Assembly (NCBI GenBank): GCA_028875085.1
Contig: JAPPFU010000083.1
Location: 1-26,737 of the forward strand
Length of the DNA stretch: 26,737 bases
Direction: 5' to 3'
Source of the DNA: Chloroflexota bacterium
GTDB lineage: Bacteria > Chloroflexota > Dehalococcoidia > Lucifugimonadales > Australimonadaceae
Shown here: positions 1 to 26,737 of the stretch, piece after piece
Layout: every line of letters starts with the position of its first letter
Position numbering within the stretch: the stretch's first letter is position 1
The notes under the pieces: model-generated
Databases searched by the model: none
What the model was told of the DNA's origin: nothing
What the model saw: the letters and a program-made list of their open reading frames with translations, nothing else
Position numbers and translations under genes: made by a program

Positions 1-2
1 AG

Positions 3-239
3 CTCTGGCTGCTGGTGCTGTCTCGCGTCGTGCTCGTGCCGGTGATCGCGGCGGTCAGCTACGAGATCATCCGCTTCAACGCCGCCCACGGCGACTGGGC
101 CGTCGCGCGCATGCTGATCGCCCCCGGCGTCGCGCTCCAGAAGCTCACCACCCGCAAGCCCGACGATAGTCAGATAGAGGTCGCCATCGCCGCGATGAAC
201 GGCGCCATCGAAGCTGACCGCGCCGCCCAAGCCGCATAA
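3..239 (+). CDS. DUF1385 (YqhQ-like) membrane protein, C-terminal part; truncated by the window edge
   Basis: Open frame from the window start. SRVVLVPVIAAVSYEIIRF and PGVALQKLTTRKPDDSQIEVAIAA match the DUF1385 C-terminal signature as I recall it. Confidence 0.85.
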   Translation, partial: LWLLVLSRVVLVPVIAAVSYEIIRFNAAHGDWAVARMLIAPGVALQKLTTRKPDDSQIEVAIAAMNGAIEADRAAQAA

Positions 240-264
240 CGTCATCTCCGCACGGAGGCTCCCT

Positions 265-696
265 ATGTCCGCCGCCGTAACCGTCCAAAGCATCAATCGC
301 ATGACCCACCTCGTCGCAGGCGACGGCCACGCCATCGTCGCCGACGAACCGCCCGACGCCGGCGATGACCTGGGAATGGACCCCTACCAACTGCTGCTGA
401 GCGCGCTCGGGGCGTGCACGGCTATGACGCTGCGCATGTACGCCGAGCGCAAGGGGTGGCCGCTCGAATCGGTCAACGTGCGCCTCACCCACGAGCGCGT
501 CCACGCCCGCGACTGCGAAGACTGCGAAGAGGGCAGCGAGGGCTATGTGGAGGTCATTCGCCGCGAGGTCAGCGTCAAGGGCGCGCTGGACGCCGAGCAA
601 CTCGACCGCCTGCGCTACATCGCCACGCGCTGCCCCGTGCACCGCACCCTCGCCGCCGCCCCCCAGGTCATCGACGCCCTCTCCCTCGCCGAGTAA
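265..696 (+). CDS. OsmC/Ohr family protein
   Basis: GGAGG RBS upstream. Motifs [26 protein letters not shown] and RCPVHRTL carry the two conserved Cys. Confidence 0.88.
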
Positions 697-731
697 GGCC
701 GCCGCTCTTCCCGCGCCGCTGTAATCGAAGC

Positions 732-758
732 GAGATTCCCGCTTTCGCGGGAATGACG
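732..758 (-). repeat. CGTC-tagged REP-like palindrome (CGTCATTCCCGCGAAAGCGGGAATCTC)
   Basis: Reverse complement gives an ATTCCCGC-GAAA-GCGGGAAT hairpin with a CGTC 5' tag. It lies between convergent osmC and eamA. Confidence 0.8.
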
Positions 759-792
759 GTGTGGGGGCGCAATGCACACGGCGCCCGCTCCC

Positions 793-1701
793 TCACGCCC
801 GCGCCTGCATCTCGGAGCGGACGGCGAGAGCGACCCCCGCGAACAGCAGCGCGCCGCCAGGCAGGATCGTCCACGGCGGAACCTCCCCCAACACCGGTAT
901 CGCCAGCAGCGTGGCGATAATGGGCTCGCCCCGCGTGGACATCGCCACGGTCGTGGCGGGCGCGTGGGCAAGCGCCCAATTCAGCGTCGAATGCCCCACC
1001 GCCTGCGGGATGAGTCCCGCCAGCGCAATCCACAGGTAAGCGTCCGTCGGCAGGCCCGTCATCCGCGCGCCGGAGCCGAGCGCGGCGGCGCACAGCAGCA
1101 CGGCGGCGATGGCGTAGATAATGGTGACGTAGGGCAGGAACGGAACGCGCCGCCGCACCTTCCTGCCGACCAGCAGGTTGCCGCCCATAGCGACGGCGCC
1201 GACGGCGGCGAGCGCGTCGCCCCCGAGGTGTCCTGCGCCCCCCGCCTCTCCCGTCGCCAACACCAAGCCGCCCGCCACGCTCAGCGCGACGGCAAAGGCC
1301 ATCAGCGCGCCTACCCTGTCCCGCATCGCAAAGTGAGACCCCAACGCGGCGAATACCGGCGTCGTCGTTACGAGGAAGACCGAGTTGGCGAGCGAGGTGA
1401 GTTGCAGCGAGGCGATCCACGCCGCGAAGTGCGCGGCCAAGAACGCGCCCGCCAGCAGCAGCCACGGCGCGTCCTCGCGGCGGACGGCGGCGAACTGGCG
1501 GCGCGCCGTGATGAGCGCGAACACTCCCACCGCGCCCGCCCCGACGACCATGCGGTAGGCCGCGATTGCAAGCGCGTCCGCCTCCGCCAAGCGGATGAAG
1601 ATGGCCGCCGCTCCGATTGCCGCAACCCCCAACGCCAACGCCCCGAACAGCGCCGCGTTGGAGACGCCTGCATGCCCGCCGCTGCCCCGTTCCGCGTCCA
1701 T
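793..1701 (-). CDS. EamA/DMT family transporter
   Basis: About 10 hydrophobic segments in two repeats. Motifs AAHFAAWIASLQLTSLANSVFLVTTTPVF and QAVGHSTLNWAL...EPIIA. Start codon uncertain. Confidence 0.88.
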   Translation of the reverse strand: MDAERGSGGHAGVSNAALFGALALGVAAIGAAAIFIRLAEADALAIAAYRMVVGAGAVGVFALITARRQFAAVRREDAPWLLLAGAFLAAHFAAWIASLQLTSLANSVFLVTTTPVFAALGSHFAMRDRVGALMAFAVALSVAGGLVLATGEAGGAGHLGGDALAAVGAVAMGGNLLVGRKVRRRVPFLPYVTIIYAIAAVLLCAAALGSGARMTGLPTDAYLWIALAGLIPQAVGHSTLNWALAHAPATTVAMSTRGEPIIATLLAIPVLGEVPPWTILPGGALLFAGVALAVRSEMQARA

Positions 1702-1741
1702 ACCGCGCAGAGGCTAGCGCAACGAGGCAGCGGGCGTGCCC

Positions 1742-2458
1742 TCAGGCGTCCGCCACCTCGATGCGGAGGCGCTTGTTGATGCGCCCCTTGCTCTCGTGGC
1801 CGACCACCTTGATGCGCCCCACCTCCGCCGTGCTCGACACGTGCGTCCCGCCGTCCGCCTGCATATCCAACCCTCGGATGTCCAGTACGCGCACTTTGCG
1901 GATGCATGGCGGCAGCAGGTTGATTTTGGTGCGGATGAGCTCGGGGTTACGATCCGCGGCGTCGCGCTCCATGAACGAGACGACGACCGCGCGGTCGGCG
2001 GCCACCTCCGCGTTCGCGCTGGCCTCCACCCGCTCGGCGAAATCCGCGCTCATCGAGTCGAGCTCGAAGTCCATCCGCGCCGCCAAAGGCGTCATATTGG
2101 AGCCGGTGACCGATGCCCCGAAGTCGCGGTAGATGACGCCGCACAACACATGCAGCGCCGTATGCGTCCGCATCAGCGCGTGCCGACGCTCCCAATCCAG
2201 CGCCCCCGTAACGCGCGACCCCACTGGCGGCGGCTCGGCGCCCTCCAGTTCGTGCCATAGCTGAGCGCCGTCGCGCCGCACCTTGACCACGCGCCAAACC
2301 GCGCCGCCCGCGCTCAGCGTCCCCAAGTCGTGCGGTTGGCCCCCTCCTCCGGGGAAGAAAGCCGTGCGGTCGAGCGCAACGGTGGCGCCATCGACGGCGG
2401 CCACCGACGCCTCGAACTCGCGCAGATAGGCGTCGGTGTGGAACAGCGCTTCGGTCAT
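1742..2458 (-). CDS. alaX: AlaX-type alanyl-tRNA editing protein (free-standing editing domain)
   Basis: LFHTDAYLREF, LDRTAFFPGGGGQPHDLG, MRTHTALH (HxxxH), ARMDF and DGGTHV. Start moved from the ORF-track start 2545 to MTEALF at 2458. Confidence 0.88.
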   Translation of the reverse strand: MTEALFHTDAYLREFEASVAAVDGATVALDRTAFFPGGGGQPHDLGTLSAGGAVWRVVKVRRDGAQLWHELEGAEPPPVGSRVTGALDWERRHALMRTHTALHVLCGVIYRDFGASVTGSNMTPLAARMDFELDSMSADFAERVEASANAEVAADRAVVVSFMERDAADRNPELIRTKINLLPPCIRKVRVLDIRGLDMQADGGTHVSSTAEVGRIKVVGHESKGRINKRLRIEVADA

Positions 2459-2478
2459 AGCTCCGGGCGGGCGCTCCG

Positions 2479-3840
2479 CTAGCCGCCCTGCGCCGAAGCG
2501 AGGCGCATCAACGCCGTAACGTCCGGCGCGCGGTCGAGGTTCCACGCCGCGTCCAGCAACCGCGCAGCCTGGTCGGTGGGAAACACCTCCGTCGCCAGGT
2601 CGGTGAACTTGGCTTCCAACGCCGCGTCGGACATCGGATTCTGCGGCGTGCCGATTGCGTGCTCGACGAACGTCTCCAGCGTCCGCCCATCGGCCAGGTG
2701 GACGCGGACGCGCGCCTGGTCTTCGGCCACCGATTCCTCCACCTCGCCGGTAACCGCGTCGCGGATGCGGGAGATGTCGGGGTCGGCGGCCTTGGCGTCG
2801 GTGAACTGGGCGTCGTGGCCCGCCCCGTCCACCAGCGCCGCTGCCGCGCAGTGCTGGAAGGAAAACTTGCCCTCCAAGCCCGTCCGCACCACGGGGCGGT
2901 TCATCAACTCCAGCACGAGCGGGTGCACGCCCAGGGAGATGGCGGCCACGTCGCCGGGCTTGAGCGCGTGCTCGTTACGCAGGCGGATAACCCCATCCTG
3001 TATGGGGTGGGAGACGATGCCGTTGGCGAAAGGCTTGAGGCCGTTGTTGCCCAACTCCCAACGCTCGCCAAAGCCGCCCAGCAACGCCTCCTCGCTGTGT
3101 CCTCCCGCCGACAGGATCGCCCAGAACCCGCGCCGCCCGCCCAATATGTCGTCCGGCCCGGTGAATCCTTGTGCCGCCAACTCCGCCGCTTGCAGGCCTG
3201 TCGACGCGGCGTGGCCCGGATGCAGCGCCTTGCCGTGGGTGCCGAGCAGTTCGCGCACGCCCGACGCGTGCGTGCCGCCTACGCCTAGTGCATGCGTCAT
3301 CCGGGCAGCGTCGAGGCCGTGGACGCGCCCCGCGCCCGCTACGGCGCCGAACAGACCGGCAGTGCCCGTTACGTGCCAGCCCTGGTCGTAGTGCCACGGG
3401 TAGACGGACATCGCCACGCGGCACGCCGTCTCCGCTCCCAGCGCAAACGCCGCCAGCGTGTCGAGGCCGTTGGCGCCCGTCTCCTCGGCGGCGGCAAGCA
3501 CTGCAGGCCAGACGGGCGCGCTCGGGTGCAGGATCGTCGGCAGATGAGTGTCGTCGTAGTCCTCGAGGTGGGCGAGGTAACCGTTGGCGAGGGCGGCGTT
3601 GAACGTGCCCGTGCGGATGTCCGTCCCGATCACCCGGGCTGCGGGGTTGCCGCCCTGGCGCCGCACCCACGCCGTGAGGATGCCCGCCGGTTCGTAGCGC
3701 GTCGCCGAAACGGCGATGCCCAATATGTTGATGAGCGTCCGCTTGGCCTCGTGCAGCGTCCAGCCCGGAAGGCCGGCGGCGGAGGCCGCGACGATGAAGC
3801 CGGCCAACGCGCGGGTGGGGCCTGCCGCCTGTGCCGCCAT
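2479..3840 (-). CDS. MmgE/PrpD family protein
   Basis: AALANGYLAHLEDYDDTH, LHPSAPV, GWHVTGT, KALHPG, GLEGKFS and GTPQNPMS. GGAGG 6 nt before the ATG at 3840. Confidence 0.9.
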   Translation of the reverse strand: MAAQAAGPTRALAGFIVAASAAGLPGWTLHEAKRTLINILGIAVSATRYEPAGILTAWVRRQGGNPAARVIGTDIRTGTFNAALANGYLAHLEDYDDTHLPTILHPSAPVWPAVLAAAEETGANGLDTLAAFALGAETACRVAMSVYPWHYDQGWHVTGTAGLFGAVAGAGRVHGLDAARMTHALGVGGTHASGVRELLGTHGKALHPGHAASTGLQAAELAAQGFTGPDDILGGRRGFWAILSAGGHSEEALLGGFGERWELGNNGLKPFANGIVSHPIQDGVIRLRNEHALKPGDVAAISLGVHPLVLELMNRPVVRTGLEGKFSFQHCAAAALVDGAGHDAQFTDAKAADPDISRIRDAVTGEVEESVAEDQARVRVHLADGRTLETFVEHAIGTPQNPMSDAALEAKFTDLATEVFPTDQAARLLDAAWNLDRAPDVTALMRLASAQGG

Positions 3841-3919
3841 TCGAACCCTCCGGGCCGAGGTGATGGCGGAAGGATACACGAACGGCGCAGTGGCGGCGGC
3901 CCCTGTCGGCGATGCGCAG

Positions 3920-3952
3920 AGGGAACCCGGCAGCCGAACTGCCGGGTTCCCT
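3920..3952. terminator. Perfect 14-bp inverted repeat (possible terminator or stability hairpin)
   Basis: AGGGAACCCGGCAG-ccgaa-CTGCCGGGTTCCCT, just downstream of the stop at 3979. No clear U-tract on the minus strand. Confidence 0.45.
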
Positions 3953-3978
3953 TACCCTTTCAGGCTATAGTGCGCGCG

Positions 3979-4554
3979 CTAGGAGGCCGCGCCCGCCGGC
4001 GCGTTGCCGTTGCTGGGCGCCGCGCTCGCCAACGCGGCCTCCATCTGGGCGGCTGCGGCTGCCGCTGCGGCGCGCTCCTCCGGCGGCGTCACCGAGGCGA
4101 TGCCCTTGCGGATGGTCTCGAGAACCTCGGCGACCTTGGTCTCGAGTTCGAGCAGCGTTTCGCGGGTGTAGGCGTTCGCGCCCCGGCGGCGCTGCTTGGC
4201 CTCCGTCTCGGTGCGCGCCAGTATCTGCTTGGCGCGCTCCTCCGCCTCGCGGATAATCTCCTCCCCGCGCTCCTTGCTCGCGGCAACCGTCGTGCTCTCT
4301 TCGACGAGCATCCGCGACTCCCGCTCGGCGGTTGCCCGCAGCCTGCGTACCTCGTTGGCCGTCTGCGATATGAGTTGGCTGCGGTGCTCGATGACCTCGG
4401 TGGCTTCCTGGATGTTCTTGGGGACTGCGAAACGCAGTTGCTCCACCAATTCCACCAGGCGCTCGCGGTCGACCATCGTCCTGCCGGTGATCGGCATCTT
4501 CTTGGCGCCGGCAGCCAGGTCCTCGAGCTTGTCGATCAGGTACATCAATTCCAT
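3979..4554 (-). CDS. Coiled-coil protein of the coaD-linked SepIVA/DivIVA-like family (often annotated 'ATPase')
   Basis: MELMYLIDKLEDL...KKMPITGRTMVDRERLVELVEQLRFAVPKNIQEA followed by a long A/E/R coiled coil. Sits directly downstream of rsmD-coaD; GGGAG RBS before 4554. Confidence 0.7.
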   Translation of the reverse strand: MELMYLIDKLEDLAAGAKKMPITGRTMVDRERLVELVEQLRFAVPKNIQEATEVIEHRSQLISQTANEVRRLRATAERESRMLVEESTTVAASKERGEEIIREAEERAKQILARTETEAKQRRRGANAYTRETLLELETKVAEVLETIRKGIASVTPPEERAAAAAAAAQMEAALASAAPSNGNAPAGAAS

Positions 4555-4583
4555 GGTTCGCTCTCCCTTGAAGGTTCCCTCGC

Positions 4584-5066
4584 TCACGCTCCCCCCAGCC
4601 GAAGGCGCAGAGCCGCGACGACATTCGGGGGGACTAGTCCGTCGATTGCGCCTCCCAGGCGGGCCACCTCCCGCACGAGGCTCGAACGGACGAATTGATA
4701 CTGCAGGTCGGTGATGAGGCAGGCAACGTCGATCTCAGGAGCGAGACGCCGGTTCATCAGGGCCATCTCGAACTCATGCTCGAAGTCGGCGTTCTTGCGC
4801 AGTCCACGGACGATGACCTGTGCGCCCTGCGCGCGCACGAACTCCACGATGAGCCCGTCGAAGGTGGTTACCGATACGTTCGCTATGTTGGACGTCGCCT
4901 CCTCAATCATCGATAGGCGCTCGTCGGCGCTGAACAGCGCCTCACGCTCCGGACGCTCGAACACCGCCACCACCACACTGTCGAACAGACCAGCGGCGCG
5001 GTGCATGATGTCTAAGTGGCCCAGGTTCACCGGGTCGAACCGGCCGGGGTAGACGGCTCTCGTCAT
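4584..5066 (-). CDS. coaD: Pantetheine-phosphate adenylyltransferase
   Basis: AVYPGRFDPVNLGHLDI, IVRGLR, DFEHEFEMALMNRRL and SSLVREVA. Confidence 0.95.
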   Translation of the reverse strand: MTRAVYPGRFDPVNLGHLDIMHRAAGLFDSVVVAVFERPEREALFSADERLSMIEEATSNIANVSVTTFDGLIVEFVRAQGAQVIVRGLRKNADFEHEFEMALMNRRLAPEIDVACLITDLQYQFVRSSLVREVARLGGAIDGLVPPNVVAALRLRLGGA

Positions 5067-5611
5067 CGCGCCGCCTCGTAGAAAGCGAGGGACGAGTCAC
5101 CGTACCGCCTGTCCTGCGTCAGCGTCAGTGTCCCGCATCGGGTCGGCGCCTCTGCCCGCGACGGGTGGCCGACCACGACCACCGCATCTTCGGCGAGCAA
5201 GCCCCGCTCGACGATGCGCTCGACCAGCCGCGCCGGGAAGGGGTCGCGATAGGGCGGGTCCATCAGCACGATGTCGTAGGCGCCTTCCAACCGCTCTACG
5301 GCGCGGTGAACGTCGGCTTGGAGCACTGCCGCCCTGTCCTGCGCCTTTGCGGCGTGCAGGTTGGCGCGGATGTCGGCTGCCTGGCGGCGGTCGAACTCTA
5401 CGAAGGCGGCGTGGGCCGCCCCGCGGCTGAGCGCCTCGATGCCTAGCGATCCCGTGCCTGCGAACAGGTCTGCCACTACTGCGCCCTCGATTCCCCGCGG
5501 AGCTAATAGGTTGAACAGCGCGGTGCGCACGCGGTCGGTCGTTGGCCGCACGCCTGGCGCGCTGGGCGGCTTGAGCGCAACGCCCCGTGCCGCTCCGCCC
5601 GTGATGCGCAT
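5063..5611 (-). CDS. rsmD: 16S rRNA (guanine966-N2)-methyltransferase RsmD
   Basis: MRITGG...VRPTTDRVRTALFNLL, DLFAGTGSLGIEALSRGA, DPPY and RRYGDS. 4-nt overlap with the coaD start. Confidence 0.93.
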   Translation of the reverse strand: MRITGGAARGVALKPPSAPGVRPTTDRVRTALFNLLAPRGIEGAVVADLFAGTGSLGIEALSRGAAHAAFVEFDRRQAADIRANLHAAKAQDRAAVLQADVHRAVERLEGAYDIVLMDPPYRDPFPARLVERIVERGLLAEDAVVVVGHPSRAEAPTRCGTLTLTQDRRYGDSSLAFYEAAR

Positions 5612-5779
5612 CGCGATTGCCGACCTCCGCTTGCCAGCCACGCGGCGCGCCCCGGCTTGGCTCTACGGACGAGCGCGAGCATCGTAGGAAGCGGCCTATG
5701 CCGGGTCAATGCGATAGCGATGAGAGTAATCGGGAATCGGCTCGCCGCCCGCTCCCGGCGCTCCAGGTGCCTCTCAACA

Positions 5780-5808
5780 TTGCGCCCGGCTGCGCCTAGC
5801 AGTACAAT
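5780..5808 (+). promoter_or_regulatory. Sigma70-like promoter upstream of greA
   Basis: TTGCGC (5780-5785), 17-nt spacer, TACAAT (5803-5808). Confidence 0.55.
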
Positions 5809-5896
5809 TGCGTATTCCCCCACTGAGCGCCTCCCCGTCCGCCGCGGGCTGATTGCCCCGCGCCGTGGAGAGCGCCCAAACGGGGCGAGGCGCGCC

Positions 5897-6379
5897 ATGG
5901 CCCAAGAGCAGACCTACCTCACGACCAAAGGACTGCGGGAGATCGAGGACGAGCTCGACCATCTCCGCACCGTCCGCCGCGAGGAGGTGGCCGACCGCAT
6001 CCACCAGTCCAAGGAGATCGGCTCCATGGGCGAGAACGCGGAGTACGAGGAGGCGATGAACGAGCTCGCCTTCTTGGAGGGGCGCATCCAGGAGTTGGAC
6101 GCGATGGTGCGCAACGCCGTCATCATCCCCGACCACACCTCGGCCAAGGGGAAGAAGGACACGGTCGAGATTGGCTCCATCGTCAAGGTGGAGGTCGCGG
6201 GCGCCGCCAAGTCCCGCGTCTACACCATCGTCGGCTCCGCCGAGGCTTCGCCGACGGACGGGCGCATCTCCAACGAGTCGCCCATCGGCCAGGCACTGAT
6301 GGGAAAGAAGGCCGGCGACGAGGTGGAATTCAGCGTCCCATCCGGCAAGCAGCGCCTCAAGGTGCTCCAAGTCCGTTAG
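5897..6379 (+). CDS. greA: Transcription elongation factor GreA
   Basis: TYLTTKGLREIEDELDHL, GSMGENAEYEEA, YTIVGSAEASP and ISNESPIGQALMGKKAGDEV. Start moved to MAQEQ at 5897. Confidence 0.95.
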   Translation: MAQEQTYLTTKGLREIEDELDHLRTVRREEVADRIHQSKEIGSMGENAEYEEAMNELAFLEGRIQELDAMVRNAVIIPDHTSAKGKKDTVEIGSIVKVEVAGAAKSRVYTIVGSAEASPTDGRISNESPIGQALMGKKAGDEVEFSVPSGKQRLKVLQVR

Positions 6380-6452
6380 CCCGCCGCCGTTCGCCTTGTA
6401 GAATCTCCGGCGGCGCAGGCCGTCCCGCCAATGGCCGCGCGCCCTGATACCT

Positions 6453-7931
6453 ATGACTCAGCGCGGCGACGAACTCCTCCAAAGCCGGCAGGCCAAGCTG
6501 GCCGCGCTGCGCGAGCGCGGCGTCGACCCCTATCCGCCACGCTTCCGCCGCTCGCACACCGCCAAGTCCGCCGTCGCGCGCTTCGAGAAGGCCGAACGCG
6601 AGGGCAAGACGGCCCGCGCAACGGTGGCCGGGCGCATTATGCGGATGCGCGGGATGGGTGGCGCGTCCTTCATCGACGTGGAGGACTCCACCGGCGCGAT
6701 CCAGCTCTACCTGCAAGCGGACGCCCTGGGCGCAGGCTACGAATTGCTGGCCGACCTCGACCTGGGCGATTTCGTAGGTGCGCGCGGGGAGTTGATGCGC
6801 ACGCGCAGGGGCGAGATATCCGTCCAGGCGCGGCGTTTCACGCTGCTGGCGAAGGCGCTGCGTCCCCCGCCCGACGACTACTACGGCCTGCGCGATACAG
6901 AGCAGCGCTACCGTCGACGCTACCTCGATCTCATCGTCAACCGCGACGTGCACGACGTGATGCGCAAGCGCAGCGCGGTGATTGTCGCCCTGCGGCGCTT
7001 CTTCGACGCGCGCGGTTTCCTCGAGGTGGAGACGCCGACGCTGGTTCCCGTTCCCGCCGGGGCGATGGCGGAGCCGTTCGCCACAGAGCACCATGCGCTG
7101 CGCCGCACGCTCTACCTGCGTATCGCCACGGAGCTTTACCTCAAGCGCCTCATCGTCGGCGGCATGGACAAGGTGTACGAGATAGGCCGCGTCTTCCGCA
7201 ACGAGGGCATCGACCGCGACCACAATCCCGAGTTCACGCTGCTCGAATCCTACGAGGCGTACGCCGACTACCGCGCCGTCATGCGGATGGTCGAGCGGCT
7301 CGTCCCCTACGTCGCACAGCGCGCCATCGGCGCAACCACCATCGAGCGCGACGGCGCGCGGATAGATCTGCGCCCGCCGTGGCCGCGCCTCGACCTGCGC
7401 GAGGCAGTGCGGACGCACAGTGGCATCGACATCGACGACTTCCCCGACGCCACGGCGCTCGCGGCGCGGATGCGCGAGGCGGGCGTCCACGCCGCCTACG
7501 AGGAGAGCCGGGGCCGCCTCATCGACAAACTGGTCGGCCAGTTCGTGGAGCCGCGCCTCATCCAGCCCACGTTCCTGGTGGACTACCCGGCGGAGATGTC
7601 GCCGCTGGCCAAACTGCGCGCCGACGACCCGCGCTACGCCGAGCGATTCGAGGCGTTCGCCGGCGGAATGGAGATTGCCAACTCCTTCACCGAGTTGAAC
7701 GACCCCGTCCAGCAGCGCGCGCGGATGGAGGAGCAGGAGGAGTTGCGCCGCCGCTATCAAGGCGAGGAGCTCGACCGCGTCGACGACGACTACATCCTCG
7801 CCCTTGAGCACGGCATGCCGCCCACCGGCGGCCTTGGCATCGGCGTTGACCGCCTCGTTATGCTGCTGACGGGGCAGCGCTCTATCCGCGACGTGGCGCT
7901 CTTCCCCCAGGTGCGGAGCATCGACGAATGA
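6453..7931 (+). CDS. lysS: Lysine--tRNA ligase (class II)
   Basis: GVDPYP, AGRIMRMRGMGGASF, RYRRRYLDLI, LYLRIATELYLKRLIVGG, FRNEGID, HNPEFT and GMPPTGGLGIGVDRL. Confidence 0.97.
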   Translation: MTQRGDELLQSRQAKLAALRERGVDPYPPRFRRSHTAKSAVARFEKAEREGKTARATVAGRIMRMRGMGGASFIDVEDSTGAIQLYLQADALGAGYELLADLDLGDFVGARGELMRTRRGEISVQARRFTLLAKALRPPPDDYYGLRDTEQRYRRRYLDLIVNRDVHDVMRKRSAVIVALRRFFDARGFLEVETPTLVPVPAGAMAEPFATEHHALRRTLYLRIATELYLKRLIVGGMDKVYEIGRVFRNEGIDRDHNPEFTLLESYEAYADYRAVMRMVERLVPYVAQRAIGATTIERDGARIDLRPPWPRLDLREAVRTHSGIDIDDFPDATALAARMREAGVHAAYEESRGRLIDKLVGQFVEPRLIQPTFLVDYPAEMSPLAKLRADDPRYAERFEAFAGGMEIANSFTELNDPVQQRARMEEQEELRRRYQGEELDRVDDDYILALEHGMPPTGGLGIGVDRLVMLLTGQRSIRDVALFPQVRSIDE

Positions 7932-9229
7932 TCGACCTAAACCTGCTCCGCCACGACCCGGACGGCCTCAAGCGCTCCCTCGAGCGCCGGGGCGAAGACC
8001 CCGCCGTGGTGGACGAGGCGCGCCAAACGGACGAGCAACGCCGCGCCCTCGCGCTCGAAGGAGACACGCTCCGCGAGCAGCGCAACGCGGCGAGCAAGGC
8101 TATCGGCGCGTTGATGCGGGGAAGCGCTCCGTCCGAGACGGACAGGGCGCGCCTGGAGGAGATGCGCGAGGAGGTGAGGCGCGTCGGTGAGCGCATCGGC
8201 GCCGTCGAGCAGGAGCACGCCACCGCCAATGCCCGCTTGCGTGAATTGCTGCTGACCATCGCCAACCCGCCCCAAGACGATGTGCCCGACGGCGGCGACG
8301 AATCGGACAACGTCATCGTGAGGGAGGTCGGCGAGCGGTCGGCGTTCGACTTCGAGCCCAAGGAGCATTGGGCGCTGGCGGAGTCGCTGGGGTTGGTGGA
8401 CATGGAGCGGGGCGCCAAGCTGTCCGGCTCGCGCTTCTACGTGCTGGGTGAGCAGGGCGCGCGCCTCCAACGCGCCCTTGTCTCCTACATGCTTGACCTC
8501 CACCGCCGCGACCACGGCTACCGCGAGATGGGCGTGCCGCTGCTGGTGCGCCCCGAAGTGATGGAGGGATCGGGCCAGTTGCCCAAGTTTGCGGACAACC
8601 TGTACCACGACGACGAGGACGACCTGTGGCTCATCCCCACGGCGGAGGTTCCGCTGGCCAACCTGCACCGAGACGAGATACTGCCGCCGGGCGCGCTGCC
8701 CATCCGCTACATGGCGCACACGCACTGCTTCCGTCGCGAGAAGGCCGCCGCCGGGCGCGATACGAGGGGCATTAAGCGCGTCCACCAATTCGAAAAGGTG
8801 GAACTGTTTCACTTCACGACGCCTGAGGATTCGGGGGCGGCGCTGGACGCGCTGTTAAGCCACGCTGAGGCGGTCTGCTCCGGTCTGGAACTCCCCTATC
8901 GCGTGCAGGAGCACTGCACCGGCGATCTGCCGTTTCAGGTATGCAAGTCGTACGACATCGACGTGTGGGCGCCCGCTTCGCAAGAGTGGTTGGAGGTCTC
9001 CTCATGCTCCAACTGCGGCGATTTCCAAGCGCGTCGCGCCAACATCCGCTTCCGGCGCGAGCAGGGCGCGCGGCCAGAGTTCGTTCACACGCTCAATGGC
9101 TCGGGGCTGGCGCTGCCGCGCATCGTGATTGCGCTGATAGAGAGCGGCCAGCGCACGGACGGAAGCGTCCGCCTGCCGGACGCGCTCGTTCCCTACATGG
9201 GGCAAGCGGCGTTGACGCCCGCTGTCTGA
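7928..9229 (+). CDS. serS: Serine--tRNA ligase
   Basis: N-terminal coiled coil, GAKLSGSRFY, LIPTAEVPL, FRREKAAAGRDTRGIKRVHQFEKVE, EVSSCSNCGDFQARR and TLNGSGLA. ATGA overlap with lysS. Confidence 0.97.
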   Translation: MIDLNLLRHDPDGLKRSLERRGEDPAVVDEARQTDEQRRALALEGDTLREQRNAASKAIGALMRGSAPSETDRARLEEMREEVRRVGERIGAVEQEHATANARLRELLLTIANPPQDDVPDGGDESDNVIVREVGERSAFDFEPKEHWALAESLGLVDMERGAKLSGSRFYVLGEQGARLQRALVSYMLDLHRRDHGYREMGVPLLVRPEVMEGSGQLPKFADNLYHDDEDDLWLIPTAEVPLANLHRDEILPPGALPIRYMAHTHCFRREKAAAGRDTRGIKRVHQFEKVELFHFTTPEDSGAALDALLSHAEAVCSGLELPYRVQEHCTGDLPFQVCKSYDIDVWAPASQEWLEVSSCSNCGDFQARRANIRFRREQGARPEFVHTLNGSGLALPRIVIALIESGQRTDGSVRLPDALVPYMGQAALTPAV

Positions 9230-9335
9230 GCGCGTCGCACGGTGTGCGCATTGGCCTTTCGGCGCAACCTTGCAGCGTTGACTACCGCGCTCGCGGCAAT
9301 CCTAGAATGCCGATAAGTCTTCCTAGGAGCGTTAT

Positions 9336-10598
9336 TTGCACGAACGCAGCATCCTCTCCAATGGCCTCCGCGTGCTCACGAGCGCCATGCCGCATACGCG
9401 GTCGGTCTCCGTCGGTGTCTTCGTCGGAGCGGGCTCCAGGTACGAACACGACGCCATCGCGGGAGCGTCGCACTTCCTCGAGCATATGCTCTTCAAAGGC
9501 TCGCCTAAGCGCCCGCAACCGCAACTCATCTCCGGCGCGATCGAGGGGGTCGGCGGCGTCATCAACGCCAGCACCGACCGCGAAGTCACCACCTACTGGA
9601 CCAAGACGCCCGCGAACCACTTCGGCCTCGCGATGGACGTGCTGGCCGATATGGTGCGCCGTCCGCTCCTGCCGCCCGACGAGTACGAGCGCGAGCGCGG
9701 CGTCATCCTCGAAGAGTTGGCGATGACCTACGATCAGCCGGACGCCTATGCCGACTTGCTCATCGACCAGACGCTTTGGCCCGATCAGCCGATGGGGCGC
9801 GACATAGGCGGAACGCCCGAATCGGTGCGGGCGATGCCCCTCGCTGCCGTCGCCGAGTACCACGCGCGCCAATACATCCCCGCCAACGCGGTGGTGGCCG
9901 TCGCCGGGAACGTTACGCACGAGCAGGCCGTCGCAGAGGCGGAGGCGCTGTTGGGCGATTGGGCGGGCGGCGACCCCTTGGCGCCGTATCGGGTGGAGGC
10001 GTCCGCGCCAGGCGCAAGGGTGGTCATAGCGCAGAAGCGCACGAACCAGGCGCACGTGGCGCTGGCGTTGGAGGGGGTGCCCGGCGACGACCCCGCCCGC
10101 TATGCGGTGGACATCCTGAGCACGGCGCTGGGCGACGGAATGACCAGCCGCCTGTTCGTCGAACTGCGCGAACGCCAAGGCCTGGTCTACGAGATATTCT
10201 CCTGCGCGTCGCACTACCGCGATTGCGGGGCGCTCTCCGTCTATTTCGGCTCCGACCCCAAGAAGGTGGACGACGCCATCGGCGCGGTGCTGAGCGAACT
10301 TGACCGCTTGCGCCAGGGCCTCGACGCTGAGGAACTGCGCCGCGTCGTCGAGTACTCGACGGGGCGCATGATGCTGCGGTTGGAGGACACGCGCTCGGCG
10401 ATGGCGTGGCTCGGCGCGCAGGAACTGCTGCACGGTGAGACGCGCACGCCGGAGGAGGTGGCCGCCGAGGTGCGCGCCCTCACGCCGGACGACATCCGCC
10501 GTGCGGCTGAGCGCTGCCTGCTCCCGAACGCATGCAAGCTGGCGGTGGTCGGCCCCTACCGCTCCCAAGCCCGCTTCCAACGCCTCCTCGCCGCGTAA
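9336..10598 (+). CDS. M16 family (pitrilysin/insulinase-like) zinc peptidase
   Basis: Inverted zinc motif SHFLEH, NASTDREVTTY, ERGVILEE and LFVELRERQGLVY. TTG start after an AGGAG RBS. Confidence 0.92.
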   Translation: MHERSILSNGLRVLTSAMPHTRSVSVGVFVGAGSRYEHDAIAGASHFLEHMLFKGSPKRPQPQLISGAIEGVGGVINASTDREVTTYWTKTPANHFGLAMDVLADMVRRPLLPPDEYERERGVILEELAMTYDQPDAYADLLIDQTLWPDQPMGRDIGGTPESVRAMPLAAVAEYHARQYIPANAVVAVAGNVTHEQAVAEAEALLGDWAGGDPLAPYRVEASAPGARVVIAQKRTNQAHVALALEGVPGDDPARYAVDILSTALGDGMTSRLFVELRERQGLVYEIFSCASHYRDCGALSVYFGSDPKKVDDAIGAVLSELDRLRQGLDAEELRRVVEYSTGRMMLRLEDTRSAMAWLGAQELLHGETRTPEEVAAEVRALTPDDIRRAAERCLLPNACKLAVVGPYRSQARFQRLLAA

Positions 10599-10651
10599 CC
10601 TCGCCCCGACGCGTGTCGCTCCCAAGCGCCCGCTCCGTCGTGTATTGTGCT

Positions 10652-10680
10652 GTAGGGACAGGTTTCAAACCTGTCCCTAC
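10652..10680. repeat. GTAG-type REP palindrome (GTAGGGACAGGTTT-C-AAACCTGTCCCTAC)
   Basis: Perfect 14-bp inverted repeat that begins with GTAG on both strands; intergenic. Confidence 0.8.
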
Positions 10681-10698
10681 GTGATAAAGGAATTTGCC

Positions 10699-11091
10699 AT
10701 GCCCACCGCTCGCGGAGTCCTTGAGGTCAACATTGAGCCAGAACCGCCCTTTCTCGAGCAGGACGGGGTGAGGCTGAATCGCAACGTCGTGCGCAAGCAA
10801 TTCTCCGGCGATGTCGTCGGCGCCTCGGAGGCGCAGATGATTGCCGCCTTCACGGACACGCCCGGTTCGGCGGGCTACGTGGCCATCGAGCATTTCACCG
10901 GCTCAGTGAACGGGAAGTCGGGTTCGTTCGTGCTCCAGCACAACGGAGTGATGGATAAAGGCGACGCCCAGTTGACGGTGACGGTCGTGCCCGACTCCGG
11001 CGCCGGAGCATTGGCTGGCATCTCAGGCAACCTAGCCATCGACAACGACGAGGGCCGCCACTCCTACACGTTGGAGTACGAACTGGCCTGA
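10699..11091 (+). CDS. DUF3224 domain-containing protein
   Basis: KQFSGDVVGAS, GSAGYVAIEHFTGSVNGKSGSFVLQH and VVPDSGAGALAGISG. AAAGGA RBS before the ATG at 10699. Confidence 0.85.
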   Translation: MPTARGVLEVNIEPEPPFLEQDGVRLNRNVVRKQFSGDVVGASEAQMIAAFTDTPGSAGYVAIEHFTGSVNGKSGSFVLQHNGVMDKGDAQLTVTVVPDSGAGALAGISGNLAIDNDEGRHSYTLEYELA

Positions 11092-11122
11092 GCATGGCCA
11101 ACGCAGGGCTTACCCTCCGCCT

Positions 11123-11131
11123 TGCTATACT
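11123..11131 (+). promoter_or_regulatory. Extended -10 element (TGc-TATACT), probable leaderless start of the DRTGG gene
   Basis: TGCTATACT ends 7 nt before the ATG at 11139; no Shine-Dalgarno in between. Confidence 0.55.
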
Positions 11132-11138
11132 CGCGGCT

Positions 11139-12086
11139 ATGCCGATCATCTACATTGCGGGGGCTGCGCCGGGCGCCGGAGCCACCGCCGTTGCGGGCGG
11201 CCTCGCCCTCGCTTTGCGCCGTCGCGGCGTGGACGCCGCCGCCGTCAAGGTCGCCGCGGACGGCGATGGAGGAGCCGACGCCCGCGTCTTGGCCGATGCC
11301 CTGGGCGTCGAGGACGCGCAGCCCCTGAACGCAGCCGATGCGGACGCCGCCGCGGAGGCGCTCTCCGCCGCAGCCGCGTCAACCGGCGCGCTGGTGGTGG
11401 ACGGTCTGCCGCTTTCCGATGCCTCGGTTGACTTTGCCGCCCGCATCGGCGCGCGGGTCGTCGGCGTCCAGCCTTACGGCGTGGAGCCTGCCGACTGGCG
11501 TACTGCGTTCGGCGGCGCGCTGACCGGCGTGCTGGTCAACCGCCGCGCCCGCTACGCCGAGCACGACGCGGCAACGCGCCTAGCGCCGCGTCTGGAGGCC
11601 GAGGGCGCGCCGGTGCTGGCGGTCGTGCCGGACGACCGGCGTATGCTGGCGGTGAGCGTGAGCGAGATTGCCGAGGCACTCTCCGCCGACTTCTACGCGT
11701 GGCCGTCGGAGGGCGCGCGACTCATCGACCGCTTCATCATCGGCGGCCTCATCGCCGAATGGGGGGGCAACTACTTCGGACGCTACCCCGACCAGGCCGT
11801 CATCGTGCGCGGGGGCCGCACAGACATCCAGATGGCCGCCCTCAACTTCCCACTCGCCTGCCTGATCCTTACCGCTTGCGAGCAGCCCCCGCAGTACGTG
11901 CGGCAGCGCGCCCAGGCCGAGCGCGTGCCCCTGATGAGCGTCGCCGAGGGAACGCTCGCCGCCGCCGCCGCCCTCGAGGCGCTCACCGAACGCGCCGCCG
12001 TCCACCACCCGGACAAGTTGCGCCGCTTCGCCGACCTGTTGGAGGGCGCGCCCGGCTGGGCGGCCATCGAGGCGGCCGCAGCCTAG
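11139..12086 (+). CDS. DRTGG-domain protein (stand-alone Pta N-terminal / BioD-like family)
   Basis: N-terminal P-loop-like segment IYIAGAAPGAGATAV, then GVLVN, VPDDRRMLAVSV and QAVIVRGGRTDIQMAAL...LILT. Start moved to MPIIY. Confidence 0.78.
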   Translation: MPIIYIAGAAPGAGATAVAGGLALALRRRGVDAAAVKVAADGDGGADARVLADALGVEDAQPLNAADADAAAEALSAAAASTGALVVDGLPLSDASVDFAARIGARVVGVQPYGVEPADWRTAFGGALTGVLVNRRARYAEHDAATRLAPRLEAEGAPVLAVVPDDRRMLAVSVSEIAEALSADFYAWPSEGARLIDRFIIGGLIAEWGGNYFGRYPDQAVIVRGGRTDIQMAALNFPLACLILTACEQPPQYVRQRAQAERVPLMSVAEGTLAAAAALEALTERAAVHHPDKLRRFADLLEGAPGWAAIEAAAA

Positions 12087-13713
12087 AGCAACCGCTGCGC
12101 CGTCTCCCTCGCGTCGTCCAGCGTCTCCACGAACTGGCTTGGCGGAACGCTCCGCAGCACGTTCAGGGCTTGCAGGCTCTTGGCGGGCTGACCCCTTAGC
12201 CCCATGACGATGCACTCCGTATCCTGCGCCTTTGCGGTATCGACCATCTGCTCGATCACCAGCGCTGCGCTGTCGTCGATGTAGGTGGTCTTTGAGAAGT
12301 CGAGAATCACCACCTCGTGGTCGCGTATGTCCGCGCTGATGGTGTTGATGAGCTTTATCGACGACGCGACCGAGAAGCTGCCCCGCAGCGCCACCAGTCC
12401 GACGCTGGCGGAGAAGTCGCTCGGGTCGGCGGCGGCCTCGCCCGCCCTGAGGAAGCGCTGATTCAGCAGCGGCACGGAGACCACGCTGTCCAACTCCAGC
12501 CGTTCGAACTGCCGCGCGCTCGCCATCCCCGCTACGATCAGCCCTATGGCGACCGCCGTCACCAGGTCGAGGAACACGGTCAGGCCGAGCGTCGCCAGCA
12601 TGACGATGAGGTGCTCCGGCTGCACCCGGTGGATGCGCGTCAGGAAGCGCCAGTCGATGATGTCCCAGCCCACCTTCATCAGAATTCCGGCGAGCGCCGC
12701 GTGGGGAATTGCCTCGACGTATTGCCCCATCCCCAAAACGATCGCCAGCAGTATTGCCGCCCGCAACATCCCCGATACGGGCGTCCGTCCGCCTGCCCGT
12801 AAGTTCACTACCGTGCCCATCGTCGCCCCTGCGCCAGGCAGCCCGCCTACAAGCCCCGCCATCGCGTTGCCGATGCCCTGGCCCACCAGCTCCTTGTTCG
12901 CGTTGTGGCGGCTGCGCGTCATCGCGTCGGCCACCAGCGAGGTGAGAAGGCTGTCGATGGAGCCCAGCAGCGCAATCATCAGCGCCGGCTGCACCGCGTT
13001 CGTCAACGCGCCGGCGGACAGGTCGGGCAGTTGCAGATCAGGCAGACCCGTCGGCAGGTCGCCGATGACGGGCGTTTCGGTCAGCCACAGAACCCCCAGC
13101 AGCGTCCCCGCGATGAGCGCCGCCAGCATCGGGGCAGGAATTTCCTCAGCCTGCCGGGCCATGCCACCGCCACCGCCAGCGTAACCGCCGCGATGGCGAG
13201 CGCGCCGAAGTTGACGTCAGCCAGTGCTTCCGGCCACTTGCCCACCGCCCCGCTTGGCCCGCCCGTCGCCACCGGCGCCCCTAGGAACGGCAGCGTTTGC
13301 ATCAGGATGATGATGACGCCGACGCCCGACATGAAGCCCGATATCACCGAATAGGGCGTGAACGCTACGAAGCGGCCGATTCTGATCGCGCCAAGAAGCA
13401 CCTGGAACAACCCAGCCATGACAACGATGGTGAACGCTTTGCCCAAGTTGTCGGCATGGGCGGTTACGACAACGGCCATGACCACTGCCATCGGCCCGGT
13501 GGGGCCGGATATCTGGCCCCGCGTCCCGCCGAACACCGCCGAGAAGAAGCCGACCGCAATCGCGCCGTAGAGTCCGGCAAGCGCTCCCAGGCCGGACGCC
13601 ACGCCGAAAGCGAGCGCCACGGGCAACCCGACGACTGCCGACGTCACGCCTCCGAAGACATCGCCCCGGAGAGTCGTCAGGTCGTAGCTCAGACTAGGCG
13701 CGAGGCGCCGCAA
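12083..13713 (-). pseudogene. SulP/BicA-like anion transporter with STAS domain, split by a 1-nt frameshift near 13131-13134
   Basis: ORF 13081-13713 has GDVFGGVTSAVVGLPVALAFG and GQISGPTGP. ORF 12083-13162 continues with LGSIDSLLTS, NKELVGQGIGN and the STAS segment VVILDFSKTTYIDDSA. Adding one C to CTG-CCC-CG-ATG gives ...KFLPPMLAAL and a ~543-aa protein. Could be a sequencing error. Confidence 0.8.
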
Positions 13714-13868
13714 GGTCTGCGTGGCGCTGCCTCCTTGTTGCGGATGGGGCGGCGGAATTCGGCCATAAGCATAAGGCGCGCAGCGCAGCGCGCGTCGCCC
13801 CTCTCCCGGTCCTCATCCGCCCTCCGCCGGATTCTACAAGCCTTTGGGCGCCCGAACGCGTCCGGCGC

Positions 13869-13898
13869 TTGCGGCCATGCTTTCCTTTCCGGTATGCT
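13869..13898 (+). promoter_or_regulatory. Possible sigma70-like promoter of speD-speE
   Basis: TTGCGG (13869-13874), 18-nt spacer, TATGCT (13893-13898). Confidence 0.4.
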
Positions 13899-13954
13899 AC
13901 TTCCTTGCTGCCTTTAGGCGCGCTCCCATCTCAGGGGAAAGGGGGGCCCTGTGG

Positions 13955-14326
13955 TTGACTGCTCTCGGTATCCACCTGCTACTCGATCTCCGCGACTGTA
14001 ACTCCGCGCGGCTGGACGACCTCCTCTTCGTCAGAGACACGCTCGTCCGCGCCGCCGAAGAGACGGGCGCGACGGTCATCAACGACATCTTCCACCGCTT
14101 CTCGCCTCAGGGCGTCACCGGCGTCGTCGCCATCGCGGAGTCGCACCTGTGCATCCACACGTGGCCCGAGTACGGCTACGCAGCCGCCGATATCTTCACG
14201 TGCGGCCCGGGCTTCGACGCATCCGCCGCCGCCGAACTCATCATTGCGGCGTTCGAGTCCCGCGACCCTGAGGTGCGGGAGGTGGAGCGCGGCGCCCTTC
14301 TGCCCGTGGCCGCCGAGGGCGGCTAG
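13955..14326 (+). CDS. speD: S-adenosylmethionine decarboxylase proenzyme (class 1B)
   Basis: GIHLLLDL, HRFSPQGVTGVVAIAE|SHLCIHTWPEYGYAAADIFTCG with the self-cleavage ESH. TTG start after a G-rich RBS; next to speE. Confidence 0.9.
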   Translation: MTALGIHLLLDLRDCNSARLDDLLFVRDTLVRAAEETGATVINDIFHRFSPQGVTGVVAIAESHLCIHTWPEYGYAAADIFTCGPGFDASAAAELIIAAFESRDPEVREVERGALLPVAAEGG

Positions 14327-14334
14327 CCCGCCCG

Positions 14335-15282
14335 ATGCACGCCGTGCCCGCCGGGGGGTCGTGGCGTGTGCAGCAGCTCACTCCGGACCTGTTCGTGGCG
14401 GTGGCGGTGGAGCGCATCGTCCACTCGGGGCGAACCGCCTATCAGCACGTCCAGATCGTTGACACTGTCTCCTTCGGACGGATGCTCGTCCTCGACGGGC
14501 TAACCCAATCGTCCGAGGCGGACGAGTGGGTCTACCACGAGGCGCTTGTGCAGCCTGTGATGCTCGCCCACCGTAACCCCGAGCGCGTCTTCATCGCGGG
14601 CGGCGGCGAGGGGGCGACCGCCCGCGAGGTGCTGCGCCACCGCACGGTGCGGGAGGTGGTGATGGCGGACCTCGACCCGGAGGTCGTCGCGCTGTGCCGC
14701 GAGCATATGCCGCGCCTCAGCGGCGGCGCCTTCGACGACCCGCGCCTCACGCTGCTCTTCGAGGATGCGCGCGTCTACCTGGAGGAGCACGAGCAGCCCT
14801 TCGACGTCATCATTATCGACGTGCCCGATCCGCTGGAGGCGGGGCCTGCCTATCCGCTCTTCACGCGGGAGTTCTATCGCCTCCTGCGCTCGCGGCTGCG
14901 GCCCGGCGGGCTGATGGCCGCGCAGTCGGGCCCGGCCGGGCCGACCACCATCCACGAGACGTTCACCGCCGTGCACCGCACCATCGCCTCGGAACTTGCC
15001 AACGCCTCGCCCTACTGCGTGGGCATGCCGTCTTTCGGCCTCACGTGGGGCTTCGTCGCCGCCGGGCTGCCTGACGCGCCGAACGTCGCGGCGTCCGCGG
15101 CGGAGGCCGTCGACGCCGCTGCGGCATCCCGCCTCGACGGCGAGTCCCGTTACTACGACGGCGCCGCCCACGCGGGGATGTTCGGTTTGCCCAGGTTCGC
15201 GCGCCAGGCGCTCGCGGAGGAGACGCGCCTCATCACGATGGACGCGCCGCTGTTCGCGTACCAGCCGCCGCTGCCCGGCTAG
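14335..15282 (+). CDS. speE: Polyamine aminopropyltransferase (spermidine synthase family)
   Basis: TAYQHVQIVDT, GRMLVLDGLTQS, YHEALVQ, IAGGGEGATAREVL, DLDPEVV, FDVIIID and LFTREFY. Confidence 0.92.
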   Translation: MHAVPAGGSWRVQQLTPDLFVAVAVERIVHSGRTAYQHVQIVDTVSFGRMLVLDGLTQSSEADEWVYHEALVQPVMLAHRNPERVFIAGGGEGATAREVLRHRTVREVVMADLDPEVVALCREHMPRLSGGAFDDPRLTLLFEDARVYLEEHEQPFDVIIIDVPDPLEAGPAYPLFTREFYRLLRSRLRPGGLMAAQSGPAGPTTIHETFTAVHRTIASELANASPYCVGMPSFGLTWGFVAAGLPDAPNVAASAAEAVDAAAASRLDGESRYYDGAAHAGMFGLPRFARQALAEETRLITMDAPLFAYQPPLPG

Positions 15283-16010
15283 CCGCGGATGAGGAAGAGG
15301 AGGCCGACGGCGGCGAGCACGACCTCGACGAGGATGATGAAGAAGCGCTCGGAGACGCGCGTCACCACCCACCTGCCCGCGAAGCCGCCCGCGAACATCA
15401 CCAGGCCGATGCCCACGCCGATGAGCGCTAACTCCAAGGTCAGCAGATCGAACCCGCTCTGCGCGGGGATGCGCACGCCGTTCATCGCCACGTTCCCCGC
15501 GCTCATCGTCCCCACGAACGCGCCACGCGTCAGGCCGTAAGCGAGGAAAAAGGGCACGCCTAGCGGCCCCGCCGCGCCGAACAGGGCGGTTACGCCTGCT
15601 TGGACGGCGCCGAGAACGGCGAAGCCGCGCACGGGCATATGCCAATCCTGGCCTAGGGGCATCCGCCGGTAGACCACGACGAGCAGGAAGAAGGCGCCGA
15701 GCAGACGGGTGAGCGCTTCGGGCGGCGCGCTGGCAAGGATGAAGGTGCCCAGGATGGCGAACGGCAGGGCGCCGAGCGTCCACCAGACGACTACGCGCCA
15801 ATCGATCTCGCGACGATTGGCGATCATGCGCGCGAGGTTGGCCATCGTCATCGCCACCGCCAGCACCGCCACCGTCTCGCGGACGCCCAGCACGAGCGCC
15901 AAGATGGGCAGCATGATGATGGCGGTGCCGATGCCTACTACGCCGCCGACCACCGCCGCTCCGAACGCCGCCGCCACCACGCCCGCGCCGATGAGCAGTT
16001 CCTCGGTCAT
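15279..16010 (-). CDS. TSUP (TauE/SafE) family exporter
   Basis: GGVVGIGTAIIMLPIL near the N-terminus, a second G-rich motif GAAGPLGVPF, and about 8 transmembrane segments. Start taken at MTEELL. Confidence 0.82.
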   Translation of the reverse strand: MTEELLIGAGVVAAAFGAAVVGGVVGIGTAIIMLPILALVLGVRETVAVLAVAMTMANLARMIANRREIDWRVVVWWTLGALPFAILGTFILASAPPEALTRLLGAFFLLVVVYRRMPLGQDWHMPVRGFAVLGAVQAGVTALFGAAGPLGVPFFLAYGLTRGAFVGTMSAGNVAMNGVRIPAQSGFDLLTLELALIGVGIGLVMFAGGFAGRWVVTRVSERFFIILVEVVLAAVGLLFLIRG

Positions 16011-16110
16011 CGGCGCACCCCGCTGCGTGAACAACAACAAGGGGCGCCGGCCATAGGCGGGCGCCCCTCCGCGGCGGAGGCTGGGTTGCGGCAGGTACAG
16101 CCGCTCGGGC

Positions 16111-17217
16111 TCACGCCGCTTCCACGCCCGCGGCCACTGCGTCGGTCATCTGCTCCGTGCTCACGGCGCGGGCGCCGGCGGGCGCCAGGTCGGCGGTGCG
16201 CAGCCCCTCGGCCAGCGCGCCCTCCACGGCGGCATTGACGACGTGAGCCTCCTCGGCGAGGCCGAAGGAGTATTGGAGCATGAAGGCGGCGGAGAGAATC
16301 GCGCCCAGGGGGTTGGCCTTGCTCTGCCCCGCGATGTCCGGCGCGGTGCCGTGGATAGGCTCGTACAGGCCGCGCACGGCGCGCCGCCGCCCTCCGCCCG
16401 AGCGCGGCAGCCCGGCCAGGCTGGCCGACGGCAGCATCCCCAGCGAGCCGGTGATCACCGCCGCCTCGTCCGACAGGATGTCGCCGAACATATTGCCCAT
16501 CACCAGCACGTCGAACGACGCGGGGCGCGTAACGAGGAGCATGGCGCAGGAGTCGACCAGTTGGTGCTCCAGCGTCACGTCGGGGTAGTCCTTGGCGACG
16601 TCGTTGGCGACTTCGCGCCACATGCGGCTCACTTCGAGGACGTTCGCCTTGTCCACGGAGGTGACCCTGCGCGAGCGGGTGCGCGCCAGTTCGAAGGCGG
16701 TGCGCATGATGCGGTCCACCTCGCGCTCAGAGTAGCGCATGGCGTCCACGCCCTGGCGCCCGGCTTTGGTCGTCCAGCGGCGCTTGGGCTTGCCGTAGTA
16801 GAGGCCGCCGGTCAACTCGCGGATGATGATGAGGTCGACGCCGTTCACGCGGTCGTTCTTGACGGGGCTGGCCTCCTCCATGCCGGGGAAGATCTTGACC
16901 GGCCGGATGTTGGCGAAGAGGCCGAGCGCCTTGCGCAGACCTAGGATGGCGGCCTCGGGGCGCACGGGCGCGTCGTCCCACTTGGGGCCGCCGACGGCGC
17001 CGAACAGCACCGCGTCCGCCTTGCGCGCGAGCGCCGTCGTCTCGGCGCGGGGCGGCGCGCCGGGGTTGTCGATGCTCACGCCGCCCACGGCGGCGGAGGC
17101 GGAGCGGAAGGTGTGCTTGAAGCGCCGCCCCACCGTGTCGAGCACGCGCTGGGCGGCGGAGGTAACCTCGACGCCGATGCCGTCGCCGGGGAGAACGAGC
17201 AGGTCGAACGTAGCCAT
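16111..17217 (-). CDS. leuB: 3-isopropylmalate dehydrogenase
   Basis: LLVLPGDGIGVEV, AVLFGAVGGPKWD, IRELTGGLYYG, VDKANVL, NMFGDILSDEA and YEPIHGTAPDIAGQSKANP. Real start MATFDL at 17217, inside the longer ORF-track ORF. Confidence 0.96.
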   Translation of the reverse strand: MATFDLLVLPGDGIGVEVTSAAQRVLDTVGRRFKHTFRSASAAVGGVSIDNPGAPPRAETTALARKADAVLFGAVGGPKWDDAPVRPEAAILGLRKALGLFANIRPVKIFPGMEEASPVKNDRVNGVDLIIIRELTGGLYYGKPKRRWTTKAGRQGVDAMRYSEREVDRIMRTAFELARTRSRRVTSVDKANVLEVSRMWREVANDVAKDYPDVTLEHQLVDSCAMLLVTRPASFDVLVMGNMFGDILSDEAAVITGSLGMLPSASLAGLPRSGGGRRRAVRGLYEPIHGTAPDIAGQSKANPLGAILSAAFMLQYSFGLAEEAHVVNAAVEGALAEGLRTADLAPAGARAVSTEQMTDAVAAGVEAA

Positions 17218-17237
17218 AGCGTGCGCCTCCGGGGATG

Positions 17238-17846
17238 CTAGCGCGAGCGCGCCGCCTCGAACCTGGCGATGTCCGCCTCGTGCCGCAGGGTTAGCCCTAT
17301 CTCGTCGAGGCCGTTGAGCAGGGTGTAGCGGCGGAAGGCGTGCGTCTCGGGGTCTTCGTGGACGACGAAGGGCGCGCTGAAGCCCGCGCCGTCGTCGAGG
17401 CGCTCCGCCTCGAGGTCGACCGTCAGCGCCCAGCCGGGCTGCTCCTTGGCGCGAATCATGATCTGTTCGAGCACGTCGTCGGAGACGATGACGGGGACGA
17501 GGCCGTTCTCGAAGCAGTTCTTGTGGAAGATGTCGGCGAACTTGGGCGCGATGACGACGCGGAAGCCGTAGTCCACCAGCGCCCACACGGCGTGCTCGCG
17601 CGAGGAGCCGCTGCCGAAGTTGCGCCCGCTCACCAGGATGCGCGCGTTCTCGTAGCCGGGGCGGTTCAGTTCGAAGTCGGGCTTGGGCGCGCGGTCGGGC
17701 CCGTAGCGCCACGAGTCGAATAGGTACGGGCCGAAACCCGTCTTCGTGATGAGCTTCAGGTACTGCGCCGGGATGATCTGGTCGGTGTCGACGTTCACGC
17801 GGTCGAGCGCCGCCACCGCGCTGGTGATCTTGTTGAATGCTTCCAT
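17238..17846 (-). CDS. leuD: 3-isopropylmalate dehydratase small subunit
   Basis: NVDTDQIIP, NFGSGSSREHAVWAL, FADIFHKNC and LLNGLDEIGLTL. Confidence 0.96.
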   Translation of the reverse strand: MEAFNKITSAVAALDRVNVDTDQIIPAQYLKLITKTGFGPYLFDSWRYGPDRAPKPDFELNRPGYENARILVSGRNFGSGSSREHAVWALVDYGFRVVIAPKFADIFHKNCFENGLVPVIVSDDVLEQIMIRAKEQPGWALTVDLEAERLDDGAGFSAPFVVHEDPETHAFRRYTLLNGLDEIGLTLRHEADIARFEAARSR

Positions 17847-17849
17847 CGG

Positions 17850-19262
17850 CTACTCCCACTCCCTTACGTCTACGAACCGCCCCGCCACCGCCGCCGCCGC
17901 CGCCATCGCGGGACTGACCAGGTGGGTGCGCCCGCCCTTGCCTTGGCGCCCCTCGAAGTTGCGGTTCGAAGTGGAGGCGCAGCGCTCGCCCGGCTGCAGC
18001 ACGTCGGGGTTCATCCCCAGGCACATGGAGCAGCCCGCCTCCCGCCAGTCGAACCCCGCCTCGCGGAAGACCGCGTCGAGGCCCTCGGCCTCGGCGAGCA
18101 GCTTCGTCTGCGTGGAGCCGGGCACCACCATCGCGTAGACGTCGGGATGCACGCGTCGCCCCTTGGCGACGGCGGCGGCGGCGCGCAGGTCTTCGAGGCG
18201 CGAGTTGGTGCACGAGCCGATGAACACGCGGTCGAGCGCGATGCCCGTGATGGGCGTCCGCGCCTCGAGCCCCATGTACTCCAGCGCCCGCGACGCCGCG
18301 TCGCGGTCTTGCTGCTCCGCGAAGTCGGACGGCGACGGCACGGCGTCCGTAACGGGCACGGCCATGCCGGGGTTGGTGCCCCACGTTACGTAGGGCGCCA
18401 TCTCCGCCGCGTCGATGATCAGCACGCTGTCGTACTCCGCGTCCGGGTCGCTCGGCAGTTGGCGCCAGCGTTCGACCGCCGCGTCCCACTCGTCGCCTTG
18501 CGGCGCGTGGGGGCGGCCTTTCAGGTAGGCGAAGGTGGTTTCGTCGGGCGCGACCATCCCCACGCGCGCGCCCGCCTCAATGGACATGTTGCAGAGCGTC
18601 ATGCGCCCCTCCATCGAGAGGGAGCGGATCGCCTCGCCCGTGTACTCCACGGCGTAGCCCTGCGCCCCGTCCACGCCGATGCGCGCGATGACGCCGAGGA
18701 TGAGGTCTTTGGCGGACACGCCCGTCGGCAGCGCGCCCTCCACCCGTATCTCCATCGTCTTCAGCGGCGACTGCGACAGACACTGCGTCGCCAGCACGTG
18801 CTCCACCTGCGAGGTGCCGATGGGCATGGCGATGGCGCCGAACGCGCCGTGCGTGGAGGTGTGGCTGTCGCCGCACACCACGATCATCCCCGGCTGCGTC
18901 CGCCCCTGCTCCGGCGCGATGACGTGGACGATGCCCTGGTTGGGCGAGTACATGTCGTAGTACTCGATGTCGAACTCCGCCGTGTTCCGCGCCAGCGCGT
19001 CCAACTGCGCCGCCGACACCGCGTCCTCCAGCACCACGTTCCCGCCCGAGCGGTCGTCGGTCGGCACGTTGTGGTCGGCCACGGCGATGGTGAGGTCGGT
19101 GCGGCGTACCTTGCGGTTGTTCAGGCGCAGGCCGTCGAACGCCTGGGGCGAGGTGACTTCGTGGACGAGGTGGAGGTCGACGTAGAGGGTCGCGGGCTGG
19201 CCCGGCTCCTGCCGCACCACGTGGGCGTCCCAAATCTTCTGGAACATCGTTCTCGGCGCCAT
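17850..19262 (-). CDS. leuC: 3-isopropylmalate dehydratase large subunit
   Basis: [54 protein letters not shown] and [12 protein letters not shown]. Confidence 0.97.
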
Positions 19263-19351
19263 CGAGCGGTTGCCTCCTGCGGGTGAAGCGGCCTGCGGGC
19301 CGCAGCGAGCGCCTAGGATAGCCGCTGCGCGGCGGCGGCGCTAGGCGGGGA

Positions 19352-19375
19352 GGGCGACCAGCCGGTTGCCCCTAC
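19352..19375 (-). repeat. Second GTAG-type REP-like hairpin (GTAG-GGGCAACC-GGCT-GGTCGCCC)
   Basis: Plus-strand stem GGGCGACC/GGTTGCCC (8 bp, one G.T) followed by CTAC. The TAG of GTAG is the stop codon of the 380-aa ORF. Confidence 0.6.
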
Positions 19376-20514
19376 GGAGAGGGCGGTAGGGCGCGGATGC
19401 AGTACACACCGGGCTCGGTGGGGATGTCGGAGACCGTCGCCTTCTCCATCGGATGCCAAGCCGACCAGGTGAGGCCATCTATGGCCCCATCTTGCTTGGG
19501 GAACTGCTTGTTGCCCCTCACGAACTCCCTGTTGTCGGAGCGCACGAACCCGGGTAGGCGGCCATAGGCGGCATGGTGCGCCCGGAGAAGCGCTGCCTCA
19601 CGCGCTTCACGAGTGTCTGTCTCTGCCCAGCAGACCTCCAACTGCCATCCGCATTCGATGACTGCCTTCTCAGCCCAAGCGAGGAGGCATTTCCCCTCGA
19701 AGGGTTTACCCTCGGTGTGCTTGACCGCGTGGTCTATCCTTCCGGATAGACGATTGTGTAGGTTGACTCCCTCTCCAATGTAGACCAACTGCCAGGCCGC
19801 CTCACGGGCGAGCCGCGCCCGCTCTCGCCGAACCTGGCGCAGCCAGTCATGGTCGGACTCATGGCCGTAAATGATAGGAATTCCGTCCTCGGTGTGGGTA
19901 GGCCTCTTCCCTTCTCGCTCCCGAAGGAGTTTCTTCCGAAATTCTTCCGCAACGGGACGAAGAAGCTGCCGAATCTCGTCCTTCCAATCCTCGATGGACG
20001 AAGGAGCCTTGGGCTGTGCCGGTGAGACGCTCGCCACGCGGTTGGCATCGCGGCGGATGTTCACCCAACGCTCTTCGCCGCCGAGCGTCATGATAGGGAT
20101 GGCCTCGCACACCGCTGCGATGAGGAAGACGCCGGGCGCCGCCGGGATGTTCGGCAGGTTGCTCTTGTGCATTGCAAGCAGGCCCGACCAGTTCAACGGG
20201 CCGACCTCTCCTTTGACCGTTACGCTGACTTTGTTGCCGGGGCTTCCCTTGAAGGACGGCTTGTAGCCGTGGCGCGCTTCGTGCGCCTCGACCAACGCCG
20301 CCTTGTGGTCGGCTGCGCTCTGGGCGCTCGGAAGCTGCGCCCACATCACCACGCCGTGCCAGCCGTCCGGGTCCTTCGACAGCGTCTTCTCCGCCGGGGA
20401 ACGGTAGCGCTCCGGGTCGGCGATGCGCCGCGCGATGGCCGCCCGCAGGCCTCCGGCTCCGGCTGCGCGGCCGATGTGCACCGCCTCCTCTTCCACGCTC
20501 GCCACGATTGTCAA
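19372..20514 (-). CDS. Hypothetical protein with two internal repeats carrying GIY-YIG nuclease-like motifs
   Basis: 380-aa ORF with a consensus promoter and AAGGAGG upstream; visibly more A/T-rich than the leu genes. Repeat 1: VHIG13-15 ... GNK ... LNWS ... IPAAPGVF. Repeat 2: VYIG245-247 ... NRL ... E306AALL ... YGRLP ... GNK ... LTWS ... IPTEPGVY. Exact start uncertain (TTG). Confidence 0.72.
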   Translation of the reverse strand: MTIVASVEEEAVHIGRAAGAGGLRAAIARRIADPERYRSPAEKTLSKDPDGWHGVVMWAQLPSAQSAADHKAALVEAHEARHGYKPSFKGSPGNKVSVTVKGEVGPLNWSGLLAMHKSNLPNIPAAPGVFLIAAVCEAIPIMTLGGEERWVNIRRDANRVASVSPAQPKAPSSIEDWKDEIRQLLRPVAEEFRKKLLREREGKRPTHTEDGIPIIYGHESDHDWLRQVRRERARLAREAAWQLVYIGEGVNLHNRLSGRIDHAVKHTEGKPFEGKCLLAWAEKAVIECGWQLEVCWAETDTREAREAALLRAHHAAYGRLPGFVRSDNREFVRGNKQFPKQDGAIDGLTWSAWHPMEKATVSDIPTEPGVYCIRALPPSP

Positions 20515-20548
20515 ACGTTCGATGATGCGCCTCCTTATACCGCAGAAT

Positions 20549-20676
20549 TAGCAGCGAATTCGTGGATGAGACGCTGGTTTGCCTTACGGAATGTCCCGTG
20601 CGGAACTAGCGCTCAAATGCGGCGATTATCGCCGTAATCAGCGCTGTTTCTAGCGTCTCGAAACGAGGGAATGCTA
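20549..20676 (+). ncRNA. Candidate structured RNA (long rod ending in a three-way junction); family unknown, strand inferred
   Basis: Hand-folded helices: 20549-53/20672-76, 20559-63/20663-67, 20568-77/20650-59 (10 bp), 20585-89/20596-600, 20607-13/20640-46 and 20618-25/20629-36. Five G.U pairs on + become A.C mismatches on -. Confidence 0.45.
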
Positions 20677-20681
20677 CGCTT

Positions 20682-20710
20682 ATTATACGGGATTCGCCCG
20701 CATTTGTCAA
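20682..20710 (-). promoter_or_regulatory. Perfect consensus sigma70 promoter pointing at the 380-aa ORF
   Basis: TTGACA (20710-20705), 17-nt spacer, TATAAT (20687-20682) on the minus strand. Confidence 0.85.
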
Positions 20711-20749
20711 GCCGCGCCCGTAAATGACTCCCGCATAGCATGCAGCGTC

Positions 20750-20762
20750 GTAGGGACAGGTT
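20750..20762 (+). repeat. Half copy of the GTAG REP at 10652
   Basis: GTAGGGACAGGTT is identical to 10652-10664; the second arm is missing. Confidence 0.62.
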
Positions 20763-20776
20763 GCCTCTTACTCGGG

Positions 20777-22336
<1,560 letters not shown>

Positions 22337-22383
22337 GATGGTTCCCCGTTCGTTCCGTCCGGTGAGCGCCGCAGCGCCCGCGC

Positions 22384-23379
22384 CTAGTGCTGCTTCAAGA
22401 AGGACATCATCTCGCGTAACTGGGCGCCGACCTCTTCGATCTGGTGCCCCGCGTCCTGCTCGCGTAAGCGCTTGAAGCGGTGGCCGCCTTCGTGGTTCTC
22501 GGCGATCCACTCGCGGGCGAACGTGCCGTCCTGTATCTGCGCGAGCACCTGCTTCATCGCCGCGCGCACGTGGTCGTCGACGATGACGGGGCCGCGGGTG
22601 TAGTCGCCGAACTCGGCGGTGTCGCTCACCGAGTAGCGCATGTACTTGAGGCCGCCCTCGTACATCAGGTCGACGATGAGCTTGAGTTCGTGCAGCACCT
22701 CGAAGTAGGCGATCTCCGGCTGGTAGCCCGCCTCGACGAGCGTCTCGAACCCTGCCTTGACCAGCGCCGCCGTCCCGCCGCAGAGCACCGACTGCTCGCC
22801 GAACAGGTCGGTCTCCGTCTCCTCTTTGAAGGTGGTCTGCACGATGCCGGCGCGCATGCTGCCGACGCCCGCGCCGTAGGCGAGCGCGTTGGGCAGCGCC
22901 TCGCCCGACGCGTCCTGGTGGATGGCGACGAGCGCGGGCACGCCGGAACCTTGGGTGAACACCTCGCGCATGCGATGCCCCGGCGCCTTGGGCGCGATCA
23001 TCGACACGTCGACGTCGGCGGGCGGCGTTATCTCCTTGAAGTGGATGTTGAACCCGTGGGCGAACATCAGCGTCTTGGACGAGTCGAGGTGCGGCTCGAT
23101 GGCGCTCTCGTACAGCCCGCGCTGGACGGTGTCCGGAACCAGCACCATGATGACGTCGGACGCCTTGGCGACCTCTTCGGGCAGGGCGACGGACAGGCCC
23201 GCCGCCTCGGCGCGCGCGCGGCTCGACGAGCCCGCGTGCAGGCCGACGACCACGTCGACGCCGTTGTCGCGCAGGTTGAGCGCGTGGGCGTGGCCCTGGG
23301 AGCCGTAGCCCATAACGCCGATGCGCTTGCCCTCCAAGCGCGAGGGGTCCGCGTCCTTCTCGTAGTAGACCGTTGCCAT
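22384..23379 (-). CDS. ilvC: Ketol-acid reductoisomerase
   Basis: [49 protein letters not shown] and [10 protein letters not shown]. Confidence 0.97.
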
Positions 23380-23409
23380 ACTCTCTCCTCGTTCGAGTCG
23401 CGCCCGCTG

Positions 23410-23979
23410 CTAGGGCACGACCTCGGTGTCCGGCGCGCTCTTGTCCGTCCGCTGCGGCTCCGCGCGCCCGCTCCCGGTCGCGGCCGCGCCGCGCGCCATA
23501 GCGACGCGCCCCGTGCGCATGATCTCGCGCACGCCGTAGGGCTTCAGCAGTTGCAGCAGCGCGTCCACCTTGTCCTCGCCGCCCGTCGTCTCGATGATGA
23601 GCGCCCCCGGGCTCACGTCGATGACGTTCGCCCGGAAGATGGCCGCCGTCTCGAGGATGGCCGCGCGGTTCTGCGGGGTGGCCGCGACCTTGATGAGCGC
23701 CAGTTCGCGCGCCACGATGTTCTCCGCCGAGATGTCGTTCACGCGCACCACGTCAATCAGCTTGTAGAGCTGCTTTGCCACCTGCTCCACGACGTAGTTG
23801 TCGCCCTCGACGACGAAGGTCATCCGCGACAGCCCCGGCGATTCGCTGTGGCCCACGACGAGGTTGGAGATGTTGAACCCGCGGCGGCGGAACAGTCCCG
23901 CCACCCGCGCGAGCACCCCCGGCCGGTCGTGAACGAGCGCCGTGATGGTGCGCGAGCCGTTGCTTTGCGCTACCGCCAT
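23410..23979 (-). CDS. ilvN: Acetolactate synthase small (regulatory) subunit
   Basis: ITALVHDRPGVLARVAGLFRRRGFNI, QVAKQLYKLIDV, RELALIKV and EIMRTGRVAM. Start MAVAQ at 23979 overlaps the ilvB stop. Confidence 0.95.
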   Translation of the reverse strand: MAVAQSNGSRTITALVHDRPGVLARVAGLFRRRGFNISNLVVGHSESPGLSRMTFVVEGDNYVVEQVAKQLYKLIDVVRVNDISAENIVARELALIKVAATPQNRAAILETAAIFRANVIDVSPGALIIETTGGEDKVDALLQLLKPYGVREIMRTGRVAMARGAAATGSGRAEPQRTDKSAPDTEVVP

Positions 23980-25670
23980 GCGCGCTCTCCTTCGGGCGCC
24001 GGGCCTTCCAGCATCTCGGCCACGCTCTCCCCTGCTGGGACGTGCGGGTACACGTTCTCCTCTGGCTCCACCATGAAGTCGATGAGGGCGGGGCCGTCGT
24101 GCGCCATAGCGTCGTCGATGGCCTGGCGCACCTGGCCGCGCTCTGTCACCCGCGTCGCCCACACGCCGTAGGCGTCCGCCAACTTCACGAAGTCGGGGTT
24201 GCCGGAATAGCCGGATGCGACGCGCACACCGTCGTTGAAGAGGTCTTGCAGCTGGCGCACCAGGCCGAGGTGGTTGTTGTTCAGGATGGCGAACTTCACC
24301 GGCACACGGTTCTCGACGATGGTCGCCAACTCCGCCATCGTCATCTGGAACCCGCCGTCGCCCGCGATGCTCCACACCGTCTTGTCAGGGCGCCCCATCG
24401 CGGCGCCCATCGCCGCGCCGACCTCGAACCCCATCGTGCCGAGGCCGCCAGAGGTGAGCCAGGCGCCTGGCTCCGTGAAGCGGTAGTGCTGCGCCGCCCA
24501 CATCTGATGCTGCCCCACGCCGGTTACGACGATGGCGTTGCCCTCGGTCGCGTCCGACAGTTCGCGCACGACGTACTGCGGCAGCAGACCGTCGCTCTCG
24601 CGGATGCGGTAGGACGGATGCTCGTCGCGCAGGCGGTCGATCTCTTGCAGCCACTCCGTCCGCACGGCGGGTTCGACCTCGCGCGCCAGGGCATGCAGCA
24701 CGCGCTTGGCGTCGCCCACGATGGGCACGGTTACGCGGATGTTCTTGCCGACCTCGGCCGGGTCGATGTCGATGTGCACCACTTTGGCGTTGGGCGCGAA
24801 GGAACTGATGCGTCCCGTAACGCGGTCGTCGAACCGCATCCCCACTGCCACCAGTAGGTCGGCGCGGTCAATGGCCCAGTTGTTGTGCGCCCAGCCGTGC
24901 ATCCCCGGCATTCCGAGCGAGAGCACGTGGTCCTCGTTGACCGCGCTGATGCCCAACAACGTGGTGATGACCGGGATCTGCGCCTTCTCCGCCAGTTCGC
25001 GCAACTCGGCCATCGCGCCCGAGATGAGCACGCCGTGCCCTGCCAGGATCAGCGGGCGCTCGGCGTCGCGAATCAGCCGCGCCGCCCGCTTAATCATCTG
25101 CGCGTGCCCCTCCAGCGTCGGCCTGTAGGAGCGCATGCGGATGTCGTCCGGATAGTCGAACTCCGCCCGCTCCGTCTGCACGTCGCGCGGCAGGTCGATG
25201 AGCACCGGGCCGGGGCGCCCCGTCCTCGCGACGTGGAACGCCTCTTTGAGCGTCGCCGGCAGTTCCGCCGCGCTCATCACCAGGTAGTTGTGCTTGGTGA
25301 TGGGCAGCGTGATGCCGGTGGTGTCCGTCTCCTGGAAGGCGTCGCGGCCGATGGCCGCCCGCGGCACCTGCCCCGTGATGGCGACGATGGGCACGGAGTC
25401 CATCATCGCCGTCGCCAGCGGTGTAACCAAGTTGGTCGCGCCAGGGCCGGAGGTGGCGATGCAGACGCCCACTTTGCCCGTGGCGCGCGCGTAGCCGTCC
25501 GCCGCGTGGCCCGCGTTCTGTTCGTGGCGCACGAGGACGTGGCGCAGCCCCGGATATTCCGGCAGCGTCTGATACAGCGGCAGGATCGCGCCGCCAGGCA
25601 GCCCGAAGGCGATGTCCACGCCCTCGCGCAACAGCGCCGCGCACACCATCTGCCCGCCCGTCAACCGCAT
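23970..25670 (-). CDS. ilvB: Acetolactate synthase large (catalytic) subunit
   Basis: FGLPGGAILP, VRHEQNAGHAADGYARATGKVGV, TSGPGATN, GMPGMHG, TSGGLGTMGF and the ThDP motif GDGGFQM...NN. AAGGAG RBS before MRLTGG at 25670. Confidence 0.96.
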   Translation of the reverse strand: MRLTGGQMVCAALLREGVDIAFGLPGGAILPLYQTLPEYPGLRHVLVRHEQNAGHAADGYARATGKVGVCIATSGPGATNLVTPLATAMMDSVPIVAITGQVPRAAIGRDAFQETDTTGITLPITKHNYLVMSAAELPATLKEAFHVARTGRPGPVLIDLPRDVQTERAEFDYPDDIRMRSYRPTLEGHAQMIKRAARLIRDAERPLILAGHGVLISGAMAELRELAEKAQIPVITTLLGISAVNEDHVLSLGMPGMHGWAHNNWAIDRADLLVAVGMRFDDRVTGRISSFAPNAKVVHIDIDPAEVGKNIRVTVPIVGDAKRVLHALAREVEPAVRTEWLQEIDRLRDEHPSYRIRESDGLLPQYVVRELSDATEGNAIVVTGVGQHQMWAAQHYRFTEPGAWLTSGGLGTMGFEVGAAMGAAMGRPDKTVWSIAGDGGFQMTMAELATIVENRVPVKFAILNNNHLGLVRQLQDLFNDGVRVASGYSGNPDFVKLADAYGVWATRVTERGQVRQAIDDAMAHDGPALIDFMVEPEENVYPHVPAGESVAEMLEGPAPEGERAWR

Positions 25671-25715
25671 CGCCGCTCCTTCGCCTTTTTTGCTTCGCGC
25701 CTCAGCGCCGCGCCC

Positions 25716-25749
25716 AAACAAAAAGCCCGCCCCCACGCAAGGGACGAGC
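25716..25749 (-). terminator. Intrinsic terminator of the T-box leader
   Basis: GCTCGTCCCT-TGCG-TGGGGGCGGGC region forms a ~10-bp stem with G.U pairs, followed by TTTTTGTTT, immediately 3' of the T-box sequence. Confidence 0.82.
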
Positions 25750-25950
25750 TGCTGTGCCCGCGGTGCCACCCTCGTTCCCCCCAGATGCGGGGGACTCTCG
25801 GTTGCGCGGTAACGGCGCGCTCCGCCGCCCTACTCCATTCGGGCCGGCCGCTCCGAGACGAGTTCGGGGCCTCGTTCGCCGCCGGCCTCACACCATGCGC
25901 CGGCTCGCTCGGGCTCGTCTGTCCCTACTACTTCTCTTCCTCGCGGAATG
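25716..25950 (-). promoter_or_regulatory. T-box riboswitch, Leu (CUC) specifier, controlling the ilv-leu operon
   Basis: T-box AACGAGGGTGGCACCGCG (25776-25759). Stem I with AGTA, AGCGAG bulge, GGTGTGA distal loop and GAA-CTC-G specifier (CTC at 25862-25860). GCCGTTA in stem IIA/B, stem III TCCCCC/GGGGGGA, and a terminator. Confidence 0.9.
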
Positions 25951-25972
25951 AGTGCTTGTCGGATGTTGCGGC

Positions 25973-26002
25973 ATCGTAGCGGATGACGGCGGCGGCTGTC
26001 AA
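25973..26002 (-). promoter_or_regulatory. Sigma70-like promoter of the T-box/ilvB leader
   Basis: TTGACA (26002-25997), 18-nt spacer, TACGAT (25978-25973), just upstream of T-box stem I. Confidence 0.7.
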
Positions 26003-26066
26003 CCGCATACGCCTGCCTCTGCGCCGCCATGGCGCGGCGGAAGGGGGCGAGGGCGGGGCGCTCTCT

Positions 26067-26474
26067 CTACGCCGGCTCGTCGACGATGGCGACCGGCTCC
26101 TCCGCCACCTGCTCGTCGGCGATGGTGAAGGCGCGGATGTCCGGGCGCGCGGGGTCTTGGAGCGACACCAGCACGTACCGCGCCTCCGGCCACGTGGCGA
26201 GGCGCACGTCCGTGGCCGACGGGTACGCGGGGCTGTGGGTGTGCGAGTGGTAGATGACGCGCAGCTCCCATCCGCTGTCCTCTATCTCGTGATAGGCGGC
26301 CAGCAGCTCCTTGCCGTCCATGCTGTAGCGGTAGGGGCTGCGCTCCATGTTCGTCATGCGGTAGTGCTTGACGAACCGCTCGCCCTGCGCCGCCAGGATG
26401 CCGCAGCACTCGTTCGGGCTCTCCTCGAGCGCGTGTTGGATGATGGCGTCCGCGTAGCGGCGGGGCAGCTCCAA
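26067..26474 (-). CDS. JAMM/MPN+ (M67) metallopeptidase, Mec/CysO-cysteine peptidase-like
   Basis: PNECCGIL, SPYRYSMD and the JAMM motif IYHSHTHSPAYPSATD. TTG start after AGGAGAAGGA. Confidence 0.88.
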   Translation of the reverse strand: MELPRRYADAIIQHALEESPNECCGILAAQGERFVKHYRMTNMERSPYRYSMDGKELLAAYHEIEDSGWELRVIYHSHTHSPAYPSATDVRLATWPEARYVLVSLQDPARPDIRAFTIADEQVAEEPVAIVDEPA

Positions 26475-26593
26475 CGCGTTCCTTCTCCTATGGGCAGGGT
26501 TGATGCGTCGCCTAGTCTAGCCCAGCCGCCGCCCGCCCTTACCGTAAGGGGCAGGTGCGGAGGCAAGCGGCTGCGAGTCCGCCTGTTCGCCTC

Positions 26594-26621
26594 TTGAACG
26601 GGCGCTTGCCCCTTCTATAAT
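26594..26621 (+). promoter_or_regulatory. Sigma70-like promoter pointing out of the window
   Basis: TTGAAC (26594-26599), 16-nt spacer, TATAAT (26616-26621). Confidence 0.55.
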
Positions 26622-26737
26622 AGGCGGCAGGCCCTGTCGGCTGACCGATGCTCCCGCCCGCTGCGGCTTACGCGCGGATACACGCCGCTGCTTGCGCCTT
26701 GGTGAATGGTGGTAAGTTGCGGGGGGATTTGTTGACA

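Follow-up and report, generated by a model that had tools for sequence, protein, structure and literature searches.

An inserted cassette with a putative pair of circularly permuted GIY-YIG domains in the leu operon of a sponge-associated Chloroflexota bacterium

The stretch between leuA and leuC

What is the stretch of about 1.5 kb that parts leuA from leuC in the ilv-leu operon of a Chloroflexota bacterium, and what might it do there? The window, i.e. the whole stretch of DNA analysed (26,737 nt), comes from a sponge metagenome, and Logan contigs from that run match it without differences; among public runs, the stretch was found in no RNA run. Two apparent joints in a second public run were set aside, as they had short sides or derived from repeats or from organisms other than this one. 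In minus-strand direction, the genes run ilvB-ilvN-ilvC-leuA (20777-22510)-ORF (19372-20514)-leuC (17850-19262)-leuD-leuB. A reading made from the sequence alone had described a self-contained unit with its own promoter, structured RNA and nuclease-like gene, bordered by REP sequences and a 9-bp direct repeat, and all of these features were found to be present.

Comparison with relatives identified the stretch as an inserted accessory cassette. The 3' end of leuA lies at most 1.5 kb upstream of leuC in 26 of 30 leuC loci of relatives, mostly at less than 450 bp, and the same-genus genome G001 carries no cassette between the two genes. The GC content is 0.56-0.62 in the cassette and about 0.70 outside it. 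Conservation of the ORF between leuA and leuC across the lineage, which would have spoken against an insertion, was not observed: three close genomes carry the cassette ahead of leuC, namely that of the window (G000) and those of loci L001 and L044, always at one and the same site, and that site is without it at the other leuC loci examined. It is present once in the genome. At the leuA-leuC junction, G022 and G030 have VapBC-like toxin-antitoxin pairs, G007 has a MazE-like gene and G035 has LiaF/PspC genes. Since sister genera carry VapBC-like pairs or LiaF/PspC genes there, the junction is regarded as an intergenic hotspot of the operon, rich in REPs, and the cassette as one of its occupants.

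The REP sequences at both ends are real, the 5' piece being one arm of a hairpin. This right arm (GTAGGGACAGGTTTSAAACCTGTCCCTAC) lies at 20750..20762 on the minus strand, and the hairpin is complete at the matching position in L001 and L044. The 29-nt hairpin has 19 perfect copies in the genome and none in the control, and REPs are abundant genome-wide. At the other end, a REP-like palindrome lies over the ORF stop (19337..19393), with further copies at five places on four other contigs (C71, C204, C254, C18). No terminator was found between the ORF and leuC, and the palindrome is not followed by a T-run, so that read-through of the transcript from the cassette into leuC seems likely.

The 9-bp repeat is equally real. 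Copy 1 (GGTTGCCTC) lies at 19268..19276, where the minus strand reads GAGGCAACC, the ribosome-binding region of leuC, and copy 2 lies at 20759..20767, sharing four bases with the REP arm. When the two border spacers were shuffled, 4% of the trials gave a shared 9-mer, and the repeat is missing in L001 and L044. A target-site duplication was therefore rejected, the repeat overlapping a REP remnant at one border and being the ribosome-binding site of leuC at the other. Mobilisation by a REP/RAYT system, as had been proposed, did not hold up either: the cassette is single-copy, and no match to the Y1 (RAYT) transposase (PF01797) was found in the MAG, which is 77% complete.

The domain and its family

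The ORF (19372-20514, minus strand) encodes two copies of a rare domain of about 150 amino acids. The family HMM matches it at residues 10-148 (E 5e-42) and 244-390 (E 9e-52), counted in the stop-to-stop frame. In the protein, the N-domain comprises residues 1-136 (20107..20514) and the C-domain residues 235-380 (19375..19812); the two resemble a permuted GIY-YIG domain and belong to clades named A and B, respectively. They are joined by a linker or A-type C-terminal extension (residues 137-234, 19813..20106) that holds the conserved motif H-E-S-D-H-D-W-L-R-Q-V-R-R-E-R and has no Pfam match. The AF2 model of the C-domain has a pLDDT of 92, and the single-sequence model of the whole ORF one of 38.

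The double GIY-YIG-like nature of the ORF, claimed at the outset, was supported by profile, structural and language-model searches. The family profile hit T4 EndoII in the PDB (E 0.03), and the nearest language-model neighbours were GIY-YIG and Eco29kI clusters. PF01541 is matched below threshold by 5 of 41 family members; the ORF itself was not detected by it and stays under every Pfam GIY-YIG threshold. On comparing the structural model with 48,161 chains by VIA-align, the catalytic domain of I-TevI (1ln0) came first (Z 5.0, 76 residues, rmsd 2.7), and the top nine included EndoII (2wsh, Z 4.0), the N-terminal part of UvrC (1ycz, 3.4) and PD-T4-3 (9u75, 2.9); Z values up to 5.0 lie in the unspecific range of this tool, below its mark of 8. 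By shape, Foldseek searches of the PDB, AFDB clusters and the ESM Atlas returned only noise.

The order of the motifs is reversed with respect to the canonical domain, with "VYIG" at residues 244-247 and "PGVY" at 368-371. When aligned in native order to a canonical GIY-YIG profile, HHalign gave a probability of 43% (P 2.5e-4, 56 columns); when the last 24 residues were put first, it gave 90.7% (P 1.3e-6, 80 columns). All stand-alone family members end in PGVYRIRA-PP. Sequence and model together place the domain in the GIY-YIG superfamily in circularly permuted form, in the order YIG...R...E...N...GIY. The modelled β-α-α-β-α core, the order and residue types of YIG..R..E..N and the Tyr-bearing "PGVY" strand are shared with the superfamily. 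The GIY strand, in contrast, is C-terminal instead of preceding the YIG strand by about 10 residues, an extra 45 or so residues (a hairpin and W-S-x-W) precede it, and the domain comes in dead/live pairs or fusions. No paper on a circularly permuted GIY-YIG branch was found. DUF7508 (PF24348), which is mentioned in no paper found, is matched by 11 of 41 members, all below threshold (16.6 bits against a gathering score of 26); its positions 6-25 match the last 20 or so residues of the ORF, and the likeness is limited to this strand motif, "..IP..PGVY".

The two domains differ in their catalytic-equivalent residues. The C-domain has the full set (Y245-R255-E306-N335-Y371), and the equivalent positions of the N-domain read H-A-K-N-F, a degenerate set in which Arg and Glu are lost; by residue content, the former is thus a "live" and the latter a "dead" copy. 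Across the family, the R, E and N equivalents co-vary: of 41 members, 15 have all three and another 15 have none. No residue that is charged or catalytic reaches 90% conservation in the family. One locus of genome G036 has both kinds of copy, P0010 being live and a 151-residue protein identical to P0018 dead. L044 and L049 have A and B, in this order, as separate adjacent genes, and the window and L001 carry the fusion; in L044, a shorter A-type extension is followed by a stop, a Shine-Dalgarno sequence and an ATG. As the halves are separate adjacent genes in these two loci and stem from two old clades, the ORF can be seen as a fused two-component module, and the distinct clades mark the A-type and B-type domains as anciently diverged paralogues. 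Prediction of a complex between the N- and C-domains scored 0.00, which gives no verdict either way.

In the window, the ORF is intact, and comparison with L044 indicates purifying selection (dN/dS 0.28 for A and 0.25 for B). The dS of the A part (0.56) is close to that of the flanking leuC (0.48), as expected under vertical descent. The orthologous B gene of L044 is without Tyr, Glu and Asn yet under purifying selection, so its function may not need catalysis. Other copies have decayed: the ORF in L001 has several frameshifts, and a type-B gene in G001 carries an in-frame TGA.

The family is small and scattered, with 46 clusters among 1.84 billion and a match in 3 of 40 other relatives searched. 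Its members in other genomes lie at unrelated sites, with metabolic genes rather than defence islands as neighbours. No relatives were found in phage and plasmid collections, searches with PADLOC and PHROGs gave no hits and NCBIfam nothing relevant, and no toxin, antitoxin or defence family was matched. A metagenome scan for related loci, made with a narrower alignment, confirmed none. In P0012 and P0023, degenerate-type domains share a chain with an OGG-like domain (PF21790, a match below threshold), an OGG-like gene follows P0036, and P0019 has a similar C-terminal extension without a Pfam match.

Promoter, leader and translation start

The promoter that had been called perfect is indeed so: a sigma-70-type site, TTGACA-17 nt-TATAAT, lies at 20682..20710 on the minus strand (score 12/12), with a small inverted repeat, CGGG..CCCG, in its spacer. 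Three promoter-like sites occur in the region against 0.2 expected. The promoter is identical to that of L001 over 29 of 29 nt and differs from that of L044 by three changes (TACAAT); the exact pattern was found in none of the species-representative genomes.

From its predicted transcript start, a 5' leader of about 150 nt (a 158-nt span, 20524..20681, minus strand) would fold into a multi-helix junction at -54.5 kcal/mol (z = -2.5). The junction is closed by a helix between an anti-Shine-Dalgarno tract (20660-20666) and the Shine-Dalgarno region (20527-20533). Read directly from the sequence, the Shine-Dalgarno AAGGAGG lies at 20530..20536. It is followed after 6 nt by an in-frame ATC (20521-20523), conserved in the window, L001 and L044, and after 15 nt by the annotated start TTG (20512-20514), which aligns with the ATG of P0004.

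A structured upstream element had been proposed, and this part of the claim stood: among the three sequences, 8 of 46 pairs show a compensatory change, against 4.6 ± 1.5 in shuffles (13/500). Its generality did not, since covariance model R1 found the leader in the window, L001 and L044 only, the three closest and near-identical loci. It is missing from 40 relatives and from all other family-member loci examined, among them L049, a distant A+B pair with a UTR of 40 nt. Rfam gave no match in the region at E ≤ 1 and none in the window at gathering scores, with no T-box or riboswitch, and no leader peptide was found in the leader. The antisense strand folds about equally well; on the sense-derived structure of the three sequences, G.U pairs favour sense by 20 to 8, and the alifold energy is slightly better for antisense. 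Since the closing helix pairs with the Shine-Dalgarno, the leader suits control of translation in cis, and with its narrow occurrence it would be a cis regulator and not a conserved RNA partner of the nuclease.

What the cassette may do

The best explanation, to which a probability of roughly 0.45 is given, is that the cassette is a translationally throttled accessory nuclease module of an addiction- or defence-like kind. The cassette would bring a consensus promoter and a leader whose 5' pyrimidine tract pairs with the Shine-Dalgarno, and this pairing, together with a weak start (TTG at 15 nt or the non-canonical ATC at 6 nt), would keep translation low. The B domain would be a nuclease, with DNA as its likeliest substrate, and the obligatory partner that targets or restrains it would be the dead A domain together with the conserved extension. 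The module could then be a selfish element of the addiction or defence type that persists much as the VapBC pairs in the same slot do, and its promoter probably also transcribes into leuCDB. The non-detection by PF01541, the unspecific Z values, the loss of Tyr, Glu and Asn from the B gene of L044, the want of PADLOC and PHROG matches and of phage or plasmid relatives, the metabolic neighbourhoods and the divided strand signals of the leader in its three sequences all count against this explanation. A more specific form of it is possible though doubtful, namely that the A and B pair makes up an undescribed system of Chloroflexota with two components, serving toxin/immunity or phage defence, in which the active nuclease is gated by its dead paralogue; the pair would here be fused under a leader that sequesters the Shine-Dalgarno, possibly with its start at ATC.

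Free-standing endonuclease genes lie in intergenic regions, and an RNA structure that sequesters the ribosome-binding site is a known means of their control (PMC2988022). It is conceivable, though unlikely, that the cassette is such a homing gene, cutting the cassette-less leuA-leuC allele so that repair copies the cassette in ("intronless homing"). The predicted GIY-YIG fold, the slot between conserved genes, the presence or absence among close relatives and the decayed copies that a homing cycle predicts would all fit; moreover, by leuC identity over 825 nt (0.928 for L044-G001 against 0.895 for G000-L044), the cassette-less G001 nests among carriers. With segA-G of T4-like phages (PMC2988022), the cassette shares its own promoter, the hidden ribosome-binding site and the patchy intergenic occurrence. 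It lies, however, on a bacterial chromosome; Pfam revealed no appended DNA-binding module; its two domains, one of them dead, are unlike the seg enzymes; the phage and plasmid collections gave no relatives; and family members elsewhere are at unrelated sites. The match in dS between the A part and leuC points to vertical descent, and a single copy at the same site in three carriers is not the picture of horizontal spread. A slightly less probable role is that of domesticated operon control, in which selection keeps the promoter and leader so that leuCDB has its own, separately controlled start within the operon, and the ORF is a departing passenger. This would explain why both are so well kept in L001 despite the frameshifts in its ORF, and the open path into leuC agrees with it; in L044, the gene upstream of the cassette is a glyoxalase and not leuA, so leuC may depend on the cassette promoter there. 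Against it stand the intact and selected ORF of the window, a leader that pairs with the Shine-Dalgarno of the ORF and not that of leuC and resembles no known regulator in Rfam, and the fact that G001 and most relatives do without the cassette.

A housekeeping-like nuclease for DNA repair or damage processing, in which the permuted pair works with base-excision enzymes, is improbable. UvrC does use a GIY-YIG domain, and the OGG-like links point the same way, but these links lie in other clades and not in the A-B pair of the window, and a rare, patchy family whose copies decay repeatedly, in a cassette with a GC content below that of its host, is poorly compatible with housekeeping. Hardly more can be said for a protein that binds DNA or RNA without catalysis and has a degenerate GIY-YIG domain as its scaffold. 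It would account for the lack of a conserved catalytic residue, for the R, E and N equivalents missing in half of the members, and for the selection on the B gene of L044; the finding that R, E and N are kept or lost together, on the other hand, argues for an active site maintained in one class, and the C-domain of the window has the full residue set. Least probable by far, and largely refuted, is the RNA-guided or RNA-neutralised nuclease suggested by the sequence-only reading, whether HEARO/OMEGA-like or a type I/III toxin-antitoxin with a structured RNA partner. A structured RNA directly ahead of a nuclease gene is what the cassette has in common with IscB or TnpB and their omega RNA, and the modest covariation of the leader and an antisense strand that folds about as well also speak for this reading. 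The protein is unrelated to these and its fold differs; the RNA is not conserved with the family and is without an Rfam match; and the single-copy cassette has no transposon ends or IS200/605-type context.

The preferred reading, that of a throttled nuclease module, has a parallel in type II toxin-antitoxin systems. A VapBC-like pair consists of a MazE/AbrB-fold antitoxin and a PIN toxin. The cassette is likewise a small, self-promoted two-part module in which the predicted nuclease-type part comes second, L044 and L049 both keep A ahead of B, and the leuA-leuC slot is shared with such pairs. It differs in that part one, a dead paralogue of part two, has no DNA-binding antitoxin fold, in that neutralisation is putative and in that neither PADLOC nor any toxin-antitoxin family matches it. 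Antitoxin-like and toxin-like parts in one chain are unusual, which was also counted against this reading; EzeT and CapRel are fused toxin-antitoxin proteins.

If the preferred reading is true, a circularly permuted branch would be added to the GIY-YIG nuclease superfamily, and the recurring pairing of dead and live paralogues might represent a novel mode of nuclease gating. In uncultured Chloroflexota associated with sponges, junctions within an essential amino-acid operon would be places where small selfish modules settle, and such insertions can rewire operon transcription via imported consensus promoters. The modules seen at operon junctions comprise VapBC-like pairs, a DUF2283 gene, LiaF/PspC genes and the GIY-YIG-like cassette.

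The leuA-leuC cassette

The roughly 1.5-kb leuA-leuC insert, or cassette, is best read as a permuted GIY-YIG nuclease module made of one dead and one live part, with its translation held back. It would belong to the addiction, defence or selfish class, and its nuclease activity, substrate and biological role are predicted. The contig belongs to a 1.49-Mb metagenome-assembled genome (MAG), 77% complete, which originates from a sponge metagenome (public runs). Logan contigs of the source run matched the window sequence with 0 differences and one of them bridges the domain linker, these being the same reads treated by another assembler.

The minus-strand gene order is ilvB, ilvN, ilvC, leuA (20777-22510), an ORF of 380 amino acids (19372-20514), leuC (17850-19262), leuD and leuB. 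From the leuA stop to the ORF, half of a hairpin of the repetitive extragenic palindrome (REP) type (20750-20762, beside leuA), a promoter TTGACA-17-TATAAT (20710-20682, minus strand, score 12/12), a leader of about 150 nt and the Shine-Dalgarno sequence AAGGAGG (20536-20530, minus strand) follow in order. The sequence-only reading had described a promoter, a leader, a double-domain ORF, REPs and a 9-bp repeat at this junction, and all of them are present. The GC content inside the stretch is 0.56-0.62, compared with about 0.70 outside, and the whole window (1-26737) gave no Rfam family, the T-box included, at the gathering score.

A probable permuted GIY-YIG domain in predicted dead and live copies

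Searches of the ORF against NCBIfam, PADLOC and PHROGs gave nothing useful, and its sole Pfam match was a sub-threshold one to DUF7508 over the last 20 residues. A unit of about 150 residues is present twice in the ORF (family HMM E 5e-42 and 9e-52), the two being separated by a linker of about 100 residues; the AF2 model of the C-domain, with a 41-sequence alignment as input, reached a pLDDT of 92. The typical relative is a stand-alone protein of about 150 amino acids, and named relatives come from Chloroflexota/Dehalococcoidia MAGs. The family is very rare, with 46 representatives among 1.84 billion and 2 matches in a 5.8-billion word search, one of which was the window's own protein. Its stand-alone members start with '..LTIAESV.EELVYIG', contain 'LEVSWAET..SA..[EK]AALI..Y...GRLPGF' and 'GN', and without exception end in 'W-S-x-W-x-P-M....IP..PGVYRIRA-PP'.

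Four independent kinds of evidence (profile, Pfam matches of members, structural scan and language model) assign the unit to the GIY-YIG superfamily. A search with the family profile matched T4 EndoII (E 0.03) through 'ELVYIG..NLR.R', and individual members matched PF01541, GIY_YIG_2 and DUF123, all weakly. In an exhaustive structural scan, the catalytic domain of I-TevI ranked first and the top nine also included EndoII, UvrC-N and the defence nuclease PD-T4-3, with Z scores of 5.0 and below, a range in which the tool warns that matches can be unspecific. GIY-YIG and Eco29kI clusters were language-model neighbours of the domain. With this kinship and with its own promoter, leader and ORF, the cassette retains the description of a self-contained nuclease-like accessory module.

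The structural alignment begins at I-TevI residue 11, so that the GIY strand, which in I-TevI lies N-terminal to that residue, falls outside it; a permutation was therefore tested directly. The family was compared by HHalign with a canonical profile of 22 UvrC and YhbQ-like domains from relatives. In native order, the probability was 43% (P 2.5e-4, 56 columns), and the canonical N-terminal GIY strand aligned separately with the C-terminal 'P..PGVY' of the family. When the last 24 residues were placed before 'LVYIG', it rose to 90.7% (P 1.3e-6, 80 columns), which supports a circularly permuted GIY-YIG domain of the order YIG...GIY. A literature search found no paper describing such a permutation.

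The positions equivalent to the catalytic Arg, Glu and Asn, assigned by the same HHalign comparison, are nearly all-or-none in the family: 15 of 41 members have all three and 15 of 41 have none. The residues are Y-R-E-N-Y in the window C-domain (type B, predicted live) and H-A-K-N-F in the N-domain (type A, predicted dead). The tree puts the two in separate clades, A with P0004, P0013, P0017, P0039 and the copy of the relative G007, and B with P0006 and the second gene of the metagenome contig L044, so they are not a recent duplication. In L044, A and B are adjoining separate genes of 206 and then 139 amino acids, the second with its own Shine-Dalgarno sequence. The distant, lower-GC contig L049 carries A, a hydrophobic ORF of 67 amino acids and B (37% identity) behind a promoter TTGACA...TGnTATAAT and a UTR of only 40 nt. 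Since the clades are distinct and the genes are separate and adjacent elsewhere, the window ORF joins the parts of an old two-component module in one chain. At a single locus of the relative G036, P0010 (live) and a dead protein identical to P0018 each follow an RCC1-repeat gene. In P0012 and P0023, a degenerate copy is joined to a domain of OGG-like glycosylase type, and P0036 is followed by an OGG-like gene, which hints at DNA as a possible substrate.

It was also observed that the hydrophobic ORF of L049 (958-1161, between A and B), with two membrane helices predicted by eye, has no counterpart in the window. At G036 locus L047 (6937-11417), an RCC1-repeat gene (about 530 amino acids) and a family member occur twice in tandem, one member having R-E-N and one being degenerate; gene sizes on the contig carrying P0010 match this arrangement.

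Leader RNA and start codon

The leader folds at -54.5 kcal/mol (z = -2.5), and RNAalifold on the window and the two other cassette-bearing contigs, L001 (ENA) and L044, gave 46 pairs. One helix pairs a 5' pyrimidine tract (20660-20666) with the Shine-Dalgarno sequence, next to a central junction. Compensatory changes were found at 8 pairs; shuffles gave 4.6 +/- 1.5, with 8 attained in 13 of 500, and slid controls gave 1-3, so that covariation among three related sequences lends the predicted structure modest backing. Folding of the reverse strand is about equally good; with a consensus promoter immediately upstream, the sense strand is the more probable one. A covariance model of the leader matched nothing in 40 relatives, in the loci of stand-alone homologues or in the distant A+B operon, nor did Rfam match the leader, and it is thus presumably a lineage-specific cis element. 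The proposal that the RNA is a partner of the nuclease was not borne out. Most simply, the leader would be a translational throttle; structures that conceal a ribosome-binding site (RBS), as predicted here, are described for homing endonuclease genes of the free-standing kind (PMC2988022).

The annotated TTG start (20514) aligns with the ATG of family member P0004 and lies 15 nt from the Shine-Dalgarno sequence. An in-frame ATC (20521-20526 region), 6 nt past it, is kept in the window, L001 and L044; the E/G-R codons that follow are conserved with a synonymous CGT/CGA change, and the reading '(M)ERLTI..' resembles the family N-termini 'MARLTI..'. The ATC may be a non-canonical start upstream of the TTG, and either start would be weak.

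Insertion, borders and descent

The cassette is an insertion between leuA and leuC. Among 30 leuC loci of relatives, 26 have the leuA 3' end within 1.5 kb upstream, and 23 of the 26 leave a gap of less than about 450 bp. In the same-genus genome G001, whose complete leuC shows 95% amino-acid identity, the junction consists of an unrelated spacer of about 370 bp, rich in REPs, and lacks the cassette. The junction is an insertion hotspot: in sister genera, a MazE/AbrB-type antitoxin and PIN (VapC-like) toxin pair lies there in G022 (L039 488-1482) and G030 (L038 2906-3858), and a MazE-like gene with no toxin partner seen in G007 (L035 3060-3605), and three LiaF/PspC-type membrane-stress genes in G035, which also has a small DUF2283 gene and an unassigned neighbour between ilvC and leuA (L080 192-2277 and 4112-4631). 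Operon junctions in this bacterial order seem permissive for cargo.

Transposon-like borders, as proposed earlier, did not hold up. The REP family, GTAGGGACAGGTTT[C/G]AAACCTGTCCCTAC, is a 29-nt hairpin with 19 perfect copies in the MAG (window 10652-10680 and 18 further contigs) and many half or one-mismatch copies; beside leuA, one arm is left in the window and the whole hairpin in L001 and L044. One copy of the 9-bp repeat takes four bases of the REP arm and the other is the leuC RBS region, the repeat is not present in L001 or L044, and 4% of shuffles yield a 9-mer in common; it is no target-site duplication. Only one copy of the cassette exists in the genome, and a search of the 77%-complete MAG detected no Y1/RAYT transposase.

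L001 has the same architecture as the window, but its ORF carries five or more indels, and in L044 a glyoxalase gene replaces leuA as the upstream neighbour. By leuC identity over 825 nt (L044-G001 0.928, window genome-L044 0.895, window genome-G001 0.882), G001 nests among the carriers, so either the cassette was lost in G001 or it moved. Against L044, dS is 0.56 for the A part and 0.48 for leuC, and this closeness favours vertical descent plus loss as the likely history. The corresponding dN/dS values (A 0.28, B 0.25, leuC 0.046) show purifying selection on A and B. The module would have occupied the hotspot from the genus ancestor onwards, with repeated loss or decay.

The L001 ilvC (3075-4068) is split over two frames, by assembly indel errors or as a broken gene; given this frameshift, some of the cassette indels of L001 may be sequencing errors. 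About 70 nt upstream of leuC (19277-19340), including a hairpin GCGGCC-CGCA-GGCCGC, is kept in the window, L001, L044 and G001, with or without the cassette, and may form a structure specific to leuC that acts in regulation or as its RBS. G001 also carries an isolated B-type gene, interrupted by a single in-frame TGA (L046 6190-6699; G001:C4:63309-63698), flanked by MFS transporter and Na+/H+ exchanger genes 18 kb from the leu genes.

Follow-up and report, generated by a model that had tools for sequence, protein, structure and literature searches.

The leuA-leuC spacer of a Chloroflexota bacterium carries an accessory gene whose 380-aa product very probably consists of two circularly permuted domains homologous to the Pfam family DUF7508 (PF24348); we hold both the permuted two-domain architecture and this homology with great confidence. 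With moderate confidence, we explain the protein as a permuted GIY-YIG pseudo-heterodimer with a single putative active site, encoded on a homing-like cassette. The gene lies in a window of 26,737 nucleotides, the whole stretch of DNA that was analysed. An original prediction had read its product as two tandem permuted GIY-YIG domains, one dead and one intact. Here, we describe the gene, its family and its locus, and weigh what the protein may do.

The gene and its product

The accessory gene is flanked by two genes of leucine biosynthesis (Table 1). Its start codon and ribosome-binding site (GGAGG) are kept at the related loci L008 and L001, and its dN/dS against orthologues is 0.23-0.63, compared with 0.05 for leuC; by this measure the reading frame is under purifying selection. 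The product comprises two paralogous domains of ~140 aa connected by a linker of ~100 aa. Residues 138-211 of the linker are common to close orthologues only. The tail motif that follows recurs in the C-terminal tails of the stand-alone A-type proteins P0008, P0016, P0023 and P0038, and also in P0022 (locus L045) and P0015 (L011), whose genes lie upstream of genes for fusions of a unit with an OGG-like domain. Residues 136-240 gave zero matches to Pfam, and no recognized DNA-binding domain was found in the 380-aa protein. A third degenerate unit inside the linker was considered and rejected because neither HMM nor Pfam signal is present there.

Table 1. Features of the cassette and its flanking genes (positions in the window; aa, residues of the 380-aa protein).
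Feature	Position	Strand	Basis or remark
Whole cassette, ~1.45 kb	19348..20793	.	blastn break-points; absent from the G001 spacer
Fused two-unit ORF, P0001, 380 aa, TTG start	19372..20514	-	A-B fusion of DUF7508-related, permuted GIY-YIG-like units
Unit 1, A-type, aa 1-137	20104..20514	-	Independent HMM, residue column table, tree with P0008
Linker, aa 138-237	19804..20103	-	Outside any family match
Tail motif, aa 212-232, IPIIYGHESDHDWLRQVRRER	19819..19881	-	Common to A-type tails and proteins of related loci
Unit 2, B-type, aa 238-378	19381..19803	-	Independent HMM, AF2, hhalign against UvrC, residue column table
Conserved 5' leader, ~170 nt, promoter to start codon	20515..20681	-	Conserved with L008 and L001
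Consensus sigma-70-type promoter, TTGACA-17-TATAAT	20682..20710	-	12/12 matches; belongs to the cassette
leuA	20777-22510		Flanks the 380-aa ORF
leuC	17850-19262		Flanks the 380-aa ORF

Two diverged units in one chain

The predicted tandem repeat was borne out by BLASTP, which aligned residues 51-135 with residues 289-376 at 34% identity (E 1e-8). An HMM built only from single-unit homologues of other organisms matched both residues 1-137, with 127 bits (E 1.8e-41), and residues 238-378, with 153 bits (E 2.4e-49); on 200 shuffles of the 380-aa protein, the single-unit HMM reached a top score of 5.8 bits. Both scores lie far above what chance would give for an internal repeat. In alignments made with MAFFT that included the fused protein, the single units all settled on one repeat or were split between the N-terminus and unit 2.

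About 45 relatives were found among 1.84 billion proteins, and most are stand-alone units of ~150 aa in the same permuted order: the free-standing unit, with YIG first and GVY last, occurs in ~35 representatives. A and B units are separate adjacent genes in L008 and in L044, and lone single units with the partner gene absent nearby also occur (for example L004-L007 and L046). In the tree, unit 1 clusters with the single-unit protein P0008 (support 100/99) and unit 2 with unit 2 of L001, P0051 and P0010 (support 100/99). On this phylogeny, the 380-aa protein is a fusion of already diverged A-type and B-type paralogues. Recent internal duplication was rejected as its origin because the tree groups the two units with different relatives.

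Elsewhere in the family, units are fused or adjacent to putative DNA-acting domains, OGG-like and HNH, and pseudogenes are present: the L001 copy has three frameshifts and a G001 copy has a TGG to TGA change. No Pfam model covers the permuted family. PADLOC and PHROGs left the family unmatched, their nuclease models picking up the adjacent HNH protein of L009 alone.

Circular permutation relative to DUF7508

In each unit the YIG strand is N-terminal and the GVY strand C-terminal, which is the reverse of the canonical GIY-YIG order. The elements run from β2 (YIG) through α1 (the Arg helix), a further α-helix, β3 and α2 (the Glu helix) to a Gly-Asn hairpin, a short helix (WSxW...IP) and β1 (PGVY) at the extreme C-terminus. 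The two motifs are therefore ~115-125 residues apart in each unit (HIG13-15 and GVF128-130 in unit 1; YIG245-247 and GVY369-371 in unit 2), and the canonical collinearity, in which GIY is followed by YIG ~10-11 residues on, is regained only by rotating the unit.

Canonical-order sisters of the family exceed the Pfam cut-off for DUF7508 (26 bits), with 40 bits for P0045 and 29 bits for P0047. These proteins and P0052 share every motif of the permuted unit, namely WSxW...(I/L)PxxPGVY, VYIGSAxGxGGLxxR(L/I), AEK, the Glu helix and HGxLP...GN, together with the same predicted secondary-structure elements. The difference is one of order, as WSxW...PGVY is N-terminal in DUF7508, ~10 residues ahead of YIG, but C-terminal in the permuted units. 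Some of the sisters also have an HTH-like tail and adjoin a tyrosine integrase. Both orders are extant, at ~30% identity to each other.

Profile comparisons display the rearrangement directly. With hmmsearch, the permuted-unit HMM matched the canonical sisters as two pieces in swapped order. With hhalign, whose E-values are for single pairwise comparisons, the unrotated unit gave two swapped matches to the canonical group (E 1e-21 and 9e-10), and the rotated unit gave a single collinear match over 116 columns (E 8e-31, probability 99.9). The 380-aa protein itself aligned with positions 6-25 of the DUF7508 model at residues 352-371, scoring 16.6 bits and so falling below the cut-off of 26; unit 2 alone scored 19 bits against the same cut-off. 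By these alignments, homology to DUF7508 covers the whole domain, segment order aside. The DUF7508 relatives in canonical order demonstrate that the units are circular permutants.

An opposing view, a single canonical domain formed by GVF130 and YIG245 around a 110-aa insert, had been set against the permuted units in the original prediction. The permuted reading gains support here, since the free-standing units, the adjacent A and B genes of L008 and a confident AF2 model of the isolated unit 2 all argue against a GVF130-YIG245 domain. The model of unit 2 has a pLDDT of 92 and a pTM of 0.86, with a pLDDT of ~97 for the C-terminal GVY strand, and that of a canonical-order sister has a pLDDT of 93. 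Both contain three long strands plus helices, and their elements correspond after rotation.

Relationship to the GIY-YIG superfamily

The 380-aa protein matched none of the Pfam GIY-YIG models above threshold. The signal comes from profile alignment: the rotated unit aligned with 14 UvrC N-termini of relatives over 82 columns with a probability of 95.4% (E 1.7e-8, a single pairwise comparison). The original prediction had named two outcomes that would count against it, a lack of any GIY-YIG match in HHpred and a canonical GVF130-YIG245 pairing; as far as the tools reached, neither check refuted it. The unrotated unit matched the UvrC GIY-YIG alignment as two swapped pieces, and the canonical sister group matched UvrC with a probability of 91% (E 1e-6, again a single pairwise comparison). 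In the UvrC alignment PGVY falls on PGVY, YIG on YVG, Arg on Arg and Glu306 on the UvrC Glu.

Weaker signals were collected from several libraries. Among 41 units, matches at E<=1 were obtained for PF01541 (four, best E 7.8e-4), PF19239 (four), PF20815 (two) and PF01986 (three); these models are GIY-YIG, GIY_YIG_domain, GIY_YIG_2 and DUF123 by name, and their best E-values of 8e-4 to 8e-3 are sub-threshold. NCBIfam gave matches below cut-offs to UvrC and GIY-YIG-bearing models. T4 endonuclease II was the top, weak, PDB sequence match; the 380-aa protein, searched directly against PDB sequences, gave apolipoprotein noise only. Protein-language-model neighbours are labelled GIY-YIG, Eco29kI or DUF7508, and a single Atlas cluster is labelled with both PF01541 and PF24348. 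The commonest lineage of a DUF7508-labelled Atlas cluster near the family member P0004 is Chloroflexota. The order β-β-α-(α)-β-α seen in the sister AF2 model matches the GIY-YIG fold.

AlphaFold modelling followed by Foldseek had been proposed as a check, and its two parts came out differently. The models were confident, but Foldseek returned zero significant matches at E<=0.001, either for the unit model (compared with PDB and the viral BFVD) or for the canonical sister model (compared with PDB); the highest TM, 0.43, was a non-significant match of the sister model to the GIY-YIG enzyme CMoRE (9u75/9u7u). We consider homology to the GIY-YIG superfamily highly likely.

Catalytic-type residues

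All residues on which the prediction had been built are present where it placed them, in unit 1 (H13-I14-G15, W58, K71, G83/P86, G93-N94 and G128-V129-F130) and in unit 2 (Y245-I246-G247, R255, H262, W296, E306, G318/P321, G334-N335 and G369-V370-Y371). The residue column table agrees with its claim that the degenerate residues fall in unit 1 and the intact ones in unit 2, and adds a further loss in unit 1, where the Arg position is Ala26. Unit 1 thus has H13, A26, K71, N94 and F130 at the catalytic-type positions, an incomplete GIY-YIG set, and is predicted to be inactive. Unit 2 carries the complete set (Y245, R255, E306, N335 and Y371), in register with the catalytic residues of UvrC by hhalign.

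Across the family the picture is mixed. Arg, Glu and Asn are kept together in 16 of the 41 units, where ~5.5 would be expected if they were independent (shared ancestry is not corrected for in this expectation), and ten keep the whole catalytic-type set; the joint retention suggests distinct classes of putatively active and inactive units. No polar column is invariant across the 41 units. Lys or Arg takes the place of Glu306 in 20 of them, and 18 have lost the Asn. Nor do the closest relatives of unit 2, P0051 and P0010, retain its intact set, both having replaced Glu306: in P0051, YIG is changed to Cys-Leu-Gly, Glu to Arg and Asn to Pro, and in P0010, Glu is changed to Lys and Arg to Ser. Both the A and the B partner of L008 look inactive. 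Unit 2 of the L001 orthologue keeps Y, R, E and N, and the canonical-order sisters retain all five catalytic-type residues.

A polymorphic cassette between leuA and leuC

The GC content of the cassette is 0.59-0.66, and that of its flanks ~0.70. In G001, from the same genus, the leuA-leuC spacer measures 370 nt and an ORF of the permuted family is absent from it. The insertion is not clean, as ~294 nt of the G001 spacer are replaced rather than interrupted. A 9-nt direct repeat at the borders was not taken as a target-site duplication because 15 repeats of that kind occur within 1.6 kb. The spacer holds the A-B fusion both here and in L001, that of L009 holds an HNH endonuclease and a single B unit, and L008 has separate A and B genes upstream of leuC. 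This one site between conserved genes of close relatives accordingly displays both presence/absence and cassette polymorphism. The cassette promoter (Table 1) is conserved in L008 and L001, and shuffles contain 0.2 such sites on average. An Rfam search of the cassette, including the 5' leader, gave no match at E<=1. The cassette would be a homing-like nuclease element of the accessory genome, one that moves horizontally and often decays.

Proposed activity and alternatives

Since only unit 2 keeps the catalytic residues, the protein may be a DNA nicking or cutting enzyme with one active site. In the mechanism that we propose, the two domains would pack as a pseudo-heterodimer, like dimeric GIY-YIG restriction enzymes; the one metal-dependent active site, in unit 2, would introduce a nick or a single-strand cut each time the protein binds, and unit 1, with the linker or tail, would help to bind or position the DNA. 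That unit 2 is catalytically active on DNA is a tentative proposition, to which we give slightly less than even weight. It is doubtful that the protein is specifically a nickase, and more speculative still that a lineage-restricted family of permuted GIY-YIG nucleases works as A/B heterodimers, in which one subunit is dead and the other live, and that these are site-specific nickases that drive or maintain the cassettes of the leuA-leuC spacer.

The strongest competitor, unlikely in our view yet deserving serious attention, keeps the same permuted two-domain architecture and denies it catalysis: the family would consist of inactivated derivatives that bind DNA or protein, such as regulators or adaptors for partners like the OGG-like domain or the HNH nuclease, and the residue set of unit 2 would be a relic. 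The lack of any invariant polar column, the change of Glu to Lys or Arg in half of the units, the frequent loss of Asn and the disappearance of key residues from the closest B-type relatives all fit such derivatives, and the fused or adjacent OGG-like or HNH domains could supply the chemistry. Against this, the joint retention of Arg, Glu and Asn, and of the whole set in some units, unit 2 among them, resembles selection on an active site, and both unit 2 of the L001 orthologue and the canonical sisters point the same way.

The remaining alternatives concern the fold. In a strand-swapped arrangement, GVF130 would complete unit 2 and GVY371 would complete unit 1, the exchange occurring in trans where A and B are separate. 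Intra-unit and swapped pairing are indistinguishable from sequence alone, and the A and B genes co-occur; most family members, however, are lone units without a nearby partner gene, and AF2 folds unit 2 by itself with its own C-terminal strand at high confidence, so that we judge the swap improbable. A homodimeric version would still yield the identical permuted fold. Most improbable of all, by a small step, is a reading in which neither the family nor DUF7508 is homologous to GIY-YIG domains and the two represent a separate small α/β fold with convergent motifs. The three Foldseek searches without a significant GIY-YIG match and the sub-cut-off standing of every Pfam and NCBIfam GIY-YIG match speak for convergence. 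It sits poorly with the hhalign probabilities of 91-95% against UvrC with the catalytic motifs in register, with weak matches in four libraries that all lean toward the GIY-YIG superfamily, with the doubly labelled Atlas cluster, and with the fitting order of secondary-structure elements and the best-TM Foldseek matches, which are to a GIY-YIG enzyme.

Comparison with known systems

UvrC uses its GIY-YIG domain for single-strand incision. The N-terminal GIY-YIG (URI) domain of UvrC has the core motifs (L/I)PxxPGVY, YVG/YIG, Arg, Glu and Asn in register with the permuted unit; the 380-aa protein differs from UvrC in being permuted, in having two fused copies, in being without UvrBC-interaction or other UvrC domains and in scoring below the Pfam thresholds. 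The dimeric or tetrameric GIY-YIG restriction enzymes Eco29kI, Cfr42I and Hpy188I are homo-oligomers of canonical topology with two equivalent active sites. Two domains cooperate on one DNA site in these enzymes, as is proposed for the 380-aa protein, which consists instead of diverged paralogues in one chain, with the catalytic set in one only. CMoRE/PD-T4-3 is a GIY-YIG restriction enzyme of the dimeric or tetrameric kind (PMC12923530).

With respect to the cassette, the closest likeness is to homing genes. The GIY-YIG Seg and HNH Mob proteins of T4-like phages are free-standing homing endonucleases. Like their genes, the present one is small and of nuclease type, has a promoter to itself and lies between conserved genes, at a site whose occupancy varies in close relatives, which holds different nuclease cassettes and where pseudogenes are frequent. 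Unlike them, it lies on a bacterial chromosome rather than in a phage, is without an I-TevI-type DNA-binding domain and did not insert cleanly. A conceptual parallel for the division of labour exists in BbvCI (R1/R2) and BspD6I (large and small subunits), whose non-identical subunits cut one strand each and become nickases on the loss of one site; their nuclease fold is the unrelated PD-(D/E)XK, and the arrangement in the 380-aa protein is predicted from sequence.

Implications

A full-text literature search found no account of the GIY-YIG fold in circularly permuted form. If the reading as a permuted A/B nickase is true, the family would supply the first natural permutant of the fold, together with a natural GIY-YIG pseudo-dimer with a single active site, and the A-B fusion would illustrate the tandem intermediate of the 'permutation by duplication' model. 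With both orders and the fused protein extant, it offers a rare natural case for the origin of circular permutation and for the tolerance of the GIY-YIG fold to rewiring. Were unit 2 active, the protein would be a ready single-chain pseudo-dimer with one catalytic site, a nickase scaffold for enzyme engineering. Polymorphism at the locus suggests that, in a little-studied lineage of high GC content known solely from metagenome assemblies, the leuA-leuC spacer serves as a hot-spot of the chromosome for selfish nuclease cassettes. The recurrent OGG-like links and the tail motif found in several proteins point to a DNA-acting system of multiple components that has yet to be described.

Two copies of one module between leuA and leuC

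The gene of P0001, the 380-residue window protein, takes position X in the gene row ilvBNC–leuA–X–leuCDB, which lies on a single strand throughout. It had been read as encoding two tandem repeats, and all of the residues named in the original prediction are found at the expected positions. The two halves are homologous (residues 51–135 against 289–376; BLASTP E = 1e-8), and an HMM built solely from sequences of other organisms matches unit 1 (residues 1–137, E = 1.8e-41) and unit 2 (residues 238–378, E = 2.4e-49), whereas shuffled versions of P0001 (n = 200) reached at most 5.8 bits against the same HMM. The GC content is 0.59–0.66 within the gene compared with ~0.70 in the flanks. Its dN/dS against orthologues is 0.23–0.63 compared with 0.05 for leuC; thus, constraint acts on the gene, though more weakly than on housekeeping genes.

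A word-indexed search of 5.8 billion proteins returned one homologue of P0001 (P0003, whose locus L001 has leuA–X synteny as in the window), and an exhaustive phmmer search of 1.84 billion representatives returned 46 proteins. By six-frame search, the family is present in five of 61 related genomes; 400 genomes sampled evenly across the phylum added one further genome, with a partial match. Most members are free-standing proteins of ~140–170 residues with the layout of each half of P0001, starting with '...TIAESVxEELVYIG' and ending with 'LxWSxW...IPxxPGVYRIRAxPP'. The repeat unit therefore evolves as a module in its own right, with the YIG strand first and the GVY strand last.

Circular permutation and relationship to GIY-YIG domains

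The canonical order, GVY before YIG, occurs in P0045, P0047 and nine close relatives of P0047 (P0052–P0060), in which the motifs run 'WSEWxPLE...LPxxPGVYQV', ~10 residues and 'VYIGSAxGRGGLxQRL...YEK...E...HGHLPPGN'. Both P0045 (40 bits) and P0047 (29 bits) pass the cut-off of 26 for Pfam DUF7508 (PF24348), and P0001 matches this model at positions 6–25 only, through its C-terminus. The unit HMM matches the canonical proteins in two pieces of swapped order; likewise, hhalign places unit columns 15–114 on canonical columns 38–120 (E = 1e-21) and unit columns 121–147 on canonical columns 5–31 (E = 9e-10). When the C-terminal GVY segment of the unit is moved to the front, this rotated unit and the canonical group give a single collinear alignment of 116 columns (E = 8e-31, probability 99.9%). 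At the sequence level, the hhalign and unit HMM results are proof that the family units are circular permutants of canonical-order DUF7508 relatives. The ~12 residues N-terminal to YIG ('LTIAESVxEE') are well conserved among single units (alignment A2), and MAFFT tends to place them on the PGVY region of canonical proteins (alignment A6); this stretch could be what remains of the first β-strand after a permutation-by-duplication event.

As a UvrC reference for hhalign, we used an alignment of 14 N-terminal GIY-YIG domains from the relatives' genomes. The rotated unit matched it with a probability of 95.4% (E = 1.7e-8, 82 columns) and the canonical DUF7508 group with 91% (E = 1e-6), while the unrotated unit matched as two swapped pieces (74% and 24%). 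PGVY, YIG/YVG, Arg and Glu are all matched in the unit–UvrC register, with E306 on the UvrC Glu. The original reading of P0001 as two tandem circularly permuted GIY-YIG-type domains is thus supported by the alignments to DUF7508 and UvrC; no description of a permuted GIY-YIG domain was found in the literature searched. Independent weak matches all point toward the GIY-YIG superfamily: family members match PF01541, PF19239, PF20815 and PF01986 (E = 8e-4 to 8e-3; reporting cut-off E ≤ 1), the best profile match among PDB sequences is T4 endonuclease II (E = 0.2), NCBIfam gives UvrC and GIY-YIG-bearing models, and the protein-language-model neighbours are GIY-YIG, GIY_YIG_2, Eco29kI and DUF7508 clusters, one of them labelled both PF01541 and PF24348.

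The AF2 models of unit 2 (residues 228–380, 41-row alignment; pLDDT 92, pTM 0.86) and of the canonical sister P0047 (residues 1–125; pLDDT 93.4) have the same predicted elements in rotated order, and these follow the GIY-YIG order β-β-α-(α)-β-α. Foldseek gave no significant match for either model; the highest TM-score (0.43, 90 columns, 21% identity), below significance, was to CMoRE/PD-T4-3 (9u75, 9u7u).

Coordinates and residues of the features discussed
Feature	Position	Strand	Remark
P0001 gene	19372-20514	-	380-aa uninterrupted ORF, TTG start
leuA	20777-22510		flank of P0001 gene
leuC	17850-19262		flank of P0001 gene
Cassette	19348-20793		~1.45 kb unrelated DNA relative to G001
Promoter	20710-20682	-	perfect TTGACA-17-TATAAT at cassette start
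Leader	20515-20681	-	~170 nt
Tail motif	19819-19881	-	P0001 aa 212-232
P0052 + tyrosine integrase	L047:3733-5123; L048:1230-2620
RCC1-like protein + B-type unit	L004:2005-3390; L007:2052-3434; L046:340-1686
Unit 2 model, YIG strand	E15-22		model numbering
Unit 2 model, Arg helix	H25-40
Unit 2 model, helix	H53-60
Unit 2 model, strand	E64-71
Unit 2 model, Glu helix	H75-90
Unit 2 model, small hairpin	between H75-90 and H131-136
Unit 2 model, helix	H131-136
Unit 2 model, GVY strand	E142-149		pLDDT ~97
P0047 model elements	H15-18, E26-32 (GVY), E38-44 (YIG), H49-64, H67-74, E79-85, H89-107
Tyr of YIG	unit 1 H13; unit 2 Y245		Tyr or Phe in 24/41 units
Arg	unit 1 A26; unit 2 R255		Arg in 23/41 units
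Glu	unit 1 K71; unit 2 E306		Glu in 20/41, Lys or Arg in 20/41 units
Asn	unit 1 N94; unit 2 N335		Asn in 23/41 units
Tyr of GVY	unit 1 F130; unit 2 Y371		Tyr in 36/41 units

Active-site residues

The five active-site columns agree with the expectation that unit 1 is degenerate and unit 2 intact. Arg, Glu and Asn co-occur in 16 of the 41 units (~5.5 expected if independent, phylogeny not being corrected for), and all five residues are kept in ten units, including unit 2 of P0001. The distribution, all or none, suggests that units fall into active and inactive classes. Against this stands the degeneration of the closest relatives of unit 2 (C, R, R and P in P0051; Lys for Glu in P0010); the orthologous unit 2 in L001 retains the residue set. 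Catalysis by unit 2 can therefore be called plausible but not secure. For P0001 as a whole, nuclease activity of any kind can be proposed only tentatively, and the nickase activity originally raised as a possibility is unlikely.

Gene fusion and associated genes

On a maximum-likelihood tree, P0008 is the partner of unit 1, and unit 2 groups with L001 unit 2, P0051 and P0010 (support 100/99 in both cases); P0001 therefore arose when two paralogues that had already diverged were fused. In locus L008, two separate genes precede leuC: the A-type gene P0008, whose product shares 76% identity with unit 1 and bears the tail motif, and, 48 nt further on and with its own RBS, the B-type gene P0051, at 54% identity to unit 2. 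Beyond the original reading, P0001 is thus an A–B gene fusion inside an accessory cassette, and by Rosetta-stone logic A-type and B-type proteins probably act together.

An OGG-like 230-residue gene precedes an A-type and a B-type gene in L044 (4738–7328), and L045 (493–2520) holds a unit–OGG-like fusion gene followed by an A-type gene. Recurrently (L044, L045, P0015, P0022, P0026), a domain of ~230 residues that matches PF21790 (OGG-like) and DUF6308 below threshold is fused to or adjoins the units. Such loci may represent an undescribed multi-component DNA-acting system. The tail motif '[VI][VI]..(D/E).DH.WL(H/R).VRRER' ends many A-type units (P0008, P0016, P0023, P0038) and also unrelated upstream proteins of OGG-type loci (L045:3–467; L011:3–404); this peptide could serve in docking or in DNA binding. 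Directly 5′ of a B-type unit gene, three loci encode a secreted RCC1-like repeat protein (~450 residues, Pro/Thr-rich linker); two of these loci are tandem paralogues within the single genome G048.

The cassette in the leuA–leuC spacer

In the same-genus genome G001, the leuA–leuC spacer is 370 nt, and the borders of the window cassette relative to it are not those of a clean insertion. A 9-nt direct repeat, GGTTGCCTC, flanks the cassette (19268–19276 and 20759–20767), although it is one of 15 such repeats of this length there. In L001, the upstream cassette border (7700–7730) is marked by a perfect hairpin, GTAGGGACAGGTTT-GAA-ACCTGTCCCTAC, which is near-identical in L008 (~600–640); the window retains only its 3′ arm, and REP-like palindromes occur near 19350–19382. 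The promoter and leader are kept in the L008 and L001 cassettes at roughly 78–81% identity, an Rfam search of the leader gave no match, and readthrough from this promoter into leuCDB could occur.

In L009, from another close relative, the spacer (461–1609, leuA 3′ end to leuC start) holds a gene for a 227-residue HNH endonuclease (PF14279, E = 9e-17) and then the B-type unit P0010; the leuA–leuC spacer seems to be a preferred site for nuclease cassettes. In G001, a single unit lies at a distance of 20 kb (L003:1418–1893), inactivated by a TGG-to-TGA change at the invariant Trp codon of 'SWAE', and the A–B fusion of L001 (7968–9105) has three frameshifts; both copies are decaying. The canonical-order DUF7508 protein P0052, with an HTH-like, CxxC-containing tail, has a phage-type tyrosine integrase gene 30 nt downstream. 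The sporadic distribution of the family, the polymorphic site with its alternative nuclease cassettes, and the pseudogenes together fit a candidate selfish, homing-like element. As for mechanism, P0001 would act as a pseudo-heterodimer whose single active site would nick DNA, an activity that would be linked to cassette mobility.

Follow-up and report, generated by a model that had tools for sequence, protein, structure and literature searches.

The homing-endonuclease gene of phage T4, I-TevI, is controlled by an RBS-sequestering hairpin together with autorepression. The leaders of ompA and aprE are 5'-terminal stabilizers of mRNA, and the known stabilizers are simple hairpins located at the extreme 5' end. 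IS10 RNA-OUT and the type I antitoxin RNAs act in cis as antisense regulators of genes that are mobile or toxic, and omega RNA (IscB/TnpB) and bridge RNA (IS110) are encoded beside their nuclease or recombinase. Here, we describe an element upstream of a nuclease-like gene which, as judged from sequence comparison, is a genuine, conserved, and uncatalogued three-way-junction element.

Genomic context and distribution

The window, i.e., the whole 26,737-nt stretch of DNA that was analysed, originates from a sponge metagenome. The genes ilvC, leuA (20777–22510), an orphan ORF of 380 aa (19372–20514), leuC, leuD, and leuB were all located on its minus strand, and the LeuA had 76–77% identity to those of Chloroflexota/Dehalococcoidia-type MAGs. 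The G+C content dropped from about 70% to 52–60% over the orphan ORF and its upstream spacer. With Pfam, the protein matched DUF7508 alone, below the threshold, and GIY-YIG-like models matched it weakly; the only NCBIfam match was sub-threshold as well, and searches of PADLOC and PHROGs gave no match. A literature search yielded no paper on DUF7508, and a link between guide RNAs and GIY-YIG enzymes was made in none of the papers listed. By these searches, the ORF, preceded by the putative leader discussed below, belongs to no confident family and is referred to as nuclease-like (GIY-YIG-like).

In another genome of the same genus (G001), the corresponding site was empty: leuA and leuC were 370 bp apart (L013:1131–1501), and the cassette, its promoter, and the element were all missing. 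Within the genus, the cassette is thus an accessory unit. A REP-type hairpin, GTAGGGACAGGTTTSAAACCTGTCCCTAC, was present in 18 exact copies in the window's own 1.49-Mb partial genome. In the window, a full copy was located at 10652–10680 and a half copy (the right half, after a deletion) at 20750–20762. Full copies were also found just upstream of the cassette promoter in two metagenome contigs, L002 (L002:5703–5731) and L009 (L009:610–637, with a mismatch in one arm).

These two ENA contigs and the window carried the only three copies of the element found in the collections searched, all of them upstream of leuC, and the order of promoter, element, Shine-Dalgarno (SD) sequence, ORF, and leuC was collinear in all three. 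The element is thus conserved ahead of homologs of the ORF. The gene order in L002 was ilvB-ilvN-ilvC-leuA, cassette, leuC; in L009, a glyoxalase gene was found upstream in place of leuA, with leuC downstream. The L002 contig had a frameshift in the essential ilvC and six insertions of 1–2 nt in the ORF (L002:5968–7160), which make assembly errors probable, and L002 is probably the weaker witness for conservation of the structure. The ORF of L009 (L009:851–1945) contained two in-frame stops, its linker and the motif region of its second domain were rewritten, and it may thus be a pseudogene or a pair of genes.

When protein collections were searched with the whole ORF or its N-terminal fragment, and representatives with HMMER, only two close relatives (P0002 and P0003) were retrieved, both encoded on these two contigs. 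A stand-alone 181-aa homolog of the N-terminal domain was found in genome G007 (L006:1880–2010, minus strand). It had a related promoter, opening with the same TTGACAAAT, and a leader of about 40 nt which was unstructured; therefore, the protein family does not require the element. This comparison suggests an insertion of the structured element between the promoter and the SD sequence or, alternatively, its loss from there.

No second copy was detected in the window's own genome (77% complete) by BLAST or with covariance model R1, and the model gave no match in 57 genomes of the family or 150 of the order (206 related genomes), nor in 11 loci encoding single-domain homologs. Searches of genome and metagenome collections with the promoter pattern and the RNA-core pattern revealed no genuine further copy; the sole pattern match, L012, was rejected as a chance terminator between convergent genes. 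A phage collection searched by both DNA and protein contained no copy. The contigs of the source study yielded the same sequence again, with zero variants within the element. The element is rare, single-copy, and tied to the nuclease-like cassette.

Secondary structure of the element

A first-pass annotation had proposed a structured element of about 128 nt at 20549–20676, and folding with RNAfold confirmed it. The plus strand gave −57.3 kcal/mol (z −4.87) and the minus strand a mirror fold of −46.1 kcal/mol (z −3.67), and on neither strand was any of 200 dinucleotide shuffles as good. With DNA parameters, the z-scores were −3.7 (plus) and −2.6 (minus). On the plus strand, two successive 5-bp helices were followed by an internal loop (GGAU/GAA) and by a helix of 11 bp, in which UGAGACGCUGG pairs with CUAGCGUCUCG; beyond it lay a three-way junction from which two arms extend. 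The nested rod and junction that had been drawn by hand were thus reproduced, with the helix formerly read as 10 bp extended to 11 bp.

Five G.U pairs of the plus strand correspond to A.C on the minus strand: 20559/20667, 20576/20651, 20585/20600, 20619/20635, and 20567/20660. The annotated number of five was correct, and so were four of the named pairs; 20607/20646 is a plain C-G in the sequence, and its place is taken by 20567/20660. One or two G.U pairs were specific to the minus strand (20595/20590 and 20639/20615), where a single one had been annotated.

On the gene strand (minus), the conserved three-way-junction core, defined by consensus folds, double changes, and neutral simulation (see below), spans 20567–20660. 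It is closed by helix P3 (20650–20660 with 20567–20577) and carries a long arm made of P4 (20640–20648 with 20604–20613) and P5 (20629–20636 with 20618–20625; invariant UAA loop), as well as a short hairpin, P6 (20596–20603 with 20582–20589). The loops of the core are only 3–6 nt. In the minimum-energy fold of the window, the region 20549–20566 provides the 3' strands of the outer helices P1 (20549–20553) and P2 (20559–20563).

The sense strand of the core contained 52 A+C and 42 G+U. Shuffled cores had mean energies of −27.7 on the plus strand vs. −24.5 on the minus strand, i.e., the plus strand was better by about 3 kcal/mol, and its energy advantage is therefore partly compositional. The z-scores of the core (antisense/sense) were −5.9/−4.9 in the window, −5.3/−2.9 in L009, and −1.2/−1.8 in L002. 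When the full 5' UTRs were folded as single sequences, L002 and L009 favoured pairings other than the core.

The 3' strand of P3 (window 20564–20576) was complementary to codons ~42–45 of the ORF (window 20380–20392; ...GAGAAGACGCUG...; CDS nt ~124–135), with 8+3 bp in the window, 10 bp in L002, and weak pairing in L009. Within this match, the window and L002 differed by a paired C>U/G>A change. Long-range pairing between leader and CDS was treated as a probable coincidence, being weak in L009.

Conservation of the core

The core had 76% identity to the window copy in L002 and 61% in L009, and thus drifts about as fast as the third codon positions of leuA and leuC (73–85%). When the structure of the window was mirrored onto the relatives, 79.8% of cells could pair vs. 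23–37% with the partners slid by 1–3 columns; seven pairs were changed on both sides vs. 0–2 in the slid controls. The column-shuffle control was equalled in 11–19 of 500 shuffles. RNAalifold, applied independently to the sense and antisense alignments, recovered the same core of P3, the P4–P5 arm, and P6 (20567–20660), with eight double-changed pairs in the sense and nine in the antisense alignment. In a neutral simulation, substitutions of the observed number and type were scattered over the core. L009 retained 21 of 31 Watson-Crick pairs vs. 13.5 expected (P = 0.003); in L002, 22 pairs survived vs. 18.9 predicted (P = 0.12, not significant alone). The outer helices P1 and P2 were not conserved: L009 was devoid of 12 nt of their 3' strands, L002 had mismatches on the sense strand, and both helices were missing from both RNAalifold consensus folds.

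Covariation among homologous loci, which the first-pass annotation had named as a check on the element, is apparent from the double changes and from the pairs retained by L009, although this evidence is thin because it comes from three sequences. The comparison gives moderate support to the core as a selected structure kept by compensatory change.

The same data bear on the possibility that the element is a functionless palindrome-rich relic, e.g., of an old insertion located between the promoter and the RBS, which was inherited with the cassette and has not yet decayed. A relic would agree with the finding of just three copies in one syntenic block upstream of leuC and with a primary sequence drifting at about the rate of third codon positions. 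The non-significant pair excess of L002 and its weak z-scores (−1.8 and −1.2), the G.U and A.C classes occurring at neutral frequencies (see below), the outer helices already gone in L009, and the G007 homolog, which works with a short leader, point in the same direction. Evidence against it comes from L009, which keeps far more pairs than neutral drift allows, from the seven double-changed pairs, and from the fact that the element belongs to no repeat family in its own genome or in the 206 related genomes. We consider such a relic unlikely.

Promoter, 5' segment, and translation signals

A sigma-70-type consensus promoter with a score of 12/12 was located on the minus strand at 20710–20682 (−35 TTGACA, 20710–20705; 17-nt spacer; −10 TATAAT, 20687–20682). 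The −10 hexamer of the window ended six bases before the element, so that, at the usual −10-to-start spacing of about 7 nt, the transcript is predicted to start at about 20675 (20674–20676), the first base of the outermost helix. The promoter of L002 was identical to that of the window, and the one of L009 (TTGACA-17-TACAAT) was changed in 3 of 29 positions, one of them within the −10 hexamer. In all three copies, the promoter was found on the gene strand and ended 6–8 nt upstream of the element; it hardly changed among the copies while the core diverged. The strong minus-strand promoter noted at first pass, which would make the element a 5' leader, is thus kept in every copy. The 17-nt spacer of the promoter (20704–20688, minus strand) was identical in L002 and matched at 15 of 17 positions in L009, vs. 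61% identity for the core of L009. It contains a small inverted repeat, GCGGG N5 CCCGT, which may be an operator, e.g., for autorepression.

The 5' segment of the predicted transcript (20676–20661, minus strand), with the 5' strands of P1 (20672–20676) and P2 (20663–20667), was the best-conserved primary sequence of the leader (83% in L002 and 78% in L009 vs. 76% and 61% for the core). By reading of the alignment, it can pair instead with the 5' strand of P6, over 7–9 bp, in L002 and L009, and this pairing was present in the minimum-energy fold of L009. Such pairing hints at alternative conformations of the leader in these two copies.

About 30 unstructured nt were found between the element and the SD sequence. 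The tail (20548–20512, minus strand), as read from the sequence, contains the SD AAGGAGG (20536–20530) and the start codon TTG (20514–20512); ATG takes its place in L009 and in the G007 homolog. GGAGG was located 15 nt ahead of the start in each of the three copies, compared with 6 nt in the G007 homolog, the leader of which is unstructured. An in-frame AUC codon located 6 nt past GGAGG was conserved in the three copies. With an SD spaced by 15 nt, translation may begin at a non-canonical codon or may be initiated poorly by design. The predicted probability of the SD being unpaired was 0.79, 0.39, and 0.04 across the three copies, and sequestration of the SD by the leader was rejected since the accessibility differs to this extent. 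No intrinsic terminator-like site was detected on the gene strand within the leader in the three copies scanned; therefore, the leader is expected to be co-transcribed with the ORF.

Strand of the element

From the G.U pairs, the first-pass annotation had favoured the plus strand, antisense to the gene, as the functional one. Core pairs which are Watson-Crick in the window are strand-neutral, and the strand test counted their cells in L002 and L009. Eight cells were valid only on the gene-sense strand and eight only on the antisense strand; with the outer helices added, the counts were 8 and 11, respectively. Counts per sequence in the core were 5/4 and 3/4, with 4.8 per class predicted by the neutral simulation. 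Wobble and mismatch classes thus occur at the neutral frequency on both strands, and selection therefore looks strand-symmetric. RNAalifold also gave an equal covariation term (−0.99) and 10 broken cells for each strand. Alignment columns 22/110, 36/69, and 81/94 contained completed compensatory changes with a G.U intermediate on the sense strand, equivalent to C.A on the antisense strand. The pair 20619/20635, A.C on the sense and G.U on the antisense strand, was invariant in all copies while its neighbours covaried. In terms of folding energy, the window and L009 favoured the antisense strand, and L002 did not.

The promoter-like site which abuts the element, conserved in place across the three copies, is the gene-sense one. 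A simple scan, which can miss weak or non-sigma-70 promoters, detected in none of them a plus-strand promoter-like site from which the element could be transcribed, and the weak plus-strand −10 candidate annotated earlier (TATACC) was not conserved in the relatives. Sequence comparison does not settle the strand, and the promoter context leans towards gene-sense. The G.U/A.C asymmetry of a single sequence is an unreliable guide to the functional strand here because it was lost in the homologs and partly reflects base composition.

An antitoxin-like antisense RNA had been among the first suggestions for the element. Transcribed from the plus strand in the manner of IS10 RNA-OUT, such an RNA would repress the nuclease mRNA by pairing at its 5' end, a brake that would presumably be of use where a very strong promoter drives a toxic nuclease. 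The better plus-strand folds of the window and L009 are in line with this, and so are the five G.U pairs seen on the plus strand of the window, of which one is invariant among the copies. On the plus strand of L002, a weak hairpin of 5 bp with a U-rich run behind it, located at the end of the element, would also fit. The energy advantage, however, is partly a matter of G+U composition, and the wobble counts show no preference for the plus strand (eight cells for either strand in the core, and 8 vs. 11 once the outer helices are included). Three compensatory paths would have to run through C.A mismatches on the plus strand, no plus-strand promoter-like site was found in the three copies at the scan threshold, and TATACC was not conserved. 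The energy still prefers the plus strand in two of three copies, and we regard an antisense RNA, weakened as it is by these findings, as quite unlikely.

Comparison with known RNA classes

The search of the whole 26.7-kb window against Rfam 15 gave no match at the gathering score, neither to T-box nor to any other family. In the permissive search, the window element had two chance-level matches (14.7 and 6.8 bits vs. cut-offs of 100 and 235), and the element of L002 and L009 gave nothing at E ≤ 10. Membership in a known unrelated family, a possibility raised at first pass, was therefore not observed. ARAGORN detected no tRNA-like fold (0 genes).

Several candidate classes were considered and rejected. 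A hammerhead-like loop seen by eye on the plus strand (GGAUGAG...GAAAC) was not conserved in L002 or L009 and had no Rfam support, and a K-turn at the GGAU/GAA loop was discarded because the loop is absent in L009. Transcription-attenuation leaders (T-box or riboswitch with a terminator) were dismissed for want of a gene-strand terminator in any copy, and antisense control RNAs in view of the missing promoter and strand-specific wobble. The REP/MITE class is at variance with a single-copy element located next to a true REP with 18 copies. The class of omega and bridge guide RNAs did not fit an element which is single-copy and has no adjacent TnpB-, IscB-, or IS110-type protein.

The last class nevertheless leads to a further explanation, that the leader, perhaps released from the mRNA by cleavage, is a partner of the double GIY-YIG-like protein, to which it would bind and for which it would act as guide or scaffold. 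A guide or scaffold RNA and a single-stranded DNA structure acting in mobility had both been suggested earlier, and neither gained positive support. Tight linkage to the gene in a fixed order and orientation in all copies, a size and multi-helix shape like those of omega and bridge RNAs, and an orphan protein without a known partner would all suit a partner RNA. On the other side, the protein has no TnpB, IscB, or IS110 domains (Pfam), the loops are only 3–6 nt, and the unit is single-copy and devoid of transposon ends. A duplex scan covering each transcript up to the start of leuC revealed no conserved complementarity to the single-stranded 5' segment. No terminator or obvious processing signal separates the RNA from the ORF, and the single-domain relatives exist without the RNA. 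We give little credence to this explanation. The same holds for the wider notion of the RNA as a counterpart of the nuclease, be it a cut 5'-UTR RNA which scaffolds or targets the enzyme or a plus-strand antisense antidote to its toxicity, which is in our view hardly probable. A cut RNA of this kind would make the protein the first RNA-associated GIY-YIG-type enzyme. The importance of the element would be far greater if the RNA bound the protein or acted from the opposite strand, but no finding here points there.

A hairpin or cruciform at the DNA level, or a protein-binding site, recognized on single- or double-stranded DNA and serving a structure-specific nuclease or cassette mobility, would explain the strand-symmetric conservation of pairing (as one would expect where the duplex or both of its strands are of importance), the significance of the fold with DNA parameters, and the presence or absence of the cassette among close relatives (absent in G001), but is very improbable for a single-copy element which is located inside the cassette, downstream of the promoter rather than at a border, with no recombinase or transposase nearby, and the three-way junction of which is unlikely, as three-way junctions are, to extrude from duplex DNA.

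Proposed role as a cis-acting 5' leader

We place about half of our confidence in the element being a new, uncatalogued cis-acting 5' leader of the mRNA of the nuclease-like gene. On the coding strand of all three copies, it is located downstream of the predicted start of transcription and ahead of the start codon, and its structure is conserved among the homologous loci with the moderate support that three sequences provide. Transcription from the consensus promoter (20710–20682) would begin at about 20675, the first base of the element, and the first 95–130 nt of the transcript would fold into the P3 closing helix, the long P4–P5 arm, and the short P6 hairpin. About 30 unstructured nt, a strong SD, the unusually long gap of 15 nt, and the TTG start would follow. 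The combination of a consensus promoter, a TTG start, and a conserved 15-nt gap suggests that expression is deliberately shaped after transcription. We infer that the leader acts in cis on this mRNA and most likely adjusts the amount of the nuclease, a potentially harmful product driven by a very strong promoter. The folded 5' domain could shield the mRNA from 5'-end-dependent decay; alternatively, it could provide a platform, to which perhaps the protein itself binds, and thereby tune an already inefficient initiation site.

If it is a leader, the element would be a small uncatalogued RNA controlling an orphan nuclease-like gene inside a branched-chain amino-acid operon of sponge-associated Chloroflexota, and one more example of restraint on selfish or accessory nuclease genes. 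It would also be a well-defined RNA of about 95 nt with four helices, and one amenable to testing.

Comparison with known systems

By analogy, the element appears to work most like the leaders which restrain homing-endonuclease genes or stabilize mRNAs. With the leaders of the T4 I-TevI type, it shares a free-standing nuclease-type gene located between conserved host genes, a promoter of its own, and an RNA structure ahead of the start, as well as suboptimal translation signals, here the TTG start and the 15-nt SD spacing. It differs from them in having a 95-nt three-way junction and an SD which is not clearly occluded, and in belonging to an orphan gene, the product of which is a weak match to GIY-YIG-like models. 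As in the ompA and aprE leaders, the structure of the window copy starts only a few nt from the predicted start of transcription; in contrast to them, its terminal helices, P1 and P2, lack conservation, and the part that is conserved, the core, begins about 16 nt into the RNA.

The likeness to IS10 RNA-OUT and type I antitoxins consists in a highly structured region which overlaps the 5' UTR of a gene with potential toxicity and which folds at least equally well on its opposite strand, whereas no antisense promoter from which the element could be transcribed and no comparative wobble bias between the strands were found in the three copies. Omega and bridge RNAs likewise are structured non-coding stretches of about 100–150 nt adjoining a nuclease-type gene in a fixed orientation, but the element described here accompanies an unrelated protein family and has neither transposon ends nor multiple copies nor, in the transcripts scanned, a guide-like conserved complementarity.
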